Below, in pieces: positions 1-64,000 of a stretch of 64,000 nucleotides of DNA. Every line of letters starts with the position of its first letter. The first letter of the stretch is position 1. A program made the position numbers and the translations under genes. Origin of the DNA: Mobula birostris (taxonomy: Eukaryota); assembly GCF_030028105.1 (NCBI RefSeq), contig NC_092371.1, positions 23,116,439-23,180,438 of the forward strand. The letters are read 5' to 3'. The notes under the pieces are model-generated. The model did no database searches, had not been told where the DNA came from, and was given only the letters and a program-made list of their open reading frames with translations.

Positions 1-299
1 CAAGATCCACAGCCTGACATCACAATAGCAACAGCAATTTTCATTAATATTACTTGAAAATTTCCAAATCCTTAGACGACCTAATCTCTCATTCTCACTC
101 CCACTCAACTCTTTTAAAAAAACTAGCTATATATAATTTATTGAAAACTATATCTATTGTACAGGATGTATATTGAAGCATTGCAATGCTCCAAGAATGG
201 CTTGAGACACCAATTTGTAAGTAGAACTATGATGATATTGCAATGTCAAGCAAGATTAAAATTGTCAAGGATGAGAGCACAAAACAGGTGTTCAGCACC

Positions 300-925
300 A
301 ACTGCCTGCATTTGAGTGGTCTCCCTCTCTTTTCATTGCAGCCATTGGGTTAAGAGGTGCACGAGTCTTGGGCCACATGCCATCATGTTCAGGAGCAGTT
401 GCTGCCCTGCAACCATCGGGCTCCTGCATGGGGTTCACTTGCCTCAGTGCTGAACTTTTTTCCCGCAGCTGTGGACTCACTTTCAGGGACAACGCAGTAC
501 ACGTTCCATGTGTTTCTGTTTACTTTTTTCCCCCCAATTCACACAATTTGATCAAGGCGCTTCAGTGCTGAAATGATTCTGCAGCTGTGGCCTGCAACCA
601 TCAGTACAGCGCTGAACTGCTTCTGTGGCTATGACCTGTAGCCACCGGGCTCCTGCAACTGCTTCACTCGCCTCATCACTGAACTAGCTCGGAGGCCATG
701 GACACGCTTGGTTAATGTTCTATGTGTTATTTGTTTACTTTTTTATTGTTTGCACAACTTGTTCTTTTCTTGCACATTGGGTGTTTGATAGTCTTTGTTG
801 TGTAGGTTTTTTTAAAATGGGTTATATTGTGTTTCTTTTTTTGTGATAGCCTCCAAGGTTGTATATAGTATACATACTATGATAATAAATATACTTTGAT
901 AATAAACGTACCTTGAACTTTGAAG
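300..925 (+). repeat. Non-autonomous interspersed repeat with internal direct repeats and a Rex1-like 3' tail
   Basis: Recurrent unit gcctgcaacca..gggctcctgca..ttcactcgcctca..gctgaact (about 403, 590, 640). Ends in aataaa..tactttgaactttgaa, like the Rex1 tail at 33560-33612. Confidence 0.5.
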
Positions 926-2359
926 CATTGAAGTGATCTTAAACTTTAACTGATTCCATAGATGCGATCTAATCTGCTGAGTGTTTCCAGCATTTAATTT
1001 TATTTTAAGATTTCCAGCATCAATTGTTATTTTGATTTTTTTTAAACAGATGGCTTGTTAACTCAAAAATTTTGATAGTCTCTCCAAAGTGTTGTTGATT
1101 TAAAAAAAATTAAGGTCATAAGCTTCTGCAATGTGATAAGTTAAGGAAGTGTGACTGTGAGATGAATATTATAATTAGGCAATAACTTGCATTTGTGCAA
1201 AGCCTTTAACACAGGAAAAAAGCCCAGAAGCATTATCAAACAAAATCAAGCCACATAAACAGACATTTTAACAGAAGACCAACAAATTGGTTTAAAGGCT
1301 TAGGAAGTGAATGACAGAAATTACGGCTCAGGTTGTTGAGAATTCTAGAGAGTTGCAGGAGATTACAGAGGTAGGATGGCATACATCTACAGAAAAAAAT
1401 ACAAGAGGCTAGGCACCTTTATGCCTTTGAAATGTGTTCTATTTACGTTTGCTATTATTTCACTAACTTAACAAGTAGTTGAATCAAATATAGAAAAGGT
1501 GTTTCAGACTGATTTCCCCACTCTCATCATAATTTGACAAGCTGCAACATTTAGGTCCAGTAGCCCAGGTTACAAAACCTGATTTGGGATGGGGAGATGG
1601 GAAATCGACCACATTTGCTTATCAGCTTCCAGAATTGCATGAGGCTTGGTATTAGCTGTGACAGTATGAGGCTGGATGCCATCTGAAGTACTGTATTAAT
1701 TCATTTTGGAAGGATTCACATACAGTATAAGCAAAATCATATGGGATGATTGGAGGAAATTGACTAAAAGCACCGTATAAAAATATTGACGAGTCTTTTT
1801 AAAAATTGAGAAACCCAAGAGGTCAACTAGGAGTTGATGATAAATGCTATTGTTTGTAAGTATCTTTTTCAGTACTGCAACCTTGACTCTCAGGATTCAT
1901 TAATATTAACCTTATTTATTAAAAGCACTGAAAAACTGCAAAGCTACAGAAATAAATGGTTGTCACAGATGTGTATCCTATTAGAAATGAAGCATTCAAT
2001 ATCTCAAGCATCAAACCAAAATGTCGACAATTCCCTTCCTTCCACAAATGCTGTAGAAGCAGCTGAGTTCCTTCAGCTGTTTGTTTTCTTTAAACCAAGG
2101 TATGTTAGGAAAGAATACTCACAACATAAGTACTTCAAGATGGAAATGGACTAGTTCAACTGGGAACCAGAGTCCTAAAACTAAAGAATGGATAAAAGTT
2201 GGCTATGGAGATCAGTTGGCTATAATAGATTTTGGAGTTTGATAGTGGAAAAACAATAGCTAGCATGTAGGAATGAATGCAGGAACTGCAACAGTCATTG
2301 ATTCCATCTTTACCATGGGCATACAATCCTCCTACATCTCCATCCTACACCATGATAGA

Positions 2360-2650
2360 CTAAGGATTCAGGGGAGAAGATTTAGGACAGAGATGAGGAG
2401 AAACTGTTTTGCCCCAGAGAGTGGTGAATCCGTGGAATTCTCTGCCCAGGGAAGCAGTTGAGGCTTCTTCACTAAATATACTTAAGATACAGTTAGATAG
2501 ATTTTTACATAGTAGTGAAATTAAGGGTTATGGGGAAAAGGCAGGTAGATGGAGCTGAGTTTACGGACAGATCAGCCATGATCTTATTGAATGGCGGGGC
2601 AAGCTCAATGGGCCAGATGGCCTACTCCTGCTCCTACTTCTTATGTTCTT
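2360..2650 (+). mobile_element. CR1/HER1 LINE 3' end fragment
   Basis: Encodes LRIQGRRFRTEMRRNCF..., followed by the CR1 3' UTR (gggccagatggcctactcctgctcct) and a ttcttatg repeat tail. Confidence 0.8.
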
Positions 2651-3220
2651 ATGTATGTAAGGACCTTAATTCCTTCTGCAAAAGAGGCCCAAGTAGTTCC
2701 ACTTCATTAAAATATACTTCCGTGTGGCTCAACTTATCTTCACAGTGAATAACTTTGCCTTCAACATCATTAGCTTTTGCCAAATCAAAGGTGTAGTTAT
2801 GGGAACCACATGGGTCCAAGCTAGAACTTACTTTTTGTGGGATAGTTGGCACAGTCCTTGTTTTAGTTTTTCTCTCTCCCCCACAATACACTGACAATTG
2901 TATTACTTTGTTTCCTGCACTCATACAGAACTCAAAAATATCCATTATTTCAATCATTTCAAGGAACAGTAAAGAGTTTAAGGCAGCAAATGGTATGTTA
3001 GCCTTCACAGCAGGGGAATCTGAATACAGCTACAATTATACAGGGCCTTAATGAGATAATACTTGGGAGCATTATGTGCAATTTGCTGTCCTTTCCTCAG
3101 AAAATATACGTTTGTCTTACAGGGAGTACAGCAAAGATTCACCAAGTAGATTTTTGGGAGAGCAGAACTGTTCTACAAGAACACAGAATGTAGAACATTT
3201 TAGCACAGTATGGGTCCTTC

Positions 3221-4336
3221 TAGTCCTGGGCAAGACATAAAACTGCATCCAGGCGCAGGGGTCCACAAGGGCTACGAGGATGATGGAGTGCCTCTTAACC
3301 GTCGCTGGTACTCCCAGGTGTCCCTTGGGCAAGGACTAGCACCTGTCAGCCTCCCTTACCGGGTTTACAGTGAAGTCAATCCTCCAGCCTTTGGACATTT
3401 GGCGAGACTGAATCATTCTGCAATGGGAAAGGAGTCCGCCAAGGCTACATCCTTTCTCCACACCTTTTTAACATCTACACTGAAATGATCAAGAGACTGG
3501 CAATTCCAGACAACACTGGCATTAAAATAGGAGCAAGAACCATCAGTAACTTGAGACAGGCAGATGACACAGCCCTGCTAGCCACAACGGAAGACGACCT
3601 ACAAACACTACACAATAGTGTTGCAAAAGTCTGCTGAATTTGGATTGCTGATAAATGGACAAAAGACCAAAGTTATGGTGTTAAGCAAAACTGCAATTCA
3701 AGCTGACATCTACATCGGAAACGACAAGATCGAACAAGTGACCCCCTTTATATACCTTGGTGCAGAACTAAATGATACAAACGAATGCAGCAAGGAAATA
3801 GGACGAAGGCTAGCAACAGCACGCACAAGCACTACCGAACTCTGGAACATCTGGAAAGACAGATCTATGAGCACGGACAACAAGATACACCTCCTCAAGA
3901 GTCTCGTCTGGCCAGTAACCCTATATGGCTGTGAAACATGGACCCTAAAAGCAGCTGATGAAAAGCAGTTGACAGCATTTGAGATGTGGACATACAGACG
4001 GATCCTCAGGGTGTCATACATTGAAAGGAGATCCAACAATTTCATCCTAGAAAAGATTGGCACGAAACCAATACTTCGGGAAACCGTTTTCCAAAGGAAA
4101 CGCTATTTTGGACACATCTCAAGAACTGATGACACACTGGAATGCACTATGCTTGAAGACAGAGTAGAAGATAGCCACTCCCGAGGCAGACAGAGGACAA
4201 CCTGGATCGACAACATCAAGAAGTGGAGCAGCATCACCGCCAGAGGTGCAAGAGGTTTGACTGCTGACAGATCAAAGTGGAAGAAAATGGTTGCCGAGAC
4301 TCTGGCAGAGCACGGCACATGATGATAATGACGATG
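3221..4336 (+). mobile_element. RTE-clade LINE, internally deleted (5' leader joined to RT C-terminal half), inside a CSTF1 intron
   Basis: RT motifs GVRQGYILSPHLFNIY (about 3430) and NLRQADD; ORF 3618-4322 carries LYGCETWTL...AFEMWTYRRILRVS...RGRQRTTW; (TGA)n tail; 11-bp TSD atgggtccttc at 3210-3220 and 4337-4347. Confidence 0.9.
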
Positions 4337-5043
4337 ATGGGTCCTTCGGCCCATGATGTTGTACCGACCTATTAACCTACTCAAGATCAACCTAACTCTT
4401 CCTTCCTACACAGCCCTCCATTTTTCTATTATCCATATGCCTAAGAGATTCTTAAATGTCCCTAACTACCTTCACTCCAAAAAGAAAACTAATGCTCATA
4501 TTACATGCTTTCTAATCCAAGCAGCATTGTGGTAAATCTCCTCATAGGCATTTAAATATCAGTAATCTAGATTTGCATTCTTTGGAACTCTGAATACAAA
4601 ATTCAATTAGAAAATGATAAGAAGTTCTAACAGGACTAGACATACTGGATGCGATGATGTTTCGCCACTTTCCCTTCACAAGGTCAAAGTCTCTGGTAAT
4701 AAGAAACAAGACTTGGGACAGAAATAAGGGGAAATTTCTTCATTCAGAATGCTGAATGTGTGGAATTTGTTACCATAGGACCACAAAGACGAAATCACTG
4801 AACAATTTTAATGATAGATAAATTTCTAGATACAAAAGCCATCAAAGGTTGTGGGGAGTGCTTAGGGATATAGAATTGAAGCCTAAATTCAACCACTGAA
4901 TGGTGAAGCAGGCTCAAAGGACCAAATAGCCTTTTCCTGCTCCCATTTTATGTTTCCAAGACTAATTCCTAGAGCGAGTCATCTATCAGCTCTGACGATA
5001 TTGGTAAGCAGCAAAAAGAAAAAAGTATACACAAGGTACCTAC

Positions 5044-5212
5044 CAAGCTTGGCAAGATGTAGTAGTTGCTCAGAGGGTGAGCAAACTGATGGTGGCTTGA
5101 TCTCATTGATAAGGTTTGATGCAATGTTCATGTACCCATCATAAAGCAGTTGGCCAATAATAAGTCGGTAAAGGTGTTGTCGATCCTTAAGAGTAACTTT
5201 GGGTCGATACAT
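5044..5212 (-). CDS. CSTF1: Cleavage stimulation factor subunit 1 (CstF-50), first coding exon (N-terminal dimerisation domain); the gene continues leftward, apparently beyond the window
   Basis: [56 protein letters not shown](G) closely resembles the vertebrate CSTF1 N-terminus. Donor G|gtaggt at 5044/5043 gives 169 coding nt (phase 1). Acceptor tttttgttcttttag| puts the exon start at 5241. Confidence 0.95.
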
Positions 5213-5615
5213 TTCTTGTGTCTCCCTTGCCTGTAATTATCCTAAAAGAACAAAAATAATGAAAAATTATGAAGTTATCACGACAGTACATCTGCTTTAA
5301 ACAGCATATTAGTTTCAGTTTATCTTATACATTCATTTGCATACCAAATCTTCTCTCCAAGGATTCCCTTTTGCTAATACTGTAACTACGGAGCTATGGA
5401 ACACTGTTTCCTTTAACTCAAAGTAAGTGAATTTTGCAAACCATGGAAAAGAATGAAATTGACCCTGTAAATTAATGGAAAGACTGGAATTCAGCAAATC
5501 GTTATTAACATAAAATGCTTCAATGTCAACTCACTCTTTGTTATGTTAATACAAATTTTTTTAATGGTGAGCATATGCCATATACACAATATTCTAAACA
5601 TTTAAAGCTCATTAC

Positions 5616-5752
5616 GTGTCCTGCCAAAGAACTTCGGCCCAAAACGTCAACTGTACTTTTTTCTATAGATGTTGCCAGACCTGCTAAGTTCCTCCAGCAT
5701 TTTGTGTGTGTTGCTTGGATTTCCAGCATCTGCAGATTTTCTTTTGTTTGTG
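5616..5752 (+). mobile_element. Short Penelope pLTR-derived insertion starting at a degenerate hammerhead motif
   Basis: 12-bp TSD aaagctcattac (5604-5615, 5753-5764). Begins gtcctgccaaagaacttcggcccaaaacgtcaact and ends ccagcatctgcagatttt...gtttg. Confidence 0.8.
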
Positions 5753-7199
5753 AAAGCTCATTACATACTATCTTAAGTATTGAGGGAGAAATGAAATATC
5801 AATGAAAAATGATCAGCAGCTTAGATTAACAGACAAGAAGCTAGCTGGAGGAACTTAGCAAGTCAGACAGTAACTATGGAGGGAAATGGACAGTTGCCAT
5901 TTTAGGTTGAGACCCTTTGCCTGGACCAAGCAACTTGGGAGTTTGCAATTAAATTATAGGATTAATATAACTAAGTTATGAGTCCTGCCATGGAAAATCT
6001 CAGCTGGTTTGGTACCCAATCATCTCAAATAATTACAGGGAGTGCAGCTCCTTTACATGGAATAATTCATCTCATTCAATAAAGTTCCAGATGATAACCC
6101 TGCATATATATTTCACCAAATGGAATCTATAATCCATTGTCCTTCTCTTACAACTTAGCTTGAAGAAATTTCCTAGAGTTATATTTTCTATATGGTTCAG
6201 ATAACCTTTTACATTTATCAACCAGCCATAAAGACCAGCTTTTACATGTATCATTTAATCTTTTTGTGTTTAGTCCTCTTCTGCTTGTGATCAATTTTAA
6301 ATAGACAAAGCATCCTATTTTTAAAAAGTATTTTCAAAGCAGCAAATCTACAGGGAGGGTGGAGAAGGGGATGTTTCTGACAGGGCAAAACCAGGGTGAC
6401 TGTAACACTAAAGCTTTCTCCCTGCAACTACCTTACAGAAAACAAAACTACACAGATATGACTCAGCCATTAAAAATTGGTCAATCCAGCCAATTACTTG
6501 TGCATTGCTCTTACAGCCAATTACTTGTGCATTACTCTTATCTTCAGCGATGGGGGGAATTTGCTAACAATTCCACACTGAACATCTGCTTAGTGGCACT
6601 CAGCTGAAACAAAGAAGAAAACAAAACTTCATGGTAACATTTGACCATATTTAGCATCAAGGAACTTCAGCAAAATAAAACAGAAATTGGGAGTAAATGA
6701 CGGGTAACACCCCTACCAGGACAATTGGGTTAACAGATGCCAGTCACCTCTACCTCACAGCAGTTCTTCAAGGCAACATCCAGGTTAAATCACTTTCAGC
6801 TGTTCCACAAATATCCTCCTTAATCAGTTAAGCAATTGTAAATGGGACCTGGTACAAATTCAGATATGGTCAATGTTTTAGTATATCCTGAGTTCAAGGA
6901 TAATACCAAGATTTTGTCAGAAAATCATTAGAATACACAAGTCTAGACATAATAAATATATGGTTGAGATTCTTCATAGTTGATAAGAGATTACGGGGAG
7001 ACGCAATTGATGCAATGAAGTTGGCTGACCTCTATTCATGCACATCCTTTAAAATGTGCTATCTAGTCTCAATTGTGCTTCCTTGTTCTTTCTGACAAAA
7101 TGTTTTAATTTCACATTTCTGTCTCACATCTAATTTGCCACTTGTCTACATATTCTACTAGTGTTTGGAGCATTTTACTATCCTGTTCATCACAATGTT

Positions 7200-8010
7200 G
7201 ACATCATCTGCAAAATGGAATTCCACTCTACACACCTACATCCACTTTATTAATGCATCTGCAGAAGTCAAACTTGAGGATTTATACTATGAATGGTAAG
7301 AAATTCGGAAGTGTAATGGAACAGAGGGACCTAGAAGAAAGAGTGCAGTTTGTTGGAAGTGTCATCACGGATAGACTGGAGTGGTGAAAAAGCTTTATCA
7401 TACTGGCCTTCATCAATCCAGGCATAGAGTGTAAGAGTTGGGAGCTTTTACAGTTATACAAATCATCGGTGAGGCCACGCTTGGGAATACCGTGCATAAT
7501 TTTGGTCACACAGTTAGAAACATAGACATAGAAAATAGGTGCAGGAGTAGGCCATTCGGCCCTTCGAGCCTGCACCGCCATTTATTATGATCATGGCTGA
7601 TCATCCAACTCAGTAAGACTTGATTAAATTGGAAAGAGTGCAGAAAAAATTTGAGGATGTGGCTAGGACTAAAGGGTCTGCTTTATAGGGAGAGGTTGGC
7701 TGAGAGACACAAACAAGGTGAAAAGTAACAGTCTCTTCCTCAGGTTAGGGAGGTCCAAAACTAGGCTAAAGATTTAAAGGGTACTTGACGGGGAACTTTT
7801 TCCACACAGATGGTGAGGAGCTTACGGAATGAAATGCCAGAAGAAGTAGTTGAAGCAGGTACAATGTTATCATTTAAGAAGCACTTGGATAGGTAGATGA
7901 AAGTGAGAAGCATGGAGAAATGTGTGCTGATGCAGAAAACTAAGACTAGTTAGGTAGGCATGTGGTCTCTCGTTGGACCAAAGGGCCTATATCATGCTGT
8001 ATTGCTCTAT
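7200..8010 (+). mobile_element. Old CR1 3' fragment with a short opposite-strand CR1 3' end nested at about 7517-7612
   Basis: Degenerate RT C-terminal sequence (cagttatacaaatcatcggtgaggccacgcttgg...ttggaaagagtgcag). Nested piece starts gaaacatagacatagaaaataggtgcaggagtaggccattcggccc. Confidence 0.7.
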
Positions 8011-8207
8011 GAATCAATTAGAAAAGTTAATAACTGCAGGGAATACAATTTTCTACCATCCCTGTCTCAAAATCAATCATCAATCTTTTATCCATGCTGC
8101 CATTGACCCAATTATTGCTTGACTTTGATTTTTACTGGCCATTTTTTATATATCAAATAGTCAAATACATTCTAAAAATCTACACAGATGATATGTACTA
8201 CATTCAT

Positions 8208-8536
8208 CAAGATGTATGCCATCTTGGACAATGTCTCCCATCCACTACATAATGTACTGGTTGGGCACAGGAGTACGTTCAGCCAGAGACTCATTCCACC
8301 GAGATGCAACACAGAGCGTCATAGGAAGTCATTCCTACCTGTGGCCATCAAACTTTACAACTCCTTCCTTGGAGGGTCAGACACCCTGAGCCAATAGGCT
8401 GGTCCTGGACTTATTTCCAGGCATAATTTACATATTACTATTTAACTATTTATGGTTTTATTACTATTTAATTTATGGTGCAACTGTAACAAAAACCAAT
8501 TTTCCTCCAGGATCAATAAAGTATGACTATGACTAT
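8208..8536 (+). mobile_element. Rex1/Babar LINE 3' fragment (same family as 40395-41326)
   Basis: AILDNVSHPLHNVL...FSQRLIPPRCNTERHRKSFLPVAIKLYN, then aataaa and a (tatgac)n tail. Confidence 0.85.
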
Positions 8537-9579
8537 TCCTTCCATCAGGTTTCTGCCATTAATAAAGGATTTTGTTATTTGTGCTATTAGAATCTATATT
8601 TCCTGATATCCAATAGGTCTTCAGCAGCAACAATATAACCTTAATGGCACAGGAAGATCTCAGGGGGTCAGCCCAAATGCCTGTTTAGCTCAAATTCAGC
8701 AACAGCACTGAACGAAACTGTAGAAAACAAACAAGTCCATGGATTTCCTGGTTCAGTTCCTTGTTATATTTGCTGCAAGAACTCTGCCCAAGTTGCACCA
8801 ATCCGAAGGCAATCTTTGACCAGTGCCACATACTCAGCCAAACCTCAAACTCGGTTAGAGAAGATCAATTGAAGAGAGGGCAAAGGCCTCATCCCAACTC
8901 CATTGACTGGAATAATCATACACCTCAGATAAACAACACTTGTCTAAGAAGATTTCATCGTTCAGCTCTCCATGACTATTCGCTTCCACATAGGACCCAA
9001 ACATAACCAGGCCTAACAACAGCTGGGGCTCAGCTTTGATGACCACTCCAACAACCCTCAACCCATTTTCCCTACCCCCCCAATCTCATCTTGCTTCAGG
9101 ACTAACTTGTAGCACATTGGATTTTTTTTAGGAATCAATCTCTGCACAGGAGACTGCTCAGCATAGCGAATGCACATGAAATCAAGGTTAGTATACTTAC
9201 ACTTATTTATCAGGCAAAAAAACTATGAGCAGGAATAAAGAGATCTGCTCAGGTTGTGCCTAATGGAACACCACAATGCTTTGAGAACCTAAGTATTCAC
9301 ATACTATATCAACAATTTGCTCTGGGGACTGAATGTCTTATTAAATATCTTATGATTAATAGTAAATTGGGTGGAATTGTGGGGACTGAAGCTTCAAGGG
9401 GTAGTGGACAATGGAGTTAATAGGTGAGAACATGGCAGAAATAATATATTGAAATGTACAGCCTCAGTCATTGCGTTTCTTCAATACAGACTGGACAATT
9501 AAGCTGAGGCAAAAGATCAGCCATGATTTAATGAATATAATAGGTTCAAAGAGCTGGATAGCCTACTCAAGTTGCCATT

Positions 9580-9955
9580 TCTTCCTACCCACCCTTCTAA
9601 CCTCAATTAACCTTCCCCTCTCCATTTCCCATCTCACTTCGCCAACCCACCCACCCTTCCCTACATTCATTCACCCACTCCTCTGCTGCTACACTTACCC
9701 ATCCCATCCACCCTTAACCCTTCGCCCTCCCCCTCCACTCACCCACACAACCCCACCTACCCCCACCCTATACCACCCAACCTCACCCGTCCCGTTCTTC
9801 CCCCCTCACGCACCCCACCCGATCTCTACCTACTCTACTCGTCAGCCCCAGCCTCTCCATTCCCTGAACCGCCTCCTAACATTCACCAGACCCCCACCTG
9901 ACCTATCAACCCCAACCCCATCCCTCACGTCACCTCACCTCACCTTTCCCTGTCG
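9580..9955. repeat. C-rich (G-rich on the CSTF1 sense strand) low-complexity tract at the start of CSTF1 intron 1
   Basis: Many cccac/ccct runs and very few G on the plus strand. Confidence 0.7.
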
Positions 9956-10130
9956 GGCCGGGCCTAGGCCTGCCCCTGTTCCACACTGCTCCCTCTGCCC
10001 TGTTTTGACTGACTCTATAACCACGAACCTCTTTGGTTATAAATTCCTCTCGTACCAAAGCAAACAAAGCCACGACGTTGAGGACCCGGCGAGGCTGAAA
10101 GACTAACCCAGAGAGCGGCGGTTTACTCAC

Positions 10131-10205
10131 CGCGAGGGACGGCGACGGCAGCGTGCAGCGTGATGACGTCGCGCGCACAGCGCTCTCTACGGCCGAAGTC
10201 CGCTG
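10131..10205 (-). promoter_or_regulatory. CSTF1: Putative CSTF1 non-coding exon 1 and CpG-rich promoter
   Basis: Local CpG cluster at 10070-10205; strong donor ctcgcg|gtgagt at 10131/10130 on the minus strand; CRE/ATF-like tgacgtc at about 10164-10170. The TSS cannot be placed from sequence alone. Confidence 0.7.
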
Positions 10206-10483
10206 CTGTCAATCATTCTAACCTGAACAGGAGATTCTGCAGATGTTGGAACACATAGATGTGGACACATAGAAAACCTACAAAACTCAGCAGGTCAGGC
10301 AGGAGAGGAATAAAAAACACAAAATAATCTGAAAATGCTGGGGTCAAAGCAACACTCACAACACGCTAGAGGAACTCAGCAGGTCGGGCAGCATCCGTGG
10401 GGAGGAATAAAAGGTCAACATCTCGGGACTGGTGCAGAAACCAGAATAAGATGGAGGAAGGAGCAGTACAAGGTGAAACTCTG

Positions 10484-11732
10484 CAGACATCCCACCCTGC
10501 AAAAACTCATTTCAGGGAGGTAGCACCCCCACCCCACGGTCGACCTCCAAGGGTGTATGTAATACTTTGTTTAGTGATTTTGTTTAATCTGTAAACCAAG
10601 TTGGGTATATGCAGAAAATGTGGCATTAAAATATGTACTTATATTCTGTTTATTCTATTACAACTTTAAGCAAGTCTACAGGGAGTTTGCCTCATCAAGT
10701 AGGACATCAATAGCGCAGCTCCTTACCAGCTAGTTTAAATAACGTTAGCTACGCTAATGAACGAATGACACCTGTTAAACTCACCTCAACATGTCTTTTA
10801 CATTTTAACCCACCATGGGCAATAGAAAAGTCACTGTTGCAAACAGTGCAGCCAGCTACACCGTCATTATTTTTGCGACTGTAAGGCCCGCCCACAGAGA
10901 AAGCTGATAGATCTACTTAGCAGGGGTCCGCAATCGTTTTTGCACCGCAGACCGGTTTAATATCGACAATATTGTTGCGGACCGGCCGACTGGGGGCGGG
11001 GGTGTTAATCACAACCGGAATGTAGGTGGTAAGTCAATCGCATCATAACATTTTAAGTAACATTTGGATATTAAACACACAGCACATATTTTCCCCGTAT
11101 GAACATATAAAATCATTGCAACACACCAATATCGCTGAATCAGTGGGAGCCCTGGGCTTGCTTCCCTGCAACAAGACGGTCCCATCGAGGGGTGATGGGA
11201 GACAGCGATACTCGAAGGGGGTTCCTTATGTCCAGTCTATTCCGCAGTTTAGTTTTCGTTGCATTCATTGCGGAGATATGTTGGAAATGGAAGCAACGTT
11301 TTCAGTGCTTCCGTGCCTATCTCAGGATATTTAGCCTTGTCTTTGATCCAGAATGCCGGCAGAGATGTTATGTCAAACATACTTTTCAGCCCACTGTCAT
11401 TCGCAAGCTAGGAGGAGATGATGTTTTTCCCGTGCTGACATGGATGATTCAACGGGGACATTCACAAATGGGTCACGGACCCATTCCTTTGCACGTCTCG
11501 GGTCACTGATGACCTCGCGTGCCTTAAAATTCAACAGTGCGTGACAGGGAATGAGGAAAGGAGCAGCTGACTCATATCGTTTCCTCGTGGCCCGATGGTT
11601 GGGAACCACTCTTAGCACTCTCCCTCTCAAAAAAATCTATTTCCGGGATATTGTATATAATTTCCGGGAGTCAGGGAGCCACTATCGATATGCGGGAGAC
11701 TCCTGGAACTTCCGGGAGAGGTGGGATGTCTG
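10484..11732. mobile_element. Non-autonomous hAT-like DNA transposon
   Basis: Terminal inverted repeats cagacatcccacc (10484) and ggtgggatgtctg (to 11732); TSD not clean; no transposase ORF. Confidence 0.7.
10921..11610. mobile_element. hAT-Charlie-type MITE nested in the element above
   Basis: Charlie-like ends caggggtccgcaatc... and ...ggttgggaaccact; partial TSD cttag on both sides. Confidence 0.65.
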
Positions 11733-11939
11733 AACTAGGTGAGGGGAATTGTTTAGTGACAGGATGTACAAAACGTACCGTGCAAAAATAAAACGGTGTA
11801 AATACCCAGTAGGTCAGAGATCATTCTTGGCACTGGAGGCAAGGTCAACAGTTAGTCATGTCAAGCGCATTGTCAGATCTCTTCTGCTTTCTCCCCAAAA
11901 CCTTCACAGCCTTCCTATATTGTTGGACCCAGGACATGG

Positions 11940-12450
11940 CGCATTCCGTCCGGGTAGCCTCCAACCTGATAGCATGAACTTTGACTTCTCTAACTTCCGT
12001 TAATGCACCACCTCCCCTTTGTATCCCATCCCTTATTTATTTATTTATTATCATTATTCTCTTTTTTCTCCCTCTGTCCCTCTCACTACAACTCCTTGCC
12101 CATCTTCTGGGCTCCCCCCACTTTCTTTCTTCCTAGGCCTCCTGTCCCATGATCCTCTCCCTTCTCCAGCCTGGTATCCCTTTTGCCAATCAACTTCCCA
12201 GCTCTTAGATCCATCCCTCCCCCTCCTGTCTTCTCCTGTCATTTCAGATCTCCCCCTCCCCCTCCCCCTCCCCCTCCCACTTTCAAACCTCTTTCTATCT
12301 CTTCTTTCAGTTAGTCCTGACAAAGGGTCTTGGCCCAAAACGTCGACTGTACCTCTTCCTATAGATGCTGCCTGGCCTGCTGCGTTCACCAGCACTTTTT
12401 ATGTGTGTTGTTTGAATTTCCAGCATCTGCAGATTTCCTCGTGTTTGCAT
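11940..12450 (+). mobile_element. Penelope-like element 3' end (EN C-terminus, pyrimidine-rich UTR, pLTR with degenerate hammerhead)
   Basis: Encodes FRPGSLQPDSMNFDFSNFR*. pLTR reads agtcctgacaaagggtcttggcccaaaacgtcgact at about 12313-12348. Confidence 0.85.
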
Positions 12451-12597
12451 TTTAGAATTGCGCCCTTCTGGTTTATATTGTTACCTCACATTCTTCAGAT
12501 CAAAATAAAATACTTAACATTTCCTAGTATTAATTTTAATCTGCCATTTGTGTATATCGCATTTGAGTCTTTTATCGACCTTGTTATATTCATGACA

Positions 12598-12777
12598 GTC
12601 AGCATCTCTAGGAAGAGGTACAGTCGACGTTTCAGGCCGAGACCCTTCAAGGACGAAGGGTCTCGGCCTGAAACGTCGACTGTACCTCTTCCTAGAGATG
12701 CTGCCTGGCCTGCTGCGTTCACCAGCAACTTTGATGTGTGTTGCTTGAATTTCCAGCATCTGCAGAATTCCTGTTGT
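12598..12777 (+). mobile_element. Young pLTR insertion with inverted 5' segment (perfect 49-bp-arm palindrome)
   Basis: Arms 12600-12648 and 12655-12703 are reverse complements around the loop aaggac; 14-bp TSD ttatattcatgaca at 12584-12597 and 12778-12791. Confidence 0.9.
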
Positions 12778-12819
12778 TTATATTCATGACACCTAGCTTT
12801 ATGTCATCTGAGAATATGG

Positions 12820-13140
12820 GGTAGCAGAGCTAATAGAGCTACTCACAGTTCCAGCGATCCAGTTCAATCCCGTCCTCAGATGCTGTCTTTGTGGAGTTTG
12901 CACCCTCTCCCTGTGAGTATCTTAAGGCTCTGGTTTTCCTCCCACATCCCAGAGATGTGCAAGTTGGTTGGCTAACTGGCTGTTGTAAATTGCCTCTAGT
13001 GTGCAGATGAGTGAGCAAATCAGGGGGAAGTTGATGGGAATATGCACAGAGATTTCTATAGGATTAATGTAAATGAGTGCCTGATGGTCAAAATGGACTT
13101 TGTGGATTGAAGGCCCTGTTTCCAAGCTTCGAGATTCTCT
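12820..13140 (+). mobile_element. HE1-type V-SINE (tRNA-derived head, V-domain, CR1-derived tail)
   Basis: B-box-like gttcaatccc; V-domain gtggagtttgcac...ggttttcctcccacatccca...aaattgcctctagtgtg; tail gaaggccctgtttcc. Confidence 0.75.
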
Positions 13141-13190
13141 CACTGCATTTGTACCCTGCATTCCAAAGTCCAAGTCATTACTATCTGCAG

Positions 13191-16100
13191 TGTTCTGCCT
13201 TCAGGCAATTCGTTCATGGTTTTCAATGTGATTAAACACATTCAGCTTTTATTTTAACAAGCAGTTTCTGATCTGTAGGTCATTTCCTGGTCAGCCAGGA
13301 AGTGGTAAGTGAAAAAAATGCATTGGCTCACAGCAGGCCAAACGTGTAAAAGAATGTGTTAGGAGTAAAAGAAGTTTCTACCTAAAGCCATCCTGTTGTT
13401 TCCCCAGCAGAAACATTGCTTGTAAGTTGATGTTATATTATTTCGAAGTTAATTTAGCGGTATCAACAAAATTTTGCTGAAATAGAAGGTTATTTTTATG
13501 TTTATTAGACACTAATCTAGGTGTTAATAGTTTACACATACACCATTTACCTGTAGTATTTACTTGTTGGAATTTTATAATATTTACCTGCAGGGAATTT
13601 AACTAAGTTCTTACTTCTCTGGGTATTTTTCCTTGTGTGAATGGAACAACGTAATAATTGCCCTGTATTTTGTTTTTCAATTTCACTCCTTAGCCACTAT
13701 GTCATAGAAACATAGAAAATAGGTGGAGTAGGCCATTCGGCCCTTCGAGCCTGCACCGCCATTCAATATGATCATGGCTGATCATCCAACTCAGAACCCT
13801 GTACCTGCCTTCTCTCCATACCCCGATCCCTTTAGCCACAAGGGCCATATCTAACTCCCTCTTAAATATAGCCAATGAACCAGACTCAATTGTTTCCTGT
13901 GGCAGAGAATTCCACAGATTCACCATTCTCTGTGTGAAGAAGTTTTTCCTCATCTCGGTCCTAAAAGGCTTCCCCTTTATCCTTAAACTGTGACCCCTCG
14001 TTCTGGACTTCCCCATCTTCGGGAACAATCTTCCTGCATCTAGCCTGGCCAATCCCTGTAGAATTTTATATGTTTCAATAAGATCCTCCCTCAATCTTCT
14101 AAATTCCAGCGAGTATAAGCCTAGTCGATCCAGTCTTTCTTCACATGAACGTCCTGCCATCCCAGGAATCAATCTGGTGAACCTTCTTTGTACTCACTCT
14201 ATGGCAAGAATGTCTTTCCTCAGATTAGGGGCCCAAAACTGCACACAATACTCCAGGTGTGGTCTCACCAAGGCCTTGTACAACTGCAGTAGTACCTCCC
14301 TGCTCCTGTACTCGAATCCTCTTGCTATGAATGCCAGCATACCATTCGCCTTTTTCACCGCCTGCTGTACCTGTATGCCCACTTTCAATGACTGATGTAC
14401 AATGACACCCAGGTCTCGTTGCACCTCCCCTTTTCCTAATTGGCCACTATTCAGATAATAATCTGTTTTCCTGTTCTTGCCACCAAAGTGGATAACCTCA
14501 CATTTATCCACATTAAATTGCATCTGCCATAAATTTGCCCATTCACCTAACCTATCCAAGTCACCCTGCATCCTCTTAGCATTCTCCTCACAGCTAACAC
14601 TGCCGCCCAGCTTCGTGTCATCCGCAAACTTGGAGATGCTGCATTTCATTCCCTCGTCTAAGTCATTAATATATATTGTAAACAACTGGGGTCCCAGCAC
14701 CGAGCCTTGCGGTATAGCCTTGGGCAAATGAGCGAAAGCACAACTTGAGCCTCGCACATGTCATAGAGTCTGCAATAAAACCAAGGATTTACGAGCTATT
14801 TCCTGACTCTCAAGTCATTTTGAATGGAATTCGGCTGACTGTCTAATTGATGTTACAACTGGTGAGTGAGGTCAGTACAGTGAAAAAGCAGACATCAGTT
14901 GGTGCTTCAACAACTGCAGCTAAAAGTGAAACCTCCTTACATCTAAGAACCTCATCATGGACCAGAAACAAGGTGATAATGCTTTGATATCCCACTCTTT
15001 AAGAGTTCCCAAACATTAACTTCGTGCAGCAGCAAGAGCCCGCACTAAAGCAAAGGTGGTAAAAGCACGCGCTTCATTTGCTGAGAAGGAGGACCATTGC
15101 ATAGGCCGGGGTCTTAGAGGCAGCTGAGAACTGGCAGGAGCGATGAAGTAGGAAAGGGCCAGCAAAGCTGTGTCAGAAAAGGACATTGTGGAGCAAATGG
15201 GCAAATGAGCGAAAGCACAACTTGAACCTCGCACATCCCAGAACCAAACAGCAGAAGAGACACTTGGATAAGCCATATTCAACCAGACAAAGTCTGACAA
15301 CAAACCTGCCCCATCCGTCGAAAACACAATCTTCCTGAAGACAATAGATGAGGAAGTCTACAAGGATGAGTGAAGTCGTTACATTGCTCCTCTCCCCCTT
15401 AGAGTTTCACGGCAGCTCTTACCCAACAATCATGAACACCCATTTCACTTGCAGTACATGTACAGTGAACTCTGAAAAGAAAGCCAGAGATGAGAGAGTA
15501 GGTTGTTGCCCCTATGGGCAAGATTTTTGCGGACAATCTCGTGTGCATCAGAGGCTGCCTGAAACATGCACACTTGAACAGAGGCGAAAGTAACCGCTTT
15601 ATCCTCCCCAAGTTCAGCCACATCTCTGGTAGGGTACCATCATGACTGGGTGGAACATCAAGGCTGTCACTTTATGAAAGAAGTCGTTAGAGCAACAGAT
15701 TTGTGAATCATAGGAGGTAAGAGGCTCATCAACTCAGTTCTATATGAATATGTCATCTGCTAGACACTCTGTGGCAAAATGGAGGAACAGTGCACGGTAG
15801 ACCTACCTTCCGAGCGCCTGCGTACCTGCCCTCCCTTCACATATGCTGGGTTGGATGTCTTCGGGCCCAGGTCAGTCAACGTCAGACGTACAAGGGGAGG
15901 CCGCGCACAAAGCAAACGATGGGCAGTGCTCTTCAGCTGCATGAGCTCAACATGAAATAATTGAATCCACGGACACCTCAAGTTGCATCAATGCACTCAG
16001 GCGCTTTTCCGCAATCTGTAGGCCAGCGAAGCAGTTAAGATCGTACTATGGCATGAATTTTTGTATCAGCCAGTAAGGAACTGCGACTAGAGAAAAAGCA

Positions 16101-17170
16101 ACAGGACTCCAGCGTGCAGAAGTACTTGAATCAACAAGGATACACATAGGAGTTCAGCCCTCCCCCCCCCCCCCACATGCCTCCCACAAGAGCGGCTCGT
16201 GGGAGTGTATGACTGGGGTGGCAAAAAGAATCCTTGACTTTATGCTGCTCCAGGAGAACACTCATCTTACCCATGAAGTCCCGTGCACCCTTATGGTGGA
16301 GGTTGCAGCATAATAAATGTGAGACCTCTTGTTCCAATTTCCACAGATCCCAACTCACCATTTATACTGCAATAATACTCACTCAAAAGCTCAGAGTACA
16401 CCCTCTATTTGGAGACTTTAGGGATAATGATCTTCTCATTCGAGAATGGAAATGGATACAAATTCCCGCCAAAAAGTTCTGGAGCCACGAGTATCTCCCA
16501 ACACTGCAGACCCACCGGACATAGATGAAAGCTCACAGGGATCTACAAGAGGGAGATTCATGCTCATGTCTACCTGCAATGATTGGCCCATGACTAAAGT
16601 TACTGCTACCTTCCCTGGAAGGGATGGAAGAGTCCAGAAGGAAGAGGTCAACACGACAGGTTTTGCCTGAGACCTGCCTCAGAAATTGTTTAGCTGCTTC
16701 CCAAAGAAGAATAGTAGAAACCTCACGAAGGTGGCAGGGAGAGTTTTGGGCAATTCATTTATCTTTTTCTATGTGATTCAACATGTTCAGCTTATATTTT
16801 AATGAGCAGTTTCTATCTATATTAGGTCACTTCCTGTGCAGTCAGGAAGAAGTAAGTAGAAAAGTGCATTGGCTGGCAGGAGGCCAGAGGTTTATGTTAG
16901 GAGCGAAGAAAGTTTCTATCTAAAGCCATCCTGTTGTTTCCCCAGCAGAAGCATTGCTTGTAAGTTGATGTTATATTGTTTACAAGGTTAATCTAAAGGT
17001 ATCAACAAGATTTTGCTGAAATATAATGTTATTTTTATGTTTATTAGACAATAACCTAGATGCTAATGGTTTACACATACTATTTACCTGTAGTATTCAC
17101 TTGTTGAAATCTTATAATATTTACCTGTAGGGAACTAATAAGTGTATATTTAATTGTGTGAATGAAACTA
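13191..17170 (+). mobile_element. BEL/Pao LTR retrotransposon, degenerate and internally deleted
   Basis: Direct LTRs: 13191-14857 (split by a CR1) and about 16742-17170, sharing ctaaagccatcctgttgtttccccagcagaa and flanks. Integrase remnants DLPSERLRTCPPFTYAGLDVFGP...KRWAVLFSC, FWSHEYLPTLQ and WPMTKVTATFPGRDGRV; purine tract before the 3' LTR. Confidence 0.9.
13709..14717 (-). mobile_element. 5'-truncated CR1 LINE inserted in the BEL 5' LTR
   Basis: ORFs 14194-14757 (PQGSVLGP, KFADDTK) and 13702-14172; tail (tttctatg)n; 10-bp TSD atgtcataga at 13699-13708 and 14758-14767. Confidence 0.92.
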
Positions 17171-17875
17171 TGAAAATCTGGCATATTCAGGACTTTGGTG
17201 GTGTTGGTAGAGCTACTAGGACTTGATGTTTCAATCCCTATGGTAACTCGGCACTCTCGATGTTGGCAGTGGGTTTGGAGTGGTGACAAGGAGGGAGGGT
17301 AGGTACATTATTGGGGTCATCAGGTGGGCACCCTCCTTCTTTGACGTTTCGTTGATAAGCCCACGACGTCTCCAGAGGGCTCAACAATGCTACCTGGCAT
17401 CGCAGATACACCCCCCTTGGTTCCGTACCCTCCTGTCTTCATCGTGCAGCCCAGTTGTTGTCTTTCCTTTTAATCCAAATCCAATTGCTGCTTTCTTCTG
17501 CTGCACTTGACAAGGACTTGATTGCTTGTTGGAGGGAGTGACCCCTCACCCCCATCTTCTTCAATAGACTGGTCGTAGGTGTAGCAACGAATCCCCTGCA
17601 TCACTTCTACAGGGAAAATCTTGGTCTTCCAGCCATTCTGGGCAGCTTCAGTTGCCAGTTCAGAGTACTTGGTCTTTTTCCTCTCATAAGCTTCTTCGAC
17701 ACCATCTTCCCATGGTACTGTCAATTCCACAACATATGCCAGCTTGGCGCGTCTGACCGGAGTGTTGTAGCTGCAATGTCTGGGGGAAACACAAGCTTTT
17801 TTTTCCAAGTCCACGTCCATTTTCCAATCCCGAGCAACCTGCAGAATGCTTACATCTTTTGATGTTATATGGGAG
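17170..17875 (-). mobile_element. Hero-clade (restriction-like endonuclease) non-LTR retrotransposon, 5'-truncated
   Basis: Across frameshifts reads ARDWKMDVDLEKKLVFPPDIAATTLR...VVELTVPWEDGVEEAYERKKTKYSEL...GWKTKIFPVEV...AEESSNWIW, typical of the Hero RLE domain; stop at 17439-17441, then 3' UTR. Confidence 0.8.
17313..17416 (-). ncRNA. Candidate rearranged (non-circularly permuted, pseudoknotted) hammerhead ribozyme in the Hero 3' UTR
   Basis: Core CUGAUGA (17323-17317), GAAA (17350-17347) and GUC site (17367-17365). Stem I GUGGGC/GCCCAC and stem III GACGU/ACGUC. Further helices GUUGA/UCAAC, GCCCUC/GAGGGU and GGGG/CCCC. Confidence 0.65.
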
Positions 17876-17989
17876 TGTAAATTTTGCAGATGATTTCCAT
17901 TAATAGTCTAACACTCTTTAAATTAACATTTTTATTAAATATTACATGGTCCGCTGAAAAATGTATGATCACACTGTTCGATTTGAAAG

Positions 17990-18430
17990 GGGCTGCAGGA
18001 ACCAGTACCCTGGTAAATTGAAAGGGGATAGGAACTTGGGCCAAGGTGAGTGGAAAAAGAAGTGAGTGGGCATCACGGTCCGGGTATGTGGGAAGGGAGT
18101 GTAAGGTTTGGGTTCTCCCATGTGAGGTTGAGGGAGAACCAGGGTCCTGGGGTGTAAGGTGGACCAAATGAAACAGGGTCCTGGGGTGTTAAAGAGACAA
18201 GAGCCCCAGTAATTGAAAGTGGGCACAAGAACTGAGGTGCAGGTGAGTGGGAAGGGTCTGGTGTTTTAGAGGAACATAGGAACTGGAACCTGGTGTTTTA
18301 AAGCAGGAGTTCCCAACCCTTTTTATGCCATGCACGAATATCATCGAAGGGTCCGTATTTTCCAAGTGGGGAACCTCTCTGTTAAAGGAAGCACAGGAAC
18401 CAGAGCCTCAATGAGTGGGAAGAGCCCGTG
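17990..18430. repeat. Degenerate G-rich tandem repeat (units of about 30 bp like ggaacaggaaccagggtcctggggtgagtgggaag) containing a tiny Charlie-like MITE at about 18304-18378
   Basis: Repeated ggaacc/agggtcctggggtg/gtgagtggga motifs; MITE ends caggagttcccaacc...gtggggaacctct with a (t/g)ttaaag-like TSD. Confidence 0.55.
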
Positions 18431-19071
18431 GCAAATATTACCTGGTGAGCCAAGTGCCGGAAGATTAGAAAGTTTCAAACAAGCAAACAGAGTTTTACTG
18501 TATGAAGAAAAGCAGTGATCTGCCCAAAGTTTGTCACTGGATACTGATAAGAAGAGCTTGAACCTCTGTCACAGACCTACTTTACAAATTATCCTGACTG
18601 CAGGGAAATATGTTGGGAAACTGGCTTATCCGCTTCTTTTGTGCTTGAGTCTGTAACGATGTTAAAGGACCATAAATAGAACACAGAAAGCAGTATATTC
18701 TCATAAGGCAGTGGCACTTTTAGGTCGATGAGAGAGTAAAACTGGACAAAGGCTATTTAACCCTTCAAGTCTCCTATGCCATGAAAGAAATATGACTTAA
18801 CTCCATAAAACAAATCTACTGCAAGAACAAACAGCGAGAAACTATGAAATAAAAAAAGGAGGAAGAAAATTGATTACGAAAGAAAACTGGGACCTGATAG
18901 CAAATGAAATAGCAGGGTTTCTATGGATATGTAAAAAGATAAAGGGTAGCTAGAGAGCAAGACTGATGGATTAATAATGGGAAACAAGGAAATGCAGATA
19001 AGTATAAACCAATACTTTGCCTAAGTCTTCACTTTGAAAATGTGTATAAATATCCAAGGGGTATTTGATGG

Positions 19072-19190
19072 CGCAAACACGAGGAATTCTGCAGATGCTG
19101 GAAATTCAAGCAACACACATCAAAGTTGCTGGTGAACGCAGCAGGCCAGGCAGCATCTGTAGGAAGAGGTACAGCCAAGACCCTTCGTCA
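19072..19190 (-). mobile_element. Short pLTR insertion whose 5' end lies at the hammerhead CUGACGA core
   Basis: 12-bp TSD ggtatttgatgg at 19060-19071 and 19191-19202; the minus strand starts (cc)tgacgaagggtc. Confidence 0.85.
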
Positions 19191-21399
19191 GGTATTTGAT
19201 GGGCTGGTTTCAAACTGTGTGTAATAATTCATAAGATCACTATCACAAGGAATAGAACAAAGAACATGGAGCTTTTGAATGCTTTAGTGAAACAAGGCAA
19301 ATACACCATACGTCATATTCTAGCTTCTGCTCCCTTCCTTTCCATCCTGATGAAGGGTCTCAGTCTGAAATGTCGACTGTTCATTTCCCTCCATAGATGC
19401 TGCCCGACCTGCTGTGTTCCTCCAGCATTTTATATGCGTTGCTCAAGATTTCCAGCATCTGCAGAATCTTTTGCGTCGGTGTACCATACACCATCTTTGC
19501 TTATTGATTTGTGCAGTCATTTTCAGGACCACTTAATCTACTCTTCCCTCCTACATAGGCCCCCATTTTTCTTATCATTCATGTATCTATCTAAGAGTTT
19601 CATAAAAATGTCCCTACTACATATCCCTCTACCACGACCCCTGGCAACGCATTCCAAGCACCCACCACTCTTTGTGTAAAGAACTTATTTCTGACATCCT
19701 CCCTCTATTTTCCTCAAATCACCTTAAAATGATGCCCCCTTCAATTAGCCATTTCTGCCCTGGGTAAAATGTCTCTGGCTGTCCACTCTATCAATGCTTT
19801 CTATCATTTTGTATACCTCTATCAAGTCACCTCTCATCCTCCTTCACACTAAAGTGAAAGGCCCCAGCTTGCTCAGCCTATCCTCATGAGACATGCTCTT
19901 TAATCCAGGCTGCATCCTGGTGAATCTTCTCTGTACCCTCTCTAAATCTTCCACATCCTTCCTATAATGAGGCAACCAGAACGGAACACAATATTCCAAG
20001 TGTGGTCTAACCAGAGTTTTATAGAGCTGCAACATTATCTCCCAGCCCTTGAACTCAATCCCCTGATTAATGAAGGGCAGCAGACCATAGGCCTTCTTAA
20101 CCACCCTATCAACTTGCACTGCAACTTTGAGATGTCTATGGATGTGGACCCCACAATCACTCTGTTCCTCCACACTGCTAAGACTACTGCTACTAGCCCT
20201 GTTCTCTTGTCTTCAATTATGACCTTCCAAGTGTATCATTTCACATCTTTCTGGATTGGACTCCATGTGCCACTTCTCAGCCCAGCTCTGCCCATTGTCT
20301 CTAAGAATCCTCTCCAATAATTTGCCCACCACTGACAAGTTAATTTTGGGTATTTAAAAAGGAAGTTGATAATTTTTTGAAATATTGGGGGATTGAGGAC
20401 CTAGGAAATTGACACATAAGCGATGAGGCCTCAAGTAGATCAAGCATAATCACTTTGAAGGATGGGGCAGGTCCGGAAATGTGCCCCCCCCCCCCCGGTG
20501 CACAAGCAGCAACAAAGCATCAACCTTCCCCCCTCCCCCACATGATCCAGCAGAAAGCATCAGCCCCACACCCATCAGCAGAAAGATCATACCTTCACCA
20601 ATCACCCTTGTCAACTTGCCAAAAAACTCAATCAAGTTGGTAAGACGTGACTTGCCCCGCACAAAGCCATGCTGACTCTCCCTAATTAGGCTACGGTTTT
20701 CCAAATGCTCATAAATCCTATCCCTAAGAATTCTCTCCAGTAACTTCCCTATCACTGATGTGAGACTCACCGGTCTGTAGTTTTCAGGATTATCCCTTAT
20801 TCCTTTCTTGAATAATGGAACAACATTAGCTACTCACCAGTGCTCTGGGACCTCATCCGTGGCTACAGTGGACACAGGGATATTGGTCAAAAATCTCTTG
20901 CCTCTCTCAATAACCTGGGGTATATTCCATCAAGCCCTGGGGATGTATCCACCTCAATATTCTTTGAGACCCAACACTACCTCCTCCTTTACCTCAAAAC
21001 ACTCTAACATATCAGTACGCTCAGCACTGATTGCTCTATCCTCTATGTCCTTCATCTTGGTAAATACTGATGTAAAGTATTCATTAAGGACCTCACCCAC
21101 GTCCACTGCATCTAAGCAAATGTTCTCCCCTTTTATCCTTGCGAGGTCCTACCCTCTCCCTAGTTACCTTCTTGCTCTTTGTGTACATATAGAATTCGTT
21201 GGGTGTGATCCTCCTTAATCCTACTTGCCAAAGACCTCTTGGCCCCTCTTGGCCTTGCTAATTCCTTTCTTGAGTTCTTTTTTGGCTTCTTTGTAATCCT
21301 CAAAGACTCTGTTTGATTCTGCCTTCCTGAGCTTTCCATACTTTTTCTTTCTCTTCTTGACTAAATTCATCTCCTCCCTCAACATTCAAGTTCTCTTAC

Positions 21400-22133
21400 C
21401 TTGTGCTACACCTGCCCATTCACTTTCTCCCTCACCTCCATTCAGGGCCCCAGTCCTTCCAGGAGAGGTAATACTTCACCTACGAATCTGCTGGTGTTGT
21501 CTATTGTATCCAGTTCTCCTGATGTGGCCTCCTCTGCATTGTGAGACCTGTTGAAAATTGGGGGACCGCTTCGTCAAGTGCCTCTGCTCCATTCCTCCAA
21601 AGCAGAACATTCCAGTGGTCAAATAATTTAATTCTGATCCCCATTCCCGTTCCGACATGTCGGTCCATGGCCTCTGCTCATGCCATGATTAGGCCACCCT
21701 CAAAGTGGGGGAGCAACACTTTGTATTCTGTCTGGGCAGCTTCCAACCTGATAGAATGAATATCGATTTCTCCTTCCGGTAAAAAATCTTTTACCTTCCC
21801 CCTCCCCTACCTGCTTCTCCTATTCCCCATTCTGTCTTCTCACCTCTTCTCTTCACCTGCCTGCTGCCTCCCCCTGATGCCCCTCCTTCTCTTTCCTCTA
21901 TGGTCCACTCTCCTCTCCTATCAGATTCCTTCCTCTCCAGCCCTACCTTTCCCACCCACCCGGCTTCATCTATCACATTCTAGCCATCCTTCCCCTCCCC
22001 ACACCTTTTTATTCTGGTGTCTTCTCCCTTCCTCTCCAGTCTCGAAGAAGGCTCTTGACCTGAAATGTCAAACGTTTGTTCATTTCGGTGAGTGCTGCCT
22101 GACCTGTTGAGTTGCTCAGCATTTCGTGTGTGT
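21400..22133 (+). mobile_element. Penelope-like 3' fragment (GIY-YIG remnant plus pLTR)
   Basis: Homologous to 41370-42305 (gtccttccagg...cacttcacct..gaatctgctgg...tgggcagcttccaacctga); degenerate pLTR at about 22035-22133. Confidence 0.75.
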
Positions 22134-22269
22134 TCTCTTACCTTGCCATCCTTGTCCTTTCTTCTCACAGGAACATACCTGCCCTGTACTTCAAGCAGTT
22201 GGTCTTTAAACACCCTCCATATATCAGATATGGACTTGCCCAAAAACGGCAGTTTCCAATTAAGTCTTA

Positions 22270-22720
22270 AACACAAAATAATCTGCAGATGCTGTTGTCA
22301 AAGGAACACTCACAATGCGCTGGAGGAACTCAGCAGGTCAGTCAGCATCAGTTGAAATGATTAGTCGACGTTTCGGGCCGAAACCCTTCATCAGGACTGA
22401 AGGAAGAACTTTGGGGAGGGTTTGAAGAATGCTGGTAGTTGAAAAAAACAGTAATTTTTAAGACAAAGGGGTGGGGGAGGGGAAGCAGGGGGGTGATTGG
22501 CAGGAGAACAATAGTAGAAGGAGGCTAAACTATGAGGGAGGTGATGCGAAATAGGGATAGAGGAAGGGAGGGGGAGGGAATTACCGGAAGTTGGAGAATT
22601 CTATGTTCATACCAAGGGGCTGGAGACTACCTAGAAGGGTTTCGGCCCGAAACGTCGACTAATCAGTTCAACTGATGCTGACTGACTTGCTGAGTTCCTC
22701 CAGCACATTGTGAGTGTTCC
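22270..22720 (-). mobile_element. Young Penelope 3' end with an inverted pLTR copy at its 5' end
   Basis: 15-bp TSD tccaattaagtctta at 22255-22269 and 22721-22735; inverted arms at about 22303-22389 and 22634-22720. Confidence 0.9.
22363..22398 (-). ncRNA. Minimal type I hammerhead ribozyme motif (intact core) in a Penelope pLTR
   Basis: Minus strand reads AGUC-CUGAUGA-A-GGGU UUCG GCCC-GAAAC-GUC-GACU: stem I AGUC/GACU, stem II with UUCG loop, and palindromic ACGU in place of stem III. Confidence 0.8.
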
Positions 22721-24084
22721 TCCAATTAAGTCTTACTAGTTCTTGCCTAATGCTCTTGTAACTTGCCCTGCTCCAATTTAATACTCTCCCTAATGGTCCA
22801 GACTTATTCTTATCTATAACTACCTTAAACTTAAGGAGTTGTGGTCACTCTTCCCTAACCTTTCAAGGTAGGTCATGAGAGGTCAGTCACCTGGCCAGTC
22901 TCATTACCTAACACCGTCCAGTACAGCCCCTCGTCTTGTTGGACTATTGATCTAAAAACCCCTCCCGGACATACCAAACAAATTCTGCCGCATCTAAACC
23001 ACTTGCACTAAGAATGTCTGATTTTATATTAGGGAAGTTGACGTCCCCCATCAATCCTATCGTTTTCACACCTTGTCTGCATATCTGTTCCTCTTTGTCC
23101 CAGTGGCTATTGGCGGGGGGGGGGGGTTCTGCGGTACAAATCACCCATTAGATTGATTGCATCTTTCTTATTTTTGAGTTCTACCCATATAACCCTCCAT
23201 TATGTCCCCTCTGAGTGCTGCTGTGATATTGTCCCTGATTAGTATACCCCCACCTCTTTTACCTCTCTCCCTATCTTTTGTAAAACATGAAAACCTTGGG
23301 ATATTAAACACCCATTCCTGTCCCTCTCTCAACCAAGACTCTGTAATGGCCATCATATTCCCACGTACAGATCATCGGGGTCATCCAGAACATAAACCAG
23401 AAGTGCTGCATTCAGCATTGTCAAAGACACCTACTCTTCACCCCCAGCCCACAAACCATCCCACAATCACTTTGGCCTCCTACCATCAGGAGGAATGTAC
23501 CACAGTACAAGAACCAAGTGTATTAGGCTGGGTAACAGCTTCTTTCCCCAGGCTGTGAGACATCTGAACACCCTGCTGCCACATAGTACACATTATGTAT
23601 GACTGCACCAGATTATACTACTGTATATTTAACTATATGTCATATATGCACTCTGTCAAATTGTACATCTGCAGGATCGTGTTTTGCACCTTGATCCAAA
23701 GAAATGTTGTTTTGTTTAGCCGTATACATGTGTACGGTTGAATGTCAGTAAACTTGAACTTAAACTTGAGAGGTGATCGGTGGAAATAACAAAGGGCAGA
23801 AGAAAATGGAAATCTGATAAGAGAGGACCGTGAACCATGGAATAAAGGGCAGGAGTTGAGGAGGAATACCAGTGGGAAGAATGCATGGGTGATGGGCAGA
23901 TTGAGTGGGTGGGAGAGGGGGAAGAGATGGGGCAATGGGAGCAGTGGGATAAATAAAAAAGAGGGAACAGAGGGGGGAGTTTTCCAGAGCTGGAGATATA
24001 ATGCATCAGGTTGGAGACTACCAAGGTGGAATATGTGATGCTAGCATCAGCTTGGCAGTAAAGGAAGCTGTAGACTGACATAAG

Positions 24085-26150
24085 ACCATGAGATATAGAA
24101 GTAGAATTAGGTCCATTGAATCTGCTCTGCCACTTCATCATGGCTGATCCAATTTTCCTCTCAGCCTCAATCTCCTGCCTTCTCCCCATATCCATTCATG
24201 CCCTAATCAATCAAGAATCTATCAACCTCTGTCTCAAATATACTTAAAGACTTGGTCTCCACACCTATCTGTGGTAATGCATTCCACAGATCCACCACTC
24301 ACTGGATAAAGAAATTCCTCCTCACCTCCATTCTATTCTGAGGCTGTGTCCTCTAATCTTAGACTCTCCCACCATAGGAAACATCCTTTCCACATTCACT
24401 CTATCAAGGCCTTTCACTATTCAATAGATTTTACTGAGGTCATTCCTCATTCTTCTGAATTCCAGTGAATACAGGCCCAGACCCATCAAACATTCTTCGT
24501 GTGGCAATCCATTCAATCCTGGAATTATTTTCATGAACCTCCTTTGAACTCTCTTCAGTCTCAGCACATCCTTTCTAAGATAAGGGGCCTAAAACTGCTC
24601 ACAACACTCCAAGTGAGGCCTCACTTGTGCTTTATAAATTCTCAACATTACATCCCTGCTTTTGTATTCTTGTCCTCTTGAAATGAATGCTAACACTTCA
24701 TTTGCCTTCCTCACCACAGACTCAACTTACAAAATAACCTTTAGGGAATCTTGCACAAGGACTCCCAAGTCCCTTTGCAACTCTTTTTTTTTGTATTTTC
24801 TCTCCATTTAGAAAATAGTCAACACTTTCATTTCTTCTACCAAAGTGCATAACTATATACTTGCCAACACTGTATTCCGTCTGCCATTTCTTTGCCCATT
24901 CTCCTAATCTGTCTTTCTGTAGCCTCTCTACTTCCTCAAAACTACCAGCCCCTCCTCCTATCTTTATATTGTCTGCAAACTTTGCAACAAAGCCAGCAAT
25001 TCCATCATCCAAATCATTGACATATAGCATAAAAAGAATTGGTCTCAACATACACCTCTGTAGAACACCACTAGTCACAGGCAGCTAACCAGAAAAAAAC
25101 TCCCTTTATTCCCACTCTTTGCCTCATACCAGTCAGCCACTGCTTTATCTATGCTCGAACCTTGGGCTCATAGCTTGTTAAGCAGCCTCATGTGTGACAC
25201 CTTGTCAATGGCCTTCTGAAAATCCAAATACACAACATCAACGAATTTTCCTTTGTCTATCCTGCTTGTTATTTCTTCAAAGAATTCCAACAGATTTGTC
25301 AGGCAAGATTTTCTCTCAAAGAAACCATGCTGACTATGGACTATTTTATTACGAGCATCCAATTACCCTAAGACCTCATCCTTAATAATCAACTCCAACA
25401 TCTTTCCAACCACTAAGTCAGATTAACTGGCCTATAGTTTCCTTTCTTCTGCCTGTCTCCCTTCTTGAAGAGGTGGGTGACATTTGCAATTTTCCAGTCT
25501 TCCGGAACCATTCCAGAATCTAGTGATTCTTGAAAGATCATTACTAATGCCTCCACAATCTCTTCGGCTACCTCTTTCAGAACCCTGGGGTGTACACCAT
25601 CTGGTCCAGCTGACCTATCTACCTACAGTCCTTTCAGTTTCCCAAGAACCTTTTCCCTAGTAATGTCAACTTCACACATTTCATGACCCCTTACATCTGG
25701 AACTTCCACCATATTGCTAGTGTCTTCCACAGTGAAGACTGATGCAAAATACTTATACTTCATCTGAAATTTCATTGTCCCCCATTACTACCACTCCAAC
25801 ATCTTTTTCCAGTGGTCTGAAATTCACTCTCACCTCTCTTTTACATTCTTTGTATCTGAAGAAACTTTTGGTATCCTCTTTAATATTATTGGCTAGCTTA
25901 CTTCGTTATTCCATCTTTCCCTTCTTAATTACTTTTCTCATTGCTGTCTGTTGGTATTTGAAAGCTTCCCAATCCTTTAACTTCCCACTAATTTTTGCTC
26001 GATTTTATGCCCTCTCTTTGGCTTTTATGTTTGCTTTGACTTCTATTGTTAGCTACGGTTGTGCCATCTTGCCTTTAAAATACTTATATATCCTGTGCCT
26101 TCCAAAATGCTTTAAGAAATTCCAGCCATTGCTGCTCTGCTGTCATCCCT
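24085..26150 (-). mobile_element. CR1 LINE ORF2 3' portion (same family as 43660-50150)
   Basis: ORFs 24722-25078 (KFADNIK) and 25168-25362 (QHGF..KSCLTNLLEFF..YLDFQKA); CR1 3' UTR at 24085-24200. Confidence 0.85.
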
Positions 26151-26884
26151 GTCAGAGACTGATTATTTCTTCCAATTAATTGTGCCTGACCAGCTAAGTT
26201 CCTCCACCATTTTGTATGTGTTACTCTGGATGTCCCGCATTTGCAGAATATCTTGTATTCAAAATACATTCTTTAGCCAGAGGGTGGTGAATCTGTGGAA
26301 TTCATTGTCTTAGACATCTGTGGAGGCCAAGTCATTGGGTATATTTTAAGCAGGGGTTCAGAGGTTCTGGATTTTTAAGTATATCAAATGTTATGGGAAG
26401 AAGGCAGGAGAATGGGGTTGAGATGGATAATAAATCAGCCATGGCCAAATGGTCTAATTCTGCTCCTGTGTCTTATGGTCTTACTACTACGCTCCAGCGT
26501 CATTTTCCAGCAGTCCTATATATATGGGACTGCTATATATATATCAAAAAAACTTTTGCTTTCCTCTTTTATATTATCAGCTAGCCTTTATGTCTCATCT
26601 TTTCTTCCCTTATTGTTTTAGTTGTCTTTTGTTGGTTTTTAAAAGCTTCCCACTAGTTTTTACTGTATTATATGCACTCTCTATTGCGTTTACTGTATAC
26701 TGTTTATCACTTCCCTTGTTGGCCATAGTTACCTCATCCTACCTTTAGAATGCTTCTTCTTCTTTGAGATGAACTGATTTTGTGTTCTCCAAATTACTCC
26801 CTGGAAGTCAAGTTATTGCTGCTTTACCATCATCACCACTAGCGTCCCCTTCTAATCAAATTTGGTCAGCTCCTTTATCATGAA

Positions 26885-27020
26885 CTGGCTGGTGGCATAG
26901 TGGCATCAGTGCTGGACTTTGGTGCAGAAGGTCCCAAGTTCAAATCCAGCCAGCTCCCTTGCATGCTTTCCATCCGTGCTGGATTGAGCGTCGGGCTAGC
27001 AACTTGACCTCCTAAAAAAA
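26885..27020 (+). mobile_element. tRNA-derived SINE (same family as 54020-54225)
   Basis: A-box tggcatagtgg and B-box-like agttcaaatcc; body cttgcatgctttccatccgtgctgg matches the reverse complement of ccagcacagatggaaagcatgcaag at about 54132-54156. Confidence 0.7.
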
Positions 27021-28049
27021 ACATCAGAAACATCAATAGCAAAAAGTTGATGACCTATGCTCTTTACTCTGCTGTAGTACTGATATATCCAATTTTAGCT
27101 TCTCTCTCTCAAACAATGGGGTGAATTCCATCATATAATCACTGCATTCTCTTGCCCTTCATGAACACGAAGCCAGAAACATTGTCTGGATAGGTGACGA
27201 GCTCCTTTACTGTTGTTGGGAGCTGCACTCATCCAATAGCCAAACAATCTAAAATTGCTGGGATCTGCAAGACTACAGCCCAGATGGTACCTTGTTGTTA
27301 GATCCCTGCTTATCTCTGACATTAAATTCATCTTTGGAGGTGATATTTCAGTTTCCCTTGAAACCATTTCTAAATTCCAGCATCATAGCTGGGCTGAATC
27401 TTATCCTCTCTCCTACATCCAATGGCTGATTTTGTACACACAAGCTCAGTGCAGCTGAAAACTCTGTGGACGTTGATCAACCTCCTTTATTTGTCATAGG
27501 ATTGCAGAATCTGCCTCCTCAACTCTCCCAGAGCACAGATAATGCAAATATTATTATTTTATCTTCTATTACAATTATCAGCGCCTGCAGATACATATGA
27601 GCATTTTGAACAGAAAAAAAAATTCTGGAAATAACAAATAAGGCAGGCAACATCTATGGAGAGATAAAGAGTTAATGTTTATAGCTGATGACTTTTCATC
27701 AGAACTGACAAAACTTAGAAAAAGAATGTCTGTAAGAGGATGGAGACCAGAAGATACCAAATGACACAATGGATGGTGGTGCCTGCTGAATAGTAAATTT
27801 TGGATATTTGCAAACAAACAGACCACCAAGGTAGGAGATCACCAACAAGAGAACAAACAAGACAAACTAGTCCTGCTTAAGAGTTTTGGCCTGAAACATC
27901 AACTGTACTTTTTTCCATAGATGCTGCCTGGCCTGCTGAATTCCTCCAGCATTTTGTGTGTGGTGCTCAGATTTCCATCATCTGCAGATTTGCTCTTAAG
28001 GTAGATCAGCAGATCTGTTTTCCAATTTTGAGCCATTCAATTATTCCCA

Positions 28050-29140
28050 TCAATTGTTTAACTAATCTTACAGATTTTTTTGAGGTTACCCATAAAGTTG
28101 ATAAGCAAAATGCACTGGATATTGTCTACATGGACTTTAACAAAGTCCTGAAAGGGAGGCTGGTCACGAAGTTTCAGTCGCTTGACATTCATAATTGGAT
28201 TCCACATTGGCTTTGTTAGAGAAGCCAAAGAGTGGCAGTAGATGGTTTCTCTCTGACTGGAAGCCTGTGACTACTGGTGTACCACAGCGATCCGTGCTGG
28301 GTCTGTTATTGTTTGTCATCTATATCAATGATCTGAATGATAATGTGGTAAACTGGATCAGCAAATTTGCAGATGACACCAAAATTGGGGGGACAGTGAA
28401 CAGCGAGGAAGGCTATTTGAGTTTGCAGCAGGATTTGGACCAGCTGGAAAAGTGGGCTGAAAAATGGCAGACGGAATTTAATGCAGACCACTGTGAGGTG
28501 TTGGAGTTTGGAAGGACAAACCAGGGTAAGACTTACACAGTGTACATTAGGGCACTGAGGTGTGCAGTAGAACTGAGGGATCTGGGAATACAGATGCATA
28601 ATCCCTGAAAGTGGCACCAAGGGTAGATAGGGTCATAAAATAAATCTTTTGGCACATTCTCCTTTATAAATCAAAGTATGGAGTATGGAGTTAGAATGTT
28701 ATATTAAAGTTCTCTAAGATGTTGGTGAGGTCTAATTGGAGTATTGTATGCAGTTCTGTTCACCTTTCCTCAGGAAAGATATCCATAAGATTATAGGAGT
28801 ACAGAAAAAAATACAAGAATGTTCCCGGGATTTGAGTTATAGGAAAAGTTGAATAGGTTAGGACTGCATTCACTGGAGTGTACCAGAACAAGGAGAGATT
28901 TGATAGAAGTATGGAAAATTATGAAGGTTATAGATAGGGTAAATGCAAGCAGGCATTTTCTACCAAGGTTGAGTGAGACTAGAACTAGAGGTCATAGGTT
29001 AAGAGTGAAAGGTAAAATGGTTAAGGGGAATTTTTTCACTGAGAGAATGGTAAGTGTGTGGTATAAGCTGCCATCAGAGATGGTGGATGAGAGTTCAATT
29101 TCAACGTTTAAGAGAAGTTTGGATATGTACATGGATATGT
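28050..29140 (+). mobile_element. CR1 LINE RT/3' fragment ending about 150 bp from the NUDT19-A stop
   Basis: ORF 28195-28608 (GVPQRSVLG, KFADDTK) and ORF 28849-29223 (RTRGHRLRVKG). Confidence 0.85.
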
Positions 29141-29292
29141 TGGGTGACTTTAGCCTTATTAAGTGTATTTTTATTGATATTGCTATTGTTAATAATTATG
29201 ATGAGAGAAATATTCAAAATTAAACAGATTGTTTTGAAGAGACATAGATATTTTATTTTGGGCTCATTCATTTAGCTTGCCAGTCAGATAGT

Positions 29293-30459
29293 TCAGAGAT
29301 TATTGTGGTGATTGTTTATTGTTAATGGGTGCACATGTTTATATCGGGGTTCAATATTCACATACAGAGTACAGTTATATGGTTTTCGGTATTCTGCCCG
29401 GTGCAGTCTAGTAACCTCTAGCCGTATTTCTTCCAGAGATTTGGAGGAAGTGAGGTTTATTTCTGTTTCCCCTGTGAAATCTGGATTTTCAGGATGAAGT
29501 TCATCCCCAGGATACAAGGCGGCAAAACCATCAGATGCCATTAGTCGGACCGAAAGCCATCGTTCACAACCTTCCACAGAACGATCTTGGCTAAACCTCT
29601 GCAAACCTTGAAGGCAGTGAAATCGGCAAAGTCTTCCTATCTCATACCATTGTGGGGGAGGAACGTAGAGTTTCTCAGATTGGTGATGCTCTATTGCCTC
29701 AATAGGGGTCATCCAACTGTGAGAAATTATTTCACGACCATCATGTACAGTGAAAGGAATTTCTTCCAAACAACAAATAAAGAATGCAGTATCAAATCTC
29801 CTTCTCTGAAAAGTGGGAGTCAACCAATTACTCCATTCCTTCAATGCCCAAATATTTGGTAAACAGTCCAACTCTTTGCACAGTTTTATAAAATTTGCTG
29901 CATTTTCCTGCACAAGAGGCCTCCAACTTGCAAGTTTATTTTGGCTATATTGTGGAAGCTGTATGATCCCACAGTTGTTCAAGTCTTTATCAGAGTGATT
30001 TGGCTTCACAAGGAGTACCCCCGTCTCTTCAAAAGTTTCCCTAATGGCACAAATACGGAAAGCTACCTCTCCAGGTATTTGAGATCCTAGCTTTTTCCTG
30101 TGTGTGGCAAAGATTGGAGGCTTCCTAGCAGTTTGTTTGACTGTGTCCAGCTTAAAGTTGGGTGACTGGCAAAAAGGATGGAACAACTGGCTCCATTCAT
30201 TGGAAAAATCACTTGAGCTTATCCTACCTCCTGGAAACACATAAGCATTGGGAAAAAAATTGCTCCTCGTATTCCGTTGTAACATAAGCAAGGTATAATT
30301 ATATCCTGTCTTCTCCAAGCATTTGTGAGGTAGATTCCTTCCTTGTGGTTGTTGACAGGTTTGCATATTTGTAGCACTTTTACTCAAATTGTGCATTCGG
30401 ATACCTGCAGCCAGGATCACAGTTGCTGATTCCGTCCAGTATTTTAAGTTTATGTTCAT
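29293..30459 (-). CDS. NUDT19: Acyl-CoA diphosphatase NUDT19-like, copy A (388 aa, single coding exon)
   Basis: W.E.ATVILAAG, LLMLQR..., FFPNAYVFPGG, split Nudix box with RICAIRETFEETGV, PNIWALKEWSNWLTP, RRFDTAFF and PPPQWYE are NUDT19 hallmarks. Acceptor ttgtttcttgcag|caaagATG places the exon start at 30464 and the ATG at 30459. Confidence 0.92.
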   Translation of the reverse strand: MNINLKYWTESATVILAAGIRMHNLSKSATNMQTCQQPQGRNLPHKCLEKTGYNYTLLMLQRNTRSNFFPNAYVFPGGRISSSDFSNEWSQLFHPFCQSPNFKLDTVKQTARKPPIFATHRKKLGSQIPGEVAFRICAIRETFEETGVLLVKPNHSDKDLNNCGIIQLPQYSQNKLASWRPLVQENAANFIKLCKELDCLPNIWALKEWSNWLTPTFQRRRFDTAFFICCLEEIPFTVHDGREIISHSWMTPIEAIEHHQSEKLYVPPPQWYEIGRLCRFHCLQGLQRFSQDRSVEGCERWLSVRLMASDGFAALYPGDELHPENPDFTGETEINLTSSKSLEEIRLEVTRLHRAEYRKPYNCTLYVNIEPRYKHVHPLTINNHHNNL

Positions 30460-31329
30460 CTTTGCTGCAAGAAACAATAAATTATTTATCTTTAACTGAT
30501 GGAAATGTTACTTTGATACAGTACATCAGTAATCAAATATCAATTACAACAATCAAATAATTATGTATTTGAAAGGAAAGAACTTGCAAGGATATGTGCC
30601 GAGGGTAAACTGAGAAGCAGATGAGACCATAAGTCTGTAAGTCCCAGGGACCTGAATGGCACATCCCAAAGGCTTGAAAGAGTTGATGCTCGGGTTATCA
30701 CCTTTAATCACCTACTTATTGTCAAAATCAAGTTTCAAAGTTGAGTTTGTTGTCATATGAGTAAGTACATGCATGTCAAGTGGAGTATTTCCTGTGAATT
30801 TGAGGGTATCAAATGTAATGGCTCGAAGGGCCAAATGGCCTACTCCTGCACCTATTGTCTATCGCAATCCATCCACTTAAGAAAGGAGGTGGGAATAAAA
30901 CAGGAATCTACCTATTAGCCTAATCTCAATACAAGGGAAACTGCTGGACCCTACCCAGGGATGTAATACCAGAAAATCTTGAAATGAATAATAAGAATAA
31001 GCAGAGTCAGCATAGATCAATGAAAGAAAACTAAGGTTTCACTATTCTACTGCAGTTCTTTGGATATTTGACTAGTAGAATAGATAAGGGGAATCTTGTG
31101 GTTGTGCTGTATTGGGATTTTCAAAAGGCTTTTCAGACGATCCCATACAGGAAGTGCTCTTTGGCAACTATTTTAACCATTGTTTCGTTCCTTCACTGAC
31201 AGGTTTGATCACCCAAAGGTGCTAGGAAGCTGTTTCAGAGAATATATGGCGTGCACCAAGTATTGGTTGGAGCAAAAGCAGAAGTGAAATAGAAGCTGGC
31301 AAAGTGGATGCAAGAATAAGTGCAAAATG

Positions 31330-33612
31330 GTGCACTGAAATGGATCTTCGATTTCCTCACTTGCAGACCACAGTCAGTTCGAATCACCTCACAATCTCCA
31401 TCAGCACAGGTACATCACAAGGCTACGTACTTAGCCCCTGCTCTACTCACTTTACACATATGACTCTGAGGCTAAGTACAGCTCCAATGCCCTATTCAAG
31501 TTTGCTGATGATACCACTTTCATAGGCCAAATCAAAGGTGGTGACGAATCAGCATAGGGGAGGGAGATTGAAAATCTGGCTGAGTGGTGCCATAACAACA
31601 ACCTCTCACTCAATGTCAGCAAGACCGAGGTCAGGATGTTGTTCACCAACTATAGCTCAGCATTTAATACCATCATTCCCACGATCCTGATTGAGAAGTT
31701 GCAGAACCTGGGCCTCTGTACCTCCCTCCGCAATTGGACTCTCGACCTCCTAAATCCTCGACCACAATCTGTGCGGATTGGTGATACCATATCCTCCTTG
31801 CTGACGATCAACACTGGCACAGCTCAAGAGGTGTGTGCTTAGCCCACTGCTCTACTCTCTATATACACATGACTGTGTGGCTAGGCACAGCTCAAATACC
31901 ATCTATAAATTTGCTGACAATACAACCACTGTTAGTAGAATCTCAGGTGGTGACGAGAGGGCATACAGGAGTGAGATATGCCAACTAGTGGAGTGGTGCC
32001 ACAGCAACAACCTGGCACTCAATGCCAGTAAGACGAAAGAGCTGATTGTGGACTTCAGGAAGGGTGAGATGAAGGAACACATGCCAATCCTCATAGAGGG
32101 ATCAGAAGTGGAGAGAGTGAGCACCTTCAAGTTCCTGGGTGTCAAGATCTCCGAGAATCTAACCTGGTCCTAACATATTGATGTAGTTATAAAGAAGGCA
32201 AGACAGTGGCTATAATTTATCAGGAGTTAGAAGAGATTTGGCATGTCATCAAATACACTCAAAAACTTCTATAGTTGTAAAGTGGAGAGCACTCTGCCAG
32301 GCTGCATCACTGTCTGGTATGGAGGGGCTACTGCACAGGATCAAAAGAAGCTGCAGAAGGTTGTAAATCTACTCAGCTCCATCTTGGGTACTAGCCTACA
32401 AAGCACCCAGGACATCTTTAGGGAGCGGTGTCTCAGAAAGGCAGCATCCATTATTAAGGGCCTCCAGCACCCAGGGCATGTCCTTTTCTCATTGTTACCA
32501 TCAGGTAGGAGATACAGAAGCCTGAAGGCTCACACTCAACGATTCAGGAACAGCTTCTTCCCCTCTGCCATCCGATTCCTAAATGGACATTGAATCCTTG
32601 GACACTACCTCACTTATTTTTTAATATACAGTATTTCTGTTTTTGCATGTTTTTAAAAATCTATTCAATATACGCAATTGATTTACTTTTATTTTATTAA
32701 TTTTTGTTTCTCTCTGCTAGATTATGTATTGCATTGAACTGCTGCTGCTCAGTTAACAAATTTCGGGTCACATGCCAGTGATAATAAACCCAATTCTGAT
32801 TCTGATTATTGACTTCAGGAGGAGGAAACCCAAGGTCAATGAGCCAGTCCTCATCAGACGATCAGAGGTAGAGAGGGTCAGCAACTTAAAATTCCTCTGT
32901 GTTATCATCTTAGAGGGTGTGTCCAGGGCCCTGCACACGAGTACAATTACAGCAGCGCCTCGAGTCCCTGAGATTTTGTGAAGATTCGGCATGACATCTA
33001 AAACTTTGACAGTCTTCTATAAATGTTTGGTGAAGAGTTTATTAACTGCTCGGTGTGGAAATACCAACGTCCTTGAACAAAGGTAGTGGATACAACCCAG
33101 TCCATCACAGATAAAGCCCTCCCCACCATTGTGCAATTCTACGCGGAGCGCTGTTGCAGGAAAGCAGCATTCATCAAATCAGGGATCCCCACCATCAAGT
33201 CATGCAATCTTCTCTCCTCTGCCATCAGAAAAAAGGTATAGGAGCCCAAGGACTCACACCACCAGGTTCAAGAACGGTTATTGCCATTCAATCATCAGGC
33301 TCTTGAACCAAAGGGGATAACTTCACTCAGCTTCACTCGCCCTGTCACTGAACTGTTCCCACAACCTACAGACTCACATTCAAGGACTTTTCATCTCATG
33401 TTCTTGATAGTTATTGCTTATTTATTTATTTATTATTATTATTTCCCTTTCTCTTTTTATTTGCAGTTTGTTGTTTTTTTGCACACTGGTTGTCCGCACT
33501 GTTTATGGGGTGTACCATTGATTCTATTAATGTTATTGGATTCATTGAGTATGCCTGCAAGAAAATAAATCTCAGGGTTGTACATAGCAACATAAATGTA
33601 CTTTGAACTTTG
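31330..33612 (+). mobile_element. Two nested Rex1/Babar LINEs (younger copy about 31631-32800 inside an older copy)
   Basis: ORFs 31636-31842 (NYSSAFNTI), 31835-32173 (YKFADNTT...FKFLGV) and 32243-32593. The inner copy ends in (attctg)n at about 32800, where the outer RT resumes (IDFRRRK). Confidence 0.85.
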
Positions 33613-33979
33613 AAGCATAATGCTTCAGCAAAAGGCTCTGTTGGGGTGCACAGAATGAGATCCCGCCACCACAGGCCACTGAGGAGTTAGACTGTGTGTA
33701 AAAACCTCTCAAACATTTAATTGGTGGAATGATAACATATTGCAAGTGTATGTATTGAAATGCTTAGTACAATAAAATAAAGTAATGATTAAGTCCCAAT
33801 TGTATTATTTTATACTTTCAGAATGAAGTATTTTTGGGGAAATAATGCAGTGCCAGGCTGCAAAATTAAGCAGAGACTTGAGCCTGGATAGAGAGCAGTG
33901 ACACCTTTGCTATAAAGAACTGAACTGAAGAAGCCCAGATTGGTGTTGATTTAAATCTGATTTAAAGCAGGGACCTAAA

Positions 33980-34310
33980 CAGTCCTTCCAGGTGTGGCAA
34001 AGATCCACACGCATCTCCTCCAAGCTTGTCTATTGTGTTCAGTGCTCCTGATATGGCCTCATCTACACCGGTGAGATCAAGTGCAGACCCAGCAACAGGT
34101 TCATAGAACACCTAAGCTCAGTCCACAATGGCGGTCCCGAGCTCTTAGTTGCAGACAAGTTCAACTCCCCTTCCCATCCCCACAAACCTACTCATCCATG
34201 GCCTTCTATACTGCCAGGATGAAGGCCAAAGCAAACTGAAGGAGCAACATCTTATATCCTATCTGCGCAGTCCACAACACAAGGGCTTGAATATTGAGTT
34301 TTCTAATTTT
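33980..34310 (+). mobile_element. Old Penelope GIY-YIG fragment
   Basis: cagtccttccaggtg...ctattgtgttcagtgctcc...tacaccggtgagatcaag; ORF 34149-34451 contains IHGLLYCQDE...LKEQHLI...GLNIEFSNF. Confidence 0.7.
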
Positions 34311-35639
34311 AAGTACCTTCACCTCCCCTCTTCTTCTCATCCTCCGGTCCTTTCATTTTTATCCCCTTTCCCACCCTCTCCCAGACCACTTATCCCATCT
34401 TCATCATACCCTCCTGGTTCATTCCACCCACTTCACGCATGGATTCCCTGAGACCATCCACCATCCCCCCCATCTCGTTCCAATTGCCCTTCACCTTTCC
34501 TCTGTCACCTTCATGATCTTGTCTATCTTCCTCCAGCAGCTGTCTCCCATCTTTATACTCCCCTCCCTTCACCTTGCTCAGACTGTTTCTTTCCTTTTTT
34601 CCCTCTCTCTGTACCCGCCTCTAACTACCTTTCAGCTGTTGCAGTCTTCCAACTCCACCTCCCTTACCCGGCACTACATGCCTGTGATCCCACACCCCTT
34701 CCCACCAACAACCTCGGGGAGGCGTATAAGAGTGAGGCAGATCAGCTGGTTGAGTGGTGTCGCAAAAACAGGCTTGCACTCAGCACCTGTACGACCAAGG
34801 AAGGGAAAGTTGGGAGGACACAGGCCAGAACTCATCAAGGGGTCAGCAGTGAAAGGGTGAGCAGATTCAAAGTACAGTCATTATCAAAAAATGTATGAAA
34901 TTATACAACCTTGAGATTTGTTTGCTTACAGGCATTTGCGGGAGCTTGAAGTCCTGGGTGGCAACATCTCAGAGTATCTATCTTGGGCCCAACAGACTGA
35001 TGCAATTACAAAGAAGGCATGCCAGTGGCCATACCTCATTAGGAGTTTGAAAAGATTTGGCATGTCACCAACCTAGCATATTTCTACATACATACCAAGG
35101 AGAGGTATGGGGTCTACAATGCACAGGACTTCAAAAGGCTGCAAAGGGTTTTAGACTTAGCTAGCTCCATTATGGGCAGTAGCCTCACATCATCAGGGCT
35201 ATCTTCAAAAGGCAGTGTCACAAGAAGGCAGCATCCATCAGTAATGACCCTCACCATCCATGACATGCCATCCTCATTACTAAAATTAACTTATGCTAAT
35301 TATTTTTATGTATTATACAGTACCGCTGCTGGAAAATAACAAATTTCATGATATAGAGTATGTCAGTGATAATACACCTGAGTCTGACTCCCTTCTTGCC
35401 ACTCCTCTTGATACCAGCAAGCTTGCCTTCCCACTTTGTCTTTACACCGGGTTTTGATCCGAGATGTCCGCGGTTTCTCCTCTCGGATGCCACTCGACCT
35501 GCTGAGTTCCCCCAGCATCAACACATGCAGAATTCAGGAAGCACTCAGCAAGTCATAGCGCATCTACAGAGGAAAATGAACAGTCGACGTTTTGGACCGA
35601 GTCCATTCATTGGCCTGAATCATCACCTGTCCATTCCCC

Positions 35640-36640
35640 TCCATCTGCAGATGCTGGAAATTTGAGCAACACACACAAAGTGCTGGAGGAACTCAGCAGG
35701 CCAGGCAGCATCTTTGGAAAAAAAGCACAGTCAATGTTTCGGGCCAAAACCCTTCAGCAGGACTGGAGAAAAAAACCTGAGGAACAGATTTAAAAGATGG
35801 GGGAAGGGGAGAGAGAACCACGAGGTGATAGATGAAACCTGGAGGGGGAGGGATGAAGTAAAGAGCTGGGAAGTTGATTGGTGAGATGAGATGAGAAAGG
35901 GAAAAGGGGATGGGAAATAGAAAAGGGGGAGAGTGGTTGGGGGGGGGCATACCTTAAGTTTGAGAAATCAATGTCCGTGCCATCAAGTTGGAAGCTACCC
36001 AAATGGAATACAAGGTGTTGTTCCTCCAACCCAAGTGTGGTTCTAAGTTAACATTTCACCTGTGAGTCTCTTGGGATTATTTACGGTGTCCGGTGCTCCC
36101 AGTGTGGCCTCCAGTACATCGGTGAGACCCAATGTAGATTGGGAGACTGCTTCACTGAGCACCTATGCTCTGTCCGCCAGAACAAGTGGGATCTCCCGGT
36201 GGCCACCCATCTTAATTCCACTTCCCATTCCGATATGTCTATCCATGGCCTCCTCTACTGCCGCAATGAGGCCACAGTCTGGCTGGAAGAACACCACCTT
36301 GTATTCCATTTGGGTAGCCTCCAACCTGACGGCATGAACATCGATTTATCAAACTGCCAGTAGTGCATCCCCCCCTTCACCATTTCCCATCCCCTTTTCC
36401 CTCTCTCACCTCATCTACAATCAACTTTCCAGCTCATAATTTCATCACCACCCCCTCCAGGTTTCACTCTCCCTGGTGGTTCTCTCGTCCCTCCCCCCAC
36501 CTTTTAAAATTACTCCCCAGCTTTTTTTCTCCAGTCCTGCCGAAGGGTTTCGGCTCGAAATGTTGACTGCACAATTTCTCATAGATGCGGCCTGGCCTGC
36601 TGAGTTCTAACAGCATTTTGTGTCCATTGATCCAAATTTA
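35640..36640. mobile_element. Divergently oriented pair of Penelope 3' ends (minus 35640-36040, plus 36062-36640), an inverted insertion structure
   Basis: ORFs 35790-36029 (minus) and 36139-36363 (plus) both encode EE.HLVFHLGS.Q.DG..ID.SN; pLTRs at both outer ends. Confidence 0.8.
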
Positions 36641-36749
36641 CAATGTCTGCAGTCACTCTTGTAAGTTCCCCAGCTCATCATTTGTTGCCCTAGATCCAAT
36701 ATCTCCAGTTTTTTTTCTGTGTCTCCCTTGATTTACAGCTAGGGTTTTT

Positions 36750-37450
36750 GGTGAAATCGGGAGGCAGTCACCCCCATTTCCCTGTTGAACCGCCCGCCGG
36801 AACTCGTTCCCGGACGGTTCCAGCCGCCTGCCCCGCTTGGTGAGAGCGTGCAAACACCTCCCGTCCCCCAAGATCTCCCTAAACCCTGTAAAAGGCTATG
36901 CAACAATTAATACTGTGCCTGCAACGGAGTTTACGACAGGTCATAGAACTAGCTGTCAGCTTCAAGGTTCCTCGGTTCCACGCCGGCCCTTGTGTATCTA
37001 GACGCTTATCAAAAAAAAAGTATAAGGCTTTGAGTTAATAAAATCAAAGGTCTCAGTAGAACTGACAAAAAAATACTAGAGAGACGCCCCGCGTATATTT
37101 TTGGCGGAGCAGCTAATGCGTCTTGGAGAACAAACTTTTCAAAGGATATGAAGGGCGATTTTCATTGCGGAGCCCGTACACTTCCCAGCCGTGACTCCAT
37201 CTGCGGGTCAACGTGTGTCGGTACAGAGCATGCATGACCGTGATAGATTAACGTTGCACTTGCGTCGCTCACAGAGCACGACCATGATCGCGCAAGGATG
37301 GCGCAGTAGTGCAGGGTAACGTAACGGGAGACAGATGACACGTATTGTTCTTAATAAAAACTGTTCTACATAATTCACAAATATCATCATTGAGTTGCTG
37401 TGCTCACTTCAAGAGACGGCGGCTGACGTAATGACGTCCGTGTAGGGCGA
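36750..37450 (-). promoter_or_regulatory. CpG-rich island; candidate promoter and non-coding exon 1 of NUDT19 copy A
   Basis: High CpG density in non-repeat sequence; tandem CRE-like tgacgtaatgacgt at 37424-37437; minus-strand donor cttgaa|gtgagc at 37408/37407; ETS-like ccggaa and E2F-like tttggcgg. The link to NUDT19 is inference. Confidence 0.5.
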
Positions 37451-37854
37451 CTCCCCCTCCCGGCTTCACCTGTCACCTTGTGTTTCTCCCTCCCCTCCCG
37501 TCTTTTAAATCTACTCATCCCTTTCCTTGGCCGGTCCTGCTGGAGGGTCTTAGCCCGAAATGGTCGACTGTACTCTTTTCCATAGATGCTGTCTGGCCTG
37601 CCGCGTTTCTCCAGCACTTTGTGCGCGTTGCTTGGATTTCCAGCACCTGCAGCTTTTCACTTGTTCGTATTGGAAGTAAACGGCTGCGGCTTTTGTTAAG
37701 CACGTAAAGGGCATGTTTTATTCACAAGATCAGTAGTGTGAAGTCTACTGCATTTTAATTGCCCTGGTTTATGATTACGGGATTACTTTGAAAGTGCCCA
37801 AAAGCAAAATCAGAGAGAGGTAGAACATGGCAACAGAGCCTTCCTTCTAAACCG

Positions 37855-38808
37855 ACTATCAACCACCCATTCAAATTACTCCGACAGCTGAATGAAGGCA
37901 AGTCTGAAGTTGTCTTATTTGGCCCCCCTGACTCCAAAGTGATTACCAACAGCCTCGGTAACCTGTCCACCCTTGTCAAACCCCATGTCAAAAAACTTAG
38001 TGTGATATTTGATTCCGCCTTTAAGTTTGACAAGCAAGTTAATGCAGTAGTAAAAGCCTGTTCTCCCCCCCCCCCCGCTTCGTACGACTGCCAAAATCAA
38101 GTCGTTTCTCTCTTTCAAAGATCTCGAGAAAGTCATCCACGCCCTTAGATCCTCCGGTTTGGACTAGTCCAACTCCCTGTATACTGGGATTAGTCAGTCG
38201 TCCCTGTCCCGCCTGCAACTGGTCCAGAACGCCGCAGCCAGACTCCTGACTGTAACCCGGAAGAGGGACCATATTACTTCTATACTGGCCTCTCTCCACG
38301 GGCTACCAGTACGGTTTAGAATTGATCTTAAGGTCCTCCTGTTTGTTTTTAAAGCCCTAAATGGGCTGGCCCCCTCCTATATCGCAGACCTTCTCACCCT
38401 TTATTCTACTTCCAGGTCCCTCAGGTCGGCTGACTTGGGGCTCCTGGCTGTCCCACGATCGAAATTTAAGTTCAGGGGTGACTGCGCCTTTGCTGTTGTA
38501 GCCCCTAGTCTGTGGAACAGCATTCCCCTCCCTATCAGATCTGCCCCCTCCATCGACCCTTTTAAGTCCAGGCCCAAAAGTTACCTTTATTCACTAGCGT
38601 TTGAATCTTCCTGATGTGCCTGATTTTTGGCTTGTGCCTAGGCTCATGTGTTGTTTATTTTGTGCCTATAAGTTGTGTGCCTTGTTGTTTATATCTGTGT
38701 TTCTTGTATTTGTGATTTTAGCTACCTGTTATGGTTTGTACAGCACTTTGGTCAACATGTGTTGTTTTTAAATGTGCTTTATAAATAAATTTGACTCGAC
38801 TTGACTTA
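37855..38808 (+). mobile_element. L2-clade LINE 3' fragment
   Basis: Reads QLNEGKSEVVLFG...LQLVQNAAARLLT..RKRDHITSILASLHGLPVRFRIDLKVLLFVFKALNGLAP...AFAVVAPSLWNSIP; tail aataaatttgactcgacttgactt. Confidence 0.9.
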
Positions 38809-38829
38809 ATCTTACTTTTTATTTTCCCC

Positions 38830-39040
38830 ATATTCTCATCAAAACCTGAAGACTCCACTACACTAGAGGCAATTTGTGATGGCCAATTCTTCTACACAAT
38901 CTTTGGGATGAGGGAGGAGACTGGAACGTAAAATCTACACTATGACAGGAAGAACGTACAAACTCCACCTGCAATCAGATAGAATTTAGGTGTCTGGTGA
39001 TGTGGGACAGTGGCTCTACCAGCTACACCACTGTGCTGCC
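38830..39040 (-). mobile_element. Degenerate HE1-type V-SINE
   Basis: Reverse-complement V-domain (cactagaggcaattt...tctttgggatg...aacgtacaaactccac) and head gggcagcacagtggtgtagctggtagagc. Confidence 0.65.
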
Positions 39041-39160
39041 CTCAAGAGGATGAAAGTTTTCAACCTTCAGATTTCATTCTTGTCAGTCGACACCATATAT
39101 AAATTAAATTTATAAACTTACATCAATAATGGATAAAAACTTAGTAAAATGTTTCACTTT

Positions 39161-39762
39161 TGTAACACCCTGGGAAAGGTTTCACTGCTAATGTAATGGT
39201 CTTTCTGTAGAAGCACTGCTAATGTAATGGTTTTTCTGTAGCTGCAGTGTTTGGGTTATGGTTAGAGATAATGGGGGCTTTGGAACGTGCGCCGTCCAGT
39301 GAAGGGAGCATTTGTTCTTGAGTGCCTGAGACCGAGGTGATCTGGGTCTTTTGTTCGGCGAGAGATGAAGAGAGAAGACCCAGAAAGGAGAGGTCGTAGA
39401 CGGCAGGATGGAGTGGACTTGGAGTGGGGCCAGGAGTCAACGAAGCACAGGAAAATCGATGGAGGACCAACGGAAGGGCAACCGTGAGCTCCAACATGCA
39501 CATTAGACTTTTTCATTAAAATGGGCCCTTTTCTTTTTGTTTTCTTTACTAATCCTATAGTAAAATTAAGAATTATAAAGATAAATTGTTTAACTGCATA
39601 TGGTATGTTGTCTGCTATTTTGTGGTATTGATTTGTAACGGGGCAACTGATCACACAGCATCCACACAAACAAGAGGTTTTGCACATCAGATTTCACACG
39701 TTTGGCTGGGCCAGAGACGGTCTTCCCTAGACTAACACCGTCGGCACAACCTGAGGGTTACA
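39161..39762 (+). mobile_element. Solo LTR (Gypsy type, related to the LTRs at 55614 and 59101)
   Basis: tgtaac...gttaca termini; 4-bp TSD cttt on both sides; shares tgtaac.ccctgg, gtttgggtt...agataa and atgggcccttt motifs with the Gypsy LTRs. Confidence 0.85.
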
Positions 39763-40394
39763 CTTTGATTTGGAAAATCATATTCCAAGAAGCACAGAAT
39801 AGCCTATCGATTGGTTAAATTGATGGATTTGGAAGGAGAGTCTCAAGTTAGGTGAGGAAGGTGGAACAGTAGATGATTTTTGGGGATGAATGCCAAATCA
39901 TTAGGGCAAATGACGGTATCAACTTTTGACAGTATAAACTTACACAGTTTGCTTCAGCATCCACAGTGGAAGAGGTCAATTCTGATCATAATCCAATAAT
40001 CCCTGCTAGTAATTTGAGAAATGGGGCATCACAACAGGGACCTATTGCTGTTTATCCTCGTCCTTGTAAAAAAAAAGGCTATTTAGATTTGTTTTAAGCA
40101 CACAAAGCAGAAGTGGGAGGGAACGCAGAAAATTAGTGGGAGAGTGTTAAATAGCAGACAAAAAGTGAGTCTGCGTTTACTTAATGCAAAGAGTAAAGTG
40201 AAAAGGACAGCTGAGCAGAAGGTAGAGATATAAACATGCAAATATTATATTTTTGATACACTGATATTACTGAATATGCGTTGAAAGGAAGGACTGGAAG
40301 ATTTAGCTTCCTTGCTTCAAGGTTTTCAGGTAACTAAGGGAGGGAATATGATGAACTCTTGACCCTGCAACCTACCTCTTCGTGGTCTTGCACC

Positions 40395-41326
40395 CGTCTT
40401 GTCTCCCTTTCTCTTCACCATTTACACCTCGGACTTCAACTACTGCACAGAGTCTTGTCATCTTCAGAAGTTTTCGGATGACTGTGCCATACTTGGATGC
40501 ATCAGCAAGGGAGATGAGGTCGAGTACAGGGCTACGGTAAGAAACTTCGTCACATGGTGTGAGCAGAATTATCTGCAGCTTAATGTGAAAAAGACTAAGG
40601 AGCTGGTGGTAGACCTGAGGAGAGCTAAGGTACCGGTGACCCCTGTTTCCATCCAGGGGGTCAGTGTGGACATGGTGGAGGATTACAAATACCTGGGGAT
40701 ACGTATTGACAATAAACTGGACTGGTCAAAGAACACTGAGGCTGTCTACAAGAAGGGTCAGAGCCGTCTCTATTTTCTGAGGAGACTGAGGTCCTTTAAC
40801 ATCTGCCGGACGATGCTGAGGATGTTCTATGAGTCTGCGGTGGCCAGTGCTATCATGTTTGCTGTTGTGTGCTGGGGCAGCAGGCTGAGGGTAGCAGACA
40901 CCAACAGAATCGACAGACTTATTCGAAAGGCCAGTGACATTGTGGGGATGGAACTGGACTCTCTCACGGCAGTGTCTGAAAAGAGGATGCTGTCTAACTT
41001 GCATGCCATCTTGGTCAATGTCTCCCATCCACTACATAATGTACTGGGTGGGCACAGGAGTACATTCAGCCAGAGACTCATTCCTCCAAGATGCAGCACA
41101 GAGCGTCATAGGAAGTCATTCCTGCCTGTGGCCATTAAACTTACAACTCCTCCCTTGGAAGGTCAGACACCTTGAGCCAATAGGCAGGTCCTCGACTTAT
41201 TTCATAATTTCCTGGCATAATTTACATATTACTATTTAACTATTTATGGTTCTATTACTATTTATTATTTATGGTGCAACTGTAACGAAATCCTCTGGGA
41301 TCAATAAAGTATGACCATGACTATGA
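40395..41326 (+). mobile_element. Rex1/Babar LINE, 5'-truncated
   Basis: ORF 40399-41175 (LSPFLFTIYT, QKFSDD, YKYLG, QSRLYFLRRL); (tatgac)n tail. Confidence 0.92.
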
Positions 41327-41369
41327 CGTCTGCCTCACTGCACTTCCTCTAACTGTAATACTATATACT

Positions 41370-42305
41370 GCAAACAAGAGAAAATCTGCAGATGGTGGAA
41401 ATCCAAGCAACACACACAAGATGCTGGAGGAACTCAGCAGGCCAGGCAGCATCTGTGGAAAAAAGTACAGTCGCCGTTTCGGGCCGAATCCCTTCGGCAG
41501 GACTGGAGAAAAAATGTTGAGGAGTAGGTTTGAAAGGTGGGGGGAGGGGAGGGGAGCGAGAGACACCAGGTGACAGGTGAAACCTGGAGGGGGAGGGATG
41601 AAGAAAAGAGTTGGGAAGCTGATTGGTGAGATGAGATGAGATGAAAGAGGGAAAAGGGGATGGGAAATGGAGAAGTGGGGTGGTGAAAGGTTGGGGGGGG
41701 GGATTACCAAAGTTTGAGAAATCGATGTTCGTGCAAAACAGAATATAAGATGTTGTTCCTCCAGCCTAAGTGTGGCCTCATCACGACAGTGGAGGAGGAC
41801 ATGGATGGACATATCAGAATGAGAATGGGAAGTGGAATTAAAATGGGTGGCCACAAGGAGATCCCACTTGTTCTGGCGGGCAGAGCATAGGTGCTTGGCG
41901 AAGCGGTCTCCCAATCTACGTCGGGTCTCACATATATAGAGGAGGCCACACCGGGAGCACTGAACACAGCAAATGACCCCAAGAGACTCACAGGTGAAGT
42001 GTTGCCTCACCTGGAAGGGCTGTTTGGGGCACTGAATGGTAGTGAGGGAGGAGGTGTAGTGGCAGGTGTAGCACTTGTTCCGCTTGCAAGGATAAGTGCC
42101 AGGAGGGAGCTCATTGGGGAGGGACAAATGGTCAAGGGAGTCGCACAAGGAGTGATCCCTGTGGAATGCAGAAAGTGGGGGGGGAGGGAAAGATGTGCTT
42201 GGTGGTGAGATCCTGTTAGAGGTGGTGGAAATTTCGGAGAATTTTATGCTGGACACGGAGCCTGGTAGGATGGTAGGTGAGGACAAGAGGAACCCTATCC
42301 CAGGC
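41370..42305 (-). mobile_element. Penelope-like element (Neptune type) 3' part: Cys-rich linker, GIY-YIG endonuclease, pLTR
   Basis: ORF 41321-42322: GTYPCKRNKCYTC (Cys linker), FTCESLGVICCVQCSRCGLLYICETRRRLGDRFAKH...VATHFN...RLEEQHLIF; pLTR with hammerhead-like motif at about 41469-41504. Confidence 0.9.
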
Positions 42306-42489
42306 AGGATTATATACTGCATTCTGTTATTGTTGTTCCCTTGTACTATCTTGATGTACTAATGCAATGAAATGATACATTTGGATGGCATGCAAAGCAA
42401 AGTTTTTACTGCAGCTCAGTACATGTTACAATAATAAACCAGTTTACCAATTGGTGAATAAGTACAAAATGGAACAGGACAATGCAATA

Positions 42490-42692
42490 CAGGCCCAGGA
42501 GATCCGAAATGATAGGAGAAAGCAGGAGGGGGAGGAATGAAGCTCCCCCCGCTTCCCCTCCCACTTTCAAATCTCTTACTATCTCTTCTTTCAGTTAGTC
42601 CTGACGAACGGTCTCGGCCTGAAACGTTGACTGTACTTCTTCCTATTAATGCTGCCTGGCCTGCTGCGTTCCACCAGCATTTTGTGTGTGTC
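42490..42692 (+). mobile_element. pLTR insertion with inverted 5' piece and near-intact hammerhead (42597-42632)
   Basis: agtc-ctgacga-a-cggtctcggcct-gaaac-gtt-gact; 42495-42540 is inverted Penelope 3' UTR sequence. Confidence 0.75.
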
Positions 42693-42694
42693 AC

Positions 42695-43515
42695 GTGTAA
42701 TATCACTGGCCTATGTCATGAAATTTGTTGCTTTGCAGCAGCGGTACAGTGCAATACATAATAATAAAAAATTATATATTACTATTAGAAGTATATATTA
42801 AAAATTAAACTCAATAGATAGTGCAAAAAGAGAGGGGAAAACACTGAGGTAGTGTTCACGGGTTCATTGTACATTCAGACATCTGGTGGCAGAGAGGGAG
42901 AAACTGTTCTTGAAATGTTGAGTGTGCCTTCAGAATCCTATACCTCCCCCTTGATGGCAGCAATGAGAAGAGGGCATGTCCTGGGTGATGGGAGTCCTAA
43001 AATTGGATGTCAGCTTTTTGAGGGTGTCCTTGATGCTGGGGAGGCTAGTGCCCGTGATGGAGCTGGCTGAGTTTACAACTTTCTGCAGCTTTTTCTGATC
43101 CTGTGCAGTGGCCGCTCCATGCCGGGGGAGGGGGGTGAGGCAACCAATTGTAATGCTCGCCAAGGTAAATCTGTAGAAATTTTCAAGTCTCTTTGGTGAC
43201 ATACTGAGTCTCCTCAAAGTCCTAACAAAATTTAGCTGCTGTCATGCTTTCTTTGTAATTGCATCAATATGTTGGGCTCAGGATAGATCTTCAGAGATGT
43301 TTTCACTCAGAAACTTGAAACTGCTCACCCTTTCTACTGCTAATCCCTCGATGAGAACTGGTGTGTGTTCCTTCAACTCCCCCTTCCTGAAGTCCACAAT
43401 CAATTCCTTGATTTTGTGTGCAAGGTTGTTGGTGCAACACAACTCAACCAGCTGTCTCGCTCCTGTACACCACCTCTACGCTATCTGAAATTCTGCCAGC
43501 AGTTGTGTGTCATCA
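42695..43515 (-). mobile_element. Rex1/Babar LINE 3' fragment
   Basis: ORF 42930-43217 (LENFYRFT...AQDQKKLQKVVNSASSITGTSLP). Confidence 0.75.
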
Positions 43516-43659
43516 GTAGACTGAGCAATAGCCACTGAAGATGCTCAACATTCTCTTTTTAACCACCCTATTGACTTGCGCAAAAACTTTGAGGGATCTG
43601 TGGGCTTGGACCTCAAGATCCTTCTGTTCCACCACACTGCAAAAAATTCTACCATTATA

Positions 43660-46600
43660 TAAGAATATAAGGTGTAGGAGCAGAATTCGGCCATTTGTCC
43701 CATCGAGCCAGGTCTGCCATTTCATCATGGCTGATCCAATATTTCTGTCAGCCCCAATCTTCTGCCTTCTCCCCGTATCCCTTCATGCCCTGACCAATCA
43801 AGAATTTATCAGCTTCTGCCCTAAATATACATAGATTTGGCCTCAATGGCCACCTGTGACAAAGAATGCTCTCAGATTCACCACTCTGTGGTTAAAGAAA
43901 TTCTTCCTCATCTCCATTTTAAAAGGACACCCCTCTATTCTGAGGCTGGGTCCTCTAGTTTTAGACTCTCCCACCACAGGGAACATCCTCTCCACATCCA
44001 CTCTATCAAGGCCTTTCACCATTTGATAGGAGTCAATTAGGTCATTCTTCTGAATTGCAGCAAACACAGGCCCAAACCATCAAACACTCTTCATATGATA
44101 AGCCATTCAATCCTGGAGTCATTTTCATAAACGTCCCTTGAACCCTCTCCAGATTCAGTACATTCTTTCTCAGATAAGGGTCCCAAACCTGTTCACAAAA
44201 CTTCAAGTGAGGCCTTACCATGCTTTATAAAGTCTCAACATTACATTCTTGCTTTTACATTATAGTCCTCTTGAATGCTAACATTGCAGTTGTATTCCTC
44301 ACCACAGACTCAACGTGCAAATTATCCTTTAGGGAATTCTGCACAGGGACTCCCAAGTCCCTTTGCACCTCAGTTTTTTTTGTATTTTCTCTCCATTTAG
44401 AAAATAGTCAACCCTTTTATTTCTTCTACCAAAGTGCATGCCCATACACTTCCCATCACTATCCGTCTACCACTTCTTTGCCCATTCGCTGAATCTGTCT
44501 AAGTCCTTTTGTAGCCTCTCTACTTCCTCAAAACTACCTGCTCTCCATGTATCTTCATATTGTCTGCAAACTTTGCAACAAAACCATTAGTTCCACCATC
44601 CAAATCATTGACATATAACTTAATAGAGATCAATGCCAACCCAACCCCTTGTGGAACACCACTAGTCATTGGGCACCAGCCAGAAAAAGCTCCTTTTATT
44701 CCCACTCTTTGCCTTCTGCCAATCAGCCACTGCCTTATCAATGCTAGAATCTTTCCTGTAATACCATTGGTTCATAGCGTGTTAAGCAGCCGCATGTGAG
44801 GCACCTCGTCAAAGGCCTTCTGAAAGTCCAAGTACACAAAATCAACCAATTTTCCATTGTCTATCCTGCTTGTTATTTCTTCAAAGAATTCCAAAAGGTT
44901 TGTCAGGCAAGATTTTCCCTTAAGGTAACCATGCCTCTTTTATCATGTGCCTCCAAGAATCCTGAGACCTCATCCTTAATAATCGACTCCAACTTCTTTC
45001 CAACCACTGAGGTCAGACTAACTGACCTACAGTTTTCCTTCTTCTGTCTCTCTCCCTTCTTGAAGAGTGGAGTGACATTTCCAATTTTCCAGTCTCCTAG
45101 ACCATTCCAGAATCTAGAGATTTTTCAAATTTCATCACTAATGCCTCCCCAATCTCTTCTGCCACCTCTTTCAGAGGTGTACACCATCTGGTCCAGGTGA
45201 CTTATCTACCTTCAGACCTCTCAGTTTCCCAAGAATCTTCACTTTAGTTATGGTAACTTCACATACTTCACCTGGAACTTCCACAATACTGTAGAGTCTT
45301 CCACCGTGAAGCCAAAATACTTTTTCCATTCGTCCACCATTTTGTTGTGCCCCATTCGTACCACTCCAGCGTTGTTTTCCAGTAGTCCAATAACCATGCT
45401 CGCCTCTATATGACACTTTTATGCACCTGAAGAAACTTTTGGTATCCTCTTTAATATTATTGGCTAGCTTACTTTTGTATTCCATCTTTACCTTCTTAAT
45501 GATTTTTTTAGTTGCCTTCTGTTGGTTTTTAAAAGTTTCCCAATCCTCTAACTTGCCACTAATTTTGCTCTATTATATGCCCTCTCTTTGCCTTTTATGT
45601 TGGGTTTGACTTCCCTTCTTAGCCATGGTTGTATTATCTTTCTTTTAGAATAATTCTTTCTCTTTGCGATGTACATATCCTGTGCCTTCCGAATTGCTTC
45701 CAGAAATTCCAGCATTGCTGCTCTAATGTCATCCCTGCCAGTGACTTTTTTCCAATCAATTCTGGCCAACTCCTCTCTCATGCCTCTGTAATTCCCTCGA
45801 CTCCACTGTAATACTGATACATCTGACTTTAGCTTCTCTTTCTCATATTTCAGGGTGAATCCAACCATATTATAATCACTTTCCTGAAGGGTTTTAAAAA
45901 AAATATTTTCAGCCTTCTAATCAATTCTGGTTCATTGCACAGCACCCAATCTAGTATAATTGATCCTTTAGTGGACTCAACCACAAGCTGCTCCAAAAAG
46001 ACATCTCATAGGCACTCCAGAAATTCCCCCTCCTGGAATCCAACAACAACCTGATTTTCCCAATCTTCCTGCATATTGAAATCCCCCATGACTAATCGTA
46101 ACATTGGCCTTTTGGCATGCATTTTCTATCTCTGGTTGTAATTTGTTAGCCACTTCCTTACTTTTGTTTGGGGATCTGTATACAATTCCCATCAAGGTCT
46201 TTTTACCCTTGCTGTTCCTTAGCTCTATCCACAATGATTCAACATCTTTCGCCTCTATGTCAGCTCCTTCTAATGATTTGATTTCATTTTTAACCAATGG
46301 AGCAATGCCGCCCCTCTGCCCTCCTGCCTGTCTTTTTGATTCAATGTGTATCCTTGAACATTAAGCTGCCACCAGCTGTAATCTTCTTTCAGCCACGATT
46401 CAGTGATGTCTACAACATCATGCCTGCAATCTGCAACTGTGCTGCAAGTTTATCTACCTTATTCTGTATATAGTGCCCATTCAAATACAACATCTCCGGT
46501 CCTGTATTTACCCTTTTCAATTTTATCCACCTTTTACATTACAACTCATCCTGTTGACTGCAATTTTGCCCTGTCAACTGCCTCTCCTCACTACACATTA

Positions 46601-49600
46601 CCTCTGTTTGTAAACCAGCTGCCTCATCTTCAGCATTATTATCTGCCTTTCCCACAATACTTCTTGCATTGAAATATAGGCAGCTCAGGACTCCAGCTGC
46701 ACCATGCTTAATCTTTTGATTCCTAACTTTGTCTGAGGTCTTACCAACATCTGCCTCCACAACCTCTCCACTAACTGTTCTGGCACTCTGGTTCCCATAC
46801 CCCTGCAATACTAGTTTAAACCCCACCATGCAGCATTAACAGACCTTTCCCCTAGGATATTAGACCCACCCCCCTCCCCCCCAGTTCAGGTGAAAACCTA
46901 CCTTTCTGTACAGGTCTCATCTACATAGGAAGAGTGCTCAATGATCCAAAAATCTTATGCCCTCCCTCCCACACCAACTCCTTAGCCACATATTAAACTG
47001 TATAATCTTCCTAGTTCTGGCCTCACTAGCATGTGACACAGGTAGCAATCCTGAGATCACAACCCTGGAGATTATGCCCTTTAACTTAGCACCTAACCAT
47101 CAGGCCGTACTCTTCCTCCCGGCTTACAAACAGAAATTGAAGCGGGAGGTCACGGTGTCAAAAGTAGTGTCGCATTGGACGGAGGAAACGGATGAAGTCC
47201 TCCGTGACTGCTTTGAATCGGTGGACTGGTTAGTATTCAAGGACTCGGCAGCTAACCTCGATGAGTATGCCTCAGCTGTCACGGACTTTATTTGGAAATG
47301 CACGGAGGACTGTGTGTATCACAAGATGATCCGGGTATTCCCTAACCGGAAACCTTGGATGAATTATGAGGTCAAGTCCCTTTTGAAGGCTAGAGCTGCA
47401 GCTTTTAGGTCTGGGGATACCAGTCGCTACACAGAATCCAGGTGTGAACTCCAGAAAGCCATTAAGGGCTCCAAGAGGCAATATCGAGCCAAGTTGGAAG
47501 CCCAGGCTAACCAGAGGGATGCCAGTAGACTATGGCAGGGTCTAAATGAGACCACTGGGCACAAAGAAAAGGCTGGGAGTATCAACAACTGTGGCGCTTC
47601 TCTTCCTGATGAACTTAACGTATTCTACGCAAGATTCGAACAGAAGAGGAGTGTCCTGCTCCCTCCGGATGAACCGGACCTGGTGGCATCGAGATTCATC
47701 GTCACTGTGGAGGACGTCAGAAGGGCCTTCCTGAAGATAAATCCAAGAAAGGCGACGGGCCCAGATGGCGTCCCAGGACAGGTTCTCCGGGCCTGTGCAA
47801 GCGAGCTAGCTGGAGTGTTTGCTGACATCTTCAACTGCTCCTTGCTTCAGTCTAAGATCCCCTCGTGTTTTAAGAAGGCAATGATAATCCCAGTGCCAAA
47901 GAAGAGCAAGGTGGCATGCCTGAATGACTATCGACCTGTGGCTCCGACATCAATTGCTATGATGTGCTTCGAGCGATTGGTTATGGCACACGTCAACCAC
48001 AGCCTACCAGTCAACCTCGACGCTTTGCAATTCGCCTACTGGAGCAACAGGTCAACAGCAGATGCCATCTCACCAGCCCTACATTCCTCCTTAGAACACC
48101 TGGAGAATAAAGACACATGTGTAAGGCTCCTTTTCATTGACTACAGCTCTGCCTTTAATACCATCATTCCAAATAAACGATTCCCAAGCTCCAGAACCTG
48201 GGCCTTAGCACTCAGATCTGCAGCTGCATCTTCAACTTCCTCACAGATAGGACCCAGGCTGTAAAAATAGGGGACAAGCTCTCCTCTACAATCACTCTGA
48301 GCACCAGTGCCCCACAAGGTTGTGTACTCAGCCCCCTGCTGTACTCACTGTACACCCATGATTGTGTAGCCAAACTTCCATCAAACTCAATATATAATTT
48401 TGCTGATGACACAACAATTGTAGGCCGTATCTCGGGTAATGATACCCGAGATACGGTCTTTGAGTACAGAGAGGAAACTAAGAACCTGGTGGCATGGTGC
48501 AAAGACACTAACCAATCCCTCAACGTCAGCAAGACGAAGGGATTGGTTGTTGACTTCAGAAGGAGTAGCGGACCACACGACCCAATTTACATCGGTCGTG
48601 CGCAAGTGGAACAGGTCAAAAGCTTTAAATTCCTCGGGGTCAATATCACAAATGACCTGACTTGGTCCAACCAAGCAGAGTTCACTGCCAAGAAGGCCCA
48701 CCAGCGCCTTTACTTCCTGAGAAAACTGAAGAAATTTGGCCTGTCCCCTAAAACTCTCACTAATTTTTATAGATGCTCCGTAGAAAGCATTGTTCTAGGG
48801 TGCATCGCAACCTGATATGGAAGTTGTCCTGTCCAAGACCGAAGGAAGCTGCAGAAGATTGTGAACATGCACAGCACATCACACAAACCGATCTTCCGTC
48901 CGTGGACTCACTTTACACCACGCGCTGTCGGAGCAGTGCTGCTAGGATAATCAAGGACACGACCCACCCAGCCAACAGACCTTTTGTCCCTCTTCCCTCC
49001 AGGAGAAGGTTCAGGAGCTTGAAGACTCATATGGCCAGATTTGGGAACAGCTTCTTTCCAACTGTGATAAGACTGCTGAATGCATCCTGACCCGGATCTG
49101 GGCTGTACCCTCCAAATATCCGGACCTGCCTCTCGGTTTTTTTTTACACTACCTTACTTCCCATTTTTCTATTTTCTATTTATGATTTATAATTTAATTT
49201 TTTAATATTTACTAATTTTAACTATTTTTAATATTTAATATTTGTAATCCAGGGAGTGTGAAGTGCAGAATCAAATATCGCTGTGATGATTGTACGTTCT
49301 AGAACCAATTGTTTGGCGACAATAAAGTATAAAGTATATAACTCCCTGAGCTCCTTCTGCAGAACCTCGTCACTTGTCCTACCCATGTCATTGGTACCTA
49401 CATGAACTATGACTTCTAGCTGTTCACCCTCCTACTTAAGAATGCTGAGAACTCAATCTGAGATATTCTGGACCCTGACACCCTAGGGGCAGCATACCAT
49501 CCGGGAATCTTGTTCTCGCTCACAGAGCCCTCCCCTAACTAATAAATCTCCTATCAACACAGTGTGCCTCTTCTCCCCTCTTCTCTTCTGAGTAACAAAG

Positions 49601-50150
49601 GCAGACTCAGTGCCAGAGACTCACTCACTATGATTTTCCTCCATTAGATCATTCCACCCCCCTCAACAGTATCCAATGTGATATACCTGTTGTTGAGGGG
49701 GATGGCCACAGGGGTACTCTGCACCGGCTTCTTAACCCCTTTCCCCTTCCTGACTGTCACCCAGTTTCCTCTGTCCTGCACCTTGGATGTAGCTACTTCT
49801 CTATATGTCCTATCTATCACCTCCTCAGCCCCCTGAATGATCTGGTGTTCATCTAGTTCCAGCTCCAAATCCTTAACGTGGTTTGTTAGAAGCTGCAGCT
49901 GGATGCACTTCTCACAGTTGCATTCATCAGGGACACTGCAGGTCTCCCTGCCTTCCCACATCCCACAAGTGGAGCATTTCACTATCTTGTCTGTGATCCC
50001 TACTGTCCTAGCTGAGCAGATGTAAAGAAGAGCAGGAAAAAATTAACTTTTCTTTCCTTTGCTTTCTCTGAGTGAAGACTCTCTTCGCTGAAGCCTTGAA
50101 GAGCTAAAGCCTTAAGATCACCACTCTGACTACATCCACTCAGACAACAG
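43660..50150 (-). mobile_element. Near full-length degenerate CR1/HER1 LINE (ORF1 zinc-finger/coiled-coil and esterase-like remnants, APE, RT, 3' UTR), split by Rex1
   Basis: ORF1 N-terminus 49644-49982 (CSTCGMWE...CEKCIQLQLL...LELELDE); APE start LSCLYFNARSIVGK (about 46680); ESLWIELRN...GIVYRSPN; KSPGPDG; KFADNMK; 3' UTR at 43660-43800. Confidence 0.85.
47097..49340 (+). mobile_element. Rex1/Babar LINE (APE C-terminus plus RT) inserted in CR1 ORF1
   Basis: ORF 46957-48264 ([33 protein letters not shown]), then GCVLSP, FADDT and FKFLGV; (aaagtat)n tail. The host CR1 is contiguous across it (gcacctaac|...|actccctg). Confidence 0.92.
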
Positions 50151-50279
50151 CCACTGGGTTTGCCCCGTCTTCCTTTAATTTACTCTTACACATCAATCCC
50201 AAACACCAATAGGTCACTAGTCAAAGCTCTATTACACTGCCACAACCCACTCCTGCCTTTTATCCTCGGTCAGTTTGAA

Positions 50280-51950
50280 GTCCCCTGCTCTTCAAGCGTC
50301 CAATGTCCAAATTCTGCTTTCAAGTTCAACCTTCCAAAGTGTATTGCTTCCCACTTTTCCAGATTGAACTCTATCTGCCACCTTTCAGCCCAGCTCTGCA
50401 TCTTGTCTATGTCATGTTGTAATCTATGATAACCTTCTACACTGTCCACATCTCCACCAACCTTCGTGTCATCTGCAGTCTTACTAACCCACACTTCCAT
50501 TTTGCCTTCTAAGACATTTATAAAAATCTCAAAGAGCACAGGTCCCAGAACAGATGTGCAGAACACCACTAGTCAAAATACAGGCAAAATACACTCCATC
50601 TGCCTTCTGTGGGCAAGCCAATTCTGAAACCACTCTGCCAAGTTTCCATGTATCCCATATCTCATGACTTTCTGGATGAGCCTTGCATGAGGAACCTTGT
50701 CAAATCCCTTACTAAATGTAAGGTATATTACATTCATTACTCTACCTTCATCAATTTGTTCTGTTACTTCCTTGAAAAAGTCAAACAGGTTCAAGGGATG
50801 TGACTTGCCCCTCACAAAGCCATGCTGACTATTCCTAATAAGATTTTGCTTCTCCAAATACTCATATAGTCTCTAAGAATCATCTCCATTTGTTTGTCTA
50901 CCAGTCATATAAAACCTACTGGTCTGTAATTACCAGGGTTATCCCTATTACCTTCCTTGAACAAAGGAACAACATTGTCCATCTTCCAGTCCTCTAGCAA
51001 TATTCCTGTGGCCTAAGAGGACACAAAGGTCTAGTTCAATGCTTCAGCAGTCTCTTCCCTCACTCTCATAGTAATCTGGGGTATATCTTCAAAATCTCCA
51101 ATACTGCCTCCCTCTTAACCTGAACATGCTCCAGCACATTAGTCTGTTCTGTGCTACACTCTGACTTATCCAGATTCCTCTCACTGGTGAACAATAAAGC
51201 TAAGTATTCATTAAGGATGTCTGCTAATCCCTCTGATTCCAAGCACATATTTCTCTTTATCCCTGATTAGTCCTACCCTCACTCCGGTCATCCTCCTTTT
51301 CTTCATGTGCATGTAGAATGCCTTAGGTTTTCCTTAATTCTACTCGTTTCCACGGATGCTGCTCGACCTGCTGAGTTCCTCCAGCGTGTTGTGAGTGTTG
51401 CTTTGACCCCAGCATCTGCAGAGTATTTTGTGTTCTTAATTCTACTCACCAAGGCCTTCTCCTGTCCTCTTCTAGCTCTCCTAAGCCCTTCTTAACCTCC
51501 TTCCTGGCTGCCTTATAATTCTCAAGATCTCTGTCCGATCGTTGCTTCCTAAATCTTAAGTATGCAGCCTCCTTCTTCTTGACTAAAAGTTCCACCTCTC
51601 TTTTGATCCATGGTTCCTCCACCCTACCACATTTTCCTGTCTCAATGGATAAACCTATGCAGAACACCATGCAAGTGGTTCGTAAACAACTTCTATATTT
51701 CCGCAGTGTATTTCCCTGAGAACATCTGCTTACAATTTGCACTCACAAGTTCCTGCCTAATGCCCCTGAAATTAAACACTTCCTCATACTGTCTGCTCCT
51801 ATCCTAGTTCATGGCAAGGCTAAATGTCAGTGAGCTATGGGCACTATCTCCTAAATGCTCACCCCACTGAGAGATCTGTCACTTCACCAGGTTAATTGCC
51901 TAGGTCTAGATCCAGTATGGCCTCTCCTCTAGTCGGCCTATCCACATATT
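50280..51950 (-). mobile_element. Older CR1 ORF2 fragment whose downstream continuation is 43540-43660 (host of the long CR1)
   Basis: ORFs 50270-50569 (ADDTKVGG...WQIEFN) and 50573-50857 (QHGFVRGKS); ORF 43513-43728 continues the RT (EQKDLEVQAHRSLKV). Confidence 0.75.
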
Positions 51951-54019
51951 GTTAGATAGGGGTCATATACTGGTGTGAATTGCAGATCATTTAAGGGAAA
52001 GAAAACAAAGAGTTGGAGTAAATAAGTCATTTTTGGTTTAAGAGGCTGCAACAAGTGGTATGTTGCAGAGTTGTTCTGAAGGCCCAACTATTTCAGTTCC
52101 AATCTTTTCCAATATATCAATGAGTTAAATGAGCTGCCCAGTGTAATGAAAATGTTTGTTGACAGTCCAAAGCTAGATAGTAATGTGACATCCGAGGAGG
52201 ATGTAGAGAAACTTCTGGGGAATATATAGAGCTAAGTGAATGAGAAGGACACAGCACGTGAACTATAATGTGGAAAAATGTGAGGTCATCCACCTTATAC
52301 ATGTGGAGAGCTGGAGTAGTTTTAAATGACTAACAGTGATGTCTAAGGAAGGCAATATCCATCATTAGGGACCCCCACAATCTGGGCTATGCCCCCTTCT
52401 CATTGCTGCCGTCAGGTAGTGGGTAGAGGAGCCTGAAGACCCACAACTGAAGGTTCAACAACAGCTCCTTCCCCACTGCCATCAGGTTCTTGAACTGACC
52501 TGAAAACCCTAATACTACCTTGAATATTTTTTTCTCTCTCTTTCTCAACTTGCACTAATGTCATGTTTACTTTGTTAAGTATAATTTATCTTAGTTAATT
52601 CATGTTTGTCATGTACTATGCTGCAAAAAGTGCTTATGTTCACAGCATTTATACCCTAGGTGTGTATGTCCATGACAATAAACTTGAACATACATTATTT
52701 GGAATAGAAAAGGACAAGTAAAGAATTAAACGAAAAGTATAATATTACAAGGGGACTAGATAAGGTAGATAAGAAGGGCCTATTTCTCTTAGCAAAGGAT
52801 TCAAAAGCTAGGGCACAGATTTAAAGTAAGTTGGAAGATGGAGTAGAAGGACGATGAAAAATATGTTTAACTCAAAGCTGGAGAAGTGTCTGGAACTTGG
52901 TGCCTAGAAGTGTGACAAGAATCCTCATCACATTAAAGAGAACTTGGAAGTAACTTGAAGAACTGTGATCTGCAAAGCTATGAATACATTGGTGGAAAGT
53001 GAGATTAGGCTTAGCAGCTCTTTTTTAAACTATAGACATGATAGGTTGAATTACCTCGTCTGTGTTGCAAATTTTCTGTGAGTGTATAAAATATGAACGT
53101 TTGGATCAGAAGGCTGAGGTTAGCAGGCAGAAAATCAAAAGAAACAAGAGTAAAAACCTATCTCGACTGCCTCTCATAGTTGATTAATTAACATCAGACC
53201 CAGCTGAAAAGCAGAGCAACAAAGAGGAGTCACTTAAGCAAAGAGCAGATACTTATACAATATCTAGAGGGCTGTGTCCACCAGTAAGATCATATCCCAA
53301 TATGAATCAAAAGAGAGAAAAATTGTGTATTTAGAATGTTCTACCTTTCTTAAACATTTATGTAATTTCTACAAAGTCAAAGTGTAATTGAAACAATCAT
53401 TCTATCCAAACAAACAATAGATGACATCCATTCAAACAGTTCTAATCATAGTTTATCACCTTGTTCATTTATCTATTCAACTTCTTTATCTTCTTCTATC
53501 TATCCAATCTGTTCTCAAAAGTTCACCTGCCATTTTGACCGCAAAAATACGATTACATAGCCTTACTACTCTGTGGAACTTTTCAGTTATTATGGGGGAA
53601 AAAAAACATTACTCTGTGTGTGTGCGCACGTTTTTTGTATTCCTGTTTCCCTGTATCAGCCAGCAACTTAAGAAATCTGCTTTAGCATTGTTCTCGGGCC
53701 ACAATAGCAATTTATTGTGTGCAGCCCAATTCCATACACAGTATACATGAAATAAAAATTTGACCGTTTAATGAACCAAACCCAAATTTCTCAACTCTCC
53801 CAAAGTACTGAGTCTATTTTCATTCAGAGTGTGGCTTCACTCTGAATATGATTTCATACTGACATTGTGTTCCAGAAGCCAATGCCCATATTCTAATACA
53901 AGGAACCCAGTTATTCAGTTATACAGGGTTTCATAGCATATACACCTGCCCAAAATGTACAGGCGGATATATCCTCAGAGAGGCACCATGATTGGAGTTG
54001 CTTGGTAGGTCAGATGCAC

Positions 54020-54225
54020 TGAAGGTAAAGGTAAACAGTTCCTCCCCGTGCCTTGTTTGTGCATTGGGTGGAAACCTTGCCATTTCTTTAGCACCTGTTT
54101 TACGAGGCCGAGTTGCTAGCTCAACATTCAACCAGCACAGATGGAAAGCATGCAAGGTGAAGACCGAATTCAAACCTAGGACTTCTTGTTTCAAAGTCTG
54201 GGTGCAGATACCACTACACCAACAG
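54020..54225 (-). mobile_element. tRNA-derived SINE with (tttacc)n-like tail
   Basis: Head ggtgtagtggtatc...ggtttgaattc; body shared with 26885-27020; tail ggcacggggaggaactgtttacctttacctt. Confidence 0.7.
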
Positions 54226-55613
54226 CACAGACAGATGCTGTAAAACTCTAAACTGGTTGGGATCAACATTTATTAGGCAGAACCTTACCAAGCCCGGGAT
54301 CTTATTGCCCTACACCTCAATGTACTGTACATTCTGGGCTTTTATCAATAGAGTGTAAAAGTAGGGAAGTTTTGCTAAATTGTTATAAAACACTGGTCCA
54401 GAGTCATCTGGAGTATTAGCTTCAGTTCTACTTGGTACATTACAAGACAGTGAAGACATCGATGAGGGTCCAGCAAGCACAGCAAGGATTCACAAAAATG
54501 GTTCCTGGAGTAGCTGTTAAAAGAATAGATGAGAGGCTGGGATTACATTCCTTGGAGAAGGCTGAAGGAAGATTTAACAGATGTACAGTATATAAGAAGA
54601 TATAAGAAGGGATAGTGAGAGGCTGTTTGCTTTGGAGGAAAGGTTGAAGACTAAACGACATAGATATAAAATAAAAATAATTAAGAAAAAACCTTTTATA
54701 CAGTGTGCAGTTGGAATCCAGCGCACACTGTTGCAGGTGTATGAGGACAGGTTCTATAGAAGCCATCAGGAGGGAACTGGCTAACTGAAGTAAAATTGCA
54801 AGGCTACCAAGAAGGGATAGCAGGTGGAGCTAGAGCTACTTTGATGCGTGCAGACGTTATGACCCAAAAGGCTCCTGTTGCATTGTAAGCATTCCATGAT
54901 CAGCAAAATAATGCACCCTCCACTTTCTTGGCTGACAAAGCTGTGATGGTAATTAAATGTTTCTAAATACAATATTTGGCTTTTGAAAAACTTAAAAAAA
55001 GTAAATTAAAGTTAAAAATTTATCAAACAAAGCAATTAAAGAACATTCTTCCATCTGGTTCCCTCCATCCAAACAAAAGAGCATATAAATGAAAAATCTG
55101 ACAAATTTTGGCAGACACAGTTCACAGCAAGAATTTCCAGTTCAACAAACTGGAAAACTGTTGAAAATTATCAGATCTGAACAAGGATAACTCTATATCT
55201 TTAGAAAACTAAATGGCACCCAAACATGCTGGTTTAAATTTCTTTTCTGTTTGAATTAAACTAAATTCAAATTCCAGCTTAATCTAGTGTCCTTCCACAT
55301 AGAGGCTAATCTTTCATAGACTGGCTCAGAATGTACACCAGTGTTCTGGGTGCAACTGTTTACATATTTTCTTATCTGTCATTATATGCTGAGATCAGCC
55401 TTTCCAACTCTAACAGTCTTGGTTTGTCACTGCATCCTACATTTCCTTGTCATTGCCTTAAAAAAAACCTTTGAGATAATCCTTGTTTGATATTTAGAGG
55501 AAATCTGCTTCTCTCTTCCCCATGTATCATGGACCCCATGAGCTACAAGAATTCTCTGGCAAACAGAAAGTTGTGCAATTATTACACTATAGCCTTGCTT
55601 CTTAATGTTGCTA

Positions 55614-58600
55614 TGTAACGCCCTGGTTAAGATTTTTACTGCTATGCTGTAGGTACCTCATTTTAGAGCAGTTTGTTCTGCTTTTAGCATGTTTGGGTTT
55701 GAGCTAAAGATAAAGGGCTATATTGTTCAACTTAGGAATGTTGTGTCAGCCAATCAGGATGTCAGAATTGGGAGAAGGTTCTAGAGGACGCTGGGTGGAG
55801 AGGTTTTTGTGACAGACACTGGGGTGGGTCAAGGTCCTGTTGGCGGGAGCTGGGAGAAGACAGGAGGGAAGGTGACAGAGGATGCCATCCCTGTTGCACA
55901 AGGTGCTTAGTGCAGATGAATGGTTTCAAGGAGGAAGGACCAATACTCCCGTGGGGGAGCCTGTTTGTTAGAGATGGACTTCGAGCGACATTCGGAAGGT
56001 GGTGTGTACTACAATGCAGACCGTGGATCCAGCGCATCAGTTAAAGACAACCCCAATTTACGTGCACATTTGGACTGGGTTAACTTTCAAGGGCCCTTTT
56101 TTATTTTTTTGCTTTTATATTTCCTACTAACTCTTCGATAAAGCTGAAATTTGTAAATATACTTTCTTTATAATTGTATGCAGTGTACGACATATTATTT
56201 CTTGCCGATGTCTAATTGCTTGGGGGCAGTACTTACGCAATATTTGCACAGATTGGGGTTCAGGTGGTCAAGGCATCCCAATTTCCCGGTTTTGGTGCGA
56301 CCCAAGTTGTACGGAGTTTGAGAAAGGTGGTTTTCTCACCGCTGTCCAATGGCTGTTAGCGAGGGGCTAATTGCCATATTTCTATGGATGCCCGGTAAAA
56401 ACGGGTTTCACTGTGGGGGCTGTCGTCCGAGATTTGATTCACTGAATACTGTGTATTAGCTGTAAGAATTGATTAAGTTGTATGTTTAAGCCTGTGTTTA
56501 AACTAGTGTCCAGGAAAGTGATTAAGATGCTTGATTATAGATGACGCAGAGATTAAGTTTTGGTGTGATGCAAAGAGATTATCCACAACTAATGCTTGTG
56601 TTTTGAGCGGGCTGGATATCTGCAGTCCAGATGAATTGTTGATTTGGGTTTTAAGTACTGTTAAAGTATTAAGCAATGTTACTCTCATTGAACGGCATTT
56701 TGATCAATTGGCTGGTAAGGATGTTGCGTTAGTCCAGACTAGCAAAGACATGACGGGAGTAGATCTGCCTGGTGCGATAAGAGAGGCGGGGCTGTTGGCT
56801 GTCCATACCTTTAGAGAAGAGAGGAGTGTAGGCGAGGGTGAAGAATTGGGAGACGAGTTTCCCCATAGCTGAGGACGGAGACTTTAAAGACAAGTTTCTC
56901 TCGTTTCTGCGAAATGAGGGAAGGAGTTCTCTGACGTGAAAGGTCTAACGAGCCCTTAAGCAGTTGACTTAAATTCTGAGCTCGTTTTGGCTATTACATC
57001 ACTAGTTGATAAATGCAGGAGTATATCTGCGGAGAGCCTGGGAGTGTTCTCTGGGGTCAAGCCTACCTCCGATGGGGAAGAAGAATATGAGACTTGGGCT
57101 GAGCAGAAATCTCAGTTACTTGATGAACGACAGTGCTCGGATAATATGGAAAAAACTGGGACTGGTAGAGAGCTTAAAAGTCCCAGTTGCTGATATAGTG
57201 AGGTTCCTCAAGGCAGAAAATCCATTAGCCAAGGTAGCTAATTATCTGCAAGCTCTAGCATTTTGGCATTTGTGAAAGTGCTGCCGATTTTAGGATGAAG
57301 TTTTGGCACAGATTCCAGGAGGAAGGAGAGAAGTTGTCTGCCTACATTTTCAGGTTGGAGAAGCTGTTGCACTGTTTGTGCCACAATTCAACTGTCTGAG
57401 AACAATTGCTTCAGCATGGAGCAAGTTATGAAGGGTGCACTGTCACATGACGTGATTGTTCTAGTATTCAAATGACCCCCAAAGTGCGCCCTCCTTAATC
57501 TTTTGCCGAGTTACTCTGAGAAGTTAGAGAGGAAGAAAACGCAATGGAGGAGCAGAAGGCCTCTGTCAGCAGGGCAAAGTCCTCAGTAGTAGCCTCTGTT
57601 GCTAAAGCGGCCCCTGATACCACACAAGAGGGGGGTTTGCAGGATGCCGTGAAAGACCTGAGGGCCAAGGTATCTTGGATGATATCGGTTGGTGCTGCCA
57701 CCGAACATGATAAGGTGAAAGGAAGCTGGACCCACTGGTGGGATGTACCAAGGCCAGGGCTGCAACTGAATGGGGACCCTTGACCAGGGAAGTGACTGGT
57801 ATTTTCTGTTACAACTGTGGAGGAGATAGATATTTCAAGCGGGAGTGTGAAGTACAGGAAAATCTTCAGGAAGTAAATCAGCAGTTAATTAAACCGTGAA
57901 GAAAAGGGGTAAAACTACAGAGGGACCCAGTAGAGGAATGGGCTGATGTTTCGGAGAGGATACGTTCCTATCAGTGTATCAAGAGAAATACTACAGTGCC
58001 AAACACTACTCTTGAAGGTTTAGTGGGACCAAGCTCTGATGTATCCATATGGATTGAAGGTGTTTATGCTAGAGCCACACTTGACACAGGTTCTCAAGTT
58101 ACTTTGCTTTATAGATCCTTTTACAACTGGTATTTGACACATTTACCACTAACCTCAGTACCCTTGAGATTTGGGGGCTTAGTGCTGATGAGTATTAATA
58201 TGTTCGTTGCTTGTCGTTGAAGCTGGAGCTTTCGGAAGCAAATGTCAGAGTAACCGAGACTATTGACACATCAGACTGGATCTGACTACAAAGGATGGAG
58301 CTTCCATTATTGTGGGAACAAATACTGCCATTATGAGAAGGCTTGTAGGAGCATGCAAGGAGGGAAATGGAGAGAAGTTTTTGAAAACCTTGTCCATTCA
58401 CCCTGTGTTCAGAATTGCTTTTCAGAAGGTGCAAGTTCCTTCTAAGCAGGATGAGCAGAAGTAAGGAATTGTGTGGTACACCCAGTCAAAACCTGTCATG
58501 TTACCTCCCTGAGGAGTAGTTAGAATGACAGGAACCCCCAAATTTGCCAGAATGTCCAAGTAAAGGAAAGGGAGATTAACTGAGATGTTTGGAGTCAAAG

Positions 58601-59919
58601 ATGTGTTTTCTGCTGATGAATCTTTAGTTAATTACTCCAGGAGTACTTGCCACACTGTTAGAGCGACGGAGGACACCCCTTTCCGAGAGAGGTCTCACCG
58701 GTTAGCACCAACGGAGGTTGAAGATGTTTTGGCAGCACCTGCTTAGACTGGAGGAAGTTAAGTTCAGTTATGGAGCAGGGGGACCTGAGTTGCTGGAAGA
58801 CATGGATGATAGATGGGGGAGGCACTCTCTAGTAGACAGGAAGGGTCACAAGGGGTGGCTGGAAGAGCCAAAGATAGGATAAGGAGAACTCAAAAGAGTC
58901 AAGAAACCCCCAGATAGGCTGGCCTATGATGCACTGAGGGAACAGTGTTGCATCTAATCCCCTAGTGAGATATGTCACTACCATTTACAAATGGATTGGA
59001 GATCCTGACATCACAAAATTCCTTTGAAAACTATGTTGCTAATGATGGGTTGATAAATTTCAAAGTCATGAGAACATGACTCTTTTTGGTGGGGAGAGAG
59101 TGTTAACACCCCAGTTAAGAGTTTTACTCCCATGCTGTAGGTATCGCATTTTAGCAGTTCTGTAAGAGCAATCTGTTCTACTCTTCGTAGGTTTGGGTTT
59201 GAACTAAAGATGAGGGGCTATGTTGTTCAACTTAGGAATGTCGTGTCAGCCAATCAGGACGGTGGAATTGGGAGAAGGTTCTAGAGAACGTTGGACGGAG
59301 AGGTTTTTGTGATGAACACGTGTGGATTAAGATCTTTTTGGTGGGAGCTGAGAGAAGACAGGAGGGAAGGTGACAGAAGATGCTATCCCTGTTGCACAAG
59401 GTGCTTAGTGCAGACGAATGGCTTCAAGGAGGAAGGACCAATACTCCCGTGGGGGGAGTCTGTTTGCTTGAGGTGGATTTCGAGCGACATTCAGAGATAG
59501 TGTGTGCTGTCACGCAGACCGTGGGTCCAACGCTTCAGTTAAAAACAACTTCAAGATGAGCTCCAACTTATGTGCACACTTGGACTGGGTTAACTGTAAT
59601 GGGCCCTTTTTTTTTGCTTTTCTTTTCCAACTAACTTCGATAAAGCTGAAATTTCTAAGTATGCTTTCTTTGTAATTGTATGCAGTGTATGATCTGTTCT
59701 TTCTTCCCAGTGGCTAATTGGATGGGGGCAGTACTAACCCAGATCAGGGTTTGGGTGGTCGCGACATCCCAACTTCCCAGTTTTGGTGGGACCCAACTCA
59801 TACCGACCAGAGACTTATAGACTTTGAGAAAGGTGGTTTTCTCACCGCTGAGTCCAGTGGATGTTAGCAAGGGGCAAAGGAGCCACATTTCTATAGATGC
59901 CTAGTAAAAAGGGGTTTCA
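55614..59919 (+). mobile_element. Gypsy LTR retrotransposon with PNMA-like gag, degenerate, most of pol deleted
   Basis: LTRs 55614-56410 and 59101-59919 (TG...CA); PPT ggtggggagagag. Gag VFSGVKPTSDGEEEYETWAEQ...LVESLK; knuckle FCYNCG...FKREC; protease LEGLVGP...ATLDTGSQVT; RT start TPFRERSHRLAP, then deletion. Confidence 0.9.
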
Positions 59920-60014
59920 CTAAACATGAAAATTTATTCAAATATAAACACCAGTTATAATACACATTTGTATTTATTACAGTATTTTTTGTGTCTTATA
60001 CAGTTTACCTATGA

Positions 60015-61172
60015 CTATTGGGATGACTGTATTGTTAATGGGTGCACATGTTTATATCGGGGTTCAATATTCACATACAGAGTACAGTTATACGGATTTC
60101 GGCATTCTGCCCGGTGCAGTCTAGTAACCTCTAGCCGTATTTCTTCCAGAGATTTGGAGGAAGTGAGGTTTATTTCTGTTTCCCCTGTGAAATCTGGATT
60201 TTCAGGATGAAGTTCATCCCCAGGATACAAGGCGGCAAAACCATCAGATGCCATTAGTCGGACTGAAAGCCATCGTTCACAACCTTCCACAGAACGATCT
60301 TGGCTAAACCTCTGCAAACCTTGAAGGCAGTGAAATCGGCAAAGTCTTCCTATCTCATACCATTGTGGGGGAGGAACGTAGAGTTTCTCAGATTGGTAAT
60401 GCTCTATCGCCTCAATAGGAGTCATCCAACTGTGAGAAATTATTTCACGACCATCATGTACAGTGAAAGGAATTTCTTCCAAACAACAAATAAAGAATGC
60501 AGTATCAAATCTCCTTCTCTGAAAAGTGGGAGTCAACCAATTACTCCATTCCTTCAATGCCCAAATATTTGGTAAACAGTCCAACTCTTTGCACAGTTTT
60601 ATAAAATTTGCTGCATTTTCCCGCACAAGAGGCCTCCAACTTGCAAGTTTATTTTGGCTATATTGTGTAAGCTGTATGATCCCACAGTTGATCAAATCTT
60701 TATCAGAGTGATTTGGCTTCACAAGGAGTACCCCCGTCTCTTCAAAAGTTTCCCTAATGGCACAAATATGGAAAGCTACCTCCCCAGGTATTTGAGATCT
60801 TAGCTTTCTCCTGTCTGTGGCAAAGATTGGAGACCTCCTAGCTGTTTGTTTGACTGCATCCAGCTTAAAGTTGGGTGACTGGCAAAAAGGATGGAACAAC
60901 TGGATCCATTCATTGGAAAAAGCACCTGAGCTCATCTGACCTCCTGGAAACACATATGCATTGGGAAAAAATTTGGTCCTCGTATTCTGTTGTAACATAA
61001 GCAAGGTATAATTATTTCCCGTCTTCTCCAAGCATTTGTGAGGTAGATTCCTTCCTTGTGGTTGTTGACAGGTTTGCATATTTGTAGCACTTTTACTCAA
61101 ATCGTGCATTCGGATACCTGCAGCCAGGATCACAGCCGCTGATTCCTTCCAATATTTTAAGTCTCTATTCAT
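60015..61172 (-). CDS. NUDT19: Acyl-CoA diphosphatase NUDT19-like, copy B (385 aa, single coding exon)
   Basis: Open ORF with 27 substitutions versus copy A over 381 aligned aa (manual count) and a different C-terminal tail. Acceptor gttgtatctattgcag|caaagATG; minus-strand AATAAA at 59973-59978 and 59932-59937. Confidence 0.9.
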   Translation of the reverse strand: MNRDLKYWKESAAVILAAGIRMHDLSKSATNMQTCQQPQGRNLPHKCLEKTGNNYTLLMLQQNTRTKFFPNAYVFPGGQMSSGAFSNEWIQLFHPFCQSPNFKLDAVKQTARRSPIFATDRRKLRSQIPGEVAFHICAIRETFEETGVLLVKPNHSDKDLINCGIIQLTQYSQNKLASWRPLVRENAANFIKLCKELDCLPNIWALKEWSNWLTPTFQRRRFDTAFFICCLEEIPFTVHDGREIISHSWMTPIEAIEHYQSEKLYVPPPQWYEIGRLCRFHCLQGLQRFSQDRSVEGCERWLSVRLMASDGFAALYPGDELHPENPDFTGETEINLTSSKSLEEIRLEVTRLHRAECRNPYNCTLYVNIEPRYKHVHPLTIQSSQ

Positions 61173-62247
61173 CTTTGCTGCAATAGATACAACTTTTTTA
61201 GTTCATCGTTACCATGGTTCTATCACTAATTCCGGTTCTACTATAACCGGTTTCCTCCGTGTTCTCTAATGTGAACTAACAACTGCAGTGTTCTTTGACT
61301 GGAACCAGCAACCTTATGCTTTAAGGTATGGCTGACACTACTTCACTAAATGTGGAAGGAACTCAACTGAGGCACAGCAGGTGTGGAAGGAAAAGAACAG
61401 TCACTACTTTAGTCAAGGCCCTCCCTCCAGATTGGAAGATTGGGGGGGTGGGTTTGGTGGGTGGCATGACAGCCATTATGGAACCGAGGGAACAAGGTGG
61501 AACAAAGTTTGGCTAGCAATAGGTAGATCCAGCTGAGGATTGACAGTAGGCAGTTGGAGGAGGGTAGAAATAGCTACAGAGACTGAAGGGTGGAGGCAAC
61601 AAAGGGCTGCAGATGGAAGATGGAGCATGGAATGAAATAAAGGAGATGGGCTGAGCAGATTGGGAACAGTAGAGGAAGGAAACCCAGTGGGAGGAGTGTG
61701 TGGATGATGGGTAGATGGACTGGTGGACAAGGGAAAAAATAGGATGACGATAGGCTGAAGGCTTGGGATGGGTGGAGAAGAAACTGGGAAGATCCTGAAT
61801 CTGGGTTAACCAGGCAGCCAAAATGAATGATAACTTGTTCATGTGTAGTGGTATTAGTAAATAACATAAGTAAAGTGGGATTGTCCTTATTCTCCTTTAT
61901 ATTCTATCTGTATAAAATGTGAATATTAAATATATAACAGAAAAGCAAGGTAAGAAACTTAATATTACGATAAGGTAAACTCTGTAATACGTTTAGGTCA
62001 TATTGGTAAGAATGACTAAATATTTCTCAAAGGCATGGGTTTCAAAGACAGATTCAAATGAGGAACAGCTGGTAAAAGATTCTGAATACTGTACACAGTT
62101 TGGGATAGAGGCAGTTGAAATAAAGAATGTCATCAATCATTGAGTGATAGAGTGTGGGTTGTACAAACAGAGTCACAGGAACAGAAGAGGAAGGTGTTGG
62201 ACAGGGTAATTCAAGTAGACAAAAAACAAGGCAGCCCAGGAACTTTA

Positions 62248-62427
62248 AGCAACACACAATGCCAGAGGAACTCAGCAGGCCAGGCAGCATCAGTCCAGCT
62301 GAAGGGTCTGGGCATGAAACGTTGACCGTACTTGTTTCCATAGATGCTGCCTGGCCTGCTGAGGTCCTCCAGCATTGTGTGTGTGTTGCTCGGATTTCCA
62401 GCATCTGCAGACTTTCTCTTGTTTGTG
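62248..62427 (+). mobile_element. pLTR insertion with inverted 5' segment
   Basis: 12-bp TSD ccaggaacttta at 62236-62247 and 62428-62439; 62248-62291 is inverted; the forward part starts at hammerhead stem I (cagtccagctgaaggg...gaaacgttgac). Confidence 0.85.
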
Positions 62428-62741
62428 CCAGGAACTTTATACAGATACAAATGTCGAATTTGATGCATTGGTACCAGAAACCAACATGGGTCAGGAAGAA
62501 TAGCAAGAATATGTAACCAGGACCTGCCATCATATTGGATTTCGGCAGAATTTTGAATACTGTTCCTTTTTGGAAGGTGCAGGTACAAGTTCAAGTTTAA
62601 CTGTCGCTCAGCCAGACATGAACACCGCCAAATGAAATAGCATTACTCAGAGGCCAAGGTGCAAAACACAATACCTACAGTCATACACAGCACAAGGCAC
62701 ATACAAGATATCAGTAAAACACAGTCACACAAAAAAGAATA

Positions 62742-63365
62742 CAAGGGGTGATTGATAAGTTCATGGCCTAAGGTAGAAGGAGTTGATTTTAGAAAACCTA
62801 GCAAATTTGTTTTTCCTACATTTACACACTTAGTCCAGCGGTCGTGGAGCATATGGATCCCTTCTTTGTAGAAATCGGTGTCTTGGACCTCCAGAAGTGG
62901 TCCACAGCAGGGGTGATTGATAAGTTTGTGGCCTAAGGTAGAAGGAGATGAGTTATTAACTTCAAACTCTCTGTATTTTCACTCAGAGTTGAACTTCACG
63001 TGCATGTAACAAGAGCTGTATAACTCATCTCCTTCTACCTAAAGCCACGAACATATCAATCACCCCTGCTATGGACCACCTGGAGTCCAAGACACCCTTG
63101 TTACATGCACGTGCAGTTCAATTCTTTGAGTGATAATGCAGAAAGTTTGAAGTGAATAACTCATCTCCTTCTACCTTAGACCACAAGCTTATCAATCACC
63201 CCTGCTGTGGACCACTTCTACAAAGAAGGAATCCGTATGCTCCACGACCGCTGGACTAAGTTTGTACATGTAGGAGGGGACTATGATGAAAAATAAATGT
63301 GCTTGGACGGTTTTCTAAAATTGACTCCTGCTACCTTAGGCCATGAACTTATCAATCACCCCTTG
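62742..63365. mobile_element. Mariner-type MITE with internal TIR copies
   Basis: TA TSD (62740-62741, 63366-63367); TIR caaggggtgattgataagttcatggcctaaggtag; extra TIR-like copies at about 62910, 63035-63066 and 63160-63202. Confidence 0.85.
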
Positions 63366-64000
63366 TATAGTCCAAAACCCCGAGTCCATGAATGCTTCGG
63401 CAATCCGCAGTCAAACACAATACCACTTGTCTCCTGCCAAGCAAACATGGGTGGGGGTGGGGTGGGGGTCCAGCTCCTTCAGTTTCTCTGCCAACGAGCA
63501 ACTCGCTGATGGGGACTGTGCAGCTGCACCAACTCCAGCTTGGATGCCATGCCACACTGCCTCCAGTGGAGCACACCGACTCCGATGCCTCTTCCCTAGG
63601 CAGCTGTAAACAGGCAACACCGAGGCTTGAAGCCTACTCCTTGCCGAAGCCATGCAGCTCCCCCGCTGTCTGCCAATAAATCTGTGAATCCAATTTGCAG
63701 CGTTCCACATCAACAATTTCCAACTAGGCCTTGCGATCACAAGAAAAGTGACTAAGATGATTAGCTGCTGTTGGACTGCACACCGCCTTCCTGCACCAAC
63801 TCCTCCACCACTTCCCTGATGCAGGCAGCAACACAATCCGCACCAAATCCAGCTCCTTCAGTTTCTCTGCCAACGAGCAACTCGCTGATGGGGAAGACCC
63901 GCAGTACTTTAAGTCTGTAATGTCCAGCAGGGTCTTGCAATCGTAAAAAGTGTTTAATAAAGTCAATAACATCTTTGGTTGACCCTGTAGAAGTTGCTGC

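What the first reader, a model, noticed from the sequence alone, without database searches (positions are those of the whole stretch)
17313..17416. Rearranged, pseudoknotted hammerhead ribozyme in the 3' UTR of a Hero retrotransposon
Seen, minus strand, starting about 25 nt after the ORF stop: GGGG-[hairpin GUGUAUCUG/CAGGUAGCAU]-U-GUUGA-GCCCUC-UGGA-GACGUC^GUGGGC-UUA-UCAAC-GAAACGUC-AAAGAAG-GAGGGU-GCCCAC-CUGAUGA-CCCC. Every invariant hammerhead nucleotide is present and correctly abutted. The 6 nt after the GUC site pair perfectly with the 6 nt just before CUGAUGA (stem I). GACGU pairs with ACGUC of GAAACGUC (stem III), extended by GCCCUC/GAGGGU. The strand order (NUH, GAAA, CUGAUGA) fits none of types I-III, so stems I and III form a pseudoknot. 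Stem II is replaced by two helices to upstream strands (UCAAC/GUUGA before GAAA; CCCC/GGGG after CUGAUGA). Six compatible helices around an exact core look unlikely by chance. Known: R2-type elements use 5' HDV-like ribozymes, and I recall non-circularly permuted hammerheads being reported, but I cannot check whether this Hero-linked form is catalogued. Inference: a self-cleaving or regulated RNA module for 3' processing or template selection of Hero RNA, with predicted cleavage between 17365 and 17364. Standard hammerhead models would probably miss it.
Basis: partly seen in the sequence, partly recalled or inferred. Interest (0 to 1): 0.85.

Follow-up and report, generated by a model that had tools for sequence, protein, structure and literature searches.

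The report
Permuted hammerhead ribozyme in retrotransposon tail
The tail of a jumping gene carries an RNA fold that has every part of the self-cutting hammerhead ribozyme, wired in an order not yet described, and distant relatives of the element keep the fold through matched mutations, so it is very likely real and functional.

Summary

It is not chance. A minimal site-GAAA-CUGAnGA descriptor hits the window once, against 0.045 hits per shuffled window.

The motif is conserved. All 10 homologous elements from metagenome contigs (54-77% protein identity) show it downstream of the stop codon as far as their sequence reaches.
- On 10 distinct sequences, 91.7% of cells pair, against 36-47% when partners are slid.
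- 25 of 37 pairs show changes on both sides, and all six helices are covered.
- Core conservation follows hammerhead rules: N7 is U, C, A or G; H17 is C or U; two sequences carry U3/A8 in place of C3/G8.

The wiring matches the published type-SGC hammerhead from stem III through CUGAnGA. The stem II 5' strand and its bridging strand, however, sit upstream, tethered by a four-way junction and an outer closing helix. A k-turn-like loop links stem III to the bridging helix.

No Rfam model detects the motif, and I found no paper on it. Cleavage itself and the biological role are untested. The 'Hero' label is confirmed only as far as R2-group LINE.

First readers flagged similar motifs in other pieces of this genome.

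The parts
17207..17872 (-). 5'-truncated, frameshifted copy of a very high-copy R2-group (Hero-like) LINE. Its 3' end is at 17207.
   Evidence: summed contig depth in DNA run X1 is about 7,000-73,000 inside and 7-30 outside. There are 91 loose ends with unrelated flanks at 17207, and the family sequence continues beyond 17872; the C-terminal ORF piece has 30 homologues.
17439..17441 (-). Stop codon of the element's ORF, placed by homology.
   Evidence: translation, compared with the ends of P0007 and P0008.
17426..17433 (-). Outer closing helix, 5' strand. It pairs with 17301-17294.
   Evidence: MFE fold. duplex test: 22 of 1000 shuffles do as well in the window; 0 of 1000 in each of L005, L006, L007 and L008, where the helix sequences differ.
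17413..17416 (-). P0, 5' strand. It pairs with 17316-17313, directly after A9.
   Evidence: 3 of 4 pairs have a both-side change, all from the L002/L004 lineage; no such change among the 8 closer sequences.
17386..17412 (-). Hairpin Pa: 11 pairs, one conserved bulge, 4-nt loop.
   Evidence: 8 of 11 pairs have both-side changes; the family consensus restores 3 pairs that are decayed in this copy (17402, 17387, 17386).
17381..17385 (-). Stem II, 5' strand (positions 10.1-10.5), displaced upstream of the cleavage-site block.
   Evidence: 4 of 5 pairs have both-side changes. Stem II was not part of the covariance model used to align.
17375..17380 (-). Helix T, 5' strand. It pairs with 17335-17330 and bridges the far ends of stems II and I.
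   Evidence: 4 of 6 pairs have both-side changes, from L002/L004 only; none among the 8 closer sequences.
17371..17374 (-). Junction strand UGGA, the candidate non-bulged strand of a k-turn.
   Evidence: it ends in GA in 9 of 9 distinct rows that cover it.
17365..17370 (-). Stem III 5' strand (17370-17366) and C17 (17365). Predicted cleavage is between 17365 and 17364.
   Evidence: 2 of 5 stem III pairs have both-side changes. H17 is C in 3 and U in 6 of 9 distinct rows, never G.
17359..17364 (-). Stem I, 5' strand.
   Evidence: 4 of 6 pairs have both-side changes. Stem I was not part of the covariance model.
17356..17358 (-). 3-nt linker from stem I to stem II.
   Evidence: 3 nt in 7 of 9 distinct rows, 5 in L001, 4 in L002. 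Eckert 2023 gives 'typically three nucleotides' for type SGC.
17343..17355 (-). Stem II 3' strand (17355-17351), G12 A13 A14 (17350-17348) and stem III 3' strand (17347-17343).
   Evidence: GAA followed by A15.1 in 8 of 9 distinct rows. The exception is L009, a copy with a decayed ORF.
17336..17342 (-). 7-nt junction strand, NNN-GA-AG, the candidate bulged strand of a k-turn.
   Evidence: a variable triplet followed by GA in 7 of 9 distinct rows. L010 has a deletion here and L009 is decayed.
17324..17335 (-). Helix T 3' strand (17335-17330) and stem I 3' strand (17329-17324).
17317..17323 (-). Core CUGAUGA (C3-A9).
   Evidence: CUGAnGA in 6 of 9 distinct rows, with n = U, U, U, A, C, G. UUGACAA in 2 rows (L005, L008). 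CCGAUGA in 1 row (L009); no variant at 10% or more here in 4 runs.
17313..17316 (-). P0, 3' strand.
17294..17301 (-). Outer closing helix, 3' strand.
17207..17293 (-). Remaining 3' tail of the element. Its last ~35 nt are alike across lineages.
   Evidence: downstream sequences of L005-L008 and L010 compared by eye; boundary at 17207.

Best explanation
The 3' UTR of this R2-group (Hero-like) LINE contains a closed RNA domain of about 140 nt, 17433-17294 on the minus strand, built round a complete hammerhead catalytic core.

The strands come in this order: closing strand, hairpin, stem II 5', bridge 5', stem III 5', cleavage site, stem I 5', 3-nt linker, stem II 3', GAAA, stem III 3', bridge 3', stem I 3', CUGAnGA, closing strand.

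From stem III 5' to CUGAnGA this is the published non-circular 'type SGC' order. The difference is that the stem II 5' strand and its bridging strand lie in front instead of behind. The chain is therefore broken between A9 and 10.1. A four-way junction (P0, hairpin Pa, stem II, core) plus an outer helix holds it together there.

Shown: the strings, their conservation, and compensatory changes in all helices.

Inferred:
- The RNA folds into a hammerhead-like active site and cuts itself after C17, between 17365 and 17364.
- That cut would give a 158-nt 3' piece with a 5'-OH.
- The 3' piece would stay base-paired to the upstream piece through stem II, helix T, stem III, P0 and the outer helix, about 28 pairs in all.

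Speculative: the cut, or a cut-and-reseal balance, marks or gates the RNA for assembly with its reverse transcriptase rather than simply destroying the template.
For: Presence and non-randomness.

Homologous elements were found through their protein alone, so the sample is not biased by the RNA motif. Of 10 loci, 7 pass the strict descriptor, 2 carry decayed versions and 1 is cut off by its contig end inside the hairpin.

Covariation on the MAFFT alignment of 8 sequences:
- 92.8% of cells paired, against 39-51% when slid.
- 12 of 37 pairs changed on both sides; 1 of 500 shuffles reached this.

Covariation on 10 distinct sequences:
- 91.7% paired, against 36-47% when slid.
- 25 of 37 pairs changed on both sides; 0 of 500 shuffles reached this.
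- Per helix: P0 3/4, Pa 8/11, II 4/5, T 4/6, III 2/5, I 4/6.
- Stems I and II were not in the aligning model.

Core pattern:
- N7 takes all four bases.
- H17 is C or U.
- GAAA is kept in 8 of 9 distinct rows.
- L005 and L008 have U3 with A8. The C3-G8 pair is known to tolerate double swaps (passage), and U3-A8 occurs naturally in Penelope-element hammerheads (passage).

Other support:
- The outer helix has different sequences in each lineage, and 0 of 1000 shuffles did as well in each of four loci.
- Four loci with the motif, or its start, have ORFs open for 682 aa or more.
- The family consensus repairs three pairs that are broken in this decayed copy.
- The 3-nt linker and the I-II bridging helix match the text description of type SGC.
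Against: - No cleavage assay was possible and no RNA end data exist. All 24 runs were contigs, none of raw reads.
- Both-side changes in P0 and T come from one divergent lineage only (L002 = L004), in an alignment fitted by a model that contained those helices. Among the 8 closer sequences they show none.
- The backbone break between A9 and 10.1 has no precedent. Eckert et al. state that no long insertions occur next to CUGAnGA.
- In DNA run X1 the depth 55-110 nt upstream of the site (about 50,000-73,000) equals the depth downstream. Contigs of all four runs span the site. Most copied templates were therefore uncut, resealed or bridged.
- In Penelope elements the hammerhead was dispensable for insertion in vitro and needed protein to cut.
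- The sample is only 10 distinct sequences.
Confidence: 0.72

Rival explanations
1. It is a non-catalytic scaffold. The fold is real and selected, but it serves as the binding site in the 3' UTR for the element's reverse transcriptase. The hammerhead-like core is kept for its shape, not for cutting.
For: - R2-group proteins recognise structured 3' UTRs (established knowledge, recalled).
- Most genomic copies run through the predicted site.
- The Penelope-element hammerhead was not needed for insertion in vitro.
- The A9/10.1 break could disturb the active site.
Against: - The conservation follows catalytic rules position by position. Only N7 is free, H17 is never G, and C3/G8 change together to U3/A8.
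- Nothing but the hammerhead active site is known to demand this whole set.
Confidence: 0.2
2. It is an active ribozyme whose job is to release the 158-nt tail as a separate template. This would seed tail-only, SINE-like copies that start at the cut.
For: One old copy starts at 17363, 1 nt from the predicted new 5' end. Runs of two organisms show it with the same flank (loose ends at 17363; records 3, 18 and 26).
Against: - It is a single locus among thousands of copies.
- The shown list of the best-supported loose ends has no pile-up at 17364 in DNA run X1. That list leaves 245 entries out.
- Depth recovers fully upstream of the motif.
Confidence: 0.05
3. It is a chance resemblance, or a canonical or dimeric hammerhead that has been mis-read.
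For: No Rfam hammerhead model matches.
Against: - Chance expectation is 0.045 per window for the minimal descriptor alone.
- All helices covary.
- The order site-GAAA-CUGAnGA cannot be drawn as type I, II or III.
- Every helix is satisfied within one molecule.
Confidence: 0.02

Closest known systems
Type-SGC non-circularly permuted hammerhead ribozyme (HRIMA-1 motif and variants; Eckert et al., NAR 2023, PMC10085705; sections 13, 15 and 18 read, plus passages)
   Same: - Order site, GAAA, CUGAnGA.
- Stem I joined to stem II by a linker of about 3 nt.
- A helix ties the other sides of stems I and II together.
- That helix is connected to the far end of stem III.
- Stems I and III cross as pseudoknots.
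   Different: - Here the stem II 5' strand and the bridging strand lie upstream of the site block instead of after CUGAnGA. 'Block C', which the paper assumes cannot be interrupted, is therefore split.
- An extra hairpin, P0 and an outer helix close the gap as a four-way junction.
- Here it is encoded in animal DNA inside a LINE. [quoted passage not shown]
- I could not see the paper's supplementary figures S6-S8, S10 and S18.
Type-CSG hammerhead (same paper)
   Same: If P0 is closed into a loop, this motif reads C-S-G.
   Different: It would need a two-helix insertion between A9 and stem II, with the RNA ends lying inside that insertion. Only two type-CSG sequences were reported.
Canonical hammerheads of retroelements (Penelope-like elements, retrozymes)
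   Same: - Same catalytic core, including natural U3-A8 variants.
- Association with a retroelement.
- Role still unclear.
   Different: - Those are type I or minimal forms that lie in pseudo-LTRs or tandem repeats and often act as dimers.
- This one is a single, self-contained, permuted domain in the 3' UTR of an R2-group LINE.
- Flanks at the element's 3' end are heterogeneous, so there is no tandem arrangement.
HDV-like ribozymes of R2 and other LINEs
   Same: A self-cleaving ribozyme built into an R2-group element (mentioned).
   Different: - Different fold.
- Those sit at the 5' end and free the element RNA from a co-transcript.
- This one sits after the stop codon, about 158 nt from the 3' end.
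Kink-turn (k-turn) motif (consensus recalled, from no call)
   Same: Between stem III and helix T: a regular stem, a variable 3-nt bulge, then GA facing GA on the other strand. The pattern is also kept in the divergent L002 lineage.
   Different: This is a sequence signature only. No 3D evidence and no protein partner are known.

Membership tests
Hammerhead ribozyme (core) | Conserved core: C3 U4 G5 A6 N7 G8 A9, G12 A13 A14, the A15.1-U16.1 pair, and H17 not G. | tested here: met
   Of 9 distinct rows, 6 have the strict core with N7 = U, C, A or G. Two have U3/A8 as a paired change. One (L009, decayed ORF) is broken at U4 and G12. H17 is C in 3 rows and U in 6.
Hammerhead ribozyme (core) | Stems I, II and III abut the core and are kept by compensatory change. 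| tested here: met
   pairs with both-side changes are I 4/6, II 4/5 and III 2/5, and 94-98% of cells are paired. (MAFFT only): I 2/6, II 2/5, III 2/5.
Hammerhead ribozyme (core) | Site-specific self-cleavage 3' of H17. | not testable with these tools
   There is no bench assay here. Only contigs were available, not raw RNA reads.
Hammerhead types I, II, III (Rfam models) | Cyclic strand order CUGAnGA, GAAA, UH forming a three-way junction without pseudoknots. | tested here: not met
   The order is UH, GAAA, CUGAnGA. There is no Rfam match in the window or in 4 loci, even at E up to 1-10.
Type-SGC hammerhead (Eckert 2023) | Blocks S, G and C in that order, each uninterrupted, with the stem II 5' strand directly after CUGAnGA. 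| tested here: not met
   After A9 comes P0 (CCCC), not a partner of the strand before GAAA. The covarying partner lies upstream of block S, at 17385-17381.
Type-SGC hammerhead (Eckert 2023) | A ~3-nt linker from stem I to stem II, and a helix bridging the other sides of stems I and II. | tested here: met
   the linker is 3 nt in 7 of 9 distinct rows. Helix T abuts the stem II 5' strand in all 9 rows and the stem I 3' strand in 8 of 9, with 1 nt between in L002. T has 4/6 pairs with both-side changes, from one lineage.
Hero clade of R2-group non-LTR retrotransposons | A single ORF with a reverse transcriptase followed by a C-terminal PD-(D/E)XK-type endonuclease (definition from the passage). 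| tested here: inconclusive
   - RT: Pfam RVT_1 at E 3e-15 to 6e-17. The best solved relatives are R2 proteins.
- C-terminal domain: no Pfam hit and no PDB profile hit. The AlphaFold model is poor, pLDDT 49.
- An RPD...E.T...K pattern can be seen only by eye.
Hero clade of R2-group non-LTR retrotransposons | RT phylogeny places the element with reference Hero elements. | not tested
   No reference Hero sequences were available from any tool.
k-turn | C stem, 3-nt bulge, tandem sheared G-A pairs, NC stem (recalled consensus). | tested here: inconclusive
   The sequence signature is present in 7 of 9 distinct rows on the bulged strand and 9 of 9 on the other strand. Geometry cannot be tested.

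The most novel reading that the evidence does not exclude
This is an active hammerhead of a topological class not yet described. The CUGAnGA block is split from its stem II strand, closed by a four-way junction and braced by a k-turn. It would be the first non-circularly permuted ribozyme found encoded in animal DNA, present in thousands of copies. It would be an integral, selected part of the 3' UTR of a vertebrate R2-group LINE lineage. There, a reversible nick that keeps both halves paired, possibly opened by ribosomes terminating a few nucleotides upstream, would decide which transcripts are handed to the reverse transcriptase.
Probability: 0.3. Interest if true: 0.92.

Novelty: new variant of a known kind. 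Interest (0 to 1): 0.8.

Why it matters
- Non-circular permutation of an RNA fold has so far been documented for a handful of hammerheads from uncultured RNA replicons (Eckert 2023). That paper assumed that the three core blocks cannot be interrupted.
- This motif breaks that assumption. It shows such permutations in ordinary animal genomic DNA, and in very high copy number.
- It would add a ribozyme to the 3' UTR of the R2 group of LINEs, which are now being developed as gene-insertion tools. Until now only 5' HDV-like ribozymes were known there.
- Standard covariance models miss it entirely, so other permuted ribozymes may be hiding in repeats.
- The predicted cleavage site, the compensatory pairs and the natural U3/A8 variant give direct bench tests.

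Tried and rejected
- Rfam at permissive thresholds on the region, the whole window and four loci: nothing relevant. This is expected for a permuted fold.
Instead I used the search for related loci:
  - viral contigs: 0 relatives among 72 pattern matches;
  - metagenome contigs: 10 loci among 160 pattern matches;
  - bacterial and archaeal genomes: 0 among 85.
- MAFFT misaligned the divergent L002/L004 lineage (A3). I therefore aligned with a covariance model that held only the nested helices. The first run, at E up to 10, also pulled in 6 spurious weak matches (A5). I did not use A5.
- C-terminal protein domain: no Pfam hit, no PDB profile hit, poor AlphaFold model. I ran no fold search because the model was too poor. 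'Endonuclease' stays unconfirmed.
- RNA-end evidence: all 24 runs offered were contigs and the 'RNA' labels were guesses. Table 6 lists no start or end pile-ups. Contig depth steps in the 'RNA?' runs fall near 17311, not at the predicted site, and the tool warns that such depth cannot rank parts. I draw nothing from them.
- Idea of coupling to translation termination: the outer helix 5' strand starts 5 nt after the stop in the window, and it overlaps or abuts the ORF end in L005, L006 and L008. It lies about 40 nt away in L007 and more than 100 nt away in L001 and L002. The idea is not general and is kept only as speculation.
- Tandem-array idea (as in Penelope elements): flanks at the 3' end are heterogeneous, with agreement 0.37 over 91 contigs. 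Rejected.
- Literature: I found no paper linking Hero or R2-group 3' UTRs with hammerheads. Subscription journals are largely outside that library. Supplements were closed, so the supplementary figures of Eckert 2023 were not seen.
Full report
WHAT IS THERE

The upstream reading frame is a decayed C-terminal piece of a retrotransposon protein.
- One frame gives 145 open codons.
- After a frameshift, 17504-17439 translates to a tail ending ...KRKDNNWAAR*.
- This is the same tail as in homologous protein fragments P0007 and P0008.
- The stop is therefore TGA at 17441-17439, and the G run of the motif starts 22 nt later.

Laying contigs of four public runs on 17150-17950 shows a repeat of very high copy number.
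- In DNA run X1 the summed depth is about 7,000-73,000 between 17207 and 17872, against 7-30 outside.
- The 3' end is sharp at 17207: 91 contigs continue from there into unrelated sequence.
- The family sequence continues beyond 17872, so this copy is 5'-truncated.

IS IT MORE THAN CHANCE?

I used a descriptor that asks only for UH, then GAAA, then [CU]UGAn[GA]A, with stems I and III of at least 5 pairs abutting the core. It hits the window once on the minus strand and never on the plus strand. It hits 0.045 times per shuffled window, both strands, over 200 shuffles. Stem II, helix T, P0 and the hairpin come on top of that.

CONSERVATION

I therefore searched metagenome contigs with an alignment of the C-terminal protein domain only, which cannot be biased by the RNA.
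- Ten loci came back, 54-77% identical in protein.
- In all ten the motif follows the stop codon as far as the sequence reaches.
- Seven pass the strict descriptor: L001, L002, L004, L005, L006, L007 and L008.
- L010 has a 5-nt deletion in stem III.
- L009 is a decayed copy; its open frame runs only 47 codons.
- L003 ends at its contig edge inside the hairpin.
- L002, L003, L004 and L006 have frames open for 682-685 codons up to the edge of the fetched DNA, so they look like intact elements.

COVARIATION

On a plain MAFFT alignment of the window and 7 loci (A2), I gave the six-helix structure with pseudoknots.
- 92.8% of cells pair, against 39-51% when the partners are slid by 1-3 columns.
- 12 of 37 pairs changed on both sides; 1 of 500 shuffles reached this.
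- The changes lie in the hairpin (6), stem II (2), stem III (2) and stem I (2). There are none in P0 or T.

The L002/L004 lineage has the same architecture with different letters in every helix. MAFFT could not align it. I built a covariance model holding only the nested helices P0, Pa, T and III and used it to align all matches with E up to 1 (11 rows, 10 distinct). On that alignment:
- 91.7% of cells pair, against 36-47% when slid.
- 25 of 37 pairs changed on both sides; 0 of 500 shuffles reached this, with a shuffled mean of 9.3.
- Every helix is covered: P0 3/4, Pa 8/11, II 4/5, T 4/6, III 2/5, I 4/6.

Caveats: the support for P0 and T comes from this one lineage, in an alignment fitted to those helices. 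Stems I and II were not in the model. Ten sequences is a small sample.

THE CORE FOLLOWS HAMMERHEAD RULES

All counts below are over the 9 distinct rows that cover the core.
- CUGAnGA is strict in 6 rows, with n = U, U, U, A, C, G.
- GAA plus A15.1 is kept in 8 rows.
- H17 is C in 3 rows and U in 6, never G.
- L005 and L008 read UUGACAA, that is U3 together with A8.

C3 and G8 pair in the active ribozyme, and double swaps partly restore activity (passage in PMC11167929). U3-A8 is a known natural covariation in hammerheads of Penelope-like elements (passage in PMC4209133).

Within this genome no variant reaching 10% was reported in CUGAUGA (17323-17317). The common variants are all tolerated ones:
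- H17 C to U, about 16% in X1.
- C11.1 to U, giving G-U, about 12%.
- A stem III C to U, giving U-G.

One diverged contig carries changes at 17346, 17349 and 17375.

The family consensus repairs three pairs that this copy has lost, at 17402, 17387 and 17386.

ANATOMY, REVISED

The order of strands is: P0 5', hairpin Pa, stem II 5', T 5', a 4-nt junction, stem III 5', C17, stem I 5', a 3-nt linker, stem II 3', GAAA, stem III 3', a 7-nt junction, T 3', stem I 3', CUGAUGA, P0 3'.

- UCAAC/GUUGA is stem II proper; its G-C pair abuts G12.
- The chain is broken between A9 and 10.1. There P0, Pa, stem II and the core meet with almost no unpaired bases, as a four-way junction.
- Helix T continues the far end of the stem II 5' strand and of the stem I 3' strand without a gap. 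It therefore ties stems I and II together.
- The junction between stem III and T has the sequence signature of a k-turn. One strand has a variable triplet followed by GA (7 of 9 distinct rows). The other strand ends in GA (9 of 9). The idea came from an earlier first-reader note (s1-895578). The k-turn consensus is recalled, and I could test only the sequence pattern.
- An outer helix closes the whole domain. In the window it is 17433-17426 with 17301-17294.
- In each lineage the 35 nt before and the 45 nt after the motif pair, with different sequences. As good a duplex arose in 0 of 1000 shuffles in each of L005, L006, L007 and L008. The figures for the others were L004 5, L002 6, L010 15, the window 22 and the decayed L009 219, all of 1000.

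COMPARISON WITH WHAT IS KNOWN

Eckert et al. 2023 (PMC10085705; I read sections 13, 15 and 18 and passages, not the supplements) describe non-circular hammerhead permutations SGC, CSG and GCS.

Their type SGC has:
- the same order of site, GAAA and CUGAnGA;
- a linker of typically three nucleotides from stem I to stem II;
- a helix joining the other sides of stems I and II;
- a connection of 0-44 nt from that helix to stem III.

The present motif matches all of this from stem III 5' through CUGAnGA. It differs in two ways.
- The stem II 5' strand and the bridging strand stand in front. This splits 'block C', which that paper assumed to be uninterruptible.
- Its source differs. Their RNAs came from metatranscriptomes, and none was found in the genome of a known organism apart from one bacterial type-GCS candidate.

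Rfam 15 has no match here.

Seven literature searches found no paper that connects Hero or R2-group 3' UTRs with a hammerhead.

THE ELEMENT

The long ORFs of L002, L003 and L006 carry Pfam RVT_1. The best solved relatives of the L006 ORF are R2 retrotransposon proteins.

About 480 residues follow the RT. The last domain has no Pfam or PDB match and folds poorly in AlphaFold (pLDDT 49). 'R2-group LINE' is therefore supported, and 'Hero' and 'endonuclease' are plausible but unproven. The definition of the R2 group comes from a passage in PMC3636483.

HOW IT PROBABLY WORKS

Shown: a selected fold with a complete hammerhead core.

Inferred: self-cleavage after C17, between 17365 and 17364. This would give a 158-nt 3' piece (17364-17207) that stays paired to the upstream piece through stem II, T, stem III, P0 and the outer helix.

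Evidence against a simple 'cut and discard':
- Genomic copies mostly run through the site.
- Depth upstream of the motif equals depth downstream in the DNA run.
- Contigs of all four runs span the site.

Templates were therefore uncut, resealed or bridged. I consider a controlled or reversible nick that serves RNP assembly or template choice the most likely role, but this is speculation. Even for Penelope elements the role of the hammerhead is unsettled.

One old copy begins at 17363, 1 nt from the predicted new 5' end, and is shared by two organisms. This is a single case and proves nothing.

EARLIER NOTES OF THIS SCAN

First readers flagged similar permuted hammerheads at Hero-like 3' UTRs in at least eight other pieces of this genome. 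These notes are unchecked and are not counted as support. They do fit the very high copy number seen.

Noticed in passing
L001:2061-2121; L002 and L004:2118-2177: A further conserved module of about 60 nt lies between the stop codon and the hammerhead domain in two lineages. It is absent from the window lineage. It folds into two adjacent hairpins closed by a stem and has no Rfam match. The read-through tail of protein P0020 suggests the same module occurs in another contig.
   Followed up: partly
window 17218-17363 (minus strand copy elsewhere in the genome): An old, diverged copy of the element tail starts at 17363, 1 nt from the predicted cleavage product end. It is followed by the same unrelated flank in runs of organisms A and B (loose ends at 17363; records 3, 18, 26).
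   Followed up: partly
window 17204-17311 versus 17312-17419: In the three runs guessed to be RNA, summed contig depth over the last ~100 nt of the element is 1.5 to 8 times that over the ribozyme part. The DNA run shows no such step (table 2). The tool warns that contig depth cannot rank parts.
   Followed up: no
window 17207-17245 and the matching ends of L005-L008, L010: The last ~35 nt of the element are alike across lineages that differ elsewhere in the 3' UTR. There is no poly(A) or microsatellite tail at the 17207 boundary. This is possibly the site where reverse transcription starts.
   Followed up: no
window 13705-14760 (minus) and 19847-20833 (minus): These are open stretches whose translations look like reverse-transcriptase fragments of other LINE families. 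They are unrelated to the Hero-like copy. I did not search them.
   Followed up: no
window 17885-17959 (plus): A weak match to the C/D-box snoRNA model SNORD28: 25 bits against a gathering score of 50, E 0.18. It lies just outside the element copy and is probably chance.
   Followed up: no
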